Shown one piece after another: positions 1 through 64,000 of a stretch of DNA of 64,000 nucleotides. Origin of the DNA: Myxococcota bacterium (lineage in GTDB: Bacteria > Myxococcota_A > SURF-8); the NCBI GenBank assembly GCA_963674735.2, contig CAXXQS010000001.1, positions 32,001 to 96,000 on the forward strand, given 5' to 3'. Within the stretch, counting starts at the first letter, position 1. Each line of letters begins with the position of its first letter. Position numbers and translations under genes: made by a program. A model generated the notes under the pieces. The model was not told the origin of the DNA. It was given only the letters and a program-made list of their open reading frames with translations, and searched no databases.

Positions 1-13
1 TTTTCTGCTCGTT

Positions 14-2122
14 TTGTTGGTTGCGGTTCCGGGCTGTTTAGGTGAATCCGCTTCGGAAGATCGCCGTTGCGATCCCGGCGAAATCGACGACTGCCACTGC
101 GATGACGGCACGGAAGGCGAGCGCGAATGCTCGGACGACGGCATGGATTGGTCCGGTTGCTCTTGCTACTCGGCTGATGGGGACCGCGATAGCGATGGGG
201 ACAGCGACCGTTGCCCGACCGGTTTCTACTGGAACGGCGAGATGTGCGTGCCCGGTGATGACCCGAACGACCACGATTGCCCGACCGGTTTCTACTGGAA
301 TGGCGAGATGTGCGCGCCGGGTGACGATCCAAACGACCACGAATGCCCGACCGGTTTTTATTGGAACGGCGAAGCGTGTGTGCCGGGAGAAGATCCCGAT
401 GGTGATTATCCCGATGGCGATTGTACGGCCACCTGCGAAGGTCGTGAATGCGGAGACGATGGTTGCGGAGGGAGTTGCGGAGAGTGTCTGCGCGGCGAGT
501 GCGTCGGTTTCCAATGCCTGATGCCGCCAGGGACCCATTTCGACGAACCTGCCGAGTCATGGTCGGTTCCGGAGGGTGGTCGCAAGGACGGCGGCTTCGA
601 CAAAACCGGTGGCGGCGTGCCGGGCGGTGAATACTATTACGGTTGGGAATCGTGGGTCACCATGGACATCAATGGCGATTATCTGCCGGATCTGGTGGTA
701 ACGTCGACCTCCAGCGCCAAAGACGGCTATTATTACTGGGATCGCGTGTTTAGCGACGACGACGGGGGGTATTGGAAAGTCTATTTCAATAGCGAAGACG
801 GATTCCAGGAAAATGCGGTTAAGTGGCGGGTTCCCGATGGCGGAAAAAAAGACGGCGGATTCGACAAAACCGGTGGCGGTGTACCGGGTGGCGAGTACTA
901 CTACGGCTGGGAGTCGTGGACCACGATGGATATCGATGGCGATCGTCTCCCGGATCTGGTGGTGACGTCGACCTCCAGCGCCAAAGACGGCTATTATTAC
1001 TGGGATCGCGTATTTAGCGATGATGATGGGGCTTACTGGAAAGTTTTCAAGAACAACGGCTCCGGTTTTGAAATGAATGCGGTCAAATGGCGGGTCCCGG
1101 AGGGCGGCCGCAAGGACGGCGGCTTCGACAAGACCGGTGGCGGTGTACCGGGTGGTGAGTACTACTACGGCTGGGAGTCGTGGTCGACGGTGGACATGAC
1201 CGGCGACGGTCTGCCGGATCTGGTGGTGACGTCGACCTCCAGCGCCAAAGACGGCTATTACTACTGGGATCGCGTGTTTACGGATGATGATGGAGCCTAC
1301 TGGAAAGTCTTCGAAAATACCGGTTCCGGCTTCGAGATGACGGCGAATAAATGGCGGGTTCCGGAGGGCGGTCGCAAGGATGGCGGCTTCGACAAGACCG
1401 GTGGCGGTGTACCGGGTGGCGAGTACTACTACGGCTGGGAGTCGTGGACCACGATGGATATCGATGGCGATCGTCTCCCGGATCTGGTGGTAACCTCCAC
1501 ATCCAGCGCCAAAGACGGTTACTATTATTGGGATCGCGTGTTCTCCGATGACGACGGAGCCTATTGGAAAGTTTTTGGCAATACGGGTTCCGGTTTCGCC
1601 ATGCGTGCGGACAAATGGCGGGTTCCGGATGGTGGTCGCAAGGACGGTGGATTCGACAAAACCGGTGGTGGCGTGCCGGGCGGTGAATACTATTACGGTT
1701 GGGAATCGTGGTCGACGGTGGACATGACCGGCGACGGTCTCCCGGATCTGGTGGTGACCTCGACCTCCAGCGCGAAAGACGGCTATTACTACTGGGATCG
1801 CGTGTTCTCCGATGACGACGGAGCCTATTGGAAAGTCTTCGAAAATACCGGCAGCGCCTTCGCGGCCAGTCGCGACAAGTGGCGGGTCCCCGAGGGCGGA
1901 AAAAAAGACGGTGGTTTCGATAAGTTGGGCGGCGGTGTGCCGGGCGGCGAGTACTATTACGGCTGGGAGTCGTGGGCGACCCTGGACCTCACTGGCGACG
2001 GCTTGTTGGATCTGGTGGTGACGTCGACCTCCAGCGCCAAAGACGGTTACTATTATTGGGATCGCGTGTTGGGATGGGCGAACGATGATTTGCATTGGAA
2101 CGTCTTCCCGGGTACGCCGTAA
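14..2122 (+). CDS. Secreted/lipoprotein with Cys-rich N-terminus and six ~88-aa FG-GAP-like (DxDGDxxPD) beta-propeller repeats; 5' end probably upstream of window
   Basis: 702-aa ORF; 3x CPTGFYWNGEMC repeats; CEGRECGDDGCGGSCG motif; six 264-bp repeats with near-identical amino acids. Confidence 0.85.
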   Translation: MLVAVPGCLGESASEDRRCDPGEIDDCHCDDGTEGERECSDDGMDWSGCSCYSADGDRDSDGDSDRCPTGFYWNGEMCVPGDDPNDHDCPTGFYWNGEMCAPGDDPNDHECPTGFYWNGEACVPGEDPDGDYPDGDCTATCEGRECGDDGCGGSCGECLRGECVGFQCLMPPGTHFDEPAESWSVPEGGRKDGGFDKTGGGVPGGEYYYGWESWVTMDINGDYLPDLVVTSTSSAKDGYYYWDRVFSDDDGGYWKVYFNSEDGFQENAVKWRVPDGGKKDGGFDKTGGGVPGGEYYYGWESWTTMDIDGDRLPDLVVTSTSSAKDGYYYWDRVFSDDDGAYWKVFKNNGSGFEMNAVKWRVPEGGRKDGGFDKTGGGVPGGEYYYGWESWSTVDMTGDGLPDLVVTSTSSAKDGYYYWDRVFTDDDGAYWKVFENTGSGFEMTANKWRVPEGGRKDGGFDKTGGGVPGGEYYYGWESWTTMDIDGDRLPDLVVTSTSSAKDGYYYWDRVFSDDDGAYWKVFGNTGSGFAMRADKWRVPDGGRKDGGFDKTGGGVPGGEYYYGWESWSTVDMTGDGLPDLVVTSTSSAKDGYYYWDRVFSDDDGAYWKVFENTGSAFAASRDKWRVPEGGKKDGGFDKLGGGVPGGEYYYGWESWATLDLTGDGLLDLVVTSTSSAKDGYYYWDRVLGWANDDLHWNVFPGTP

Positions 2123-2134
2123 ATCCCGACCATG

Positions 2135-2198
2135 AAAAAGACAAAAAGACAAAAAGACAAAAAGACCGGATCCCTTTCGACGGGTCCGGTCTTTTTTC
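2135..2198 (+). terminator. AAAAAGAC x4 microsatellite running into a Rho-independent terminator
   Basis: aaagaccggatcc-loop-gggtccggtctttttt right after the stop at 2122. Confidence 0.75.
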
Positions 2199-2295
2199 TG
2201 TTAAAAGCATTTCGGGATCATCCGATAATAGGTTAAAATCGCTCGAATTATCGGCGAACAACGCAACAGCGGCCACGAACTGAAATGCGGAAAAC

Positions 2296-3309
2296 ATGAT
2301 CATCTATTCCAACCTTCAATATGCGCATCAACCACGTTCGGAATGGAGCTTTGGTCGAGCGGTTCCCTACCCCGAAAAGCCGGGACGCATCCGCCGGATT
2401 TTGGCCAGTTTGCGAAAGCGCGGTTATGAGAAGCAGTTTGTCGAAGCCAAAAGCTTCGCGCTCGCAAACATTCTACGCGTACACGACCGCCGCATGGTGC
2501 AGCACATCAAAAGCTGCGCGTCGTTGCCGGCCGGGGAGAAGGTATACGCCCACATTTTCCCCTATCGGCATCTGGAAGTTGCCCCACAAACCGACCTGAA
2601 ACGGGCCGGTTTTTATTGTTTCGATGTCGGAACTCAGATCGATCGGCACACGTTTTCCGCCGCCAAATCGGCGGTCGATGTCGCTCTCCACGGTACGCAG
2701 TTGATTTTAAAAGGAAAATCCAAGCGTGTCTTTGCCCTCTGTCGCCCGCCCGGTCACCATGCCGATCGCGCCATGTATGGCGGTTACTGCTATTTCAACA
2801 ACGCCGCCATTGCCGCCTACTTCTTGTCTCAGCGCGGACGGGTGGTGATTCTCGACCTGGACTTCCATCACGGCAACGGGACTCAGTATCTTTTCTACAA
2901 TCTTCCCAACATTTCCTTCATCTCCATTCACGGCGACCCGGCGCGTCACTACCCTTACTTCTGCGGCTTTCGCCATGAACGCGGCGATGGGATGGGGGTG
3001 GGACATAACTGGAATCTGCCGTTGCCGGATGGTGTCGATGATGCGGAGTATGCGGTTGTCTTGAAAAAAGTATTGAAACGGATTCGCAGTTATCGACCCG
3101 CCGGGTTAATTGTTTCGATGGGTTTCGACACCTTCATCGACGATCCATTGGGAACCTTTGCTCTCAGCCGCGACTTCTACCATCGTATCGGACAACAGAT
3201 CGCCGCTCTCGATCTGCCCACCTTGGCGTGTTTGGAGGGGGGGTATGATGTCGGGGACTTGGGTGAAAACGCCACCAATTTTTATGAAGGCCTGATGCAG
3301 CGCGGATAG
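2296..3309 (+). CDS. Histone deacetylase / acetylpolyamine amidohydrolase family protein
   Basis: RPPGHH, GYCYFNN, DLDFHHGNGTQ, SIH, GFD, LEGGY motifs. Confidence 0.92.
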   Translation: MIIYSNLQYAHQPRSEWSFGRAVPYPEKPGRIRRILASLRKRGYEKQFVEAKSFALANILRVHDRRMVQHIKSCASLPAGEKVYAHIFPYRHLEVAPQTDLKRAGFYCFDVGTQIDRHTFSAAKSAVDVALHGTQLILKGKSKRVFALCRPPGHHADRAMYGGYCYFNNAAIAAYFLSQRGRVVILDLDFHHGNGTQYLFYNLPNISFISIHGDPARHYPYFCGFRHERGDGMGVGHNWNLPLPDGVDDAEYAVVLKKVLKRIRSYRPAGLIVSMGFDTFIDDPLGTFALSRDFYHRIGQQIAALDLPTLACLEGGYDVGDLGENATNFYEGLMQRG

Positions 3310-3579
3310 CGGAAACGCCACCGGAAGCGGCATTTTTCGGACGTGCAAGCGCCGTTTGAAAAGGTTGCGTCAATAAAACATTCACCCTCCGAATAAAATG
3401 TGTTAAGTAAATTTATCTGCGATGAGAACCGGTCGACTGTGGTTGCGAAGCAATCATGGTGTCCCCTATCGTCGTTTTGCCTACGGCTTCGTTTGGTCGA
3501 CGGAGTCTCGGTATGCGGGCGAGAGTTCCGCGACGATAATTCATTTCCTGAGGAAAATGGGAGAGATGACGTGACTCCG

Positions 3580-6252
3580 ATGAAACGGTATATCTTGGCT
3601 GGGCTGATTGTTTTGCTTACTATCGGTTTGGGTGCCTGTGCGGATAGCAATGACAACCAACCCGACGGCGATATGGACGACGACACCCCGACGGAAAGCG
3701 ATTTGGATCCGTCGGAGAGCGACTCGCCCGAGCTGGATGTTGTGGAAATGGATGATGAAATCGATGGGGATGGCGAAGCCGAAGAAGAGGAAGAAGCCCC
3801 GCCGGTGATCGCGTTTTCCATCACGGCCTCATCCCATTGCGTGCAGGTGGACGATACTGCCAGCCCATCCGAGCAGACGGCCGCCGAAGAGTTGCGCAGC
3901 ACGTTGGAGGAAATCTTCGGAGTTGCGCAGTTGTTTTGCGATGATGCGGCTGCCCAGGATCGCGCCAAGATCGTGGTGGGAATGGGTGCGTCGGCCGAAG
4001 CCTTGGGCGCGGACCCCGATCCGGAAGCGCTTGGGGAGCAGGGCCATCTCATCCGCACGATTCCGCCCGATCTCGTGATTGCCGGTACGGCCGGGGCAGG
4101 TACGATGTATGGCGTTCATCGTTTTCTCGAAAGAATAGCCGGGGTTCGTTGGCTCGCCCCCGGTGTGACGCAGATTCCAACGTTGTCTGAAATTCCGGTG
4201 CCGGAAAACGACCGGATTGTGACGCCCGCCTTTTTGTGGCGCGACACCTATTACACCTGGCCGGGCGGCGACGATGCCTTTCAGGCGCACATGGCCGATA
4301 ACGCGGGGGGGCATGGGAGCGACGATCCCTACGGCTTGGAATACGCCTTCGACGGCACCTGCCATACCTATTTCCGCTTCATCAGTCCCGGCGAGTATTT
4401 CGACGAACACCCCGAATATTTTTCGGAAATCGGCGGCGTGCGGGTGCGCGATGAAACGCAGCTGTGCCTCACCAACCCCGACGTACTCGACATCGTGACC
4501 GAGAAAATGCTGGCTCGCATGGCCGACAACCCCAACGTGCGCCAGCATAATTTTTCGCAGATGGATCACTACAATTATTGCGAATGCGACGCCTGCCGCG
4601 CAAAAAACGAGCAGTACGGCACCAGCGGCGGCACGCAGTTCTGGTTCATCAACGAACTGGCTAAACGCACGGCGGAAGTCTACCCCGATAAATTGGTCGG
4701 CACACTGGCCTATATGTACACCGAGGAGCCGCCCGTCGGGCTGACCATGCATCCGAACGCGGCGGTTTGGCTTTGCCACATGTACCCATCCTGCGACAGT
4801 CATCCGATCGAAAGCTGTCCGCTCAATGCCGATTACAAGCGGCGTGCGCTGGCTTGGGCCGATCTTACCGAGCATCTCTACGTTTGGCATTACATCACGG
4901 ATTTTACGCATTATTACGTGCCGTTCCCCAACTTCGACGCCATGTCGGCGGATATGCGTTTCTACCGTGATATCGGGGTGGAAGGGATTTTCCTGCAAGG
5001 TATGGGGCAAGGTGGCGGTGGTGGAGAATGGAGCCTGCTGCGTCCCTATTACGGGGCCCACCTGTTATGGAACCCCGACCGCAACCCGCAGGCCTTGCGT
5101 CGTGAATTTTTAGAGGGCTATTACGGGGCCGCCGCGGAACCGCTGGAACGCTATATCGAATTGCTGCAAGCGAAAGTGCGCGATGACGACATTCATATGC
5201 ACCTCTACACCAACCCGGCCCAGGGCTATCTGCCCGATGACATTGTGTCGCAGGCCGAGGCCGCCTTCGACGAAGCCGAGAGTCTGGTGGCCGACGACGA
5301 GGAAATCCTCGAACGTGTTCGCGTGGCTCGCATGCCGCTGACGTATACGAAGATGTTTCCCCATAACGGAAACGACATCGTGGACGAACGCATCCACTGG
5401 TTGTCGGAAATCGCCGACTGGGGAGAGGTGCAGGATTTCTTCGAGCGCATGGAAGCGCATGGTTTCCAGATCGTGCGCGAACAGGCCGGAGATCGCGCCA
5501 GCATGGAACTCTTGTATTTGTTGATGTCGGGTGATCCGCAGGTCTACACGATCGAAAACAGCAAGCTGGCCATCGAAATCGTCCCGAACCTGGGCGCGCG
5601 TGCCCTGCGTATCACACACAAGGCCAGCGGCGAATGCATCACCGCCTGGAACGTCAAGCAGGGGTTGTTTTATCCCTTCAACGGCGGGCTGGAAGATCGG
5701 ATCGGCGGGATCATTCCCTTCGGTTGGGTGGAGCCGGGAGCCATCGTGGCCCAGGAAGACACCCTTTTCGGGACACAGCAGAACACCATGAACGGCTTCA
5801 AAGTCCGGCGTGAAATCGCACTCGACGGAAACGAGGCGGCCTTTACCGTTCGCACGACGGTCACAAACCCGTCCGATGGTCCGCTTCTGTGTCAGTTGCG
5901 CGAGCATGTGGAATACGATCTCGGGTCCGTTCAATCGACGCGCGTGGCCTTTACCGCTCGTTCCGGTGCCTCGGTGGATCAGGACATGAGTGCCGTCATC
6001 GCCGGTATGCGGGAGGGAGTTCACTATTACGATCAGGATGTTCCGTTGAATGAATGGAAATTGCGCGGCGATAAAGGCTTGGAGGTCGTGGAGAGCTTCG
6101 ATGATGCGCAGGTGGATTACACCTGGATTTACGCCTTTCCCGAAAGCTTGAACGAAGTGGAGTGCGAAGTGGCGGTCAAGCCGCAGACGCTCGAAGCCGG
6201 GGAGAGCATTATCTTCGAACGCCGTTTCGAGATCAACAGCCTGGACGACTGA
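3580..6252 (+). CDS. DUF4838-type putative glycoside hydrolase lipoprotein
   Basis: Lipobox LGAC, acidic linker, GT.YGV..FLE..GVRW, HPEYF, QLCLTNP, CECDAC, LAYMYT motifs; start at MKRYIL. Confidence 0.75.
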   Translation: MKRYILAGLIVLLTIGLGACADSNDNQPDGDMDDDTPTESDLDPSESDSPELDVVEMDDEIDGDGEAEEEEEAPPVIAFSITASSHCVQVDDTASPSEQTAAEELRSTLEEIFGVAQLFCDDAAAQDRAKIVVGMGASAEALGADPDPEALGEQGHLIRTIPPDLVIAGTAGAGTMYGVHRFLERIAGVRWLAPGVTQIPTLSEIPVPENDRIVTPAFLWRDTYYTWPGGDDAFQAHMADNAGGHGSDDPYGLEYAFDGTCHTYFRFISPGEYFDEHPEYFSEIGGVRVRDETQLCLTNPDVLDIVTEKMLARMADNPNVRQHNFSQMDHYNYCECDACRAKNEQYGTSGGTQFWFINELAKRTAEVYPDKLVGTLAYMYTEEPPVGLTMHPNAAVWLCHMYPSCDSHPIESCPLNADYKRRALAWADLTEHLYVWHYITDFTHYYVPFPNFDAMSADMRFYRDIGVEGIFLQGMGQGGGGGEWSLLRPYYGAHLLWNPDRNPQALRREFLEGYYGAAAEPLERYIELLQAKVRDDDIHMHLYTNPAQGYLPDDIVSQAEAAFDEAESLVADDEEILERVRVARMPLTYTKMFPHNGNDIVDERIHWLSEIADWGEVQDFFERMEAHGFQIVREQAGDRASMELLYLLMSGDPQVYTIENSKLAIEIVPNLGARALRITHKASGECITAWNVKQGLFYPFNGGLEDRIGGIIPFGWVEPGAIVAQEDTLFGTQQNTMNGFKVRREIALDGNEAAFTVRTTVTNPSDGPLLCQLREHVEYDLGSVQSTRVAFTARSGASVDQDMSAVIAGMREGVHYYDQDVPLNEWKLRGDKGLEVVESFDDAQVDYTWIYAFPESLNEVECEVAVKPQTLEAGESIIFERRFEINSLDD

Positions 6253-6316
6253 GCGTGTCCATCTTTTAAACCGGTTCCGCACAAGTAGCTGGGGAGGCGA
6301 TTGACTGTCTGAAACA

Positions 6317-6657
6317 GTAGGTCGGACAGATTCTTTGTCCGACACATGAATTGTCGGGCACATTGTGCTCGACCTACGTGGCTTGGTTTCGCCATTGCCC
6401 GAATGATGGGCAACAAGTTGCCCATCCTACCTTTCTGCACCCTCACCCGTCGACCCATGGTCGGCGACCTCTCCCCCTAAGCAGGAACCGGGCTCTGTCC
6501 TGTTCCGCATGGTTGTCTCGATCTTTCATCACAAACGGCCCATCCGAGACAAGGCAGGAGCCCGTCACAGACGCGCTCCAACAGGAGGGTCGGACAAATT
6601 CTTTGTCCGACAATTATAATCTCCCTTTTTGTCGGACAGAATATCTGTCCGACCTAC
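6317..6657. repeat. Cluster of GTAG-type REP palindromes / REPINs
   Basis: GTAGGTCGGACAGA..TGTCCGACA (6317-6344) with inverted partner 6352-6377; GATGGGCAACAAGTTGCCCATCCTAC (6405-6430); second pair 6588-6657. Confidence 0.8.
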
Positions 6658-6793
6658 AGCTGCTTCCACCCCGTGATGCATCCGCTAAAGCTTGTACTCA
6701 GTCTAATATTTCCTTTGGTGGTTGCAATGATCGTCTGACGTGTTACACTAAAGCCTCCTAAAAAAGTATGATTCCAAATAGCGAGGTAATGCC

Positions 6794-7906
6794 ATGAGAT
6801 CGTCTCTCTGTCGGCTCGTTTTGTTGGGTGTCTTTCTTTTGTCCGCCTGCTCGGGCGATGACTACCAAAACGATGGGATATCGCCGGATGGCGACCAGCC
6901 GGATGGCGATGAGGCTCCGGCGGACGGCGATGACGGCGATGGTGATGATGATCCGGCCCTGATCGAGTATGCGCCGCTCGCGTTGGAAGCGAGTGAAGCG
7001 CCGTTCGATTTAGGCGAGGTCGAAGCCGACTATTTTCAGGATGTGGCCTACGGCGATGATGAACTTCAAACCTTCGACTTTTTCCTGGCGGACTCCGCTG
7101 AGCCCACCCCTTTGATCGTCTATATCCATGGCGGAGGCTTCACGGGAGGTGACAAGGAAGGCATTTACGATAATTCGGATGAGATTCTGGAAGCACTCGA
7201 AAATGGGGTTTCTTTTGGAACGATCAACTATCGCTTGCTGGCCGATGTGGACCCCGACGGCGTGATCAAATCGCTTTCCGATTCCGCGCGTTGTTTGCAA
7301 TTCATGCGCTATTTTTCCGAAACCCTCAACATCGATCCCGAACGTATTGCGTTATACGGCGGTTCGGCCGGGGCCGGGACAAGCCTTTGGCTCGGATTCC
7401 ATGACGACATGGCCGATGAGGAAAGCCTGGACCCGGTGGAGTGGGAATCGACGCGGGTGGCGGCCGTCGGTGCCATTGAAACACAGGCGACTTACGACCT
7501 GATGCGTTGGACCGATGACATTCTGGCGCAATTCGGCATCACCTTCAATTTGGTGTTTGCGCTGCTACCCGAAGCCGAGCAGTTGCTGCTTTCGTTTTAC
7601 GGCATCGACGAATTCGAGGAGATCGAATCGGAGGAGATCGTCGCTTATCGAGCTAATGTGGATATGCTGGCTTTGATGTCGGACGACGATGCGCCCATGT
7701 TCGTGATGAACACCAGTGTCGATCCGGGCGTGCCGAGCGACTTGAACGGCTTTTTCCACCATCCCAATCACGCCTTGTTCTTGAAGGAACGCGCCGACGA
7801 AGTAGGCCTGGAGTATATCGCCCACATTCCCGAACTGGAGATCGAGGACGCAAGCGAAACACGGGTGATTCCCTTCCTGCTGGACCATTTGGGGGTGTCG
7901 GAGTAA
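6794..7906 (+). CDS. Alpha/beta hydrolase (HSL-like esterase) lipoprotein
   Basis: Lipobox LSAC; IHGGGF oxyanion motif; GGSAGAG nucleophile elbow. Confidence 0.85.
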   Translation: MRSSLCRLVLLGVFLLSACSGDDYQNDGISPDGDQPDGDEAPADGDDGDGDDDPALIEYAPLALEASEAPFDLGEVEADYFQDVAYGDDELQTFDFFLADSAEPTPLIVYIHGGGFTGGDKEGIYDNSDEILEALENGVSFGTINYRLLADVDPDGVIKSLSDSARCLQFMRYFSETLNIDPERIALYGGSAGAGTSLWLGFHDDMADEESLDPVEWESTRVAAVGAIETQATYDLMRWTDDILAQFGITFNLVFALLPEAEQLLLSFYGIDEFEEIESEEIVAYRANVDMLALMSDDDAPMFVMNTSVDPGVPSDLNGFFHHPNHALFLKERADEVGLEYIAHIPELEIEDASETRVIPFLLDHLGVSE

Positions 7907-7973
7907 ACGACGACTCGCGTTTGCACGCAGCCGGCGTGGCGGCGCTCGGCAGAGATCCTGGATCGACACGGTT

Positions 7974-8801
7974 CTATTCAGGACTCACCACCCAATAATT
8001 GAACGAGAAGCGCCCGTTGTCCGTGCGCAGTCCGGCGGGACCATCGAATTCCAGCCCGCTGGGCGGGATGCGGCCGCTCCAGACCAGACGCTCATCCGCA
8101 TGAACGACGAGCCGGTCGCCGGTCAGTTCGGCTTCCAGGCTGTGGGGGATGCCGATGCCCATTGCCGGAGGGGCTTGGGAGATGTCGGCTTTCACGTTGG
8201 TATAGTTACTTGCGCCGCATTCGGCATGGATGCGTTGACCCGGATTGCGCTTGACCGACACGACGATCGCCTCTTTGGGTTCGATGCGCCACATGACGTA
8301 GAGTACGTTGCAGGTGTTTTGCGCTCGCAGCTTCAGCCCGAACTGCACCCGCATTTCCCCCGACGCCAGCGGTTTTTGAGTTGTCGTGTGGCCCAGATAA
8401 GTGAATTCGGCGCGCACATGCCGGGCCCTTCCCGCTTTCAAGACTGCGCGCACCTGATGGTGCTCGATGGTCGGGCCGGGGCGGATCGTGCCAGCGGTTA
8501 CGTTGAGATCGGAAAGGCGCACCTTTACCGATGCGACAGCCTGGGTCGTTGGGGGCGTGGAGGCTGCAATCTTAGTCCGTTCCGGCTTCGCGTCCGGCTG
8601 CGCATCTGCCATAAGTGCAGGCAGCGCTTGAGATGCGACGCCGGGCGATCGAACCGGATTCCGCTCCGGGGTATGTGGGGCGCAGGCGGAGAAGAGAAAA
8701 AGTAGTGTCGGTAAGATAAAACGCGAGAAAACGGCGACTGGTCGTGTTGAAAATAGTGTACAGATGGATAGATATGCACGACAGAATGCAAACATATTCA
8801 T
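7974..8801 (-). CDS. Hypothetical exported protein, beta-rich C-terminal domain
   Basis: 275-aa ORF with hydrophobic N-terminus and FSAC lipobox-like motif; start uncertain. Confidence 0.6.
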   Translation of the reverse strand: MNMFAFCRAYLSICTLFSTRPVAVFSRFILPTLLFLFSACAPHTPERNPVRSPGVASQALPALMADAQPDAKPERTKIAASTPPTTQAVASVKVRLSDLNVTAGTIRPGPTIEHHQVRAVLKAGRARHVRAEFTYLGHTTTQKPLASGEMRVQFGLKLRAQNTCNVLYVMWRIEPKEAIVVSVKRNPGQRIHAECGASNYTNVKADISQAPPAMGIGIPHSLEAELTGDRLVVHADERLVWSGRIPPSGLEFDGPAGLRTDNGRFSFNYWVVSPE

Positions 8802-8955
8802 CGCTATGCCACTTATAAAAAACGTGATAAATTGTGATAATGAAACACAAGCAAGACCTTACTAGTCTTCATCATTGAAATCAAGATCGATTCAGTTGCA
8901 AACATGAAATACATTTCGTCCACAGTTCGGTTATTGTGAGGGTCCTACTAAATCC

Positions 8956-9999
8956 TTACTCCTTCGTCTTTATCGATGGCCTTTTGTTTTCCTCCTCCTC
9001 TCGAAACAGATAGAAGAACGCCGCCGGTACGAGAATAAACGCCAGCGGCACCATCTGGCGCACCTCGCTGAAGATGCCGGTGATCAGGTGGCAGAAAATG
9101 AAAAACGGGATCATCAGCAGGCTGCAGCGCATAAAAGACGGCAGGTGTTTGAAGCGCCAGTAGGCGAAGAACCACAGCATGCCGAAGATAAAGAAGGGGT
9201 AGAGTCCTTTTTCGGTAAATTGAGCGAACGGGTGGGCCGTGAGGGCGGTGCCGATCCGTTCCAGATTGTCCGGCCAATGCCAGGCACCACCCAGGTGCGG
9301 ACGGTTGCGGGTCAGGTAGCGGATGAACCCGATGGCGACGACCATCGGCAGGCTGACGAGCGCCGTTCGCCAGAGGGAAAAGGCGATCTGCCGCAACGAC
9401 CAGCCGCGCCAGTTGCAGAAAAGATGCACCAAGGGAAGGCTCAGCATGGTTTCGTTATTGAGTCCGCCGACGAAAAACACCCCCGTCGTCCAGGTATCTT
9501 TGTGTTCGCGCATGGCCCAGAGCGCTAAAAGAAAGGTGACCAGCAGAAGCGACGCGCTTTCTTGCAAGTCGTTGGTGTGGGTAAACGGCATGATGGCCGC
9601 CAGAAACAGAACCCCGGCAAAGGATGTCGACGGCTTGAACCAGCGCCGCAAATAGAGGTGAAATAAAAAGAGCGCGAGCCAGGTAAAGAGCAGACGCTGC
9701 AGCAGGTAGGCGTTTTCAATGCTCAGTCCGAGCAGGCGGTGAAAACCTTCCGGGATCGCCCATTGCAGCAGGCGCGATTGCTCGTTGTTGTAATAGTTGA
9801 AATCCAGCAGGCGATGGTGATTGCGTACGAGGCGGCCGCTGGTCCAGGCGGGCGTGGCCATGAGTTTGACGCGCGTGTCGAGAAACGCCAGAAAGAGATA
9901 AATCGACGAAAACACAAAGCCTTCGGAATGACGCGCAACGAAGCGACGGAGCGCCGTGTAAGTTTGGATGGTTTTTTCTGTCAACCCGTCGAAAGTCAT
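8956..9999 (-). CDS. Hypothetical polytopic membrane protein (GT-C-like topology possible)
   Basis: 347 aa with about 8-9 hydrophobic segments. Confidence 0.7.
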   Translation of the reverse strand: MTFDGLTEKTIQTYTALRRFVARHSEGFVFSSIYLFLAFLDTRVKLMATPAWTSGRLVRNHHRLLDFNYYNNEQSRLLQWAIPEGFHRLLGLSIENAYLLQRLLFTWLALFLFHLYLRRWFKPSTSFAGVLFLAAIMPFTHTNDLQESASLLLVTFLLALWAMREHKDTWTTGVFFVGGLNNETMLSLPLVHLFCNWRGWSLRQIAFSLWRTALVSLPMVVAIGFIRYLTRNRPHLGGAWHWPDNLERIGTALTAHPFAQFTEKGLYPFFIFGMLWFFAYWRFKHLPSFMRCSLLMIPFFIFCHLITGIFSEVRQMVPLAFILVPAAFFYLFREEEENKRPSIKTKE

Positions 10000-10455
10000 T
10001 CAAAATCCCCGTGACAAATGAGGCATTCCCATGGTTAACCGCCGATTCAGGTGGTTCTTAAATCCATAAAACGAAATGCGGTTGTTTCGAGTAAACGGAA
10101 ATATTGATAGCAAAAATCACGCCATCATACAACCCAATAAAACAGGCGACTTTCGTCTCTGCTTGTCAGAAATACAGGACAAAGGCGGCGAAGGCGCGAC
10201 ATTTGTGTCATGGGCGACGATTAGGATCGGTGGTCTTGTGAGAAGAGATCGCAATCAAAGCCGCCGTTAGGCGGGGTTAGGCAAAGGTCTTGGCCGATAT
10301 CCTTGGCTTTCAGAATAGTTTGCGCGGTGATCGTCGCTTGCGTATTATAATCAAATCAGAAGCATTGGAAATATTCAACGAAAGCCGGAAAAAATAGAAG
10401 AGGCTCCTTTTGAAGGCGAGAAGAAAACGTCCCTTTATTGAAGAAAGGATATTCG

Positions 10456-10683
10456 ATGTCCGACATGACCAGGCTTGGAATGTCGATCGGACTCTATCTT
10501 GTCGGTGTGATTATCTTCCTATGGATCATTTTCTGGGGAGGAGCGAATCGCCTTGATGGAACCTTAAAATCAGGATTGCTTTTTTCTCCACTCGCGGTGA
10601 ATTGGGGGGCGGAAGGATTGAAGCTCGCTGCCTGGATCGGCCTGATCGCCTCCACGTATTACTTTGTGTCTGATTTATTCTAA
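10456..10683 (+). CDS. Small two-TM membrane protein
   Basis: AAGGA RBS before ATG 10456; two hydrophobic stretches. Confidence 0.6.
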   Translation: MSDMTRLGMSIGLYLVGVIIFLWIIFWGGANRLDGTLKSGLLFSPLAVNWGAEGLKLAAWIGLIASTYYFVSDLF

Positions 10684-10728
10684 ACAGCGTAGCGCAACGG
10701 CCGGTCTTTGAATGATTGACGAAAGATG

Positions 10729-10855
10729 GGGTGGCACGGTCTTGTTTTCGTGAGAAAACATGGCCGTGTTGGAATCGGACATATTATGATACAATCCGAG
10801 CTTGGAATGGATTAAAATTACAGCCCTGTAGGTCGGACAGATTTTCTGTCCGACA
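10729..10855. repeat. REP-like palindromes (GGGGTGGCACGG.. and GTAGGTCGGACAG..TGTCCGACAC)
   Basis: 10828-10855 is near-identical to 6317-6344. Confidence 0.7.
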
Positions 10856-11046
10856 CAAAAAGAGATGATAATTGCGGGCGGATAGCGAGGTGTTGTGGGA
10901 GACCACCACCGACGCCTACACGTTCTACAGACAACAACGTAGGCACCCAGGATGACGCTTGAACTATTTCTTTAATATTTCGTTCTTTTCTATCCGAATA
11001 AACCCGGCAGAATACCAGCCGCCGTTTTCGTCAATCGAAATACCCC

Positions 11047-11110
11047 TAGGTTGGTTCAGGTCTCCCGACCTGAACATGATGTTTTGTGCCTCGTTTCGTT
11101 CTAATATGAT
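11047..11110. repeat. Palindromic repeat GGTTGGTTCAGGTCTCCCGACCTGAAC (empty copy of the IS4 target)
   Basis: Hairpin gttcaggtc/gacctgaac; the homologous sequence is split by IS4 at 16307-16328 / 17631-17690. Confidence 0.8.
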
Positions 11111-11366
11111 GGCACACGTTGTCGATCTGAAGGCCTTCGTGCCGGAGTTGGTTTCCGAAAAGGCGGACGCATCGGGCGGCTGGACGCGCGGTTTCGTCAT
11201 CGCAGAACGCACGGGGCGGCCACCTTCGTCGGAGCAGGGCTCCTGTCCTGCTCTGATGGTTTGTCTTCAAACAAGGTTTTGCCATGTTTCCGGCGGAGAC
11301 GGTCCGGGTGAAAAGATCAAGACAAACTTGCGGAGCATGACAGAATAGTAGCGACTGTTATCGGTG

Positions 11367-12302
11367 TCAAGCGAAATTCGGGTTCCAGGCTTCGTTTTTC
11401 CGCATCATCGTGTTGAGAATGAGGACCAATTTTCGCATGCAGGCCACCACCGCCGTCATCTTCGGTTTGCCGCGTCCGACCAGCCGCTGGTAGTGTCCGC
11501 GAATCACCGGGTTGTGTTGAATCGCCACCAGCGTCGGCATGTAGAGCGCCGTGCGCAGGCGATGACGACCGCCGCCGGTCATGCGTTTACCCCGAAACGT
11601 TCCGCTGTCCCGATTCATGGGCGCCACGCCGATCAACGCCGCGATCTGCCGCCGGTTGTAGATCCCCAGCTCCGGCAGATCCGTCACCAGAAGATTCGCC
11701 GTGCACGCGCCGACGCCCGGCATCGTTTGGAGCCGCGCGGCCCGGTCGCTGCGCTCCCGATCCGATGCAATGGCCGCCGCGATGGCCCGATCCAGCCGCT
11801 CGATTTCCCGTTCGATCACCTCCAGAATGCGGTGCAGGCTTTGTCCGATCGTCCGATCGCCCACGTGTTCGGTGCGGTTTTTCTCCATCGTGCGCATGGC
11901 GACCAGCTGCCGCCTCCGTGAAGACAGGGCTTTTAACAGGAGGGCGGTTTCGCCGAGCGTTTCGTTCGGTGCGGGACGCATGGCGGCTGCGTAGCGTGCG
12001 ATGATGCCCGCATCGAGTCGATCCGTTTTCGCCATCACGCCGACGGCGCGGGCATAATCCCGGATGCGCCGGGGATTGACCACCGCCACCGGCCAACCCG
12101 CTTTCTGAAGACGTTTGCACAGCTCCCGTTCGTAGCCGCCGGTGGCTTCCATCACGACGCCCTCCACCTCGATCCGCTTCAACGAACGGACGAAGCGTGT
12201 CATGCCGGCTTTGGTGTAAGCGTAGCGGACGCACGTGCTTTCGCCGTCGACGGCGACATCGAAAACGGCTTTGCTGACGTCGATCCCGATCCATTTCTTC
12301 AT
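11367..12302 (-). CDS. IS110 family transposase/recombinase
   Basis: DEDD RuvC motifs GIDVSK, MEATG, KTDRLDA; PGVG; RDSG catalytic Ser; GKPK..A..ACMRKL. Confidence 0.95.
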   Translation of the reverse strand: MKKWIGIDVSKAVFDVAVDGESTCVRYAYTKAGMTRFVRSLKRIEVEGVVMEATGGYERELCKRLQKAGWPVAVVNPRRIRDYARAVGVMAKTDRLDAGIIARYAAAMRPAPNETLGETALLLKALSSRRRQLVAMRTMEKNRTEHVGDRTIGQSLHRILEVIEREIERLDRAIAAAIASDRERSDRAARLQTMPGVGACTANLLVTDLPELGIYNRRQIAALIGVAPMNRDSGTFRGKRMTGGGRHRLRTALYMPTLVAIQHNPVIRGHYQRLVGRGKPKMTAVVACMRKLVLILNTMMRKNEAWNPNFA

Positions 12303-12304
12303 GG

Positions 12305-12511
12305 CGCACCCTTCCTTGCCAATACGGGCTCATTTCGATTACAATGGCCCCTGCGACTGTTCGGGTTTTCCCGGACGAAACGGACGGCGGATCCGGCTAC
12401 AAAACGGGCTCATCAGGCCCCAGGATGGGACGATCTCGCCGCCCACCACGGCCTCCCGCTTGCTACGGGAGGTCGTTTCATCTTATCATCACAAACGATG
12501 ACAGTCGCTTG
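12305..12511 (-). ncRNA. Predicted IS110 bridge RNA in the left non-coding end
   Basis: On - strand in order: 5' hairpin, TCCCATCCT (target-left), GTAG (target-right), ACAGTCGC (donor-left), CAAG (donor-right); ends approximate. Confidence 0.75.
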
Positions 12512-12527
12512 AAAGGGATAATACAAG

Positions 12528-12600
12528 GATGGGCAACTTGTTGCCCATCGCGACATCAGACTAAACTCCTTGAAGATGGGCAACAAGTTGCCCATCCTAC
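12528..12600. repeat. REPIN: inverted pair of GATGGGCAAC..GTTGCCCATC REPs, left copy interrupted by IS110
   Basis: 12528-12549 and 12576-12600. Confidence 0.85.
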
Positions 12601-13258
12601 CACTGAAACTATTTGAATGTCTCAAACAGGGTTGCCCCCTGCTGGAGCGTGTCTTCCGATAGGCTCCTATTCCGCCCATACTTCGCTCCCTGCGCCGTTG
12701 CGGCGATTGACCGCAACCGCCGATTTTCGCCGTTTCGACAAAATCGCGTCGTCACCCCTAAATTTAGCCGCTTTGCCGGGGGGAGGTGGCGATGCGCTTA
12801 ATGCGTTCGTTGCGCCGTTTCGAGCCGGTCGTGGTTGCTTTTCGTGAAATCATTGGGTTTTTCGCCCGCGAGTTGGGGGGTAAAATAGTATTCCACGGAC
12901 CATACTAGGTTGGGCATAATACGTCACATCTGTTCGAACCTGAAACGACTCGGGAAGCGGCAAGAGGTCGGGACGATCGGCGGTAAGCCCCCCTCGGCTA
13001 ACGACAGAGTTCTTGTTATTCCAGTTATATAGACAGCTACAGTCACAAGCGCCGGGAGGGGGCAGACCCGTAAACACGTGGACGAAAGCGCTTTGATAAT
13101 CGTCTTAATATCGTATACTAAATATAATACATTTAAAAGAATTCAGTGTAATACTCTTAGTTTGTTGATATCACTGGCTTTTTCCCGATTTAGCGTTTCA
13201 GCGTCGAAATAGGGGCGGAAAACAGTACGCAAACCGGCTGTTAAGCTAGTGATAACGA

Positions 13259-14794
13259 TTACTTAACGCCTCGATCCAGCGTGCGGTACTGGATCGCCTC
13301 GGAGAGGTGCACGGCCTGGATGTCGGGGGCCTGTTCCAGGTCGGCGATGGTGCGCGCCACTTTCAAAATGCGGTCGTAGGCGCGTGCGCTCATGCCCAGG
13401 CGATCCACCACCATTTCGAGCAAACGCTCGCCTTCGGCATCCACCTTGCAGAATTCCCGCAGGTGGCGCGGGGTCATTTGTGCATTGCAACGGATTCCGT
13501 TCATACCTTTGGTGTAGCGTTTGTGCTGGAGCGCGCGGGTGCTCTGGACGCGGTCGCGGACGTTTTTGGAGCTTTCGCCGCAACGCGAATCCGCCAGCTC
13601 TTTGTAACGCACCGCCGGAACTTCCACATGCAAATCGATGCGATCGAGCAGTGGGCCCGACAAGCGGGCGCGGTAACGTTGAATCTCGCCGATCGAGCAG
13701 GTGCATTCGTGCTTGGGGTCACCTAAGTAGCCACATGGGCATGGATTCATCGCCGTGACCAGCATGATGCGTGCCGGGTAGGTGATGGAAACCATCGAGC
13801 GCGTGATGGTCACCTGATTGTCTTCCAGCGGTTGGCGCAGCACTTCGAGCACGTTTTTCTTGAACTCCGGGAGTTCGTCGAGAAACAAGACGCCGTTGTG
13901 CGCCAGACTGATTTCGCCGGGTCGCGGGATGGAGCCGCCGCCGATGAGTCCCACATCCGAGATCGTGTGGTGCGGAGAGCGGAAAGGCCGCTCGCGAATA
14001 AGCGATTCCTTCTCGTGAATCATGCCCACCACACTGTAAACCTTGGTGGTTTGCAGGGATTCCTCGAATTCGAGATAGGGCAGGATGGTAGCCAGACGAC
14101 GCGCCAGCATGGTCTTGCCCGATCCGGGCGGCCCGACCATCAGCACGTTGTGTCCGCCCGCCGCCGCCACTTCGAGGGCGCGTTTGACATGCTCCTGGCC
14201 TTTGACATCCGCCATATCCACCCGGGCCGAGTCCGTCGTTTCCATTTCGTTGATGGCGAGCGCCTCCGCCGAGGCGATGCCTTCCGCGCCGTTCATGAAG
14301 CGGATGACCTGCTGCAGGTCGTGCACACCGATGACGTCGATATCCTGAACGACGGCCGCCTCCGGTGCGTTGGCCTGCGGTAGAAGAATACCTTTTAGCC
14401 CATGCTCGCGACACGCCGCCGCCAGGGGCAGGACGCCGCGCACCCGTTTGATGGTGCCGTCGAGCGCCAGTTCGCCCACCACCATGTAATCTTTCAGCAA
14501 GTCGGGGCTGATCACCTGGGCGCAAGCCAGCATGCCGAGCGAAATCGGCAGATCGAAGGCCGCGCCCTCCTTGCGGATATCCGCCGGAGCCAGGTTGACC
14601 GTCAGCCGCCGCGCGGGCACCATGAATCCGCTGTTCTTGATCGCCGCGCGCACCCGCTCTTTCGATTCGCGCACCGCGCCGTCGGGCAACCCCACGATGT
14701 TGAACTGCGGTAGCCCCATCGCCATATCGACTTCCACATCCACTCGGTAGGCGTCGATTCCCAAAACCGCCCCCGAAACCACGGTCGCCAGCAT
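13259..14794 (-). CDS. comM: YifB/ComM Mg-chelatase-like AAA+ ATPase
   Basis: [54 protein letters not shown]. Confidence 0.95.
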
Positions 14795-14829
14795 GAATGC
14801 CTCCTTCCACCTGTGCGTAAGGGAATCTA

Positions 14830-14845
14830 AGCAAGCCGTGTGCCA
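14830..14845 (-). promoter_or_regulatory. Sigma54 (-24/-12) promoter for comM
   Basis: TGGCACACGGCTTGCT on - strand (GG-N10-GC), 35 bp upstream of the ATG. Confidence 0.7.
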
Positions 14846-14976
14846 ATGAGGAAAGTGTGTGCTATCAGTCGGTTACGGGGGTACGCTTGGTGCTCTGCGG
14901 TTGGAAAATGGACGGGCGGCTGGATTCCGGACGGGAGACTGCAAACCACCAGACTCGATTTGCTGGAGGGTCGGGG

Positions 14977-15045
14977 GCCGTGACAAGCCCGGATCGATGA
15001 ATAAAAGGAGTGGCATGGGCTAAGTGCAGCCTTGTGGGTCGAGTC
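14977..15045. repeat. GGCCGTGACAA-initiated dispersed repeat (short copy)
   Basis: Aligns with 16076-16146 and with the starts of 17703, 52425 and 52710. Confidence 0.75.
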
Positions 15046-15110
15046 CCACGTTGGCTGTGATCGGGAGACCTCAACCAAGCTGGGGATAATATACTGCAGA
15101 ACTCATCAAA

Positions 15111-15617
15111 TCACCATAAGATAGGACGTATCGACATAAAGATAGATACTGCGCCTAATCCCAAAATCAATACCAATAGTACTCGCTCAACTGGTCTGTA
15201 CCAAGTGGGTTTTTCCGGATAGGGACTGGAAAAATTGAACTCACTCCGCAGACCAGTGGAATAGTAGAAAATGCCAAGAACCATAATAAGAGCAATTGTT
15301 CTCATTGCAATGGTCACATATCCACTGGCATCCAGGGAATACACTTTTCCCATGTATTCCCAGCCTTGAAGGCTACCCCATATCCCCAAGAGTCCATTGG
15401 CTGCTATCATTACCAGAAACAGGTTGAAATATTTTCGGTGAATAGCTTCTGATCCGATAACGAAAAAAGTAAGTGCCCCAAGTATGCCAACATTGTCCAG
15501 ATCGGCCACAGCGTCTCCGAAAACCTTGTGGTAGAGAAGGGTCCAGATACCCAAGGCCAAGCTACAATATCCCCCCAAAGTTAAAGCCTTGTTCCATGAA
15601 ATAATTTTGCTGGTCAT
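15111..15617 (-). CDS. Hypothetical membrane protein in an AT-rich patch
   Basis: 168 aa, about 5 TM segments; GC visibly lower than flanks. Confidence 0.7.
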   Translation of the reverse strand: MTSKIISWNKALTLGGYCSLALGIWTLLYHKVFGDAVADLDNVGILGALTFFVIGSEAIHRKYFNLFLVMIAANGLLGIWGSLQGWEYMGKVYSLDASGYVTIAMRTIALIMVLGIFYYSTGLRSEFNFSSPYPEKPTWYRPVERVLLVLILGLGAVSIFMSIRPILW

Positions 15618-15963
15618 TTCTGCTCTTTTAAGTTATCCAGCCATTGGGACACGAACACAGTAAACTTTTCTAGTAATCCCCTGATTGAAGTATCGGTGGA
15701 ATATCCCATACTCTGCATTTCAGGTCAACTTTCAGCCCCGATTGAGCCCCATCACAGCCCCGAGCGTCTCCCCATAAACATCAAAAGGTTTCCCGGTTCC
15801 CCGAAAAGCCCAATGACATCAGTGGTACCGAAGAGGAATACTCGAACTCGCACATCCTTGCGGACACTAGAACCTGAAACTACTGATTAGCCTGCCATCT
15901 GCTTTTGATAATAATATTACATTGTTACAGCTTCACATACAAATTCGTATGATATCACCAATA

Positions 15964-16075
15964 TAGATACCCGCACGGGCAGGGATTCATCGCCGTAACC
16001 AGCATGATGCGTGCCGGGTAGGTGATGGAAACCATCGAGCGCGTGATGGTTACCTGATTGTCTTCCAGCGGTTGG
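15964..16075 (-). pseudogene. Duplicated internal fragment of comM (QPLED...[10 protein letters not shown])
   Basis: 15983-16075 matches 13743-13835 with 2 mismatches in 93 bp; PCPCGYL continues with synonymous changes. Confidence 0.9.
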
Positions 16076-16149
16076 GGACCGTGACAAGCACAGATCGATG
16101 AATCAAAAGGAGTGGCATGGACCCCGCGTAGCCTTGTGGGTCGAGTGGG

Positions 16150-16300
16150 TTGTTACCTTTCTTTCCTCAAAGAAAGGTAACCCAAAGAAAGCGCTCCCGG
16201 GGTTCGCTGCTGCCGCTGCGTGTCGACGCTCGGTCCGACGGGCGCTGCGGAACTCGCCCGGCTAACCGGGCTCAAACAGTCCTCGCGCTCTGTCCGTCTT
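16150..16300. repeat. Interspersed repeat of the TTACCTTTCTTT..AAAGAAAGGTAAC / AACTCGC..GCTCAAAC type
   Basis: Hairpin gttacctttcttt..aaagaaaggtaac; single copy in window, family assignment from resemblance only. Confidence 0.5.
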
Positions 16301-16328
16301 CCTTCGGGTTGGTTCAGGTCTCCCGACC

Positions 16329-17630
16329 ACAACTGTCCGGTTAACTGTTGAATAATTCCAGCTGGTTAGTGAAAGGGGCGTATTTCGCTGGGTCGCCGTT
16401 TGCGTTTAGCGCCTGTAAAATGGGGCTTTCCTCGAAAAGCGTGACGCTCAAAATCTGTAGAATCGTCATCAAACTGTGATCGAGATTCAGATCCTTTTTC
16501 AAAATCGCCACCAAAAGATAAACCGTGATCGAAATCCAGATTTGCGTTTTCACTGCATTGACGCTGGTCCCGTAAAACGCCTTGATGCGCAGATTCTGTT
16601 TGATCCATTTGAAAAAGACTTCGATACTCCAACGCAACCGGTAGAGTTCCGGGATTGTTTCCGATGACAGATCGAAGTTGTTGGTGAGCCAGACGAAACG
16701 CGTTTTCGACTCCGGATCGGTGTAATTGATGCGTCGCAGATGATCTGGATAGCGTTTTCTCGAATAATAATCGACAAGTGTGACGGTTTGATCCGATGTT
16801 AAGCCTAGACTTCTATCGATCTTGCGAGAATAAATGCGCTTGGTGCGGGTGTCTTTCCGCCCTCTGAGAATGAAGAACGCCCCTGCCTGATGGATTCGAT
16901 ATATGCGCCTGTAATCGAGGTATCCGCGATCCATAATGTAGAACGCTCCTGCTTCAAACGGCAGGATATCCAGCAGGCGTTTGTCGTGACTTTTGCCGTC
17001 CGTGATGGAAATGAACGTGGGAATCCGTCCGCGTAAATCCATTTGAGTATGCAACCGAAGCGATCCGTATTGGCGCGTAAACTTGGCCCAGGGAAAGAGC
17101 GACAAGCTCAAGTCAATCGCGGTGGTGTCGAGCGCGTAGGCCGTGGCGTCCAGTTCGACCGCCAGTTTTTCGTCGGCGTATAGCGCGCGGGCCCGTCGAA
17201 TAAGGGGCTGAGCGAGATCCGCATAGATACGCCAGTCGCGGTGTTCGTTGGCGTCGGCGAGTGTACTGCGTGATATCTTTCCCCGGATGCCCATGCGGTA
17301 GAGCTTCGGCCCCAACGCACGCAAGGTGGCTTCAATATCCCGCAGGCTTTCACGGTAAGATAACTGCGCGAAAGCCATACAGATGAATTGATCCATGCAT
17401 GAGAAGGTGTGTACACGCTTGTCTCCCTGATAGCGTTTGACACAACGCCGGAAATGACGATCCGGCAGATAATCAAGCGCCTGAGAAAAAACAGTCCGTG
17501 GCATGACGATCTCCTACATCCTGAAGAAAGGTGATGCGGAAAATCTATCGCGGACAGCCGCCAACGCACAATTATATATGTGATATTATGGGGTTACATG
17601 GATTCTGCGCAAAGTTAACCGGACAGCTGT
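16329..17630 (-). mobile_element. IS4-family insertion sequence, 1302 bp
   Basis: 18-bp terminal IRs (ACAACTGTCCGGTTAACT / AGTTAACCGGACAGCTGT, 1 mismatch); 12-bp direct repeat GGTCTCCCGACC at 16317-16328 and 17631-17642. Confidence 0.92.
16341..17504 (-). CDS. IS4 family DDE transposase (DUF4372 N-terminus)
   Basis: AQLSYRESLRDIE, ALDTT, MDRGY, Y..RW.IE.FFKWIKQ (YREK signature). Confidence 0.95.
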   Translation of the reverse strand: MPRTVFSQALDYLPDRHFRRCVKRYQGDKRVHTFSCMDQFICMAFAQLSYRESLRDIEATLRALGPKLYRMGIRGKISRSTLADANEHRDWRIYADLAQPLIRRARALYADEKLAVELDATAYALDTTAIDLSLSLFPWAKFTRQYGSLRLHTQMDLRGRIPTFISITDGKSHDKRLLDILPFEAGAFYIMDRGYLDYRRIYRIHQAGAFFILRGRKDTRTKRIYSRKIDRSLGLTSDQTVTLVDYYSRKRYPDHLRRINYTDPESKTRFVWLTNNFDLSSETIPELYRLRWSIEVFFKWIKQNLRIKAFYGTSVNAVKTQIWISITVYLLVAILKKDLNLDHSLMTILQILSVTLFEESPILQALNANGDPAKYAPFTNQLELFNS

Positions 17631-17702
17631 GGTCTCCCGACCTGAACCTGATGTTTCGTCCCCCGTTCCGCTCTGAGTATGATAGCGCTACGTCTATCGT
17701 GA

Positions 17703-17935
17703 GGCCGTGACAACCCATGATCATTGAAAGCTGGATGGGTGGCATGGGCTAAGCGCAGCTTGCCCATGTGCAGGATCTTCGAACACGGGCAAGCTCCATT
17801 CCATTCCGCTTGGCCCGTGGCACCCGTTACCCAGGCCACCCGCCGCAGCTTGCCCATGTGCAGGATCTTCGAACACGGGCAAGTTCCATTCCATTCCGCT
17901 TGGCCCGTGGCACCCGTTACCCAGGCCACCCGCCG
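17703..17935. repeat. GGCCGTGACAA/GGGTGGCATGGG REPIN-like element with a 90-bp internal tandem duplication
   Basis: 17754-17843 repeated from 17844; homologous to 52425-52563 and 52710-52848. Confidence 0.85.
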
Positions 17936-18070
17936 TAAAGATAAAGGGGGATTGATGAACAACCTGAAACATTGCCTGGTTTCTTCTGATGAGCCTTTTC
18001 AGCGCGAGCTACGCCAAAGGCAATGTCGTTGGCGTGAGAAAATAGCATTTCCGATAGGTTCGCATAATGG

Positions 18071-18253
18071 CACGGCGTTTCAATTCTAAGCTTTTCACCA
18101 TTTTCCACCCACTATAATTCGGCTTACGGGGTGCCATGGGCCAAGCCTTTGGCTTGCCCATGCTGTTTTCACGGGCAAACCTGACGGTTTAGCCCGTGCC
18201 ACCCATCACCAATTGAAGATAATTCGAGACTCAATCAGAATTGAAACGCCCTA
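18071..18253. mobile_element. 183-bp MITE, copy 1
   Basis: IRs GGCGTTTCAATTCT/AGAATTGAAACGCC; flanking 10-bp direct repeat CGCATAATGG; second copy at 56126-56308. Confidence 0.85.
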
Positions 18254-18286
18254 CGCATAATGGAAGACCTCTTGACTTTTACAGTT

Positions 18287-18323
18287 AAAAAAAAACACGA
18301 GCGAATTTGCGTTCGCCCGTGTA
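18287..18323 (-). terminator. Rho-independent terminator downstream of the RRM gene
   Basis: acacgagcgaa..ttcgcccgtgt stem followed by a T-run on the - strand. Confidence 0.6.
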
Positions 18324-18418
18324 TCTTTAAAATCCAGAGCCTTGAAAAAGCCAGTGCGCCGAAATCGGCGTCAGGCTGCTGTCAGGCTCACCGGAACCTC
18401 TTGAGGTTCCGGCTCCCG

Positions 18419-18706
18419 CTACCAGCGGCCACCGCCACCGCCACCACCATTGTCACGACGGGGCTTGTCCTGAGCGATGTTCACTTTTAGGTTGCGACCG
18501 TCCAGCTCGGTGCCATCTAACGACAAGGCTTTGTCTGCGGCTGATTCTTCGGTGAATGTGACGAAACCGAAACCACGGCTGCGACCGGTTTCACGATCCG
18601 TGATGACCTTTGCCTCTTCGATGGTTCCGAATGAGCTAAAAGCCTTTTCCAACCCGGCGTTATCCGTGCCCCAAGATAAGCCACCAACATAGAGTTTGTT
18701 CTGCAT
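18419..18706 (-). CDS. RRM RNA-binding protein with Gly-rich tail
   Basis: RNP2 KLYVGGL, RNP1 RGFGFVTF. Confidence 0.95.
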   Translation of the reverse strand: MQNKLYVGGLSWGTDNAGLEKAFSSFGTIEEAKVITDRETGRSRGFGFVTFTEESAADKALSLDGTELDGRNLKVNIAQDKPRRDNGGGGGGGRW

Positions 18707-19159
18707 CGTATTTGTCCTTTCAGTATAAACCCATGGTTTCGGGAACATTCCCGTAAAGGCGATGAGCACAAAAATCGGAGAATGTTATCTTGAAGTGGAA
18801 CATCGTAAAGACATTGAAGAGAACATGGCCGGTATTTATTTTCGTCACCAAAACCCAGAAATTATCCTACACGTAGGTGAAATGGAATGCAAGATAATAA
18901 AAAATAACGACAAATTTATGGATTTTGCTTCAAAACCTGCAGCGGGGGGCCGTGACTCGAAAATATCAACCATGACGGGGGGCTCTCTTATAGATAGAGA
19001 TGTCACCCATTATGATCGGTCGCCTGGCTTGAAGATGGAAATGATTGGAATATCAGGAGTCTTTCAGCCAACAACCCTGTAGATCGGGCAAACTTCTTGC
19101 CCGACAATTCTTCATTCCGTTTCGCCCGTGTCACCCGTTGTCCGGGCCACGCGCGGCGC

Positions 19160-20800
19160 TTAATCCATTGCAGACGGGCTGATTTCAACCCGTTGTTCGG
19201 TTAGGGAGTCCGACGGCGCATCAGCGGCGGAATCGAATACCAGCAGCACACCCAGATCCTCGATATACTCATACCGACCGAAGGCCAGCGTTACGCTCGG
19301 AGCCTGGGGGTAATGCCGCTTGGGCAGCCGAATGACCGTCGGTTGGGTTTGCTCCGCATCCACCCGGTAGCTGTAGCTGAGGTGCTTGTCCACCGGAGAG
19401 TAGCTGAAGGCAATCGCTTCGCCATTTGTAAACTCGGGGTAGGGCCGGGCCACGGCATCCGCTCGGGGAACGCGCTCCGTCCAGTCGCTGTTGACGAAGG
19501 AGCAATCTTCTTGGTTCCAATAGTCGGTGCTTACCTCGTGGGTCCAAACCGTGGCGTGCATCAACTCGGTGTCCAGTGACGCATAGAGATCATCGAAAAA
19601 CCAACCGGCGTTGCCGTCGTCTCCGGGATCGTCCTGCGAGCCCCGAAAGCCGAACTCGCTGAGCAAGGCGGGGACACCCAGTTCGGTTGCCCGGGCGCTG
19701 CGCTCGGCCAGGGCGTCGGCGATTTCCTCGGCGTCGCCATTGTATTCACCCAGGACAAACTGCATCGGATAGTAGTAATGCGGGGAGAGGATGTAGTTGG
19801 CGATTCCCTCGATGGTCCAGCTTTCTTCGCTTTCGCTCTGACCGGCTTCCAGCCCGCTGGGTTCGAGAAACATAATGAAGTGCGGTGCTTGTTCGCGGAT
19901 GCGCGCGCTCAGTGTCGTGTAAAAAGGAATGAGCTTCGTCGTGTGCCACAGCGCCAGATCCTCTTTGCCGTCGGCGCCGGGATTGGGCTCGTTCATCAGG
20001 TCGATGCCAAGCAGGTTCGGGGCATCCGCAAAGCGGGCGGCAACGGCCTCGACCATGGCGATATAGGCGTCCTGGATGCCGTCGCCGTTTGACCAGAAGC
20101 GATCGAAGGTACCCAGAACGGTTTCATCCGAGAAGACTTTCATGAACCAGCTGGTGTCATCCAGTGGCGGCGCTTCGGCGGGCGGATTTTCGAGCGCCCA
20201 GGCGGGAGCGCCGGAGCCGCCCAGGTAGCGGCTGAAGAGATCCTGGTGGAAATCCAAAAACACATACATGCCGCGTTGCGCCGCCGCCTCGATCTGGCTT
20301 TCGATGAAGTCCAGATAGTGTTCGTCGTAAGTCCCTCGCTCGGGTTCGACGGCCTCCCAGAAGACGGTCAGGCGGATGCAGTTCATCGCCCAGTCTGCGG
20401 GAAAGTCCATATAGCGTTCGTGTTCGTCAAGGAAGTCGGGCGCCTCCGGATCCCCCTGCCAGGGAATGTGCGGCGGAATCTTCGCACGACCGCCGATGTT
20501 GATGCCGCGCAGAAGGACGGTTCGCCCGCTCGCATCGACGATATCCAGGCCTTCGACGTGCAGGCGAGGAAACTCCCAGCCGGTCATCGAGGGGGGGGTG
20601 TCGCCATCGTCATCGCTATCGCCGTCGCCGTCGCTTTCAGGCGTATCTTGGTCGCCATCCGTCACGTCGTCCCGGTCGCCGTCGCTTGACGGACTCGACT
20701 CTCCTTCGTCGCATCCCGCCATCAATACGAGAGAGAGAAGAAGGAAGATAAAGAATAGGGTCACCCTTGTTAAAGAAGCAGAATGGGTGGATGTACGCAT
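19160..20800 (-). CDS. GH5 glycoside hydrolase, endoglycoceramidase-like lipoprotein
   Basis: Lipobox MAGC, DGD linker; LRGIN, WEAVEP, LDFHQD, MNEP (acid/base), SEFG (nucleophile), RPYP. Confidence 0.88.
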   Translation of the reverse strand: MRTSTHSASLTRVTLFFIFLLLSLVLMAGCDEGESSPSSDGDRDDVTDGDQDTPESDGDGDSDDDGDTPPSMTGWEFPRLHVEGLDIVDASGRTVLLRGINIGGRAKIPPHIPWQGDPEAPDFLDEHERYMDFPADWAMNCIRLTVFWEAVEPERGTYDEHYLDFIESQIEAAAQRGMYVFLDFHQDLFSRYLGGSGAPAWALENPPAEAPPLDDTSWFMKVFSDETVLGTFDRFWSNGDGIQDAYIAMVEAVAARFADAPNLLGIDLMNEPNPGADGKEDLALWHTTKLIPFYTTLSARIREQAPHFIMFLEPSGLEAGQSESEESWTIEGIANYILSPHYYYPMQFVLGEYNGDAEEIADALAERSARATELGVPALLSEFGFRGSQDDPGDDGNAGWFFDDLYASLDTELMHATVWTHEVSTDYWNQEDCSFVNSDWTERVPRADAVARPYPEFTNGEAIAFSYSPVDKHLSYSYRVDAEQTQPTVIRLPKRHYPQAPSVTLAFGRYEYIEDLGVLLVFDSAADAPSDSLTEQRVEISPSAMD

Positions 20801-21121
20801 TTGTTTTGTCCCGAGTGCAAGGGGAAACATCGTGAACGCCCGGTATTGAAAAGCCATTCAAACCTGTAAACAGGGCGATTCTTCCAAGCTTATACCTCGA
20901 TAAGGTCGTCGCTTAATCAGTGATAGCATACGCACCTGTTGTGTCAACATGAAAGTAGGAAGCACGATCTTCCCCTGGCATTCGGAATGGCACCGTGTTC
21001 TGGTGTCCTTCTGCGGCCATGTCGGGACTGCCCGATTGGCGGCTCGTCCAGAGGCGAGAGCATAAAATAAAAAGCCGGAAGGACAAACCTTCCGGCACAG
21101 TGTTTATCCGTCTCGGGCCGC

Positions 21122-21964
21122 TTATTTCCAGCCTTCGACCAGTTCCAGGCTCATGAATCCCGGCGGATCCGTCCAACTGACGATGCGGTGTTCCGGGTGT
21201 GCGTAGATGGTCACTACAAGGTCGTCGCCCAGAAACTCGCCGCTCACCGCAATCTTGACTTCCATGCAGCCGCTGAGTGTCCCGTATGGGACGGTGACAT
21301 CCGCATTGAAATCCGTCACGGTCACGGCATAGGTTACATCCATAGGATCCCCGCCGAACATGCTGATCTCGCCGTCATAGACGGTCTCGACATCCAGGGC
21401 CGTATCCAGGCGGAAGGTGATGGGTGTATCGAAGCTTTCGGTAAAGCCGCTGCCGTCCTTATTGTAGCTGGCGACGCCCTTCACTTCCACAACCCATGGG
21501 GCCGTCTCGTTGATGTAGATCGCCACGCCGGTGTGGTCGGGTTCCGGTTCGCCGATGACGATGCGGGTCCAGGTTCCGCCTTCATATTCCACGTCGTATT
21601 CCAAATGCGTCTGCAGATCTTCGGCTTCGCCGCCGTAGGGCGTAGAGCGGTAAACGGCGGACTCATTCTCATCAGGGAAGAAGTCCTGCCATCCCACCTG
21701 CCAATGGGGATGTATATCGGGGTCGTCACCGTCCGGGTCATCGCCATCCGGGTCATCGCCATCGGGGTCATCGCCATCCGGGTCATCGCCATCGGGGTCG
21801 TCGCCATCGGGGTCATCGCCATCGGGGTCGTCGCCATCGGGGTCGTCGCCGTCCGGGGTGTCGCCGTCGCTGGAGTCATCATTGTCGCTGCTGCAGGCGC
21901 CAAGACTCACGATCAGAGTCAGAACGAGTAACAGTGAGATTACGATCATTCGCGAAAAGCGCAT
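21122..21964 (-). CDS. Lipoprotein with (DGDDP)9 repeat
   Basis: Lipobox LGAC; nine 15-bp units at 21720-21854; VTVPYGT..C motif near C-terminus. Confidence 0.8.
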   Translation of the reverse strand: MRFSRMIVISLLLVLTLIVSLGACSSDNDDSSDGDTPDGDDPDGDDPDGDDPDGDDPDGDDPDGDDPDGDDPDGDDPDGDDPDIHPHWQVGWQDFFPDENESAVYRSTPYGGEAEDLQTHLEYDVEYEGGTWTRIVIGEPEPDHTGVAIYINETAPWVVEVKGVASYNKDGSGFTESFDTPITFRLDTALDVETVYDGEISMFGGDPMDVTYAVTVTDFNADVTVPYGTLSGCMEVKIAVSGEFLGDDLVVTIYAHPEHRIVSWTDPPGFMSLELVEGWK

Positions 21965-22240
21965 TTCCACTTTCTCCATTATTAGTTGTGTGAAAAATCC
22001 CTGCGCAATCAGTGCCATCCGGAGAATGAAAAGTCAAGCACATTGCATCGGCCCAAAGCCTTCAGCCCATCAAAATCGGTGTTTTGCGTGCGGGTGTTGG
22101 ATCATCGCTGCGTTGTCTCCTGCCGTCTCGATCACGATTGAAGACGGCAGCTCTCTTCGAAAGCTTGACTCAAGCACGATCCCATGCATAGTGGGATGGA
22201 CAAGGGAAAACTCAGATCCGTACGCACGGGATAGCACAGG

Positions 22241-22921
22241 ATGACAAGCCGGAAATTCAGAGAAAGAAGAGCCTGCGTTTATGTTTGGGCGGTGTTCTGG
22301 CTATTGGCAACACTGATGGCGATGGCCGCCCTGACACCGTGGGACTTGGAGATTGCGTGGTCATTCAAGGATTCCTGGTCGTCGTCCTTTGGCGAATTTG
22401 TGCAGGACTGGGGGCGCAAGCCGGTTAGCCTGCTGGTGATCGGCGCGGCCTTCCTGCTGACTTCCAAACGCCACCGTATACAATACCCGAACCTGAGCCG
22501 CGCTTCCGCGGCCTTGCTCGTTCAGCTCGTCGTGCATCCGGCTTTGTTGACAAACGCAATCAAGCTTTTGGCGGGGCGGGTCCGGCCGGTGCATCTGGAT
22601 GCGGCCGCGGAAAACTATCGCCCGTTCTTCCACTGGAGCCCCGGCGTGGGAGACTTCTCGTTTCCATCGGGACATGTTGCCGTCGTGATGGTCCTCGTTC
22701 CCTGCGTGATCCAGCTTTTCCTGCTCCGCCGACGCTTCGCCGGCTGGTTGCTCGGATTGGTTTTGGCTGTGTGGGTGGCTGCGGTTGCCTATGGACGGGT
22801 CATGTATGGAGCCCATTACCTCACCGATGTGGTTTTCTCAATCGGCGTCGGCATGGCGTTGGGGCCGGTCTCTCTGACGCTGGCCGACCGTTTTTTCAAG
22901 CGGAAGGAATCGTCCCCCTGA
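22241..22921 (+). CDS. PAP2-family membrane phosphatase
   Basis: K...GRVRP, SFPSGH, GR...GAHYLTDV. Confidence 0.9.
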   Translation: MTSRKFRERRACVYVWAVFWLLATLMAMAALTPWDLEIAWSFKDSWSSSFGEFVQDWGRKPVSLLVIGAAFLLTSKRHRIQYPNLSRASAALLVQLVVHPALLTNAIKLLAGRVRPVHLDAAAENYRPFFHWSPGVGDFSFPSGHVAVVMVLVPCVIQLFLLRRRFAGWLLGLVLAVWVAAVAYGRVMYGAHYLTDVVFSIGVGMALGPVSLTLADRFFKRKESSP

Positions 22922-23279
22922 TGCTGGGGTAATCTTCAATCTGTCGTTTAGCCCGGAAGATCGATTAGAAGCCTTGCCGTTCACAAAAAGCCGGGTAGCA
23001 TTCGTTGCATAAGCCCTCCCGTCGTAGTCGGTCAGGCAAATGTCTTGCCCGACGCATCATTTGTCGGGTCAACTGGACCCGGCCTAGCTTTAACAGTCGT
23101 GTTGGATTTGACTCAATTCGGGGTCGGCTGAATACGAGCCGAACGTTGCTGTAAATCGCTTTGGTTGACAAAGCGTGGAATGATGGCATATGTTGAAAAA
23201 CATATTGACGTGCTATCCAAATACCATGCATGAAAACGCGAGCGAGCGGGGCTTGTTCCGTTTGATGGAGGTCGTAACG

Positions 23280-25112
23280 ATGAGTTGTATCAAATCGTTG
23301 AATGTTTTCGTTGTTTTGCTTTCTTGCCTCGGAGTTATTTATGCCTGCGGGGAGAGTGAATCGACTTCCGGAGCGGATGGCGATGGCGATTCGATCGAAA
23401 GTGACGGCGACGGCGATTCCGAAACCGACGGCGTGGAGGACGTTCCGCTGCCGGTGTTGTCGGTCAATGTCGAGTCGTCTTCGGGCGACGCGGATGACGA
23501 AAAGCGATTTTCGGTTACGGTGCGTAATGAAGGGGACGTGCCTGCCTATAACGTGCGCGTGACACCCGAGTCGGAGGCGGCCATCGCGTTCGGCGGAGCC
23601 TTTTCCGAGTCTACGATTCTCGATACTTACGACGGCGAGCAGGGCCGGGCTTGGCTGGAAAAACGCGGCGGCCTGCTTTTCGTCCACATCTCCGGCGATC
23701 ACTATCAGATGGGCTTTCAGCATGGAGTGCTCTTGGGCGAGGCGCTGCTGCCCGTATTCAACGGACTCGTGACCACCACGGCCATGGAACTGGGATTCGG
23801 TTCCCTCGAAACCGGGTTGGGCTGGCTGGAGGAAATGAAGGAGGCGATGGAGCCTTACACCCCGGCCAAGTATATCGAGGAAATGCACGGCATCGCCGAC
23901 GGAGCGGCGACGGTGGGCTGTCCGCTGGATTTCGACGATATCTTCATGTTGAATCTGATCATCGATGCCGGTTTAGTGCTGTACAAGCTGGCCCCGGTAA
24001 CGGGGATGGACGTTACCGTCCCCTACGATCTCGAATACGGTCCCGACTGCAGCGGCTTCACCGTGTGGGGTGGCAGCACGCAGGATGGCGAGATGATCAG
24101 TGCGGCCATTCAGGAGTACAAACCCTACCGTATCGACGCCTTCGGCGGAACGGAGGTGACGGCCCTCTATCGCGGACTGCTATTGGTCGGGCGCCCCACG
24201 GAAGGCTACAACTTCCTGGTTCCCACGGTTCCGGGCATGGTCGGCATCGCCCAGGGCCTGAACGCCGCCGGGATCTCGACCAGCTCGAAGGGCAGCAACT
24301 CCATTCATGCCACCATGTGCGGCTGCGCCATCAGCTTTGAATCGCGCGAGATCGCCCAGTATGCGGGTAACATCGACGACGCCATCGATTTTCTGGCCGG
24401 ACCGCACGCACGCGCACGCGGACACAATCGCCAGGTGGACGACAGCGCGGCGGGGCGTTCGGTCGTGCTCGAAGTCAGTGCCTCCGAGTTGGCTCTGCGC
24501 GAAGGAAACCTGGATGACGCCGTGATCGCCGCGAATCATTTCCGCGCCTGGCCGGGATTCGAGGGCTACCCGGACGACGGCCATAATATGGTGCTGGGCC
24601 AGTTCGCGTTCGGAAGTTGGGGCTATAAAACGGCCGACATCGAAACGCGGGAAGACTGGGAGGCGATTCTGGAAGAGAAGGCGACGCGCTACAACTTCTA
24701 CGCGTCGGTCATCGGAGAAAACGACGGAAACATCGATACGGAGTTGGCCAAGGAGTGGCTCAGTCGCAATCGCGGCGACGGCCATTATGCCGCCGCCGAG
24801 TGGTCGGAGATTTTCAGCGATGCCGCCCTGTACAAAACCGAAGAGCGCGGCGACATTCACAGCACCGGCGAACTGGGGCCGTCGCATCGCAGCGTGATGC
24901 TGCCCGCCCGGCGTTCCGCCTGGATCAGTTGGGGATTGGAAGATCTGGAGAATCTCGGCCCCTGGGTGTTCGTCAACCTGGAAATTCCCCCCGGTGGCGA
25001 GGTTGTCTTCGAAATTACCGCGACTTCCGATGCCGCGTGGTCGGGGAGTTCGGTCCATTTCGTCGCCGACTGCGATCAGGGCGTAAGCGGGCAGGCGGAT
25101 TTATCTTTGTAA
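23280..25112 (+). CDS. C45 family (Ntn-hydrolase) peptidase/acyltransferase lipoprotein
   Basis: Lipobox IYAC; G..YQMGFQHG, EEMHGIADG, CSGF nucleophile, GLNAAG, ANHF. Confidence 0.8.
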   Translation: MSCIKSLNVFVVLLSCLGVIYACGESESTSGADGDGDSIESDGDGDSETDGVEDVPLPVLSVNVESSSGDADDEKRFSVTVRNEGDVPAYNVRVTPESEAAIAFGGAFSESTILDTYDGEQGRAWLEKRGGLLFVHISGDHYQMGFQHGVLLGEALLPVFNGLVTTTAMELGFGSLETGLGWLEEMKEAMEPYTPAKYIEEMHGIADGAATVGCPLDFDDIFMLNLIIDAGLVLYKLAPVTGMDVTVPYDLEYGPDCSGFTVWGGSTQDGEMISAAIQEYKPYRIDAFGGTEVTALYRGLLLVGRPTEGYNFLVPTVPGMVGIAQGLNAAGISTSSKGSNSIHATMCGCAISFESREIAQYAGNIDDAIDFLAGPHARARGHNRQVDDSAAGRSVVLEVSASELALREGNLDDAVIAANHFRAWPGFEGYPDDGHNMVLGQFAFGSWGYKTADIETREDWEAILEEKATRYNFYASVIGENDGNIDTELAKEWLSRNRGDGHYAAAEWSEIFSDAALYKTEERGDIHSTGELGPSHRSVMLPARRSAWISWGLEDLENLGPWVFVNLEIPPGGEVVFEITATSDAAWSGSSVHFVADCDQGVSGQADLSL

Positions 25113-25213
25113 AAAAGCATCCGCCCAAGATTCTTCCCCCTTTGTCAAAAAGGGTTGGAATCATGGGCGGTGTTATCCTGCGGTTGCCGGTAAGCGGGTT
25201 TCGATTGTCTGGA

Positions 25214-25897
25214 CTAATCGGTTTCCAGGGCTTTGATGCGGAAAAGTATACCCGCGACTAGACCGGCCAGACTGGGGACGATTAGAAACAGCCACAGTTG
25301 CGACAGCGCTTTACCACCGACAAAGATCGCCGGTCCCAAACTGCGGGCCGGGTTGACCGATACGCCGGTTATCTGAATACCGACGATGTGAATGACAACG
25401 AGAGTCAAGCCGATGGCCAAACCGGCGAGCATGCCGGGAGCACTTTTCTGAGTCGAGCCGAGGATGGCAACCAGAAACAAAAAGGTCGCCACAAACTCGA
25501 ACAGCAGTGCCGATGCCAGTCCGTATTCTCCCAGATAACCCGGTCCCCATCCGTTTTGCCCAAGACCGGAGGCCACCACATCGTATCCGGCCAATCGGCC
25601 GCTGACGATGCCGTATAGGACGGCCGCCCCGAGGATGCCGCCGAGACATTGTGCGACAATGTAGCCGCCTAGGTCTTTTCCTCCCATGCGGCCAGCGGCA
25701 AAGACGCCGAGGCTGACGGCAGGGTTGATGTGGCAGCCGGAAATCGGTCCGATGCCGTAAGCCATGGCGATCAATGCCAAGCCGAACGCAAAGGCGATGC
25801 CCAGTACGCCGACCTGTTCACCGGCGATGACTGCCGACCCGCATCCCAACAGAACCAAGGTGAATGTTCCGATACACTCTGCCAAGTACTTTTTCAT
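25214..25897 (-). CDS. aqpZ: Aquaporin Z
   Basis: AECIGTF, SGCHINPA, SVNPARS. Confidence 0.92.
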   Translation of the reverse strand: MKKYLAECIGTFTLVLLGCGSAVIAGEQVGVLGIAFAFGLALIAMAYGIGPISGCHINPAVSLGVFAAGRMGGKDLGGYIVAQCLGGILGAAVLYGIVSGRLAGYDVVASGLGQNGWGPGYLGEYGLASALLFEFVATFLFLVAILGSTQKSAPGMLAGLAIGLTLVVIHIVGIQITGVSVNPARSLGPAIFVGGKALSQLWLFLIVPSLAGLVAGILFRIKALETD

Positions 25898-26117
25898 AGT
25901 CTAAGCCCTCCTTAGAAAACGAGGTTGCACTCATCGTCCGTTTTTACCGCGTAGTCCCCAACCGAAATGATGTGAAGCACTGTGAAATTATAATCTTTTC
26001 TCTGCCTGGAAACAATGCAAAACTCGGCCAAGCTCTCGCGATCAATGTATCGGAAAACGGGCCGGGCGAGTTTTTCGCCCGACCGAGTGGATTATGATTG
26101 AATTACACCGTAATGGC

Positions 26118-27158
26118 TTACCAGGTGATTTCGCTCACGATGGGAAAATGATCGGAAGGGTAGAAGTCGTCGTCGCCATACACGGTCTGGTCCACGGTCC
26201 ACCACGGACAGCCCCACTCGGCGCTGCCGCCTAGAAAAATGTGGTCGATACGGCGGCTGGGATCGTAATCGGGCGCCGGGCTTTGATTGTGAGTGGACGA
26301 CCATGTCTCGGCGATTTCGAAGGTGTCGATGAAATGGAAGCCTTGGTCGTCGACGCCCTGAGTCAGGGTGGCGTAGGCGGTGGAATCGGGTTTCGAGTTG
26401 TAATCGCCGACGAAAATGACGGGGTGCTCTTCGGCCCAGGGAGCAAAGCGCTCAAGCGCCAGCACCGCGCTGTGATCCTGGTTGGGCGGGTTGTTGTCGA
26501 AGTGGGTGGTGGCGAAGTAGAACTCACGGCCATCGGAGATCTGCTTCAGCCGCGCCCATGCCACGATGCGCCAGAACGCGCTGCCCGACTGCCAGCCGCC
26601 CGCCCAGGCTTCGTCGGGCGTTTCGGAGTTCCAGTAAACCCCGCTTTCAACAACGGTGAAGCGTTCTTCGCGATATAGAATCGTCGCGTCCGGGTAATCC
26701 GTCCACCCGACCTCGTTGGCGGGCAGGTCTTTCCCGAAAAGGGCTTGATAACCGGAGGTGACATCGAGAATCTCCTGGGCTTCCGTTCCATAGGTCAATT
26801 CCTGCAACCCGATCAGGTCCGGCTCAAAGCGAGCGATGATGTCCCCGAAATGCTGCACGCGTTGCTCCCAGTTCTCGTTGCCTCCATCGGTATTGGAACA
26901 GAACGAGCACATCACGTTGAAGGCCATTGCCACCAGCGTATCGTCGCTCCACGGGTATTCCACGGCCTCGTCTTCGGCGTCCGGTTCTGCGTCGGCATCC
27001 GGCAAGTCTATTTCGGCTTGTTCGCCGTCGCTGTCGCCGTCGATCAGAGTATCGGCATCGCCATCGGAGGCGGGATTATCATCGGACGAGCTGCAGCCTG
27101 CCGCCGTTGCTGCCAGAAACATGATTACGAATAGTGCTGTGAAATGAATGGTACGCAT
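26118..27158 (-). CDS. Endonuclease/exonuclease/phosphatase family lipoprotein
   Basis: Lipobox AAGC; GLQE, THFD, GDYN, RIDHI, PSDHFP. Confidence 0.9.
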   Translation of the reverse strand: MRTIHFTALFVIMFLAATAAGCSSSDDNPASDGDADTLIDGDSDGEQAEIDLPDADAEPDAEDEAVEYPWSDDTLVAMAFNVMCSFCSNTDGGNENWEQRVQHFGDIIARFEPDLIGLQELTYGTEAQEILDVTSGYQALFGKDLPANEVGWTDYPDATILYREERFTVVESGVYWNSETPDEAWAGGWQSGSAFWRIVAWARLKQISDGREFYFATTHFDNNPPNQDHSAVLALERFAPWAEEHPVIFVGDYNSKPDSTAYATLTQGVDDQGFHFIDTFEIAETWSSTHNQSPAPDYDPSRRIDHIFLGGSAEWGCPWWTVDQTVYGDDDFYPSDHFPIVSEITW

Positions 27159-27315
27159 CGGAACTTCCTTTCGCCATATTCCAATCTCGGCTAACCTTTG
27201 AGAGCGGCCGCCGAATTCCTGAATCTATCCGCGAATATAGCACAGGCTTTCATGCCGGATAGGAATTAATTTTGGGACTTGAGTTCAATATGAACCCGAG
27301 TGAAATCTCGTCGCG

Positions 27316-27378
27316 GTCATTCCCTACTAGACGCGGATTCCATGCCCGAAGAGACTCCGGATCAAGTCCGGGGTGACG
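27316..27378. repeat. GTCA..GGATTC..CCGGATCAAGTCCGGGGTGAC palindromic repeat
   Basis: Resembles the widespread GTCATTCCC/CCGGATCAAGTCCGG intergenic repeat; single degenerate copy. Confidence 0.5.
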
Positions 27379-27503
27379 AGTGCGAGCGCACCGAAATAAC
27401 GCTCGGTTCAATGAAAAACGCCGAAATTGCGAGGCGGTTTTTTGGGTGATGGGATGGCGACAGTCACGCGGCAAGCCGCTCAACGGTAAGCTGCTTAACC
27501 GAT

Positions 27504-27532
27504 TTGACAATCGGCGGGGGAACGGCGATAAT
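27504..27532 (+). promoter_or_regulatory. Sigma70-like promoter
   Basis: TTGACA-N17-GATAAT about 100 bp upstream of the carboxyltransferase gene. Confidence 0.55.
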
Positions 27533-27631
27533 CCCGCCGACGCAATCACTCGCACCCGACGGCACGGACGGTGCTTGAAAAACAGCGGGAGCGCTTTGTT
27601 TGAGCGAGCCGCTTAACGAGGGGAGCCGAAA

Positions 27632-29173
27632 ATGGCCCAACTGACGGAAACCATTCTGCGTGACGCCCACCAGTCGCTTATCGCCACCCGTATGCGCACC
27701 GAAGATATGCTGGAAGGCGCGGAACTCATCGATAAAGTCGGGTATCGGTCGGCCGAGATGTGGGGAGGGGCGACCTTCGATGTCTGCATGCGTTTTCTCA
27801 ATGAAAATCCCTGGGAACGTTTGCGGGTGTTGAAAAAACGCCTGAAGAACACACCCACCCAGATGCTGCTACGCGGTCAAAACCTGGTGGGATATACGCA
27901 TTATGCCGATGATGTGGTGGATCTTTTCGTGAAGCAGTCCGCCCGAAACGGGATCGATATCTTCCGTGTTTTCGATGCCTTGAACGACGTGCGCAACATG
28001 GAGCGGTCCATCGCCGCCGTGCTCGCGGCGGGAGCGCACGCGCAGGGTACGATCAGTTACACCCGCAGTCCCGTGCATACCATCGAGAAGTTCGTGACCA
28101 TAGCGCGCGAACTCAAAGATCTGGGTTGCCAGTCGATCTGCGTGAAAGACATGGCGGGCCTCTTGACGCCCAAAGAGGCGATCCCACTGGTCAAGGCCTT
28201 GAAAAAAGATATCGGTTTGGAATTGTGGGTGCACTCGCACAACACCGGCGGTTACGCTCAAGCCACGTACTATGCCGCGATCGAAGCGGGGGCGGATGTG
28301 GTGGACTGCTCCCTGTCGCCCCTGTCCAATGGTACGGGCCAGCCTCCCACCGAGTCGATGGTGGCGGCGCTGGAGGGCACCCCGTGGGAAACCGGCTATA
28401 AGCTCGAAGACCTGGAACCGCTCACCCGTCTGTTTGCCAAAGTACGCGAAAAATACCTCGGCTACCTCGATCCGATTTCGGAACGGGTGGACGTTCGTGT
28501 GCTGACTTACCAGGTGCCGGGCGGGATGATTTCGAATCTCGTCAGCCAGCTCAAGCAACAGAACAAGCTGGATCAGTTCGAGGCGGTGCTGGCCGAAGTG
28601 CCTGCCGTGCGTGCCGATCTCGGTTATGTCCCGCTGGTGACGCCGACCAGCCAGATCGTGGGCACCCAGGCGGTGTTGAACGTGCTGATGGGCGAACGCT
28701 ACAAGATGGTTTCGAAAGAGTCGCGCGCATTGGCGCTGGGCCGCTACGGACGCACCCCGGCTCCGGTGTCGCCGGAAATCGTCGAAAAGCTGGGCGGGGG
28801 CGAAGAGCCCATCACCGGGCGTCCGGCGGACGAACTCGCTCCGGCCCTCGATTCGGTGCGGGAACAATATGGCGATCTGATCGGCAGCGACGAGGATTTG
28901 CTGATGCTGGCGATCTACGGGGATGTCGCGGCGCGTTTTTTGCGTGGCGAGACGGAGGCCGAAGCCATTCCGGCCCGCAGTCTTACCGAAGCGCCGGGGA
29001 AAATGCCCAAGCTCGAAGGGGACTTGAGTGCCTTCGAATTCGTCATAGATGGCGCGGTCCACCATGCGGAATTGCGTCCGGCCAAAGCGATTCCCGGCAA
29101 CCATGCGGATACCATGAAAAAGAAGCCCCCCAAACAAGTGGCGCGTCCGGCTCCCTATTCGGCTCGGCGTTGA
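27632..29173 (+). CDS. Pyruvate/oxaloacetate carboxyltransferase (OadA/PycB/transcarboxylase 5S-like), without biotinyl domain
   Basis: LRDAHQSL.ATRMRT, WGGATFD, QMLLRGQN, KDMAG, HSH, PLVTPTSQIVG; no EAMKM. Confidence 0.9.
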   Translation: MAQLTETILRDAHQSLIATRMRTEDMLEGAELIDKVGYRSAEMWGGATFDVCMRFLNENPWERLRVLKKRLKNTPTQMLLRGQNLVGYTHYADDVVDLFVKQSARNGIDIFRVFDALNDVRNMERSIAAVLAAGAHAQGTISYTRSPVHTIEKFVTIARELKDLGCQSICVKDMAGLLTPKEAIPLVKALKKDIGLELWVHSHNTGGYAQATYYAAIEAGADVVDCSLSPLSNGTGQPPTESMVAALEGTPWETGYKLEDLEPLTRLFAKVREKYLGYLDPISERVDVRVLTYQVPGGMISNLVSQLKQQNKLDQFEAVLAEVPAVRADLGYVPLVTPTSQIVGTQAVLNVLMGERYKMVSKESRALALGRYGRTPAPVSPEIVEKLGGGEEPITGRPADELAPALDSVREQYGDLIGSDEDLLMLAIYGDVAARFLRGETEAEAIPARSLTEAPGKMPKLEGDLSAFEFVIDGAVHHAELRPAKAIPGNHADTMKKKPPKQVARPAPYSARR

Positions 29174-29184
29174 GCGTCTAGCGG

Positions 29185-30621
29185 TTACTTGTCGTCCAAT
29201 CCGGGGTAGAGTTTTTGGATACAGTCGGGGCAGATACTGTGGCTGAAGTCGGCGTCGGAGTGTGCTTTGATGTACGACTCGATCTGGTTCCAGTAGCCTT
29301 CGTCATCGCGGACTTTTTTGCAGGAGGCGCAGATGGGAATCAGGCCGGTGAGGGTTTTCACTTCTCCGAGGGCGTTTGTCAGATCCTGATTGCTGGTTTC
29401 GAGATCTTTCGTGCGTTCCAGAATCAGTTCTTCCAAGTGTTCCTGGTGCTGCAATAGGTTGGCATTCGCGGCTTTAAGCTCGCGGGTGCGCTGGTCCACC
29501 AGGCGTTTGAGGCGGCGATTGAAGGCAATCAGTGTCAGGATGATCAAAAGCGCCATCAGTCCGATAGCGGCTGCGGCAAGCAGCGTTTGACGCACCCAGC
29601 CGTAATCGGGTTCCGGCGAATATAGAAATCCCTCCAAATCATAATCCCGCTCGGTCATTCCCAAGCCGGCGCAGGTATCGGCGATGTGACGCCAGCGCCC
29701 GGCGTTCATATGCCCGACCTCGATCAATTCCGGCTGCAACAGGCTGAGCATGGTTTTAGCCTCGTGTTGCAGCAGCTTCTTCATCGATTCGGCCTCGAAT
29801 CGCAGATGGCTGCGCGATTTTTCGGTGTGATAAGTGGAGAGAATGTAGCTCACCATCTCGTCGATATGATTCATGGCATAGTCCCACCCTCGCAGACTGG
29901 CTGCCCGGAACGCCTTCACGATCTCGGGGTTCTCGGCGAGGTAGGCTTCCGTCGTGAATAGGGTGTCACCGTAAAAATCGATGCCATACGTGCGCGGCTG
30001 AATGATGGATATCGGGATGTTGCGCTGCTGCAGGTAATAAGCCTGGTCGCTGATATACGCATGATAGACGTCGGTGTTGCCGTCGATGAGATCGTTGATG
30101 TCGTAACTGATGGTCTGCCGCTTGATGTTGTCTATCGAGATGCCTTCGTTTTTAAAGACGGCCAGCAGTTCCGCCGAATCGATGCCTTCGCGCAGCATGA
30201 CCCGTTTGCCGATCATATCCTCAGGGCTCATGATGCCGCTGTCGCGCCGGGACAGGAAAATGGAGGGCGAGTGCTGAAAAATCACCGCTAGGGCGACCAC
30301 CGGCTTGCCGTTGAGGCGATGGATCAGGAGTTCCGAGTTGGCCACCCCGAATTCCGCTTTTTGGGCGAGCACCGCTTCGACCGGAATCACTTCAGGTCCG
30401 CCTTCCAGCAACTCCACATTGAGGCCGGCTTCTTTGTAATAACCCTTGATTTGGGCTGCGTAGAATCCGGCGAACTGGAATTGGTGACGCCACTTCAATT
30501 GCAGGCGCACGGCGGATCGTTTCGTGAGTGTCGGAGGAACGCTGGCAGTCGCTGTGCCGCTCGATGATACGAAGCAGAAAAGCAGCAGGGACAGGCAGGC
30601 GATGATCGTCTTGCAGGGCAT
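29185..30621 (-). CDS. NMT1/THI5-like solute-binding sensor + TM + coiled coil + C-terminal Cys4 domain
   Basis: LQLKW.HQFQFAGFYAA..KGYY; YGD.LFT; C-terminal PICASCKKVRD..GYW..IE.YI..FSHSICPDC. Confidence 0.85.
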   Translation of the reverse strand: MPCKTIIACLSLLLFCFVSSSGTATASVPPTLTKRSAVRLQLKWRHQFQFAGFYAAQIKGYYKEAGLNVELLEGGPEVIPVEAVLAQKAEFGVANSELLIHRLNGKPVVALAVIFQHSPSIFLSRRDSGIMSPEDMIGKRVMLREGIDSAELLAVFKNEGISIDNIKRQTISYDINDLIDGNTDVYHAYISDQAYYLQQRNIPISIIQPRTYGIDFYGDTLFTTEAYLAENPEIVKAFRAASLRGWDYAMNHIDEMVSYILSTYHTEKSRSHLRFEAESMKKLLQHEAKTMLSLLQPELIEVGHMNAGRWRHIADTCAGLGMTERDYDLEGFLYSPEPDYGWVRQTLLAAAAIGLMALLIILTLIAFNRRLKRLVDQRTRELKAANANLLQHQEHLEELILERTKDLETSNQDLTNALGEVKTLTGLIPICASCKKVRDDEGYWNQIESYIKAHSDADFSHSICPDCIQKLYPGLDDK

Positions 30622-30878
30622 CAACCGTTTCCTTATGCAATGGCGTCGTCGCCGGTGCCGTTCTCTCGCTTCGATGGTTCGGACTGTTCGACTTCTTTCA
30701 CTGAACGCCGTGCAGACGATAGCATGAATGCATTCCGTTGACAATGCGATGTGACGACAGGTGTTGCAGTGAACCAGAGGCGGCTACTTGTGGAAATTCG
30801 AATGACAGCCGAGAGTGGCTGGTGTAAATTAAAACCGGTTTGTCCGAATCTTTGTCCGCTGCGTTTAGTGAGGAAACC

Positions 30879-31322
30879 ATGATTCGCCCTTTTCGATCCG
30901 ATGAAACCGAGACGATGATCGATATCTGGTATGCGGCTTCCATCGAGGCTCACGCCTTTATGTCGCCTACCTTCTGGGAACGGGAAAAGAAGGCGATTCG
31001 TGAAACCTACATTCCCCTGTCAACGTCCTACGTTTACGAATCGGACGGGCGCTTTGTCGCTTTCATTTCGTTGCTCGACCCGGATGAGATCGGGGCGCTG
31101 TTCGTGCATCCGCAGTGGCAGGGACGTGGCATCGGGGCGGCGTTGATCCGGCATGCCGCCGACTTGCGCGGAACGCTCCATGTCGAGGCGTTCAAAGAGA
31201 ACCCGCGCGCGGTGTCGTTCTACGAAGGGATGGGTTTTGTTCGGGTGGAAGAAAAGGTGGAGCCGACAACCGGCCATCCGCTCGTTCGGCTGCGGCGTGA
31301 CGGCGCGGGGACGGCGGGATGA
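30879..31322 (+). CDS. GNAT N-acetyltransferase
   Basis: LFVHP.WQGRGIG, N.RAV.FY..MGF. Confidence 0.9.
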   Translation: MIRPFRSDETETMIDIWYAASIEAHAFMSPTFWEREKKAIRETYIPLSTSYVYESDGRFVAFISLLDPDEIGALFVHPQWQGRGIGAALIRHAADLRGTLHVEAFKENPRAVSFYEGMGFVRVEEKVEPTTGHPLVRLRRDGAGTAG

Positions 31323-31428
31323 GGGCCGGCTTGACAGGGGCACGATCTTGACCATACTGATAGGGTCTTTTCATGTCGATAATTAACCGCGCCGGGCGGT
31401 CGATATCAGCTCGATTGATGGGTGAAAG

Positions 31429-32517
31429 ATGACCATGTTTGAAATTCTCGCTCCGTTTCTTCGTTATTTCGAAACGCCTTTGGCCAGGGCGGGGGCCATT
31501 TGGGTGGTGTCGTTGGCCTTGGCTATGCTGCTGCGCTTTGTTATCGTCGGTATCGCCGCCGTTTTGGCAAGAAAAACCTTCACCGATTGGGACGACCGCC
31601 TGATTCTGGCCGTAAAGTGGCCGATCTTTTGGAGTGCGTTGCTGGCCGGGACGTGGTTCGCCATCGACGAGCTGACGCTGTCGGTCAATGGGTCTTACGT
31701 CGTAACGGGACTGATTAAAAGTATTGCCGTTCTGATGTGGGGAAAGGCCATCAGCCATATCGCGACCCTCGTTTTGGAGATCCTGAGCCGCAGTTCGGAG
31801 AAGTACTCGTTTATCAAACCGGCGACTCTGCCGTTGTTGCAAATCACGGTGAAGGTTCTCGTGATGGGAGGTGTGGCTTACTTCGCCTTTGTCGCCTGGA
31901 ACATCGATGTGACGGGCTGGCTGGCCTCGGCGGGGATCGTGGGTATCGCGGTAGGTTTTGCTGCCAAAGATACCCTGGCCAACCTGTTCGCCGGGATTTT
32001 CATCCTCACCGATGCGCCATATAAACTTGGTGATTTCGTCGTGTTGCGCGACGGCCAGCGCGGGATGGTAACGCACATCGGCATTCGTTCCACGCGCATT
32101 CTGACACGTGAAGACGTGGAGATCACCATTCCCAATGCCATCATCGCCAACTCGCAGATCGTGAATGAATCGAGCGGACCCCACGAAAAGCGCCGACTGT
32201 CCATCGTGGCGTCGGTTGCCTATGGCAGCGATGTCGACCAGGTGCGCGAGGTGTTGCTGAAGAGTATCGAGGGGCTTGAAAATGTCTGCAGCGACCCGTC
32301 ACCTATCGTGCGGTTTATCGAAATGGCCGATTCCGGTCTGATTTTTCAGATTCGCGTGTGGATTGATCTGCCGGTTTACAAGGGTCGCGTGATCGATGCC
32401 ATCAACACGCGCGCCTATAAAGCGCTCAATGCGGCGGGAATCGAAATTCCCTATCCCAAGCAGGATGTGTATATCCGCCAGATGGTTGAACCGCCGAAGA
32501 AATCGGACGAGGAATGA
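31429..32517 (+). CDS. Small-conductance mechanosensitive channel (MscS family)
   Basis: GIAVGFAAKDTLANLFAG, IGIRSTRI, IPNA, VAYGSD, GIEIPYP. Confidence 0.92.
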   Translation: MTMFEILAPFLRYFETPLARAGAIWVVSLALAMLLRFVIVGIAAVLARKTFTDWDDRLILAVKWPIFWSALLAGTWFAIDELTLSVNGSYVVTGLIKSIAVLMWGKAISHIATLVLEILSRSSEKYSFIKPATLPLLQITVKVLVMGGVAYFAFVAWNIDVTGWLASAGIVGIAVGFAAKDTLANLFAGIFILTDAPYKLGDFVVLRDGQRGMVTHIGIRSTRILTREDVEITIPNAIIANSQIVNESSGPHEKRRLSIVASVAYGSDVDQVREVLLKSIEGLENVCSDPSPIVRFIEMADSGLIFQIRVWIDLPVYKGRVIDAINTRAYKALNAAGIEIPYPKQDVYIRQMVEPPKKSDEE

Positions 32518-32708
32518 ACATCGGGTCGACGTGATCGGCAACGACAGGTGTTGGGTGGTGTTCCCAGGCGTGATCGGGTCGGAATCGCCAGGGTTTCAAG
32601 TGCTTCCCGGCTCGTTAATCGTCATGACAATTGAATGAAAGGATTCGATTACGAGGGATCCGAGACTTCGATTTGGCAGGTCCGAAAGCAAGCGATCAGG
32701 AGAAGGTC

Positions 32709-34040
32709 ATGGCCAACAGCCAAGATGCACCGAAACTCGACACAAACCTGCTAGAGAGTCCTAACGCGGCGATGATCGGGGTGCCGCCGGGGAGGCGCGG
32801 GTCGGTTTTATCCGAGTCTTTGACGAAAACGATCCTGCAGGAAGTACATAGGGGGATCAGGCACGTGATCCTTAAACCGCATGATGCACGGGCGGTTACG
32901 GTTACGGTGGATCTCGTTCGTCGCATAAAAAGAAACGGAATGGTCGAGGTCTCGATTTGGGATTCTGTGGGTATGTGTCGCGACGAAAAAATCCGCAGAG
33001 TGTTTGAATTGACAGATATAAAACATCTGTTGGTTGAATCACCCAAGCCTGGATATTTTATAACGGAGGCAAACGAAAGTATCGTGTTTCGCGCGTTGCC
33101 GACCGTGGACTATCTCAGCCTCAGTGATCGTATGGGTGTCGGGCGTGGTTTGACGAAAGAAGCGATTATACGGCCTTCGCATCGTTGCAATCAGCACTGT
33201 GTTTTCTGCTGGATTGAGCGCGTTCTACCGGATCTAACTCGGGAAGAACTGTTCGATACCATCCGACTGCTGGGAAATCTAGTGTTGCATAACCTCGTCT
33301 TTTCAGGTGGTGAACCGACTTTGTCCCCTTTTCTGCGGGAAAGTATCAGCTTGGCCAAGCAGTGTGGGATCCTCGATGTTGTACTGCAAACCAACGGGGT
33401 GTTGTTGGAACGGCGCGAACGAGTGGATGAACTGCTGGAGGCCGGGCTGAATTCGGTGGTGATTTCGTTGCATTCGCACAATTCGGTCGTTTCAGATTCT
33501 TTAACAGGACTTCCCGGTAGCCAGAAAAAAACAGTGGCAGCTTTTAGACATTTCATCGAAAGTCCCGCTTATGTGACGATCAGTCATGTTCTCTGCCGAT
33601 CAAATCTGGCGGATTTGCCGGATTTTGCTCGTTTTCTGTTGGAATCAACCCGGTCAAGCGGCAAGGTCATTTTTGTCAACTTGGCTTGGCCTCAACCCAT
33701 GGGTATACTCGCCGAACGTTTTGAAGAACTGAGCCCACGTCTTAACGATCTTCGCGCGCCATTGCTTGAATGCTTACGCTTATTGACTGGAACGAACGTG
33801 ATGGTTGGTGGATTTTGCTCTGCCTGTGGGATTCCATTGTGTGCCCTGGATGGACATCTCGATCTCCTGCCCATTATGGTGGAAGAGCGGCATGAAAGAC
33901 AGCAGAATGATTTTGCGGATTTGCCCGGTTGTCGAACCTGCGATTTGCATGAAACCTGTTTCGGCTTGCGACACGAGTATGTTAAACATTTCGGCGATGG
34001 TGAGATTCGTCCCATCACAAGAACGCGCAAATCTGAATAG
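32709..34040 (+). CDS. Radical SAM protein (HxsC-like C-terminus)
   Basis: CNQHCVFC, SGGEPT, LQTNG, CGIPLC, C..C....C.G...Y..FG..E.RP; start uncertain. Confidence 0.8.
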   Translation: MANSQDAPKLDTNLLESPNAAMIGVPPGRRGSVLSESLTKTILQEVHRGIRHVILKPHDARAVTVTVDLVRRIKRNGMVEVSIWDSVGMCRDEKIRRVFELTDIKHLLVESPKPGYFITEANESIVFRALPTVDYLSLSDRMGVGRGLTKEAIIRPSHRCNQHCVFCWIERVLPDLTREELFDTIRLLGNLVLHNLVFSGGEPTLSPFLRESISLAKQCGILDVVLQTNGVLLERRERVDELLEAGLNSVVISLHSHNSVVSDSLTGLPGSQKKTVAAFRHFIESPAYVTISHVLCRSNLADLPDFARFLLESTRSSGKVIFVNLAWPQPMGILAERFEELSPRLNDLRAPLLECLRLLTGTNVMVGGFCSACGIPLCALDGHLDLLPIMVEERHERQQNDFADLPGCRTCDLHETCFGLRHEYVKHFGDGEIRPITRTRKSE

Positions 34041-34132
34041 GAAAATCATAGTTTGCCATGCGGATATCTGAGCCGGGACTTGCCAGCGTAATGATTCGAT
34101 TCAGTGCTCTTACAAAGAAGGAGAAGTCGCGA

Positions 34133-35317
34133 ATGCGATGCTTTCTATTCCTGAGTGTGATTTCTCTGTTGATGATGCTGGCCTGCTCCGAAACCGATGA
34201 TTCCGTGCAGCCAGACGGTGATGCGGACGTTCAACCGGATGGCGATATGGACGAGGAGTCCGAAGGGTCGGACGACGACTTCGTCGAAGCCGAGTTCGAG
34301 GCGGAAGGCTGTCCGGCGATTGCGGCGCCTAGCGGTCGTATCACGTTCTGGTACGAAGATAGCGATCTGAATCCCATTCTCGACGCCTTCGACGAGCTGG
34401 CTGCCTATCCGGTCGATCTGACCTTGGGACTGCATCAAGGCGAGGTAGACCCCGACAGCCTGGAGGCGGCGGTTCGGCAGATGCATGAAGCCGGGTTGAC
34501 CGTCAACATCTGGCCCCTGATCGAATACGGCGAAGGTTATTTCGCGAGTGTGAAAACCATCGACCTGTTCGAAGAGTGGTACCGTGAGCTGCTCGAGCTG
34601 ACGCAGGCCCGCTGCCTGCCGGTGTCGGCTTTCGTTTTCGATCTGGAGCCGCCCATTGATACCATGTTGGAGATGCAGCGCCTGTTCGGTGAGAGCAACG
34701 GCGATACCACGGCGGTGGTGGAATTTCTGGAGGCGCAGTACGAGCCCGCCGAGTATGCCGAGGGGCGTGCGCGTATGAAAACGATGATTGCGGAGACGCA
34801 GCAGGCCGGTTACCGCGTTACCGCCAGCACCTTGTTTTTCCTCATCGAAGACCCCTTGGACGCGGACGACGATATCCAGAAAGGCTTCAGCGTGCCCATC
34901 GACGACATGGGCTGGGACGAGCTGTCGTTTCAGGTGTACCGGTCGAGTTTCAACGATGTGCTCGGATCGTTTCTGGACCCCGACACCCTGTTGTCCCCCT
35001 TTGTGGTGTACGACTATGCCCTGAGTGCGATCGAGTATTACGGCGATCTGGCGTCCTTCGACATCGGCATTGTGGGCGATGAACGCTATAGTCCCGCCGA
35101 ATTTCAGCAGGATGTGGCGGCGGCCTGGGCGGCCGGTCTGTCTTCCGCGCGGCTCAATGTCTACAGTCTGCAAGGCGTGCTGCGAGACGAAACCCGTCCG
35201 TCGCAAGACTGGCTGGATCTTTCGGAGGTTTCGTCCTCCGTCCCCGAATCGGACATGACGGTCACGATTCTGCGTTCGGTGATTCGTTCGATGGACGAAC
35301 AGGCCGCGTTGCCTTAA
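34133..35317 (+). CDS. Hypothetical lipoprotein (possible TIM-barrel hydrolase)
   Basis: Lipobox MLAC, DGD linker, FDLEP motif. Confidence 0.7.
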   Translation: MRCFLFLSVISLLMMLACSETDDSVQPDGDADVQPDGDMDEESEGSDDDFVEAEFEAEGCPAIAAPSGRITFWYEDSDLNPILDAFDELAAYPVDLTLGLHQGEVDPDSLEAAVRQMHEAGLTVNIWPLIEYGEGYFASVKTIDLFEEWYRELLELTQARCLPVSAFVFDLEPPIDTMLEMQRLFGESNGDTTAVVEFLEAQYEPAEYAEGRARMKTMIAETQQAGYRVTASTLFFLIEDPLDADDDIQKGFSVPIDDMGWDELSFQVYRSSFNDVLGSFLDPDTLLSPFVVYDYALSAIEYYGDLASFDIGIVGDERYSPAEFQQDVAAAWAAGLSSARLNVYSLQGVLRDETRPSQDWLDLSEVSSSVPESDMTVTILRSVIRSMDEQAALP

Positions 35318-35366
35318 TATATTTGACGCTAATGCGAATTTAACAAGTTTCGGGTTTCTTCCTGTC

Positions 35367-35395
35367 TTGACAGGCCAATTCGTTTTTACTATGCT
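35367..35395 (+). promoter_or_regulatory. Sigma70-like promoter
   Basis: TTGACA-N17-TATGCT. Confidence 0.6.
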
Positions 35396-35585
35396 GTAAA
35401 CGCGAAATGGCTCCACCCGTTTTCAGGGCCGTGACAAGCGGGAATGATTTCGAAGCCGTGACGGTTATTACCGATAGAGTCCGTGGTGCCGCTCCCCTGA
35501 AGAAGAATGGGGATTGTCCTTGATGATACCATCCTGTTGAATGCGTTCGTCGATTTGTACACTGGTAATCAGAGCGAGGTACTTG

Positions 35586-36440
35586 ATGATGAGTGAATGG
35601 CGTTTTGCTGTTTATCGCAACAAAGCCTGTTACGAAGTCAAAACTCTTCGATATCTATGCAGCCTGATCGCGCGCGGGTTCATCGGCCCGACGGACGAGC
35701 TGTTTGTCCGCCAGGATGGACGTTGGTATGCCGCTCAGAATCTGCCATATTTAAAGGAACACCTCAATTCGGCGCAGTTGAACACGCCGCTTATACCCCA
35801 TACAACCCCGCTGCCCTTACCGAAACTGCCGCCGTCCGCCTTGCCGCCTGCGCCATCGATGGTGAAGGCGTCACCCATCGCGAAGCTCGACACCATCCTG
35901 CAGAGCGATCTGCGCGATGTCATTCATTCGTTCGATCGTGGCCGTTCCAGCGCGGTTGCCAATCAAGCACAACCGAAAGCGTCGCTTTCGGCTTCATCTT
36001 CCACAAGTCATCCCGTCTCTGCCTCCAGCGAGTCGAAAAGTCCGTCGGCGTCCTCCGGTCGCTGGAACATCTGGCGTCCCGCCCCGGAACCCGTAGTGGA
36101 AGCCTCGCCGAAACCCGAAGAGGTGATCCGTTACACCATGAGTTCGCACACCACCCGTGATGGCCGCCGCGTGGCGCGGGAAGAGGATTGCCGGGTCAAA
36201 TTTACGCCGTTTTTTCAAGAAGAGACATCCGAAACCGCAGAAAATAAAGCGGATCGTTTACAGGCCAAGCTCAAGTCCCAATGCAAGTTCGAAACCCTCT
36301 CGCGGCGTACCGTGCTACTCGCCATTCTGCTGGTTCTGCTCACCAAATTCGCCGCGTTGTATTTCACAACCGACTTCTATCGAGAATCCGAGCCCGTACT
36401 CTTGGCGCAACTGGAGAGTCATATCCTGGAACAGAGGTAG
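35586..36440 (+). CDS. Hypothetical protein: GYF_2-like N-terminus, Pro/Ser-rich linker, C-terminal TM
   Basis: L..LI.RG.I.P.D......W..A..LP.L pattern; hydrophobic segment near the end. Confidence 0.65.
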   Translation: MMSEWRFAVYRNKACYEVKTLRYLCSLIARGFIGPTDELFVRQDGRWYAAQNLPYLKEHLNSAQLNTPLIPHTTPLPLPKLPPSALPPAPSMVKASPIAKLDTILQSDLRDVIHSFDRGRSSAVANQAQPKASLSASSSTSHPVSASSESKSPSASSGRWNIWRPAPEPVVEASPKPEEVIRYTMSSHTTRDGRRVAREEDCRVKFTPFFQEETSETAENKADRLQAKLKSQCKFETLSRRTVLLAILLVLLTKFAALYFTTDFYRESEPVLLAQLESHILEQR

Positions 36441-36564
36441 GATCGAACGGTTTCTTTCGGTTCTTTGACGAATGCGAATTCCCCGATTTCGATTGAATGC
36501 GGAAGAGGGGCCGGGTATGCTTGGTGTTCATTAGAAATGAAACCTATAGGAATAGGAGGGCGCA

Positions 36565-37092
36565 ATGGCTCTGATCAAGACGGTCAAACCGGAAGACGCG
36601 ACGGGTGTTGTGAAAGAAGCCTACGATTTCATGCAGCAGCGGGCCGGTCTGGTGCCGATGCCGATGCAGATGATGTCGGTGAGTCCCCCGATGATGTCCA
36701 CGATGATGAGCAGCATGCAACATTTCATGCAACACCCCAATCTCGACCCGGTGTTGCTGACGCAGATCCGGCTGATGACCGCCGACCGCTGCGACTATCC
36801 CTATTGTGTGATGTTCAACACCAACATCCTCAAGCAGGCCGCCGGTTTCACCGATGAGCAGGTCGCCGCGTTCATGAGCGATCCCGCCTCGGTTGCCAGC
36901 TCCGACAAAAACAAGGCCATGCTGGGCTTTGTCCAAAAAGCGATGAAGGATCCCGATGCCGTCGAGCAGGCCGATGTGGATGCCTTGCACGAACTGGGTT
37001 GGACCGACCAGGATATCTTCGATGCGACGGCGCATGCCAGCAACATGGTGTCTGCCGGGATTTTGTACCGCACATTCAAAATCGGCGAGTAA
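36565..37092 (+). CDS. AhpD/carboxymuconolactone decarboxylase-like protein
   Basis: GGAGG RBS; PEDATG.VKE.Y, C.YC motif, L..LGW.D.DI. Confidence 0.8.
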
Positions 37093-37235
37093 CCCGTTTT
37101 TTTACAATTTGGGTGGGGGACGACGATTCGATAGGACCGGCGAGAGCGGGTGATGATTTTGGTCGTTTCTTTTTCTCGCCGGATCGGGTAAAGTTGCACT
37201 TGAACAGACAATCATTTGCCGGGTGGGAGGATACG

Positions 37236-39597
37236 ATGCAAGGGCCCTTGAAGCCGGAGCTTCTGGAAAAAATGGATGCCTACTGGCGCGCCGCCAATTA
37301 CCTGTCGGTCGGCCAGATTTATCTGCTCGCCAATCCGCTGTTGAAAGCGCCGCTCAAGGCGGAGCACGTCAAGTCGCGGTTGCTGGGACACTGGGGTACC
37401 ACCCCCGGCTTGAATTTCATTTATGTCCATATGAACCGCATCATCAACGAGCGCGACTTGAATGCCATTTACATCACCGGGCCCGGTCACGGCGGTCCCG
37501 GTCTGGTGGCCAATACCTATCTGGAAGGGGTTTACAGCGAGGTCTACCCCGACATCTCCATGGATGAAGAGGGGATGGGCAAGCTGTTCAAACAGTTTTC
37601 CTTTCCGGGCGGCATTCCCAGCCATGTTGCGCCCGAAACACCCGGATCGATCCACGAAGGGGGAGAATTGGGGTATGCGCTGGTCCATGCCTACGGCGCG
37701 GTTTTCGACAATCCCGACCTGCTGGCCTGCTGTGTGGTGGGCGACGGCGAAGCCGAAACCGGTCCACTGGCGACCAGCTGGCATTCCAATAAGTTTCTCA
37801 ACCCCGCACGTGACGGCGCGGTTTTGCCCATCCTGCACCTCAATGGCTACAAAATCGCCGGGCCGACGGTTCTCGCCCGTCTGGACGATGAAGAACTGGC
37901 GCACCTTTTCAAGGGATACGGTTACACCCCGCATTTTGTCGAGGGCGACGACCCGCCCCTGATGCACCAGCAGATGGCCGCCGTGTTGGATGCCGCGATG
38001 GATGAGATTCGCGCTATCCAGGAACGCGCCCGCCGCGAAGGTTTCACCGGTCGTCCGGCTTGGCCCATGATCGTGTTGCGCAGTCCCAAGGGCTGGACCG
38101 GTCCCAAGGAAGTGAACGGCAAGCTGATCGAAGGAACCTTCCGCGCCCACCAGGTGCCGCTGGCGAAGGTGCGCCAAGACGAAAAGCAGATCAAGGCTTT
38201 GGAAGTATGGATGAAAAGTTACCGTCCCGACGAGCTGTTCGAGGCGGATGGATCGTTCAAACCGCAGTTGATGCAATTGGCTCCTCGGGGTGAACGTCGC
38301 ATGGGTGCCAATCCATGTGCCAACGGCGGTTTGCTGTTACGGGATCTGCGTCTGCCCGATTTCCGCGAGTATGCCGCCGATGTTGTGCAGCCGGGAACCA
38401 CAGTTGCCGAGGCGACGCGTTTGCAGGGCGATTTCATACGGGATGTTCTGCGCAAGAACGCCAAAGCGGCCAATTTTCGCGTGTTCAGTCCCGACGAGAC
38501 GGCTTCCAACCGTTGGGGCGCGGTGTTCGAGGTCGAGAACCGCATGTCGGTGGCCAAGATCCTCGATATCGACGAACACGTTACCCCCGACGGGCGGATC
38601 ATGGAGGTGCTGAGCGAGCACATGTGTCAGGGGTGGTTGGAAGGCTATCTGCTTACCGGACGGCACGGATTTCTCTCCTGCTACGAGGCCTTCATTCACA
38701 TCATCGATTCCATGTTCAACCAGCACGCCAAATGGCTGAAAAGCTGTAGGGAAATTCCCTGGCGGCGCAGCATCGCTTCCTTGAATATCCTGCTGACCTC
38801 GCATGTGTGGCGGCAGGATCACAATGGTTTCAGTCACCAGGATCCGGGCTTCATCGATCATGTCGTCAACAAGAAGGCCTCCATCATTCGCGTGTATCTG
38901 CCGCCCGACGCCAACACGCTGTTGTCGGTAACCGACCATTGCCTGCGTAGCCGCGACTACGTCAACGTCATTGTTGCCGGCAAACAGCCCGCTCCGCAGT
39001 GGTTGAATATGGATCAGGCGGTGAAACACTGTACCGCCGGACTGGGCATCTGGGAATGGGCCAGCAACGACGAAGATGGCGAACCGGATGTGGTGATGGC
39101 CTGCTGCGGCGACGTGCCGACCGAAGAAACGCTGGCGGCGGTGGACTGGCTGCGGCAGCGTGTTCCCGAGTTGCGGATCCGCGTGGTGAATATCGTCGAT
39201 CTGATGACCTTGCAGCCCCAGTCGGAACATCCGCATGGGGTATCGGATCGCGACTTCGATAGCCTGTTCACCTGCGATAAACCCATCATTTTCGCCTTTC
39301 ACGGCTATCCCTGGCTGATTCATCGGCTGACCTACCGCCGCACCAATCACAAGAATCTGCATGTGCGCGGTTACAAAGAGGAAGGTTCCACCACGACCCC
39401 CCTTCGATATGGTGGTGCTCAACGATCTCGACCGTTTCCATCTGGCCATGGATGTCATCGACCGGGTGCCCAAGCTGGCACCCCGTGCCGCCTACCTCAA
39501 GCAGGAATTGCGAGATCGTCTGATCGAGCATACGCACTATATCGAACGCTATGGCGAAGACATGCCCGAGGTGCGTGAGTGGAAGTGGTCGTTATAA
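37236..39597 (+). CDS. xfp: Xylulose-5-P/fructose-6-P phosphoketolase, apparent +1 frameshift at C6 run 39397-39402
   Basis: [44 protein letters not shown]; C-terminus (PFDM..LN.LDRFHL..W.W) continues in another frame to 39597. Confidence 0.92.
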
Positions 39598-39822
39598 TAC
39601 GAGTGTGTTCACAACCGTTTTTCATGGCTGAAGTGGATGGCCTGTAAGGGGTTCGGAAGGAGGGGAGGGTGCCTTGATCCTTTTTCCGGATTCGTTCGTT
39701 CGTGCTTGTTCTGCCACTTCCAATTTTCCTATAAATACGAAAAATTAAATAATATGTGGACCTACTTTTAGCGGTTGTATATATTGGCGAGGAAATGCGA
39801 ATTCTGACTAAAGTGTAAAACG

Positions 39823-42111
39823 ATGGGGGGCGGAGAAATGTCGGCTGTTGCGCGCAAACACCTCCTCTTTCCGATTTATTTTCTTATCGTTGGATTGATG
39901 GCCCCGAATCTGGCATGGGCCGGACCCGTGCGGTTGAAGACAACCGATGACTATATCGATCTGAGACCGTTTCTCGGAGTTTATGAAAGCACATCGGGCG
40001 ACCCTTCCGTTTCAGCTGATCCTGCGAGCGATCTTCCCGAAGTATCGCTTTTTCATCCAAGCGAGCGCGTCAGTTTCGGTTTCCGGCACGCACCGGTTTG
40101 GTTTCGCATGGAGTTTCACAACGAATCGGATATACAAGACTGGGTGCTGGCTCTAGGCAATCCCTCCATCGACTCGGCGGATTTATACCTGCGCGATGCA
40201 TCCGGTCGCTGGATCGTCCAACGCAACGGCTTGAACGTTCCGCATTCCAAGCGAGTTTTGTCGGCTCGTGAGTTTGTATTCCCGATCGAAATGGAAACAG
40301 GGGAAGAGGCTGTTTATTATCTCCGCCTTGCTTCAAACTCAAGCCTGTTTTTCGATCCCGTGCTCTGGCCGAGAGATCAGTATGCCCGGCAGGAAACGCG
40401 CAAAATCCACCTGCTGATGATCGTGATCGGTATATTTTTTGCGTTGCTTTTCTCCAACTTAGTTCTGGCTTTTCGCTCGCCCGAGCGAAATCATGTTTAT
40501 CTGGTCGGGCTGGATCTGGCATTCGGATTATTTCTCGCCTCCTCGCTGGGCATCTCCCATCTGTATCTTTGGCCGGAAAACCCCACCCTTGCCCGTCTGG
40601 CTTGGCCGGTTTTCGGCGGATTATCGCTGGCTTTCGGTTCTTTGTATGCACGCAGTGTGATGCGTTTGCCGGTGATGCACAAGATATCCGACTGTTTTTA
40701 TGCGCTGATTGCCGTTTTAGCGGTGGTGATGATTGTTTTAAATCCCTTCATCCATTTATACTCGAACATCGTTATCGCCAGTCTAAGCATGCTCATGACC
40801 CTGGTGACTCTTATATTATGCATACAGAAAATCCGAAGTTCGACTGAAATCGGCCGGTTTTTCGGGGCCGTTCTGCTGGCGGGTCTGGCATGCGGTTTTT
40901 TGTTCGATCTCATGTTGCTGGGGTTTCTTCCCTGGAGTGTCTGGTCGGCCAGTATGGGGCCTGTTGCCTTTGTCGTAATATCGATTGCACTGCTTTTCAC
41001 GGTGGGCCACCGGGTCGCGGTTATGCAACGGCGTTATGCACGCATTTTCGACAGCGTGAGCGATGCCCTGCTGTTGCTTGATATACATGCCGCGAGGATA
41101 CTTCAGGCAAACGATAAAGCGCTTGAATTACTTGGATATTCGCATTTAGCGCTCATCCGGAAAGGCTTGCCGGGTATCTTGGCCAAAGAGAAGAGCGATT
41201 GGCGGCAGCGTTTGGACGAGCTAGCGGCCATGGATGCCCTCAAAGAGGAGTCATATACCCGTTTTGTCACGCTGCTGCGCCGGGATGGCGGAACGTTTCG
41301 GGCGGAAGTGACCCTGCATCGGGCCGATCAACTTGGAAACAAGCAAATTCTGGTGATGGTGCGCGATGTCACGGAAGCACGGGAACGTGAAATGAAGCTT
41401 CGGCATCAGCAAAAGCTGGAAGCCATCGGAACGTTGGCCAGCGGGGTGGCCCATGAAATCAACAACCCGCTGACCATCGTCATGAATTACGGGGAGATCA
41501 TCGGCGATGCCGCTCCGTCCGGTTCGGAAATACGCGATCATGCCCGGATAATCGTCGATGAATGCCGTCGCATCGCCTCGATTGTTAAAAATCTACTGGC
41601 CTTTGCGCGTAAAGATGAGGTGGGGAAGAGTGCCGAAGCCGCCGACATGGTCGAGATTGTCAACTCCACGCTTTCGCTGACCAACAAGCTTCTGCAAAAA
41701 GACCGTATCCAGCTTGTCACGAATATCTCGCAGGTTCCGCTTCTGTTGCATTGTCGGCCGCAGCAGATCAAGCAGGTGTTGATGAATCTCATCTCAAACG
41801 CACGCGATGCCCTCAACGAACGCTATCCCGGCGCGAATTCCGGCAAATGTCTGTATATCCGGGTTGATAAGGTTAAGCGTGCGAACCGCTCGTGGCTCTG
41901 CATCGAAGTGGAAGATAGCGGGACGGGTATTCCACCGGATGTCTGCGCGCGCATTTTCGATCCGTTTTTCACCACGAAACCGGAAGGCCGCGGCACCGGG
42001 TTGGGGCTGGCGATCAGCCATGGAATGATCAAGGAACATGGCGGCGAGATCATCGTTGATAGCAAGGAAGGGATGTTCACCCGTTTTCGTGTTCTGCTGC
42101 CCATGGGGTAA
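39823..42111 (+). CDS. 7TMR-DISM sensor histidine kinase with PAS domain
   Basis: Extracellular DISM-like domain, 7 TM, PAS, AHEINNPL H-box, NARDA, DSGTG, FDPFFTTK, GTGLGL. Confidence 0.9.
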   Translation: MGGGEMSAVARKHLLFPIYFLIVGLMAPNLAWAGPVRLKTTDDYIDLRPFLGVYESTSGDPSVSADPASDLPEVSLFHPSERVSFGFRHAPVWFRMEFHNESDIQDWVLALGNPSIDSADLYLRDASGRWIVQRNGLNVPHSKRVLSAREFVFPIEMETGEEAVYYLRLASNSSLFFDPVLWPRDQYARQETRKIHLLMIVIGIFFALLFSNLVLAFRSPERNHVYLVGLDLAFGLFLASSLGISHLYLWPENPTLARLAWPVFGGLSLAFGSLYARSVMRLPVMHKISDCFYALIAVLAVVMIVLNPFIHLYSNIVIASLSMLMTLVTLILCIQKIRSSTEIGRFFGAVLLAGLACGFLFDLMLLGFLPWSVWSASMGPVAFVVISIALLFTVGHRVAVMQRRYARIFDSVSDALLLLDIHAARILQANDKALELLGYSHLALIRKGLPGILAKEKSDWRQRLDELAAMDALKEESYTRFVTLLRRDGGTFRAEVTLHRADQLGNKQILVMVRDVTEAREREMKLRHQQKLEAIGTLASGVAHEINNPLTIVMNYGEIIGDAAPSGSEIRDHARIIVDECRRIASIVKNLLAFARKDEVGKSAEAADMVEIVNSTLSLTNKLLQKDRIQLVTNISQVPLLLHCRPQQIKQVLMNLISNARDALNERYPGANSGKCLYIRVDKVKRANRSWLCIEVEDSGTGIPPDVCARIFDPFFTTKPEGRGTGLGLAISHGMIKEHGGEIIVDSKEGMFTRFRVLLPMG

Positions 42112-42343
42112 TCACCCGGTAATCATAAATTAACCAATAAAACGTGTCAGACCCACAAAGGTTGGGAGTCAAGTGTGGAATACGGTTATAGAATTCCGTC
42201 TTCGCGGAAGGACGAACCTTGAGTGATAACTGTGATTTACTCGCCGGGTTTACCCCAATCGCCTGGCCCTTTCGTGCGACCTATTTGCTGTCCGCTTGAT
42301 TTGTGTTAAGGTATCCGCTGCTCGAATTCGAAAGGAGCTCACA

Positions 42344-43930
42344 ATGCGAAATGGTGAATGGCGATTTGTGTCGATCTCGATCCTGGCGGTCTTGCTGATT
42401 ACGCTCCTTCTCGTGGGTTGCGGAAGTGATAGCGACGATTCGGACGGAAGCGATGGCGATTCTGAAACCACCGACGGCGACACGGATGCTCCCGATACGG
42501 ATGGCGACCAGGATGGTGTCGCGGATGGCGACAGCGAAACATCCGATGGCGATCTGGAGCCTGAACAAGAAGCCGAAGCCGAGGCGCTGGGTCCGTATGA
42601 GGCCTTGGAAGGGCAGGGCTCGACGCTGCGCGAAATGCTAGGCGTTTCCACTCACATGTCCCAGCGCGAGGGAGAGAACGCGCAACGCGATTTTGAGTTC
42701 GAGCGCTATGTCGAGATCGGCGGCGCGAACATTCGCGAAGATTACCACTGGGAAACCATCGAGCCCGTGGACGACGAATGGCACTTCGAGGTCGTTGAGA
42801 AGCAGGTGGAAATGGCCAAGGAGCGCAACATGCGCATTCTGGCGATGTTGGCCTACGGGGTGGATTGGGCTACCGAGGATTCGAATGAGGATACCATCGA
42901 TCCGGCCAATTACGCTGATTTTGCCGGGAATCTGGCGGCGCATTTCTGCGATGACATCAAGGATTACGAACTCTGGAACGAGCCGAACATCTCCCGTTTC
43001 TGGTCGCCCGAACCCAACCCCGCCACGTATGGCGCGTTGTTCAAGGCCGGCGCGCTCGCCATCAAAGAAGTCTGCCCGGACGCGCGTGTTTACTACGGCG
43101 GCGTCTGTGCCTACTCACTCGATGATGTCACCGATTTGTGGTGGTTCATCTACGACCATATCGCGGCTTTCCCCGATATCTGCGACTATATGGACGTCAT
43201 TTCCATTCATCCCTACACGCTGATGCAGAAGCCCTCGCCCGAGTGGGACGGCAATTACGGCGAAGACTTGACCTTCGTGGGGCAGAGCGGCATTACGGCG
43301 GCGGCGCGCGAGGCTTTCGCGACGGCCGGTTGCGGCGATCTGCCGGTGGTCTACAGTGAACATGGCTGGCCGTCTTACGAACTGACCGAAGACGAACAGG
43401 GCTATTTCCTGGCGCGCTCGTATCTGTTGGCTGCGCGGGACAACGTGGAAAGCTATTACTGGTATACGTTCTGGGATGGCTATCCCACCACCGAGGGCCT
43501 GCGCCCGCACGAAGATTACTTCGGCCTGTTCGGATATCGTGGCGAGGACGGCACCAATCGTCGCGCCAAGGCGAGTTGGTATGCGATGAAGGGGCTGGCC
43601 GACGTTCTCGGCGACCATCGTTTCGCCCGCGATTTGAGCGAAACCTTCGAGTTGCCGACGGATGTCTACGCCTTGGCCTTCGTCAATGAGGACGGAGACT
43701 TGGCGTTGGCGGTGTGGGACGGGCGCGACAACCCCGACGAGGGAGTCGAGCCGCCGATGGAAGGCGGTCCCGACACGAGTTTCGACCTCGCGTTGCCCTT
43801 GCCCGACTGGGCCACCTCCGTTGGAATCTTCGATATCACCGGTGCGGAAGTCGAGTCGCGCGCGGTTTCGGGGAGTGTGGACCTCACGCTCACCCGCTCG
43901 GTGCTTTACATCAAACCGGTGGTGGAGTAA
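42344..43930 (+). CDS. Clan GH-A glycoside hydrolase (GH39/GH5-like) lipoprotein
   Basis: Lipobox LVGC, DGD linker; YELWNEPN, SIHPY, SEHGW, FGL. Confidence 0.82.
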   Translation: MRNGEWRFVSISILAVLLITLLLVGCGSDSDDSDGSDGDSETTDGDTDAPDTDGDQDGVADGDSETSDGDLEPEQEAEAEALGPYEALEGQGSTLREMLGVSTHMSQREGENAQRDFEFERYVEIGGANIREDYHWETIEPVDDEWHFEVVEKQVEMAKERNMRILAMLAYGVDWATEDSNEDTIDPANYADFAGNLAAHFCDDIKDYELWNEPNISRFWSPEPNPATYGALFKAGALAIKEVCPDARVYYGGVCAYSLDDVTDLWWFIYDHIAAFPDICDYMDVISIHPYTLMQKPSPEWDGNYGEDLTFVGQSGITAAAREAFATAGCGDLPVVYSEHGWPSYELTEDEQGYFLARSYLLAARDNVESYYWYTFWDGYPTTEGLRPHEDYFGLFGYRGEDGTNRRAKASWYAMKGLADVLGDHRFARDLSETFELPTDVYALAFVNEDGDLALAVWDGRDNPDEGVEPPMEGGPDTSFDLALPLPDWATSVGIFDITGAEVESRAVSGSVDLTLTRSVLYIKPVVE

Positions 43931-43974
43931 GCGGCGACGTCGTTATTGGGGAAAGGATTCATCGAGAACGGATT

Positions 43975-44439
43975 TCAAAGCGTTAAGACAAAATTGACCA
44001 TCGTCGTTCTTTCTTTGAATCCGCGTTCTTGGTAAAACCTGCGCTGATAGCTGTCGCGGTTTTCGCCGTTGAGCAACGACAATCGCGAACAGCCGCGTCG
44101 GACGGCCTCGCGTCGAATTTCGTCAAGGAGTTTCGATCCGACACCCGCACCTCGTGTATTTGCGTCGATGAACAACTCGGATATGTACCCTTCCGGTGCG
44201 GGAAGGACCAGGTACGGATTCCAATGGACGGCGGCATATCCGATGAGTTTGTCGTTTCGATGGGCGACGAGGACCGTGTGACTGGTGTCGGCCAGACAAA
44301 GCGCAAGCTGCGCGGCGACGCGCTCTTGAGATAAATGCGGGTTTTCTTCGTTCATCCAGGGAAACATCCCAAGATTCTTCATGAATAGTGCCAATGCTTC
44401 TGCGTCGGGCGGCATGGCTTTTCGGATTGCGATGTCCAT
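43975..44439 (-). CDS. GNAT N-acetyltransferase
   Basis: ISELFI...RGAGVG..LL, FYQERGF. Confidence 0.88.
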   Translation of the reverse strand: MDIAIRKAMPPDAEALALFMKNLGMFPWMNEENPHLSQERVAAQLALCLADTSHTVLVAHRNDKLIGYAAVHWNPYLVLPAPEGYISELFIDANTRGAGVGSKLLDEIRREAVRRGCSRLSLLNGENRDSYQRRFYQERGFKERTTMVNFVLTL

Positions 44440-44675
44440 CGGCGGACCTCCTTTTCGGTGGGTCGCATCATCGGCATCGGATGTTAGCATCGTGGTTTAT
44501 TTTTGTGAAGTTTGCAATTTCGGCATAATTGCCGACACAATGTTATCCGGCATATTGGATAATGGATTTGATCATTTTTCTGATTGCATCGAGGGATCGC
44601 ATTGCAATCCGATTTTAGAATACGGAACAGATCCGACCTCTTAAACCAAACGATAACCGCGTGAAAGGAGCCGTC

Positions 44676-45554
44676 ATGTCCCTTTGCACCGAACGGACGA
44701 ATGTTCTGAGCGAGCTGCTGATGCTCCTCAAACTCGAAACGATCGAAGAAAACATTTTCCGTGGCCGCAGCCAGGATCTCGGCTTCGGCAATATCTTCGG
44801 TGGGCAGGTTTTGGGACAGGCCTTATCGGCCATGTCGCAAACCGTCCCGCCCGAACGACCGGTGCATAGTTTACAGGCTTACTTCATGCGTCCCGGCGAT
44901 CCGACCCGGCCCATCGTCTATCAGGTCGATCCCATCCGCGACGGCGGAAGCTTCACCACCCGGCGCTGCGTCGCCATCCAGAAGGGGCGCGCCATTTTCT
45001 CGGTGTCGGGCTCGTTTCAGATCGTCGAGGACGGCTTCGAGCATCAGGCCGAGATGCCGCAGGTGGACGGTCCCGAGGGCTTGGAGTCCGAGTTGGAGTT
45101 GACCCGCCGCATCAGCGAGCAGATCCCCGAGCGTATTCGTTCGAAGCTGACCTGCGACCGGCCCATCGAAATCCGGCGCGTCGATCCGATCGATCCCTTC
45201 AACCCCGAAAAACGCGAACCCACCCGCTTTGCCTGGTTCCGCGCCATCGGTCCGCTTCCCGAAGATCCGGTGATCCATCGCTATATGTTGGCCTATGCCT
45301 CCGATTTCGGGTTGGTGGGCACCTCGCTGAGCCCGCACGGCACCACCTACTGGGATCGTCGCATGCAGGTGGCCAGTTTGGATCACGCCATGTGGTTTCA
45401 TCGCGATGTACGAATGGATGATTGGCTGCTCTACGCCATGCACAGCCCCAGCGCCTCCGGCGCGCGCGGCATGAATTTCGGACGCATCTACACGCAAGAC
45501 GGCCGCCTGGTAGCCTCGACCGCCCAGGAAGGACTCATTCGCTTTCGCGGGTGA
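44676..45554 (+). CDS. tesB: Acyl-CoA thioesterase II
   Basis: FGGQVLGQAL, RDGGSF.TR, LAYASD, ASLDHAMWFH, QEGLIR. Confidence 0.93.
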   Translation: MSLCTERTNVLSELLMLLKLETIEENIFRGRSQDLGFGNIFGGQVLGQALSAMSQTVPPERPVHSLQAYFMRPGDPTRPIVYQVDPIRDGGSFTTRRCVAIQKGRAIFSVSGSFQIVEDGFEHQAEMPQVDGPEGLESELELTRRISEQIPERIRSKLTCDRPIEIRRVDPIDPFNPEKREPTRFAWFRAIGPLPEDPVIHRYMLAYASDFGLVGTSLSPHGTTYWDRRMQVASLDHAMWFHRDVRMDDWLLYAMHSPSASGARGMNFGRIYTQDGRLVASTAQEGLIRFRG

Positions 45555-45587
45555 AGGGTGACACGCTTCAGCATGGAAGCATCGAAA

Positions 45588-45684
45588 CCTCACCCGCCGA
45601 CCAAAAGTCGGCGACCTCTCCCCCGGGGAGAGGCGATTTGCCCTCTCCACATTGGAGAGGGTCCGCAAAGCGGATGGGTGAGGT
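45588..45684. repeat. CCTCACCC..CCTCTCCC..GGGAGAGG..GGGTGAGG palindromic repeat
   Basis: Nested inverted repeats between convergent genes; partial copy at 6440-6477. Confidence 0.65.
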
Positions 45685-45754
45685 TGCAACCGGAGCCCGT
45701 CGGCGACGCGCTCCAGCGCGCCTGCCAGCACTCCGGCAAACTTGTGAACAAACG

Positions 45755-47764
45755 CTACCGATTCGGCGTCAGGTCGACGGTCAGAACCACCCCCGAAACA
45801 CTCACGCCACCGTAGCCCTCTACGACAACGGTGTAATCCATATAGGCCTCAACCGACGCCGTCAGGTTCGAACAGGTGTCATACCCGCCATCATCATCAT
45901 ACGCGATTTCGCCGGATTGCGAATCGCTCAATCTGAGAATCGTGTCGCCGGGACAACCGCCCGACCCGTTCGAGGTGTACAGATTGAGACTGTAATTCTG
46001 GGTTGGCCTAAACGTCAACGTTACGGCTTTATTTTCTGGAATGTCGAAGGAATAATCGCCTGCCCCGGTAATCGTGATGGGAGGAAGCGGGCGATCTTCG
46101 ATGCAGTAGCACACATGCGACATGTGTGAATTGTGGTAGGCGGTCGAGCAACTGGTGAGGATCGTCGCTTCAACGTTCTCGATGGTCGAAAAATCGCCGG
46201 TCAGCAAGCAGCCGATTCCGGTTCCGTCTACCGGGATGGACTGGCTGTGATAGTAGACATAGCAAGAGTCGATGGGTCGCGGCGGTGCGCAGCTAAGCCC
46301 CCAGGAATCACAGATTTGATCGCAACTCCACGAGTTGGACGCCTGATTCGGCGGCCAGTTGCGGCTGACTTTGAAAATGCAGTTTCCCTCGTGGCAGTCT
46401 TCGGAAAAAAACGTGTAGCCGCTGTTGTCGAAGGTGTCCGGTGCCGGAAGATACGAATCCATCTCATCCCAACAACTGCGGTCGCATTCACCGCAGTCAT
46501 AAACGTCGCTGGCTAAATCTTCGCAGGTTCCAGCGCAGTTGGTTCCCACCCCTTCACAAGGATCGCCGCATTGACTGCTTTCACAGACGGCTTGGCCGCC
46601 GGTCGCATCGGGGCAAGCATTCTCGCAGACACCGCAGTTATCCGGGTCGCTTGAAAGATTGGTGGAGCCATCCGCGCATTGGCAGGTGGAGGATTCGCAA
46701 TGCATTCCGTTTTGGCAGGCATGGCCGCATTGACCGCAATGGTTGTCATCATCGGAGGTGTCGCGGCACAGCCCGCTGCATTCGGCTTCGCCGCTCGGGC
46801 ACCGACAGTTGCGGCTCGAACACACCTGGTCGTAGCGGCAAGTGATATCGCATCCGCCGCAATCGTTGGGGCTATCGAGATCCGTGCATGCACCGTCGCA
46901 GGCACCGTCCGAGCCGCAAGCGAGAGTGATTCCTTTGGAATCGGAAGCCGTATTGCCGCTCTGATCGTAAAACACCGCATTGAAAGTCCGGGTTATCGGG
47001 GCCAGGAAATTGATGGCGCGAATCAGATGAATATCATTCCATGAAACGGTCAGCGAGTAAGCCCCTTCGGAGGCCGAGGTGGAAAAGGCACCGTAGGTTT
47101 GGCCGTTTACCGCGTCTTTCAGGCTTCCGCCGATCAAGTCGTCGATTCCATCCGGGTCGGTCACGACGACGGTGAAAATCACGGATTGTCCCTCAGTGAT
47201 TTGCGTGACATTGGTATCGAAACTCAGCACGCGCGGCGGTTGTCCTTCGGTTCCCACGCATTGGCCATTTTGGCAGTCACCGGCTTGGCATTGACCGCAA
47301 CTGCCGCCGCAACCATCCGTGCCGCAGGCTTTGCCCGCGCAATCGGGAACGCAGGAATCGCCATCCTGATCGCCATCCGGAATGGAGGTGTCCTGATCGT
47401 CATCCTGGTCGCCGTCCGGAACCGTTGTGTCCTCGTCGCCGTCCGGTATGCTGGTTTCCTGATCGCCGTCGCTCGATTGAGGCTGGCAGTCGGGGCCGAG
47501 GACTTCGACGTAACCGGGATGACATTCGCAACGTGCTTGTTGCAAAACATCCAAATAGCAATAGCCGAAAAGGGAACAGGTGACGCCTTCGCAACTCGTT
47601 TTGACAGCCGGCAGGTCCGTCTCGGTTCCATCTCCGTCCGTGTCGGGATCGTCCTTTTTGTGGCGACTGCTGTCGGAACTGTCTTCCTGACACGCGGTCA
47701 TTCCCCCGATTAAACAGGCTGTAATGAGGAGGCAGGCGAATAAGCTAAAAAGACTGGGTTTCAT
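45755..47764 (-). CDS. Cys-rich repeat lipoprotein (Stig1/EGF-like repeats, PPC-like C-terminus)
   Basis: Lipobox MTAC; (DGDQD) linker; D..NCG.CG..C repeats; DT.L.L...YDDDGG...CS. Confidence 0.8.
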   Translation of the reverse strand: MKPSLFSLFACLLITACLIGGMTACQEDSSDSSRHKKDDPDTDGDGTETDLPAVKTSCEGVTCSLFGYCYLDVLQQARCECHPGYVEVLGPDCQPQSSDGDQETSIPDGDEDTTVPDGDQDDDQDTSIPDGDQDGDSCVPDCAGKACGTDGCGGSCGQCQAGDCQNGQCVGTEGQPPRVLSFDTNVTQITEGQSVIFTVVVTDPDGIDDLIGGSLKDAVNGQTYGAFSTSASEGAYSLTVSWNDIHLIRAINFLAPITRTFNAVFYDQSGNTASDSKGITLACGSDGACDGACTDLDSPNDCGGCDITCRYDQVCSSRNCRCPSGEAECSGLCRDTSDDDNHCGQCGHACQNGMHCESSTCQCADGSTNLSSDPDNCGVCENACPDATGGQAVCESSQCGDPCEGVGTNCAGTCEDLASDVYDCGECDRSCWDEMDSYLPAPDTFDNSGYTFFSEDCHEGNCIFKVSRNWPPNQASNSWSCDQICDSWGLSCAPPRPIDSCYVYYHSQSIPVDGTGIGCLLTGDFSTIENVEATILTSCSTAYHNSHMSHVCYCIEDRPLPPITITGAGDYSFDIPENKAVTLTFRPTQNYSLNLYTSNGSGGCPGDTILRLSDSQSGEIAYDDDGGYDTCSNLTASVEAYMDYTVVVEGYGGVSVSGVVLTVDLTPNR

Positions 47765-48616
47765 ACTCCTGATCCTTCTTGAGAATGTGTTCAATTGGTT
47801 GTAACCGGGCAGCCAATTGACGTCACATGACGGCATGGTGAAATCCGAGTCAATGTAGGGTGATTGGAGAAAAATGTCAACCGTGATCGACACCGTGATC
47901 GAACAATCGTGGATGCCGGAGGGGAAAACGCGGGGGCTTGTCGAAACCCCAAACGTGAGCCGGAAGCGGGTTCTGCTTCGCCCCTCATGCTTGTCTTTAA
48001 TTTCTTCCTTTCCGGTTCGCTTTTAGCGCCGGATGCGCCCGATGCGTTGTTCTGGCCGTTTGCCTGTTTCTATCTAGCTTCGCTCGATGCGCCCGATGCG
48101 CCGTTGAAACCGCCTCACATTTTTCGGCAGGAGGAAAACCGATAGGAAAACAAGGAATGCCCTAATATGTCACACCTGTTGGACGACTTGTGGATGGTGG
48201 GTCGTGTTTCGGAGAAAAAGCACAGCCCTTGAAATTGGTAGACGGATTGTGTTTGGCCCGTCATAACGGGCGAAGATCGCTTTTCCACTTAAGGCGTCCC
48301 GCATTTTTATATGGACTAACTAAGGTGAAAATAGATACTAAATGGTGTATAGCGAACTATACTAAATATAAAATAGTAAATAGAATTATAAGGCATGCCA
48401 AAGACGAAGGTGTATCTATATGATATTACAGGAGAATGCCGAATATGCGCGATGCACCCTTGAGGCGCACCTTCCCGGCGGAGGCAAAACACCTAAAAGA
48501 GTCAGGATTATCAATGCTTTTGCGATCCGCGAGTGGGTATTCAGCTTGTTTTTTCCTCGGATGGAGGCTGAGGATCATAAAAAAGCGGTGACGCAAGCGA
48601 GGCGGCGGATTACTCG

Positions 48617-49873
48617 TTAGGTGAGCTGAGAAGCCGTCTGCCAGGCAGGCGGGTTGTCCATTTCTTCCAGAAAATCGATGGGAATGTTCGGCAGCGCGTC
48701 GGCGAAAGCGGCCAGTTCGGCCATGCGGCGGTCGGCGCGGGATGCATAAGTCTTGAGTCGTTCGCGGATGATCGAGGCGGTTATGCCGATCGTCGCCAGC
48801 GTGCGGCCCCGAAACAGGCGGCGATTGTGCCAGATATTCAAGGTCGCGATGCGACCGGCCTCGCCGTAAAGGCGCATCCAGGATTGACCGTCGCCTTTGA
48901 TCGAAAGACCGGCGGCGGTCGGATCGGCGGCCAGCAGCAGGTCGAGGAATTGCCGCGCCGGTTCGTGTCGATTGTCGCCTTGCGGCTTGAACAGAGTCAG
49001 GACACGGTCGAGATCGCGCAGGTGTGCGTCGGATCCGCCCAGCATTAAAAGGGGTCGGGAGCCGTTGGAAGCGAGCCGCTCGGCATAATCGCGGGCGTCG
49101 TGGCTGAGCACGTTTTGTTGGCGCGGATCGTCGATCAACGCGTTGTGGAAGGCCACCCAGCGTGCGAGATGGGGAGCGCTGTCGGCCGGAAATCCGCCAT
49201 TGAGAATTTCGACGGCACGGACCTGCGAAATGACGGCCTGCAATTCCGGGAAGGTCAGATCGTGGCCATCCATCGGATGCGGAAGCGCATAGGCGTAGCC
49301 CCATTTTTCGATCAACGCCAGAGTGCTGTAGAATTCGAGATCCTCCGCGCCTTCCGGGACGCAATCGGCGTACAATGTATCGAGATCGGCCTGCGTCAGC
49401 CCGTAATAAGGGGCGTCCGGGTCGTCGTCGCGCAAGTGGGGCGGGCCGTAAAGCAGGATTTCGGGGGCGCGTTTGTAGCGTGCTTCCGCCTCCGACCAGA
49501 CCGTGCAACTCAGTTCGACGCCGAGAATCACGCGCGGATAAGTTTTGGCCAGCTGGAGATTGCGAGCGTGCAGTTCATGGGAACGCAGGCCGACGTGGTC
49601 GGTCAGGCAAAGGACGTCGATATCGAGGTGGCGACCGGCTGCGATGCTCTCCAATTGAGTGAAGGGAATCAGGCATTCGCTCCAGTTGACCTGCCGGGCG
49701 CGTTCGGGGCCGCATATCCGGCGGATGCCCGCCTCAACGTACGGAAACAAAGGGCTGGCGGGTCCATCGGAGGCCGGACTATGCAAGTGCGTAATGGCAC
49801 GGAAACGGCGGTTCTGAGTTTTGGCGAGTGTGTGCATGATTCGGTTGCAAAACTCCATGCGATTGGAAAGCAC
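48617..49873 (-). CDS. PHP-domain metal-dependent phosphoesterase
   Basis: THLHS..SD, LTDH, GVELS, PHP, EILNG, GGSDAH; start uncertain. Confidence 0.85.
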   Translation of the reverse strand: MLSNRMEFCNRIMHTLAKTQNRRFRAITHLHSPASDGPASPLFPYVEAGIRRICGPERARQVNWSECLIPFTQLESIAAGRHLDIDVLCLTDHVGLRSHELHARNLQLAKTYPRVILGVELSCTVWSEAEARYKRAPEILLYGPPHLRDDDPDAPYYGLTQADLDTLYADCVPEGAEDLEFYSTLALIEKWGYAYALPHPMDGHDLTFPELQAVISQVRAVEILNGGFPADSAPHLARWVAFHNALIDDPRQQNVLSHDARDYAERLASNGSRPLLMLGGSDAHLRDLDRVLTLFKPQGDNRHEPARQFLDLLLAADPTAAGLSIKGDGQSWMRLYGEAGRIATLNIWHNRRLFRGRTLATIGITASIIRERLKTYASRADRRMAELAAFADALPNIPIDFLEEMDNPPAWQTASQLT

Positions 49874-50344
49874 AGATGGATGATCGAGCCAAACAAACAG
49901 GAGCTTTTGTTAGCAGAGGGCGAGGCTAAATGCAAGTAAAAAGTGAAACGGTCAAATGTAACAGGAAAGCTCGAACTGTATAATATGACAGGAGTATTCG
50001 TCCCGCCTATTCAGGCGTAGGTTTGCTGCCGGAGTGGGGGGCAGGGTTGAAAAGCGCGTGCGAAAAATCAGCCGCAGCAGACGACAACCAGCGCCAGCAC
50101 GATCGTCCATAAATAGCGCATTGGAAATCCTTTTCCATCTTGGTGTCTGACAAAAGCGTAAAAAACCATCGGTATTCAACGACTGTTCTATAAATCGGTT
50201 GTCGGCCGGATGTATTGAGTGTTTTTCTCGAAATTCTTCAGGAGGGATGCGTGGTTCGGCAAAAGGGCGTGACAGCGGAGGAGAATCTGCGCTATAATTC
50301 CTTCCATTGCAGACAATTCAATCGATCGAAAAATGGGAGGAAAC

Positions 50345-50737
50345 ATGAAACGCAAACAAGTTTTGGGCTGCATGCTTTTTATTCTGCTGTTGAGTGCCGT
50401 TATTGTTTTTGCCGGGTGCGGCGGCGATGATGATGAGAGTAGCGATGGCGATGAAGTCAATGGCGGCGAGCCGCTCGTGTGTGACGATGATTTGAGCGAT
50501 GGCGGATTCGGCGGCATGACCAAGGCGGGTTGCGACACGGTCCAGGGAGCCTGTGAGAATGCCGTAACCGTCGGTAATAATGAATGGTATCCCTGCACGG
50601 ACGATCCCGATTGCTGCTGCTACGATGAGCCTTTCGACGGTGTCGACGACGTCTATCCCTGCCAGTACGACAGCTGCACGCAGGACGGCTATTGCGACGA
50701 AAACTGCGGCGATGTGGAAGATCCGGATTGCGATTAA
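50345..50737 (+). CDS. Small Cys/Asp-rich lipoprotein, tandem paralog A
   Basis: GGAGG RBS, lipobox FAGC, C-terminal domain almost identical to the next gene. Confidence 0.8.
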   Translation: MKRKQVLGCMLFILLLSAVIVFAGCGGDDDESSDGDEVNGGEPLVCDDDLSDGGFGGMTKAGCDTVQGACENAVTVGNNEWYPCTDDPDCCCYDEPFDGVDDVYPCQYDSCTQDGYCDENCGDVEDPDCD

Positions 50738-50779
50738 CTTCTATTGAAAGATCAATCGATAATAAGGATAGGAAAAACC

Positions 50780-51277
50780 ATGAAACGCAAACAAGTTTTG
50801 AGCTGCTTGCTTTTCGTCCTGATGTTGAGTGCCGTTATTGTTTTTGCCGGGTGCGGTGATGATGATGATCCGAGCAGCGATGGCGACAATGCCGATGGCG
50901 ACGATCCCGACGGCGACGATCCCGACGGCGACGATCCCGATGGCGACGACCCCGACGGCGACGACCCCGACGGCGACGACCCCGACGGTGACGATCCCGA
51001 CGGTGACGACCCGCTCGTGTGTGACGATGATTTGAGCGATGGCGGCTTCGGCGGCATGGCCGCTGCGGGCTGCGACACGGTACAGGGCATCTGCGAGAAT
51101 GCCGTAACCGTCGGTAATAATGAATGGTATCCCTGCACGGACGATCCCGATTGCTGCTGTTACGATGAACCTTTCGACGGCGTCGACGACGTCTATCCCT
51201 GCCAGTATGACAGCTGCACACAGGACGGCTATTGCGACGAAAACTGCGGAGTGGTGGACGATCCGGATTGCGATTAA
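50780..51277 (+). CDS. Small Cys/Asp-rich lipoprotein, tandem paralog B with (DGDDP)8
   Basis: Lipobox FAGC; eight 15-bp units at 50894-51013. Confidence 0.8.
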   Translation: MKRKQVLSCLLFVLMLSAVIVFAGCGDDDDPSSDGDNADGDDPDGDDPDGDDPDGDDPDGDDPDGDDPDGDDPDGDDPLVCDDDLSDGGFGGMAAAGCDTVQGICENAVTVGNNEWYPCTDDPDCCCYDEPFDGVDDVYPCQYDSCTQDGYCDENCGVVDDPDCD

Positions 51278-51703
51278 GCCTCTGTTGCAAGGGTAATCGA
51301 TAAAAGGCGGGGAAAAACCATGAAACGGACAGGTGGCGGTGTTTCATGGGTGGCAAAGTCTCACGGTCGAGAACCGGGGGGCTGTGTGTCTTTAAATATA
51401 GATCCGATACCATATCCTCATCATCGAAAAAGGAAAGTACAGCCACCCAAGCTTCGCTTGTGAGATTTGCTACCCTTAACGGTTCATGGATTTCATGGCC
51501 TGTCCCGGCCAGCCGTCGGGTTCTGATCACGTTCTATACTTATCGCTTCAACGAATCGAAACGTCGGGAACCCCCCGGCGTTTTTTGTGGGGTAACTCCA
51601 AGTCTTTCATTGCTTGATTTCCAATCGCTTGTTTGTTATAAGCCCAAGTCGATAATTGTTCCTGATGCGAAATACTTGTTGTTTGATTGTGAAAGGATCT
51701 GTC

Positions 51704-52249
51704 ATGAAGAAGCGCCTCTTAGTAACGTTGATGTTCGCCCTGATCGCCCTGTTTGCTGTTGCCTGTAGCGATGATGATGGAAACGATGGAGCCAATGCCG
51801 AGACTCCAAGCGATGAAGACGCCTGTGCGAACTATGACAACGTCTGTAGCGGAAATGCTGAAGCCGTCAACTGTCTGGCAAGCATCGAATACTTCGACGA
51901 CTGCCAGAAAAAATGCATGGGTTATGGTGGGGATTGCCTGGAAATCATCGACTGTTTGAATACGGACAGTGGCGATCTGTACGACCAATACTGCACAAGC
52001 GAAACACCTACTTCCGGCGATAAGCTGCCGGAAAACAGCTGCATGTCCTCCTATTGTTCCTCCGATTATGACGGGTGCAACGATAATCCCGAGTGCGTGA
52101 AACTGCATTATTGTGTTGTGGAATGTGAGAACTGTGACGACTGTGATTACACGGATTGTGAAGACAGCTGTTCAAACAATTTCCGCACGGGTACCGCCGG
52201 CTATGGCTACCTGTTACAGTGTGGAGCCGATAATGGCTGCAGTTTTTAA
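51704..52249 (+). CDS. Cys-rich lipoprotein
   Basis: Lipobox AVAC; many regularly spaced Cys; terminator follows. Confidence 0.8.
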   Translation: MKKRLLVTLMFALIALFAVACSDDDGNDGANAETPSDEDACANYDNVCSGNAEAVNCLASIEYFDDCQKKCMGYGGDCLEIIDCLNTDSGDLYDQYCTSETPTSGDKLPENSCMSSYCSSDYDGCNDNPECVKLHYCVVECENCDDCDYTDCEDSCSNNFRTGTAGYGYLLQCGADNGCSF

Positions 52250-52276
52250 GATCACGACCTAAGACGATCTCATTTG

Positions 52277-52308
52277 TCCCCGGTGGATTGATCCATCGGG
52301 GATTTTTT
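52277..52308 (+). terminator. Rho-independent terminator
   Basis: tccccggtgga..tccatcgggga followed by a T-run. Confidence 0.7.
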
Positions 52309-52410
52309 GGTGTCTATGAGGAGCGAAGCGTCTCGAAGGACCGCGAAAAATCGGTTTTCGGCAGCCTTCTGTGCGGGCCTGACAAACGACCATCCAAAAC
52401 TAACTTAGAC

Positions 52411-52980
52411 TTCTTCGGCCGGGTGGCCGTGACAACCCTTGATCGATACAAAGAAAATGGGTGGCATGGGCTAAGCGCAGCTTGCCCATGTGCAGGATCT
52501 TCGAGCACGGGCAAGCTCCATTCCATTTCGCTTAGCCCGTGGCACCCGTTGCCCAGGCCACCCGGGGATAGAATAGATGAAGATGGGCAAAAAGTTGCCC
52601 ATCCTACGCCGGAATAGCACGACCGAAATGTAACAATAGATGCTGGAAATAATTGCTCCAACTGCCCATCAATCTGAACTTCAAAGCTACAAAGCTTCTT
52701 CGGCCGGGTGGCCGTGACAACCCCTGATCGATACAAAGAAAATGGGTGGCATGGGCTAAGCGCAGCTTGCCCATGTGCAGGATCTTCGAGCACGGGCAAG
52801 CTCCATTCCATTTCGCTTAGCCCGTGGCACCCGTTGCCCAGGCCACCCGGGGATAGAATAGATGAAGATGGGCAAAAAGTTGCCCATCCTACGCCGGAAT
52901 AGCACGACCGAAATGTAACAATAGATGCTGGAAATAATTGCTCCAACTGCCCATCAACCTGAACTTCAAAGCTACAAAAC
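52411..52980. repeat. 285-bp tandem duplication containing a REPIN-like element and a GTAG REP
   Basis: 52411-52695 and 52696-52980 near-identical; boundary microhomology CTTCTTCGGC. Confidence 0.9.
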
Positions 52981-53847
52981 TTCTTCGGCGGGAATTTGTC
53001 CATCCAGATCGATGTCGCGATCGCGCCGCGACCGAATGCCCAGGATGGCGCGCGCTTCTTCCGGCGTGGCCGCTTCGCGTCCCATTTCTCGACCGATACG
53101 CACCACCCGCTCGACGAAACGGGCGTTCGAGTCGGCCTGCTCGCCTTTGTGTAGGTAGATGTTGTCTTCGAAACCCACGCGAGCGTGTCCGCCCATGGCC
53201 AACCCCATCATCATCATGGGCGTCTGGTGACGTCCCACAGCCGCCACGGTGAACGAGTCGGCGGGGGCGAGGCGGTCGGCCATGGCCACCAGGGAGCGGG
53301 CCGAGGCGTCCAACGCGCCGGGAATGCCGAACACGAAATCGAAATGGGCATGTCCGCTGAGTAAACCTTCGGCAAACAGGCGTTGGGCGCTGAGTACGTG
53401 GGAGAGATCGAAGCATTCGAGCTCGGGGCGCACATCGCGCGTGCTCATTTCCTTGGCGAAACGGCACATGAGCGGCCAGTCGTTGACGAAAATCTCGTCG
53501 CCGAAGTTGACCGTCCCGCAGTCCAGCGTGGCCATTTCCGGTTTGAGGAATACCGGCTGCAGGCGCTCGCTCCAAGTCATTCCCACGGCTCCGCCGGTGG
53601 ACGGCTGGATGATGGGAAGCGGGTCGCAGGTGTCCCGAATCGCGGCGATGGCGCGGCGGAACACTTCGATATCCTGGGTGGACGATCCGTCGTCATTGCG
53701 CACGTGCAGGTGAATGATGGCGGCACCGGCGTCGACGCAACGCTTGGCTTCCAAAGCCAGTTCGGCCGCCGTAATCGGCAAGGCCGGTTGCTGATCGCGC
53801 GTCACTTCGGCCCCGCAGATCGCGGCGGTAATGATCACTTTAGACAT
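52972..53847 (-). CDS. kce: 3-keto-5-aminohexanoate cleavage enzyme (BKACE family)
   Basis: KVIITAA..G, AGAAIIHLHVR, STGG, PELECFD, GGHARVGFED, ATP.EAR. Confidence 0.85.
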   Translation of the reverse strand: MSKVIITAAICGAEVTRDQQPALPITAAELALEAKRCVDAGAAIIHLHVRNDDGSSTQDIEVFRRAIAAIRDTCDPLPIIQPSTGGAVGMTWSERLQPVFLKPEMATLDCGTVNFGDEIFVNDWPLMCRFAKEMSTRDVRPELECFDLSHVLSAQRLFAEGLLSGHAHFDFVFGIPGALDASARSLVAMADRLAPADSFTVAAVGRHQTPMMMMGLAMGGHARVGFEDNIYLHKGEQADSNARFVERVVRIGREMGREAATPEEARAILGIRSRRDRDIDLDGQIPAEEVL

Positions 53848-53896
53848 GCGACTCCCCTGTGAATGTCGATAGACACAACCCGGCTACGGATCACAA

Positions 53897-54853
53897 TCAG
53901 CGCCGTTTGGTGGTTTTACCCTGGCGACGCTTGCGCTTGCTTTTGCCGCGCCGCTTGGGACGCTTGGATTGTTTGCTGGCATTTTTGGCGGCGTCGAGGA
54001 TTTCGCCGGTGGTGCGCCCTTTTTCATACTCGACCTCGATTCCGGCGTCCCACACCATGCGCCAATCCGGTGCGCTGCGGTCGCTGGTATGCAGGTAGGC
54101 GAGTTCATCGTCCGCCATGATCAGGATCAAGCCGGGCTGGACATCCAGCACCAAGACGCCATCGGCCAGGTAGTCGTCCTGGTGCACCTGATGCACGCCA
54201 TCCCCGCAAGCGTAACCCGCCGGGATAAGCAGGCGCCCCACATAGCGGCCGCTTTTGGGATCGTAGGTGGTGGAAAGCAGTCGAAAGCCGCCGCCGAGAC
54301 GACCGGGCTTGCGCCAGTTGCGCACTCGCGTGGTGACCACCCCGTGGTTGCCGTTCATACGCAGGCCAATATAGCTGCGGTGTCGCCAGTAGCGTCCGTA
54401 ATCGTTGAAGGCGCGCCGCTCGTGCATGAGCGGACAATAGCCCTCCGGCAGATCCGGTTCGTCGGGTTCGCTCTCCGCCGATTCGTCGTCCTCATCGGCA
54501 ACAGGGGGCGGTGAGGTGAGAATGTCCAGCTCAGGCGGATTGCGCGAGGGATAACCGATCGGGCCGCTGTCGTAATCCAGTTCTTCCGCGTCGCCCTTGA
54601 CCTCGCGAATGTTGGCGTTCGGATAGCCGGTCACGCTGCCTTCGTTGGCGATAAAGGCTTTACCCTTCGTTTCTCCGGCTTCCGTGACGTCGAACTCGAC
54701 TCCCACCCCGTCGCCTTTCCCATCTTTGGGGTTGGATTCGGCGTAGGTGTCGGATCTCCCGGCGTTGGGGTTGAAGCTATCGGCCGCATAGGCCGACGTC
54801 GTGGCCAGGCCCAGCGCGAAAAACGTGATCAGTCGCCATACAATCGGATTCAT
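53897..54853 (-). CDS. Hypothetical secreted protein with Lys/Arg-rich C-terminal tail
   Basis: GGAGG RBS; signal peptide ending AYA; basic tail. Confidence 0.7.
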   Translation of the reverse strand: MNPIVWRLITFFALGLATTSAYAADSFNPNAGRSDTYAESNPKDGKGDGVGVEFDVTEAGETKGKAFIANEGSVTGYPNANIREVKGDAEELDYDSGPIGYPSRNPPELDILTSPPPVADEDDESAESEPDEPDLPEGYCPLMHERRAFNDYGRYWRHRSYIGLRMNGNHGVVTTRVRNWRKPGRLGGGFRLLSTTYDPKSGRYVGRLLIPAGYACGDGVHQVHQDDYLADGVLVLDVQPGLILIMADDELAYLHTSDRSAPDWRMVWDAGIEVEYEKGRTTGEILDAAKNASKQSKRPKRRGKSKRKRRQGKTTKRR

Positions 54854-54963
54854 GTCGTCCTCCATCTGTCCGCCATTCTACCGTGAGGAGGGGACACTTG
54901 GCAAGAGCGGCTTTCATGGCCTGTTTCGGGAATGAGATCAGGGTCTTGTGATTTTTCGGTGAC

Positions 54964-55965
54964 TCAGCGTGCGGCGTTTCCGTCGATGACCGACTGCAGC
55001 AGCGCCGGGTCGTCGGTCATCACGCCATCCACCCCCATGTCCATCCAGGCCTGCATCTCGGCGGCGTCGTTGATGGTCCAGATCTGCACGTTCACACCGA
55101 AACGGCCGGCGATCTCCAGTAATTCGGGTGAGATATCGGGCAGTTGAAAGATCGGGCAGGGCGGTTCGTAATCGGCGGCGGTCGCGTCGCTCAAGGTGGT
55201 GAAGGTTACCATTTCCGCCGTTCCCGCACCGGTGACGATACGCGGGTTTTTCTCGCGGATTTCCTGTACCACGGAATCGAAAAACGAGACCAGAATCACG
55301 CGCTCTTCCATCTCCGTATCGGCCAGAATCGCCAGAACGGCGTCGATGATGGGGGGATCGCTCTGCTTGATTTCGGCCGAGAAGATGGCCTCGGGGAAGG
55401 CGTCGAGCACCTCGCGCAAGGTCGCGACCTGCACCCCTTGTCCGCGGTAGGGGTAGGTTGCGCCGCCGTCGGGCGTAAAGGCATATCCGGCATCGAGGGC
55501 GCGCAGTTCGTCGAAGGTCATCTGATTGATGCGTCCTTCACCGTCGGTGATGCGGTTGACCGTCGCATCGTGATGCAACACGACCACCCCGTCGGAGGTT
55601 GCGTGCAGGTCCATCTCCAGCATATCCGCCCCCACGGCCAGCGCATTCTGGTAGGCCGGGAGGCTCTCTTCCGGGGCCAGCCGCCCGCCGCCGCGATGGG
55701 CGATGTTCAGAAAATCGTGCTGCCGCAGGGGATGATCCGCGCGGAAACCCCAGCGGTCGAGGACGTCTTCGGCTTCGCCGTCGGTCGTTTCGGCCTCCGC
55801 CTCCGCTTCGTCGTCATAATCGCCATCCGTTGCCGGGCTTTCGGAATCGCCGCCACTCTCCCGTTCGATATCCACATCGCCATCCACGCTCGCGTCGTCG
55901 CCTCCGCAGGCCACGAGAAAAAGCATCACGATTATGGCGAAAGCCGCGATCAAAACCCGATTCAT
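54964..55965 (-). CDS. Glycerophosphodiester phosphodiesterase lipoprotein
   Basis: Lipobox LVAC; IAHRGG..PE, EMD, HD.TV.R, EIK, WTIND, GVDGVMTD.P. Confidence 0.92.
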   Translation of the reverse strand: MNRVLIAAFAIIVMLFLVACGGDDASVDGDVDIERESGGDSESPATDGDYDDEAEAEAETTDGEAEDVLDRWGFRADHPLRQHDFLNIAHRGGGRLAPEESLPAYQNALAVGADMLEMDLHATSDGVVVLHHDATVNRITDGEGRINQMTFDELRALDAGYAFTPDGGATYPYRGQGVQVATLREVLDAFPEAIFSAEIKQSDPPIIDAVLAILADTEMEERVILVSFFDSVVQEIREKNPRIVTGAGTAEMVTFTTLSDATAADYEPPCPIFQLPDISPELLEIAGRFGVNVQIWTINDAAEMQAWMDMGVDGVMTDDPALLQSVIDGNAAR

Positions 55966-56125
55966 GACATCCCCTTTGCGATTACGGAGCCGAACACGAA
56001 ACTCGCCGCTAACTTTAACCGAACATTCAAGGCCGTGCAAGATCGCGCTGATTTTGTCGCTTTCATGACGCACGGAGCTTCCGCCGAGAGGGAAGGATCA
56101 CCGACTTCCACGCCATCCCGGCGGC

Positions 56126-56308
56126 CACGGGGTTTCAATTCTAAGCTTTTCACCGTTTTCCACCCACGATAATTCGGTTTACGGGGTGCCATGGGCCAAG
56201 CCTTTGGCTTGCCCATGCTGTTTTCACGGGCAAACCTGACGGTTGTGCCCGTGCCACCCATCATCGATCGAAGATTATTCGAGACTCAATCGGAATTGAA
56301 ACACCCTA
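56126..56308. mobile_element. 183-bp MITE, copy 2
   Basis: Homologous to 18071-18253; flanks CCCGGCGGC / CCTGGCGGC. Confidence 0.85.
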
Positions 56309-56411
56309 CCTGGCGGCTTTTCGTCTAGCCAAATCAAGCGGCTCCATGTTAGCCTGCCGTTAGCGCCGAGTGGAACTTTCCGGGAAACACTGCCGGATAC
56401 GGGAGGATGAG

Positions 56412-57392
56412 ATGCAAAGCGGTTGGCGGTTGAGCGTGATGGTTTTCTGTTTTTCGCTGCTATTGGTTCTTACGGCGGGCTGTTCGGACGATGAGGCGAA
56501 TGCGCCGAATGGTGATGCGGACGTCCCGGACAGCGAGCGGGAAGCGGATGCCGACCTTGATGGCGATGGCGAGGAGGCGGTCGAAGACGAAGCCGCCGAG
56601 AATGTCTCCTTCCGCTTTGCCGTCATCAGCGATACGCATATCTGGCCCGACGCCGAGCACGAAAATTCGGTTTACCTCACCGCGCTTGCCGCCGAGCTCA
56701 ACGCCCTCGATCCGCCCCCCGCGTTCGCCGTCATCACCGGCGACTGCGTGCACGATCTCTACTGTCTGCCCGACTACACCTGCGAAGATCCGCTGCCGAT
56801 TTTGACGCTCTACCGCGACCTGCTCGAAACGGCCTTCGACATGCCGGTCTTTTCGGTGATCGGGAATCACGATGTGCGCTATTTCGACAGTTTTCTCGAC
56901 AAACCCACGCCGTTGAACTCCTGGGCCATCGCCTTCGAAGGTTCCCCGCTGTATCCCGGTCCTTACTACGCCTTCGACGAACAGGGCTTCCGGTTCATCG
57001 TCCTCGACGCCACCGACCTGGCCTATGACCACGCCTCCAACGATCTGGCCAGTTTCGGCGAGGAGCAACTCGCCTGGCTCGATACGCAACTATCGGACGA
57101 TCTGCCCGCCGTCTTGTTTTGGCATCATTGGCTGGAGCCGCCCGTCACCGCCACCCTCGACGACGATGCCAATCCGCTCTTTGCGGTGCTCGACGCCCAT
57201 CGCGACAGCGTGCGCGCCACGTTCACCGGCCACAAGCATCACTGGGACCATGCCGAATGGCAGGGCATCGATTTCTATCAAACCGACAACCTCAGCGGCA
57301 ACGACGCCTTGCCTTACTACTTGATGGAAACCGATCCTGCGACGGGTGAAGTACGGGTGGTCAATGCCGAAGACGTGGGCGACAGCAACTGA
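56412..57392 (+). CDS. Calcineurin-like metallophosphoesterase lipoprotein
   Basis: Lipobox TAGC; SDTH, TGD, GNHD, HH, GHKH. Confidence 0.9.
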   Translation: MQSGWRLSVMVFCFSLLLVLTAGCSDDEANAPNGDADVPDSEREADADLDGDGEEAVEDEAAENVSFRFAVISDTHIWPDAEHENSVYLTALAAELNALDPPPAFAVITGDCVHDLYCLPDYTCEDPLPILTLYRDLLETAFDMPVFSVIGNHDVRYFDSFLDKPTPLNSWAIAFEGSPLYPGPYYAFDEQGFRFIVLDATDLAYDHASNDLASFGEEQLAWLDTQLSDDLPAVLFWHHWLEPPVTATLDDDANPLFAVLDAHRDSVRATFTGHKHHWDHAEWQGIDFYQTDNLSGNDALPYYLMETDPATGEVRVVNAEDVGDSN

Positions 57393-57619
57393 GTGTCGCT
57401 TTTTCCTGCGGTTAAACGGACAAGGGGTCAAGCGGTCGCGTTTTTTTGCCATCCAGCATCATTTCCTTTGTTTTAGGGGCCGAAAAAGGTTCTTTTCTTG
57501 CAAAAACGACTAGTCAGCCATTTCATTTGGTGATAAAGTCCCCCGCCGAATCGAGTGGGCGTGCTTGCCCCGTTGATGTCGATTTACACCTGTTGCCGTT
57601 GTTCACCTGGAGGTTCCCG

Positions 57620-59647
57620 ATGCTGCACCGACGTTTCCTGGCCTGTTTTCTTCTCCTGTTTCTGTTGACAGCCTGCGGCGGTTCCGACGACTCCGCCGAT
57701 AAGGACTCGCCGGTGGTGGGGTCGCTCGGCGAGCAACGCTCAGCCTCGACCACCCTGACCCCCGAAGACGGCGGCGAGTTGACCCTCAAAGCCGATAACG
57801 GCGACCGACTCAGCTTGACCGTTCCCGCCAACGCCGTGGATGAAGAAACGGAAATCACGGTTACCTGGCTGGCCGAAGCGCCCGACACACAACTGACGGA
57901 TATCTTGTTTGCGTTGCGTTTCGAACCCGATGGCCTCAGCTTCGCCATTCCCGCGCATCTGACCATCGAACACGACGATGCCTACGACGAGGCCGACGAT
58001 GTCACCCTTTTCTGGGTGGCCGAGTCCGAACGGGTTCTGGCCATGACGGTGGATCCGATTATCGCCGCCACCGATGTCTATCTCCCGCATTTCAGCGATT
58101 ACGCCGGAGCCAAAGGCGGCCCGAACATGGAATTCTCCTGCATGGAAGCCAACTGGCTGGATCCGGCGCCCACCTGTCTGGAAGACCTTCCGATGATAAA
58201 CAACCTGATGAAATGCGCCGCCCAGGCTTCACGAGATGGGGCTTCCGAAAGCGACGTGTGGGATTACATCCACACCGCCAGCAACCTGTTCTTGGGCAGC
58301 TTCAAAAAAATGCGCGCCAAAGCCATTCCCGAAGATGATTACTGCCACCGATACGGCAGCGGGGCCGGTAAATACATCGAAGACCTTTACACCTGCATCA
58401 ACGTTCCCGGCATCGGTACCCCCGGTTTTCTGGACGATGACGACTACGATGAAATCTATCGGGGAATCGAGGAGGCCGCCACCGAACTGGCGCAAGCCTG
58501 GCTCGATTCCGATCCGCCCACCGGGGACAGTTGCTACAAGCTCGGCGAAGTCCAGGAGTGGCTGGATTATGCCGCCTGTCTGGTTGCCGATCCGACCCAT
58601 CGGCTCGATGAACACGAACTGTTCAGCGACCACCTGCTCAATGGGAAAGTCATGGTTCAGGAGGAATTTCTCGGCACTTCCATCCCCAGTAACCACGACG
58701 AGTTGTGCGGTTGGTATCTCGATTGCCTCAATACCCACATGGGGCATCTCTCCCTGACACGCAGCACCGGTCCGGACGCCGAGAACGTAGCGCAAAATAT
58801 CGAGCGCCGTTTAAACGAAACCGAGGCCCAGTGCATGAGCCTGTGGGACGCTGAAATCGAGCTTCATATCACCCAGAGCTACGCCATGTCGGGCATGGAA
58901 GAATACGAGGCCGATTACACGATCACCGTCACCTACAAGGACATCTCCATCGATGCGGAGCGGGATGATATGCAGACGGCCATGCAATCGATCAACGAGC
59001 TTGGCGGTATCGTGCCCGGGATGAAAGACAATGAGGGCCGCACACTCGAAACTCCGTTCTTCACCAATCTCGACAACGGCGGACAGATCATTCAGATGTC
59101 GTTCATGCTCGATCTCGATGCCGCGCATAGCTGGGATCTGACCGACAACGGCAGCGACTACACCTGCTTGATGGACTTCGCCTGTGGGACCGTCAGCGAT
59201 TTCGAAGCGCGCAAAGCCGAGCCGAGCCCCTATCCGGGTGCGTCGCCGAGCGGCCAGTTGATGATGATGCGCACGCGCGCCAACCAGGACGTCAACTGGG
59301 CCAGAAGCACCCTTCCGGCCAACAGCGGCTATCTGATCTGGCGTTTCGAAAATCTCGTGGATCTGTGTCGGTACGATACCGAAGAGGGCGAGTGGTCTTG
59401 CGAACGTCCGACCATGGGAACCGTCGCCGAACCGCGTCCGGACGCCGCCGACGTGGTGAGCGAGCCCGAGGTGCCCGATCACCATTTTTTCAACGCCCAC
59501 CTGACGCCTCAACAAGTTAAGAATGTGCTCGACCGGAAAGGTTTTTCGTATTCGTACGACTTGACCAACCACCTTGAAATCAACGATGGGGCGGTGCTGG
59601 AAGACCAGGTGCAAGCCGTGACGGTGACGTTGACGCCGAAGAATTAG
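57620..59647 (+). CDS. Hypothetical lipoprotein with ZU5-like N-terminal domain
   Basis: Lipobox LTAC; GG.L...L.VP..A, F.PDGL.F..PA.L, HFS.Y. Confidence 0.72.
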   Translation: MLHRRFLACFLLLFLLTACGGSDDSADKDSPVVGSLGEQRSASTTLTPEDGGELTLKADNGDRLSLTVPANAVDEETEITVTWLAEAPDTQLTDILFALRFEPDGLSFAIPAHLTIEHDDAYDEADDVTLFWVAESERVLAMTVDPIIAATDVYLPHFSDYAGAKGGPNMEFSCMEANWLDPAPTCLEDLPMINNLMKCAAQASRDGASESDVWDYIHTASNLFLGSFKKMRAKAIPEDDYCHRYGSGAGKYIEDLYTCINVPGIGTPGFLDDDDYDEIYRGIEEAATELAQAWLDSDPPTGDSCYKLGEVQEWLDYAACLVADPTHRLDEHELFSDHLLNGKVMVQEEFLGTSIPSNHDELCGWYLDCLNTHMGHLSLTRSTGPDAENVAQNIERRLNETEAQCMSLWDAEIELHITQSYAMSGMEEYEADYTITVTYKDISIDAERDDMQTAMQSINELGGIVPGMKDNEGRTLETPFFTNLDNGGQIIQMSFMLDLDAAHSWDLTDNGSDYTCLMDFACGTVSDFEARKAEPSPYPGASPSGQLMMMRTRANQDVNWARSTLPANSGYLIWRFENLVDLCRYDTEEGEWSCERPTMGTVAEPRPDAADVVSEPEVPDHHFFNAHLTPQQVKNVLDRKGFSYSYDLTNHLEINDGAVLEDQVQAVTVTLTPKN

Positions 59648-59888
59648 TTTCCGGTGCACTCGCGGTATTTATATACTCTATCTTCAAATCTCAAAGTGCA
59701 AAAGGTAGGGTCTGTTATCGATGGCGGAGATGGACGCGAATGAGGAACCCGTCTCGCCGATAGAGTTCGAGGAGATCGCGTAATCCGCCGTTTAGGAGCT
59801 CTCTATGGGCTCCTGAACGGCGATGCGACGGCGATGCGATGGATCGGAGAGCTTGCCTTGAAATAACAAAGTGCGAAGAAGCGTTGCG

Positions 59889-61867
59889 CTACCTGATTCT
59901 CTTCTTTCTTTTTCTTGTTACAAGATATGAGGCGACAAGTACAAACAATAAGACTGAAGAATCTTTGGTGGTTTGACAACCGCTCTCACTGACGACTTCG
60001 CCGCTTTCATCTTCATTGTTTTCATCACCCTCTGCGTGAGTGTCATAATCTCCATCCACGGTCTCGCTTTTATCTTCTTCTGCCATTTCACGTTCGTTAT
60101 CCATATCATTATCGTCGTCAGTTTCAACGATTTCTTGTTCCTCGTCGCCATCTAGACTTGTATCATAATCACCGTCCACGGTTTCGCTATTGTCTTCTTC
60201 TGCCATTTCCAATTCGTCATCCATTTCCTCGTCAAAATCGGCATCGCCATCAGCCTCTTCCAAATCACACAACGTTCCTGTCCAGCCGTTCGTGCAAGCA
60301 CAGGTGCCATCGCCTTCTAAGCCATCATTGCAACTCCCGTTTACGCATGCCGGACACGAAGTGCAATTATCTCCATAGTAATCGTCTTCACATTTATCGC
60401 AAAGCTCATCATCCCAGCCGTTTTCACAAACACAGGTGCCATCGCCTTCGAGGTCGTCGTTGCAACTGCCGTTGACGCATGCCGGACACGGAGTGCAGCT
60501 TGAGCCGTAGTAGTTGTCGGCACAGCTATCACAGGGGTTTCCAATCCATCCTGTATTACAGTCACAATTTCCGCCGGAACCACACGTGCCGTTTTCACAA
60601 TCGCCTACCTTGCAGCAAACGCTATCCACACAATAACCGGATTCGCAGATAATGCTTGATTCACAGGGTCCACCCGATCCAAGTCTAAATTCATAAGCTC
60701 CCAGGTCGCATGTAGAACCACGGGGATACAAGCGTTGATCTGTCTTGAAATAATGGGGCAACTCGGTATCGTTCATAAAATTATATGTGTATGAGGTTCC
60801 ACAATCCCCTGCATTGATTGCCACAGAATCAGGATTTAAAGCATGTGTAAAAGTGTTTCCACCATTGTCCGCTATTTCATCGATTTTGGCATCGACATTA
60901 CAAGCAAAACCCATTGATGAAGAGTTACAAGCAGAGGTAAAGTCATAATCGGACGATGTGTTGCTTATCAATACATTGCCAGCCTCCGTAATATTGGTAG
61001 CACAAATATCCGGGTAGCTACCCGATAGGCCTACCACATTTTCGGCAATGATCGAATCATAAATCGTACAGTCAGCAATGCTCAGTCCGGCACAGGCATT
61101 GTTCGCATAATTATTTATAATGGAACTGCCATATAGATTCAAAGTGCCATAGATCTGGTTGTCATTTCGATTATAATTCTCTATTCCTCCGCCAAATCCT
61201 CCTTGGGCGATATTGCCTGAAATTGTAGTGTTAATAATATGGGCTATTCCCAGGTTGTATATTCCCTCTCCGTCAAAACTTGCTTTATTTGTTAATATTG
61301 CACCAGTTGGCCTATTATAACACTCACCTGATCAGAGATGTAAAAACCGCCGCCATGGCAGCCGTGACAAAAAGCATTCTGTATAATTATATTTTCGAAT
61401 CTGGCCGGATTAAAGTAGTAATCTGCAGAATGACCATTTTCGATTATCTCAAACATTCTGTCTTTATCTGACGGTACTCCCGTATCTTTGTTCCCTTCCA
61501 GTATCGTCATTCCGATTTTTTAGAACCAATTATTGCAAGCGGTTTCTTGATATCGAAATCACCGGTTAGATTATTATCCTCGGAAGGACCTTCCAGGGTG
61601 ATTGTGATCGTACCTGCTGGAACATAAATAGTTGCAGAAGTACAGGACGAACCGTAAGAACAGTTATCAACTGCATAACCATTGTTGACAGAAGATATCG
61701 CCTCACGCAAGCTGCAATCACCATCGAATAGATATTCATCATCCAATGTCGTTACATTTATGGAGCAGCTGGCCGCCTGTACGTTGCTTGATAATAAGAA
61801 ACCCGACATTGCAGTATAAACAAACAACAGAATTACCGTTTTTCCAGAATTTGGAAGTGAAATTCAT
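59889..61867 (-). CDS. CSLREA / choice-of-anchor-Q-like surface protein with EGF-like repeats and C-terminal sorting signal; split by several apparent frameshifts
   Basis: Fragments 61507-61827 (DGDCSLREAI, TGDFDI), 61292-61510 and 59889-61142 (DNGG.T.T.AL...S.AINAG, TDQR..PR...CD.GAYE; SGC-hydrophobic-RKRKKR); AT-rich. Confidence 0.75.
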
Positions 61868-62178
61868 GCCATTACCCTTTCTTGAATACAGCTGGAAGAA
61901 AAGTATTACATGTTTTTATTGCTTATGTGGAATTCGAACAACAGCGGGAAATACCCATCAGCAGGATGCTCAGTTGTAACAAAATGTATAGTAAAATGAT
62001 CATTTCTCCCTGTCAAGCGGCTTTTGATAACTGGGGTAAGCCTAAACGGTTTCACTGTTTATTTTGTGTGTTTACTATCTTGAAAGTTACGCTAAATTTC
62101 TGTTATACTTACAACATCTTGGCTGGTTCTCAGCCGAAAGCGTGGAGCTATTTTTTGAGTGACAATTTGGAGGTATTG

Positions 62179-62793
62179 ATGCGCTTACGCGTCGATGTTG
62201 AGCAGTATCTGCGCGAATTCTCTCTGCTCTCGCGGGACTTCATTTTCGATGAAACCTTAGGCGTCATTCGTGGCAACTTGTCGGGTACGGAGGTCGAGTT
62301 GCGCATTCGTCCCAATCGACGTCCGGTCGCGCCCGTCATGGAACTGCAGATCCGCCAGCCTCTTCCGCAAGCTCCGGTATTTGCCGCCTCGCCGATCAGC
62401 GCACATTTAGCCAAGCGCACCGTCGGTCGCCTTGGCGATGGCATGACCGTCACCCTCGCCATTGATTGGTTCAGCCGCACCTTCAATTACGCCAACCTGC
62501 AAGTCGAAGATCCGGCCGGTCCTTATCAGTGTTTCAAACCGATCGATCGTCACAGCTATACGGATGTCGCCGACTTTCTCAATCGCTCACGCGCCCGTAC
62601 GCTGATCAGCCGCTTGATACGCCATTTTCCCGAAGTAGTGGTCTCCAAGGCCGGGGTTCGCCTCGAATTGCCATTCGAGGACGAGGAGGATCTCAAGGCG
62701 CTTGTCAGTCCCGCGCACCGTTTTCGAATCGGCGCGTCTGGCCGTTCTTTTAGCCCACGAAGTGTAGGTCAATCCCAATCGCCATCGTCCTGA
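62179..62793 (+). CDS. Hypothetical protein
   Basis: GGAGG RBS before ATG 62179; host-like codon usage. Confidence 0.6.
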   Translation: MRLRVDVEQYLREFSLLSRDFIFDETLGVIRGNLSGTEVELRIRPNRRPVAPVMELQIRQPLPQAPVFAASPISAHLAKRTVGRLGDGMTVTLAIDWFSRTFNYANLQVEDPAGPYQCFKPIDRHSYTDVADFLNRSRARTLISRLIRHFPEVVVSKAGVRLELPFEDEEDLKALVSPAHRFRIGASGRSFSPRSVGQSQSPSS

Positions 62794-62883
62794 AAAGGGG
62801 GCATTGCGGGGCTTTCCGCCGCGTGATGGGTGCGTCTGTGGAACACCTTTCCCGAGGGGTAAAGGCCGGTTCTACCGCTCCAC

Positions 62884-62914
62884 AAAAAAAAACGCCGGGG
62901 ACGTCCCGGCGTTT
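62884..62914 (-). terminator. Rho-independent terminator
   Basis: aaacgccggg-gacgt-cccggcgttt with a T-run on the - strand. Confidence 0.75.
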
Positions 62915-62934
62915 CGATAGCTTGAAGCGATAAG

Positions 62935-64000
62935 CTAGAACTTGATCAGGATGGCGTTGGGATTATCGAAGACCGGCCCGGTCGGTTCATCGTCGCCGCC
63001 ATCGCTGCCTTTAAAGCCCTAAAACCACGCCGGTGGTGACACCGCCCGCTACCACGACGCCGATGATGGTCCAGAACCACCAGGTAGCGTAGAAGGGGGG
63101 TCGCGGCGGCGGCGACGGTCTGTTCGGGCGGAATGTAGGTGCTCATCCACTCGGTTTCATCGGACAGCAGGCGCTCCACGAAGATATACGTCCCGTTGGC
63201 GACGTCTTCCGCCGCAAGATCGATGCGGGTGTTGGCGTTCTTATAGCGCTCACCCGCCACGTCGTAGTAGTAGCCGTCCAGTTCCACCATGCCCGACTGC
63301 TCGCTGACCTGCACCAGCATCAAGTAGTCCTCATTCATGCTTTCGCTGAGGTTCTGCACCGGCTCCCAGATGCGCTTGTGCTGCAACTCGCCCTTCATCG
63401 GAAGGATTTCGGGGCTGTAACTGAAGTAACGGGAAATCTGCTTCATCTGCACGTTGAGCTTTTTGGAGACGCCCTGATAAAGCGTCATCTTGGAGTAGTA
63501 GTCCTGATAGCCGGGCTGTTTGACTTTGATGTAGTGCTCGCTCGCCGACATGTTGTCGATTTTGAGCGGGCTCAAGCCACGGAAGTAACCGTCGATGAAA
63601 ATCGGCAGACCGTTCGGGCTGGAGGTGACCGTCAAGCTGGCGGTGGGGGCGTCGCGCAAGTCGTCGCGGGCCATATTGAAAGCCTCGCGCACTTCGTTGG
63701 GGAAGTTGATGTCGCCCAACGTCGCGTTGGGATTCCATTGCAGCATCCGGGTGAAAACTTTTTCGCCTTCTTCGCTGTCGCCATCGAGTACGTAAGAAGC
63801 GCCGAGATATAGCATGGCACTTTCAACGGAGGCGCGGTGCTCGGGATATTCCATCACTGGACCATAGGCCGCGATGGCGTCGATGCTGTCGTCGATGGCG
63901 ATATCGAATTCGTTGTTGTCGTACGACTGCCGCGCGCTTTTCGCCAAGGAGGCGGCTTTTTTGGCGGTGCTGTCTTCACCGACGGCGGAACGGTCGTCCA
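62935..64000 (-). CDS. PEGA-domain protein, 5' end outside window; apparent frameshifts near the 3' end
   Basis: LTVTSSP.G..IFIDG..RG.SPL, H.IKV..PGY; C-terminal PFY..WWFWT-TM motif lies in a shifted frame after the G6 run at 63095-63100. Confidence 0.8.

Follow-up and report, generated by a model that had tools for sequence, protein, structure and literature searches.

A compact IS110-group insertion sequence with a predicted bridge RNA matched to the GTAG head of a REP-like repeat

Introduction

Does an insertion sequence that interrupts the same small palindrome of its host at several loci find this site through an RNA of its own, and can the guides of such an RNA be read from the element? 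This question is raised by a locus in the window analysed here, i.e., a whole stretch of 64,000 nucleotides. The bridge RNA and recombinase of IS621 (Escherichia coli, IS110 group) were taken as the reference, as far as the available sections of PMC11208160 and PMC11208158 and the structure PDB 8WT6 describe them. Here, we report that the locus holds an element which we consider, with a probability of about 0.9, to be an intact, recently mobile IS110-group insertion sequence working as IS621 does. What it adds is a clean new case; the mechanism itself is not new and was published in 2024.

The element, its copies and its insertion site

The features that define the element and its site are as follows.

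11352..12525, - strand: insertion sequence, 1,174 bp, between two CT cores; the identity of the eight copies ends exactly at these bases
12526..12527, - strand: left CT core; these two bases are all that the left and right junctions have in common
11350..11351, - strand: right CT core, placed by junction comparison
11348..11349, - strand: right target AC; core and right target together read CTAC, complementary to the GTAG head of the repeat, and 8/8 copies are followed by CTAC
12528..12549, - strand: REP-like palindrome GATGGGCAACAAGTTGCCCATC, found at all eight insertions; its 3' arm CCCATC (12533-12528) is the left target
12575..12600, - strand: intact inverted partner repeat GTAGGATGGGCAACTTGTTGCCCATC, the model of the uninterrupted unit
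11352..11358, - strand: left donor ACAGTCG, the final seven bases of the right end

Read on the - strand, the right end is ...CTTGACACCGATAACAGTCG (left donor, 11358-11352), followed by CT (11351-11350) and AC, and the left flank ...GTTGCCCATC passes through CT (12527-12526) into TGTATTAT (12525-12518). The genome carries eight copies of the element at eight different loci, 100% identical over 1,174 bp and all in one orientation; the site common to them is GATGGGCAACAAGTTGCCCATC-CT, then the element, then CT-AC, at the GTAG head of the REP-like palindrome. The 10-bp site CCCATC-CT-AC (the target sequence of the element being CCCATCCTAC) is identical in 8/8 copies with every junction exact to the base, and the core dinucleotide CT is present on both sides in all of them, with no longer target duplication. 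Sixteen identical target sites are empty (vs eight occupied), and the element thus accounts for the interruption of a third of one small repeat family (8/24 heads). Apart from the repeat, the flanks of the copies are unrelated, the longest stretch in common being 114 bp at 85% when 3 kb were compared on each side, which rules out large IS-mediated duplications as the source of the copies.

The original prediction had placed the element in a host GTAG REP and had offered the flanks of other copies as the test by which it could fail. All eight flanks turned out to be CCCATC-CT-AC in the repeat head, and the proposed empty target is what one obtains by removing the element and one CT: GATGGGCAACAAGTTGCCCATCCTAC is restored, which is the reverse complement of the neighbouring repeat GTAGGATGGGCAACTTGTTGCCCATC (12600-12575). 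The word REP stands by shape and copy number only. A search with a 2-mismatch pattern gave 63 matches in the genome to a short multi-copy palindrome with a GTAG head, but no RAYT-type gene adjoins the repeats: PF01797 (RAYT, Y1 transposase) matches five times in the genome, and none of the five lies within 3 kb of a repeat.

Three sequencing runs, all of one study and available as contigs only, contain the locus, and no RNA run is listed among them. In the Logan contigs of these runs (over 11200-12700), the element is collapsed into a 1,202-nt contig at ~5-8x the depth of the flanks. Neither a circle joint nor an empty-site joint is found in these contigs, which drop rare forms and are uninformative on this point either way; the joined donor sequence has 0 matches in the assembly, as expected if circles are rare. 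That neither a circle nor a transcript was seen, together with multi-copy repeats that could mediate rearrangement, is what one would cite in favor of a dead or domesticated copy family, in which the left-end matches would be leftovers and the copies would have spread by recombination between repeats instead of RNA-guided transposition. We regard this as very unlikely, since there are 0 substitutions among the eight copies in 1,174 bp, neither the reading frame nor any catalytic residue is disrupted, the flanks are unrelated beyond the ~75-bp repeat unit, and all the junctions are exact to the base.

The recombinase

11367..12302, - strand: recombinase gene, 311 aa, with D8, E52, D94, D97 and S233 (open reading frame, domain and structure alignment)

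Two Pfam domains cover the protein: the N-terminal DEDD RuvC-like domain PF01548 over residues 5-146 (79.5 bits, cut-off 29, E 3e-22) and the C-terminal Tnp domain PF02371 over residues 189-272 (68.2 bits, cut-off 21.3, E 8e-19). Among solved structures, residues 4-300 are best matched by ISCro4 (PDB 9T56, E 3.2e-37), and IS621 (8wt6_A) follows at E 1e-34. In the HMMER alignment with 8wt6_A, D8, E52, D94, D97 and S233-G234 fall on IS621 D11, E60, D102, D105 and S241-G242, where the numbering of the IS621 catalytic residues is that given in the available part of PMC11208158. The five residues are invariant in 26 proteins of the clade. Judged by these alignments, the protein is a DEDD/Ser recombinase that has a counterpart to each of the five catalytic residues of IS621. 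A search of a protein atlas matched only IS110 clusters and returned no useful taxonomy.

The left-end RNA and its guides

The promoter, the folded parts and the four guides are listed here in the order of the predicted transcript, with the right-end hexamer placed first.

11365..11370, - strand: -35 hexamer TTGACA in the right end, overlapping the TGA stop codon (11369-11367)
12518..12523, - strand: -10 hexamer TATTAT, left-end positions 3-8, at the same position in 9/9 relatives examined
12452..12472, - strand: 5' stem-loop CCUCCCGUAGCAAGCGGGAGG, from the fold
12382..12444, - strand: target-binding loop with outer stem, internal loop and apical hairpin, from fold and covariation
12422..12429, - strand: left target guide (LTG) CCCAUCCU, the sense of target CCCATC-CT; U at 12430 is read as linker
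12397..12400, - strand: right target guide (RTG) GUAG (DNA GTAG), complementary to CT-AC, then the handshake dinucleotide CC (12396-12395)
12308..12366, - strand: donor-binding loop made up of an outer stem (ACCC/GGGU), an internal loop and an apical hairpin; the ribosome-binding site overlaps its 3' side
12353..12360, - strand: left donor guide (LDG) ACAGUCGC (DNA ACAGTCGC), which matches the right-end terminus ACAGTCG plus C of the core
12315..12323, - strand: right donor guide (RDG) AUUGGCAAG (DNA ATTGGCAAG), AU-UG-GCAAG, which pairs with CT-TGTAT, then the handshake dinucleotide GA (12314-12313)

Joining of the two ends with one CT kept gives TTGACA, a 17-nt spacer and TATTAT, a spacing that arises only once the ends are joined; TTGAnn is found at the matching spacing in 8/9 elements examined. 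With a folding energy of -93.9 kcal/mol (z = -4.1), the 223-nt left end forms two internal loops, which carry CCCAUCCU, GUAG, ACAGUCGC and AUUGGCAAG in this order. A single partial match would mean little here, as a random genome 9-mer scores 8/9 somewhere in the left end in 623/20,000 trials. The matches taken together exceed chance, because the four guides occur in the correct order in 0/20,000 shuffles of the left end and 0/200 shuffles are as stable as the natural sequence. RNAalifold of relatives recovers the two internal loops, and when the named structure was imposed on 10 sequences, 87.3% of 237 cells were paired, with 10/24 pairs changing on both sides (controls in which the structure was slid gave 27-52%). 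The handshake of this element has C opposite donor G7 and G-A opposite target C7-T6, all of them pairing. Rfam has no match to the left end at gathering score, the best hits being unrelated families at E 0.15-0.35; please note that the library may hold no bridge RNA model. The donor-loop fold, as modeled, probably also affects translation because the 3' side of this loop overlaps the ribosome-binding site.

Most of this anatomy had been read correctly in the original prediction. The right end, the left flank and the four guide strings all lie on the - strand where they had been put, the 311-aa reading frame is found at 12302-11367, GTAG (12400-12397) is complementary to CTAC, and the donor-left guide (12360-12353) matches ACAGTCG-C. 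The promoter geometry TTGACA-N17-TATTAT is present with one CT kept, the circle itself being predicted, and the fold supported by covariation places all four guides in two internal loops. Two guides need a correction. The string CAAG (12318-12315) is in place, but the right donor guide extends over nine nucleotides, ATTGGCAAG (12323-12315), and is not CAAG alone. Likewise, the string TCCCATCCT (12430-12422), given as an 8/9 left target guide, is in place, but it is better read as an 8-nt guide after a linker U than as a mismatched 9-mer; the evidence for this comes from the relatives.

Guides co-vary with flanks in relatives

Relatives were collected by a metagenome scan with alignment and by genome search; a scan of genome contigs with the single protein gave just 10 loci. 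With a covariance model derived from 10 relatives, the RNA is detected directly upstream of the recombinase in 97/100 related loci. Over 97 distinct rows, 22/24 pairs are compensatory and the paired share of the 2,298 cells is 96.0%, which 0/500 shuffles reach, in an alignment that is itself fitted to the covariance model.

In these loci, the guides co-vary with the flanks. The RTG is the reverse complement of the core plus right target in 85/90 elements, across 14 different dinucleotides (permuted mean 13.7, max 26), and the left-flank 8-mer matches the loop at 7/8 positions or better in 43/72 elements (permuted mean 4.3, max 11). The left flank is matched at fewer than 7/8 positions in the other 29/72 clade elements, and part of these weak matches may be due to automatic end-calling. 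On the donor side, the LDG is present at the right end in 92/95 elements, while an unrelated LDG is present there in 247/2,216 control pairs. The first handshake positions are complementary as well, with the target-binding loop pairing with donor position 7 in 89/92 elements and the donor-binding loop with target position 7 in 60/70; the second handshake position pairs in just 13/70. Close relatives with different targets carry guides to match, i.e., CCCGAC in G012 and G048 and ACCGCCC in a Terriglobia MAG. G036, a single-copy element, has a site that agrees with only 6/9 guide positions. As far as sequences can tell, a change of target or element end is accompanied across the clade by a change of guide, and the guide code of ~95 natural relatives can be read directly from the flanks.

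One could still ask whether the folded left end serves the recombinase gene just as a leader in translation or transcription, with the protein alone choosing the target; the overlap between the 3' side of the donor loop and the ribosome-binding site fits such a role. We consider this extremely unlikely. The loops vary with the flanking target and element ends across at least 90 elements whereas the stems vary by compensation only, and a leader that has no guide role would not predict co-variation of loops and flanks.

The relatives also bear on the length of the left target guide. A guide of IS621 length, 9 nt (UCCCAUCCU), would fit if a mismatch at target position 1 were tolerated, and the mechanism would stay as it is. 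For IS621 itself, a natural mismatch between guide and target is tolerated at position 4 (available text of PMC11208160), target position 1 is T in one G012 copy, which would give 9/9, and among five clade elements with a loop longer by 1 nt the additional base agrees with target position 1 in 4/5. In elements of the loop length found here, however, the base ahead of the 8-mer is the same as target position 1 in only 7/36, about chance, and is U in 26/36; the C-G-U at that place corresponds to the IS621 linker C47-U49 as numbered in the available sections of the structure paper. From these sequences we read the left target guide as probably 8 nt long, with U as linker, and a 9-nt guide seems unlikely to us. 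Most members of the clade set use an 8-nt left target guide, which gives a 10-bp site.

In a separate consideration, an inverted donor-like DNA site in the left end was set aside as a functional second donor; the corresponding core in G036 reads CC, not CT.

Proposed mechanism

What was observed comprises the anatomy of the element, where its copies lie, how the left end folds, the residues for catalysis and the way in which guides co-vary with flanks across the clade; the reaction proposed here follows by homology to IS621. Briefly, the element would leave its site as a circle, in which the right and left ends, joined through one CT core, would form a strong sigma-70 promoter (TTGACA-17-TATTAT). 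This junction promoter would transcribe the ~205-nt left end, from near 12510, about 7 nt past TATTAT, to near 12308, and then the recombinase gene, and the left-end RNA would serve as the bridge RNA. Its first internal loop would read the host repeat, CCCAUCCU standing for CCCATC-CT and GUAG pairing with CT-AC, and the second would read the joined ends, ACAGUCGC standing for ACAGTCG-C and AU..GCAAG pairing with CT-TGTAT. Recombinase dimers on both loops would unite target and donor, with strand exchange at CT. The expected outcome is insertion into the GTAG head of a REP-like palindrome, with CCCATC-CT on one side, AC on the other and the orientation always the same.

Comparison with known systems

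The likeness to IS621 is extensive. Both have a two-domain DEDD/Ser recombinase with five catalytic residues, a left-end RNA (predicted here) in which a 5' stem-loop precedes the target loop and the donor loop comes last, handshake dinucleotides, a CT core and the same right donor CT-TGTAT; the geometry of the hexamers here would also allow a promoter to be rebuilt across the joined ends, as in IS621. The comparison of the RNAs was made through residue numbers printed in the IS621 structure paper, not through an alignment, and within the available sections of that paper the order and spacing of the guides agree with its LTG, RTG, LDG and RDG, the layout that the original prediction had assigned. 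The agreement reaches a 4-nt RTG, the linker CGU, 2-nt linkers before and after the 8-nt LDG, four bulged A's that each lie 4-5 nt ahead of a linker, and a 9-nt RDG (AU-NN-GCAAG) with AU, two flipped (skipped) bases and GCAAG, including one G.T pair. IS621 also inserts at ...CCTAC, the GTAG head of a REP, its target being ATCAGGCCTAC in the sections at hand.

The two elements are nevertheless distant. Protein similarity to IS621 is no better than E 1e-34, and a blastn search of 5,426 E. coli genomes with the element as query found no similar DNA. The recombinase has 311 aa here vs 326 aa in IS621 and the left end 223 nt vs 191 bp, as far as the IS621 papers are accessible. The left donor is ACAGTCG here vs ACAGTAT in IS621, the target here is CCCATC-CT-AC, the probable length of the left target guide is 8 nt here vs 9 nt in IS621, and this element has an extra ~30-nt leader with an LDG-complementary segment. 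The claim that the IS621 donor differs by 2 nt agrees with ACAGTATCTTGTAT, which lies inside a donor oligonucleotide in the methods of PMC13396178, the part of that paper available. E. coli IS110 elements recovered by tblastn against plasmids are not IS621, their PDB E-values being only 3e-29 and 5e-36. The bridge recombinase ISCro4 (IS622, PDB 9T56), the best match among solved structures, is distant too, in a comparison of the protein only.

In the IS1111 group, the seekRNA guide is encoded downstream of the recombinase gene. These elements share the recombinase family and the RNA-guided site choice that is predicted for the element described here, in which, by contrast, the RNA is upstream of the recombinase and only 15 nt separate the stop codon from the element end.

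REP-targeting IS110 elements are on record from Pseudomonas putida, i.e., ISPpu10 (bioRxiv 10.64898/2026.03.19.712850) and ISPpu9 (PMC12288879). According to the available parts of these reports, they too are multi-copy, with insertions all beside the GC-rich stem-loop of a repeated intergenic sequence. Relative G012 contrasts with this pattern, as 2/5 of its insertions are at a guide-matching sequence that has no palindrome.

The element leaves the known mechanism unchanged. It offers a compact, predicted natural bridge recombinase (311 aa, 1,174-bp element) whose target and donor are fully readable, with a donor that differs from that of IS621 at two positions. Orthogonal use of it, raised as a possibility in the original prediction, is hypothetical.

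A leader segment complementary to the left donor guide

12501..12508, - strand: leader segment GCGACUGU, the exact complement of the left donor guide, with which it pairs in the minimum free energy fold

The segment lies among the first nucleotides of the predicted bridge RNA. In the predicted free RNA, the LDG is sequestered in a leader helix and the donor loop is not formed, a point that speaks against the main reading. It is conceivable, though in our view doubtful, that this anti-guide is a built-in cis mask, with the donor loop of the free RNA staying closed until recombinase binding or co-transcriptional folding opens the mask; if true, such a mask could limit donor-donor ('half-match') reactions or time excision. 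We do not extend the anti-LDG leader to the clade: 8/8 pairing is found in 3/62 elements only (this element, G036 and G054), and the distribution of scores equals that of a reversed-guide decoy. In G054, the segment reads GCGAUUGU and is G.U-compensated. The position of the 8-mer is constant in all three elements, and the surrounding leader has diverged.

The element and its recombinase

We confirm the observation behind the original prediction, and its interpretation as an IS110 bridge-RNA element is supported by the recombinase, the guides, the fold of the left end and the insertion sites described here. The features are as follows (window coordinates; residues for the protein domains):

12525-11352, minus strand, element, 1,174 bp, with one open frame
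12302-11367, minus strand, recombinase gene, 311 aa, the single open frame of the 1,174-bp unit
Recombinase residues 5-146, PF01548, E 3e-22
Recombinase residues 189-272, PF02371, E 8e-19
12508-12501, minus strand, leader 8-mer GCGACUGU, left-end positions 18-25, exact complement of the left donor guide
12429-12422, minus strand, left target guide (LTG) CCCAUCCU, first loop, 5' side
12400-12397, minus strand, right target guide (RTG) GUAG, first loop, 3' side
12360-12353, minus strand, left donor guide (LDG) ACAGUCGC, second loop, 5' side
12323-12315, minus strand, right donor guide (RDG) AUUGGCAAG, second loop, 3' side

By profile match, the 311-aa protein has the Pfam domain pair that marks IS110-family transposases, PF01548 and PF02371. 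In a search against all solved structures, the recombinase matched solely the ISCro4 (E 3.2e-37) and IS621 (E 1.3e-34) bridge recombinases, with residues 4-300 aligned; D8, E52, D94, D97 and S233-G234 lie opposite the IS621 active site, given in an excerpt of PMC11208158 as D11, E60, D102, D105 and S241-G242. All five catalytic residues are unchanged across 26 aligned relatives, and the closest protein in a collection of 5.8 billion is 64% identical.

Copies and insertion sites

The window's genome (G000; 5.26 Mb, 3 contigs) holds eight copies, 100% identical across the full 1,174 bp, and these are its only PF01548 matches (8/8). GATGGGCAACAAGTTGCCCATC-CT precedes and CT-AC follows every copy, always in the same orientation, so that the listed flanks of all eight bear out the proposed insertion at GATGGGCAACAAGTTGCCCATC-CT-AC. 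Since no stretch common to the flanks (3 kb each side) exceeds 114 bp at 85%, each of the eight copies is an insertion of its own and none comes from a duplicated segment. With the element and one CT taken out, the site again reads GATGGGCAACAAGTTGCCCATCCTAC, the reverse complement of which is the intact adjoining repeat at 12600-12575. There are 16 empty GTTGCCCATCCTAC sites in the genome, plus one CCCATCCTAC that is not in a repeat.

Every occupied site is a perfect guide match. Repeat variants with the head GTAGGAGGGGCAAC (C1:2335483, C2:845150, C2:1066073, C2:1066475 and others, C1 and C2 being contigs of G000) give CCCCTC-CT-AC, one mismatch to the guide, and all are unoccupied. A second small repeat, GGAGCG[TC]GTCTCCGACGGGCTCC, lies 10-35 nt past the right end in three copies (C1:317530+, C1:2103623+ and C2:304757-), two of which have 56 identical right-flank bases in common. 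Three runs from a single study contain the locus, as assembled contigs, and show neither a circle junction nor a restored site. In run X3, the study's second sample, the contig carrying the element is broken at window 11733-11762, leaving a loose end whose sequence is unrelated, perhaps from a variant copy or a fork in the assembly.

The target had been called a host GTAG REP. The repeat does resemble a REP in its GTAG head and palindrome, in a small family with frequent inverted pairs, but none of five Y1-transposase matches in G000 has such a repeat within 3 kb; we therefore use "REP" as a description of shape, with no RAYT association implied. Two identical strong Y1-transposase genes (PF01797, IS200-like) are at C1:107653-108018 and C1:1746961-1747326, and three weak PF01797 matches (182-206 aa) could be RAYT-like; none of the five is close to the targeted repeats. 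Four metagenome loci (L054, L056, L060, L064; protein 52-54% identical) share the LTG CCCAUCCU and the site GCCCATC-CT-AC, so the repeat head seems widespread among the clade's hosts.

Guides and fold of the left-end RNA

The LTG is in the sense of CCCATC-CT (left target and core) and the RTG is complementary to CT-AC, while the LDG is in the sense of ACAGTCG-C (right-end terminus and core) and the RDG is complementary to CT-TGTAT (core and left-end start). A single 8/9 guide match arises by chance in about 3% of trials; chance does not yield the four ordered matches (0/20,000 shuffles of the left end), and the predicted LTG-RTG-LDG-RDG layout in two loops stands. Two details of the prediction change. 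The T of "TCCCATCCT" had been taken as a mismatched guide base (8/9); among the 36 elements whose loop is equally long, only 7 carry the base of target position 1 directly ahead of the 8-mer; the base there is mostly U, resembling U49 of the IS621 linker. Because this base is not tied to target position 1, the site read is most likely 10 bp, CCCATC-CT-AC; in longer-loop elements the extra base matches that position in 4/5. The right donor guide, given as CAAG, contains CAAG within a guide of 9 nt.

The left end up to the start codon (223 nt) folds at -93.9 kcal/mol (z = -4.1), and 0/200 shuffles are as stable. From ten related left ends (those of G000, of four genomes in its order, of two MAGs and of others), RNAalifold produced two internal loops with a hairpin closing each; the 24-pair structure then specified is paired in 87.3% of 237 cells, with both sides changed in 10 pairs, against 27-52% in slid controls. 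Of 100 related loci, 97 gave a full-length hit to a covariance model of this structure, placed immediately upstream of the recombinase gene; these 97 include 77 of the 80 from metagenomes and two IS110 elements on E. coli plasmids. Its 97 distinct rows are paired in 96.0% of 2,298 cells, with compensatory change in 22/24 pairs (0/500 shuffles reach this pairing; slid controls 37-48%), an alignment that leans toward the structure because it is fitted to the model. Both approaches support the two guide-holding loops that had been proposed.

As far as the residue numbers printed in the IS621 structure paper go, the guide spacing is the same position for position: a C-G-U linker before the LTG, G-U following each hairpin, an RTG of 4 nt preceded by 3 nt, an 8-nt LDG with 2-nt linkers on both sides, and an RDG made up of A-U, two bases that are skipped, G opposite T and CAAG, followed by two handshake bases. 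The IS621 donor quoted earlier falls within the donor oligonucleotide in an excerpt of PMC13396178, and the claimed 2-nt difference is seen there at positions 6-7.

In the MFE fold the leader 8-mer pairs with the LDG; the computed chance of all 8 LDG bases being free is 1e-5, where the median for 66 elements is 1.6e-2 (rank 3/66), and the LTG is free at a computed 0.28. Two relatives have the 8-mer at the same place, G036 in identical form and G054 with a G.U-keeping change, and it occurs in only 3/62 elements; clade-wide, anti-LDG pairing in 62 elements is distributed as in a reversed-guide decoy. The modelled pairing may be a subclade-specific donor-guide mask, or shared ancestry without function.

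Candidate promoters

Joining the ends with one CT gives TTGACA, 17 nt and TATTAT; the recombinase stop codon is within the -35 hexamer, 15 nt from the element end, and TTGAnn exactly 17 nt from TATnnT occurs in 8/9 elements examined. In the integrated copy (12518-12547, minus strand) the repeat places a weaker TGGGCA 18 nt ahead of the TATTAT in the element (9/12 matches), which may give weak bridge RNA transcription, in agreement with the weak expression of IS621 RNA from integrated loci reported in an excerpt of PMC13626964. At 11342-11370 (minus strand) the right-end TTGACA lies 17 nt from a flank TATTCT (10/12 matches), a predicted outward hybrid promoter that would read into the DNA beyond the element on its downstream side; other copies have different flanks.

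Co-variation of guides and flanks

Guide/flank co-variation is the strongest test short of experiments. In multi-copy relatives, whose element ends were defined by their own copies, G012 (protein 62% identical) and G048 (54%) have the site CCCGAC-CT-AC and the guide CCCGACCU, a Terriglobia MAG (45%) has ACCGCCC-CT-AC and ACCGCCCCA, and G184 has CAGAGTT-CT-CG with CAGAGUUCG and CGAG. Clade counts were made on the 95 distinct RNAs of the covariance-model alignment. In 85/90 elements, spanning 14 different dinucleotides, the RTG is the reverse complement of the first 4 nt past the right end (permutation mean 13.7, maximum 26). The 8-nt flank outside the left end agrees with the loop at 7/8 or more positions in 43/72 (permuted mean 4.3, maximum 11), and the LDG is found again at the right end in 92/95, compared with 247/2,216 control pairs with an LDG differing at three or more positions. 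Of the handshake bases, the first is able to pair with donor position 7 in 89/92 and with target position 7 in 60/70; the second did not co-vary (13/70). The left flank matches at fewer than 7/8 positions in 29/72 elements, and the single copy in G036 matches its site at 6/9 guide positions; these mismatches are real, and some may come from automatic end-calling.

In a Gemmatimonadales MAG relative (L009:2443-2512), the right end is followed by one CT and a 70-bp partial left-end copy, 97% identical, that stops inside the LTG-encoding segment and looks like a remnant of a tandem copy or a self-directed event.
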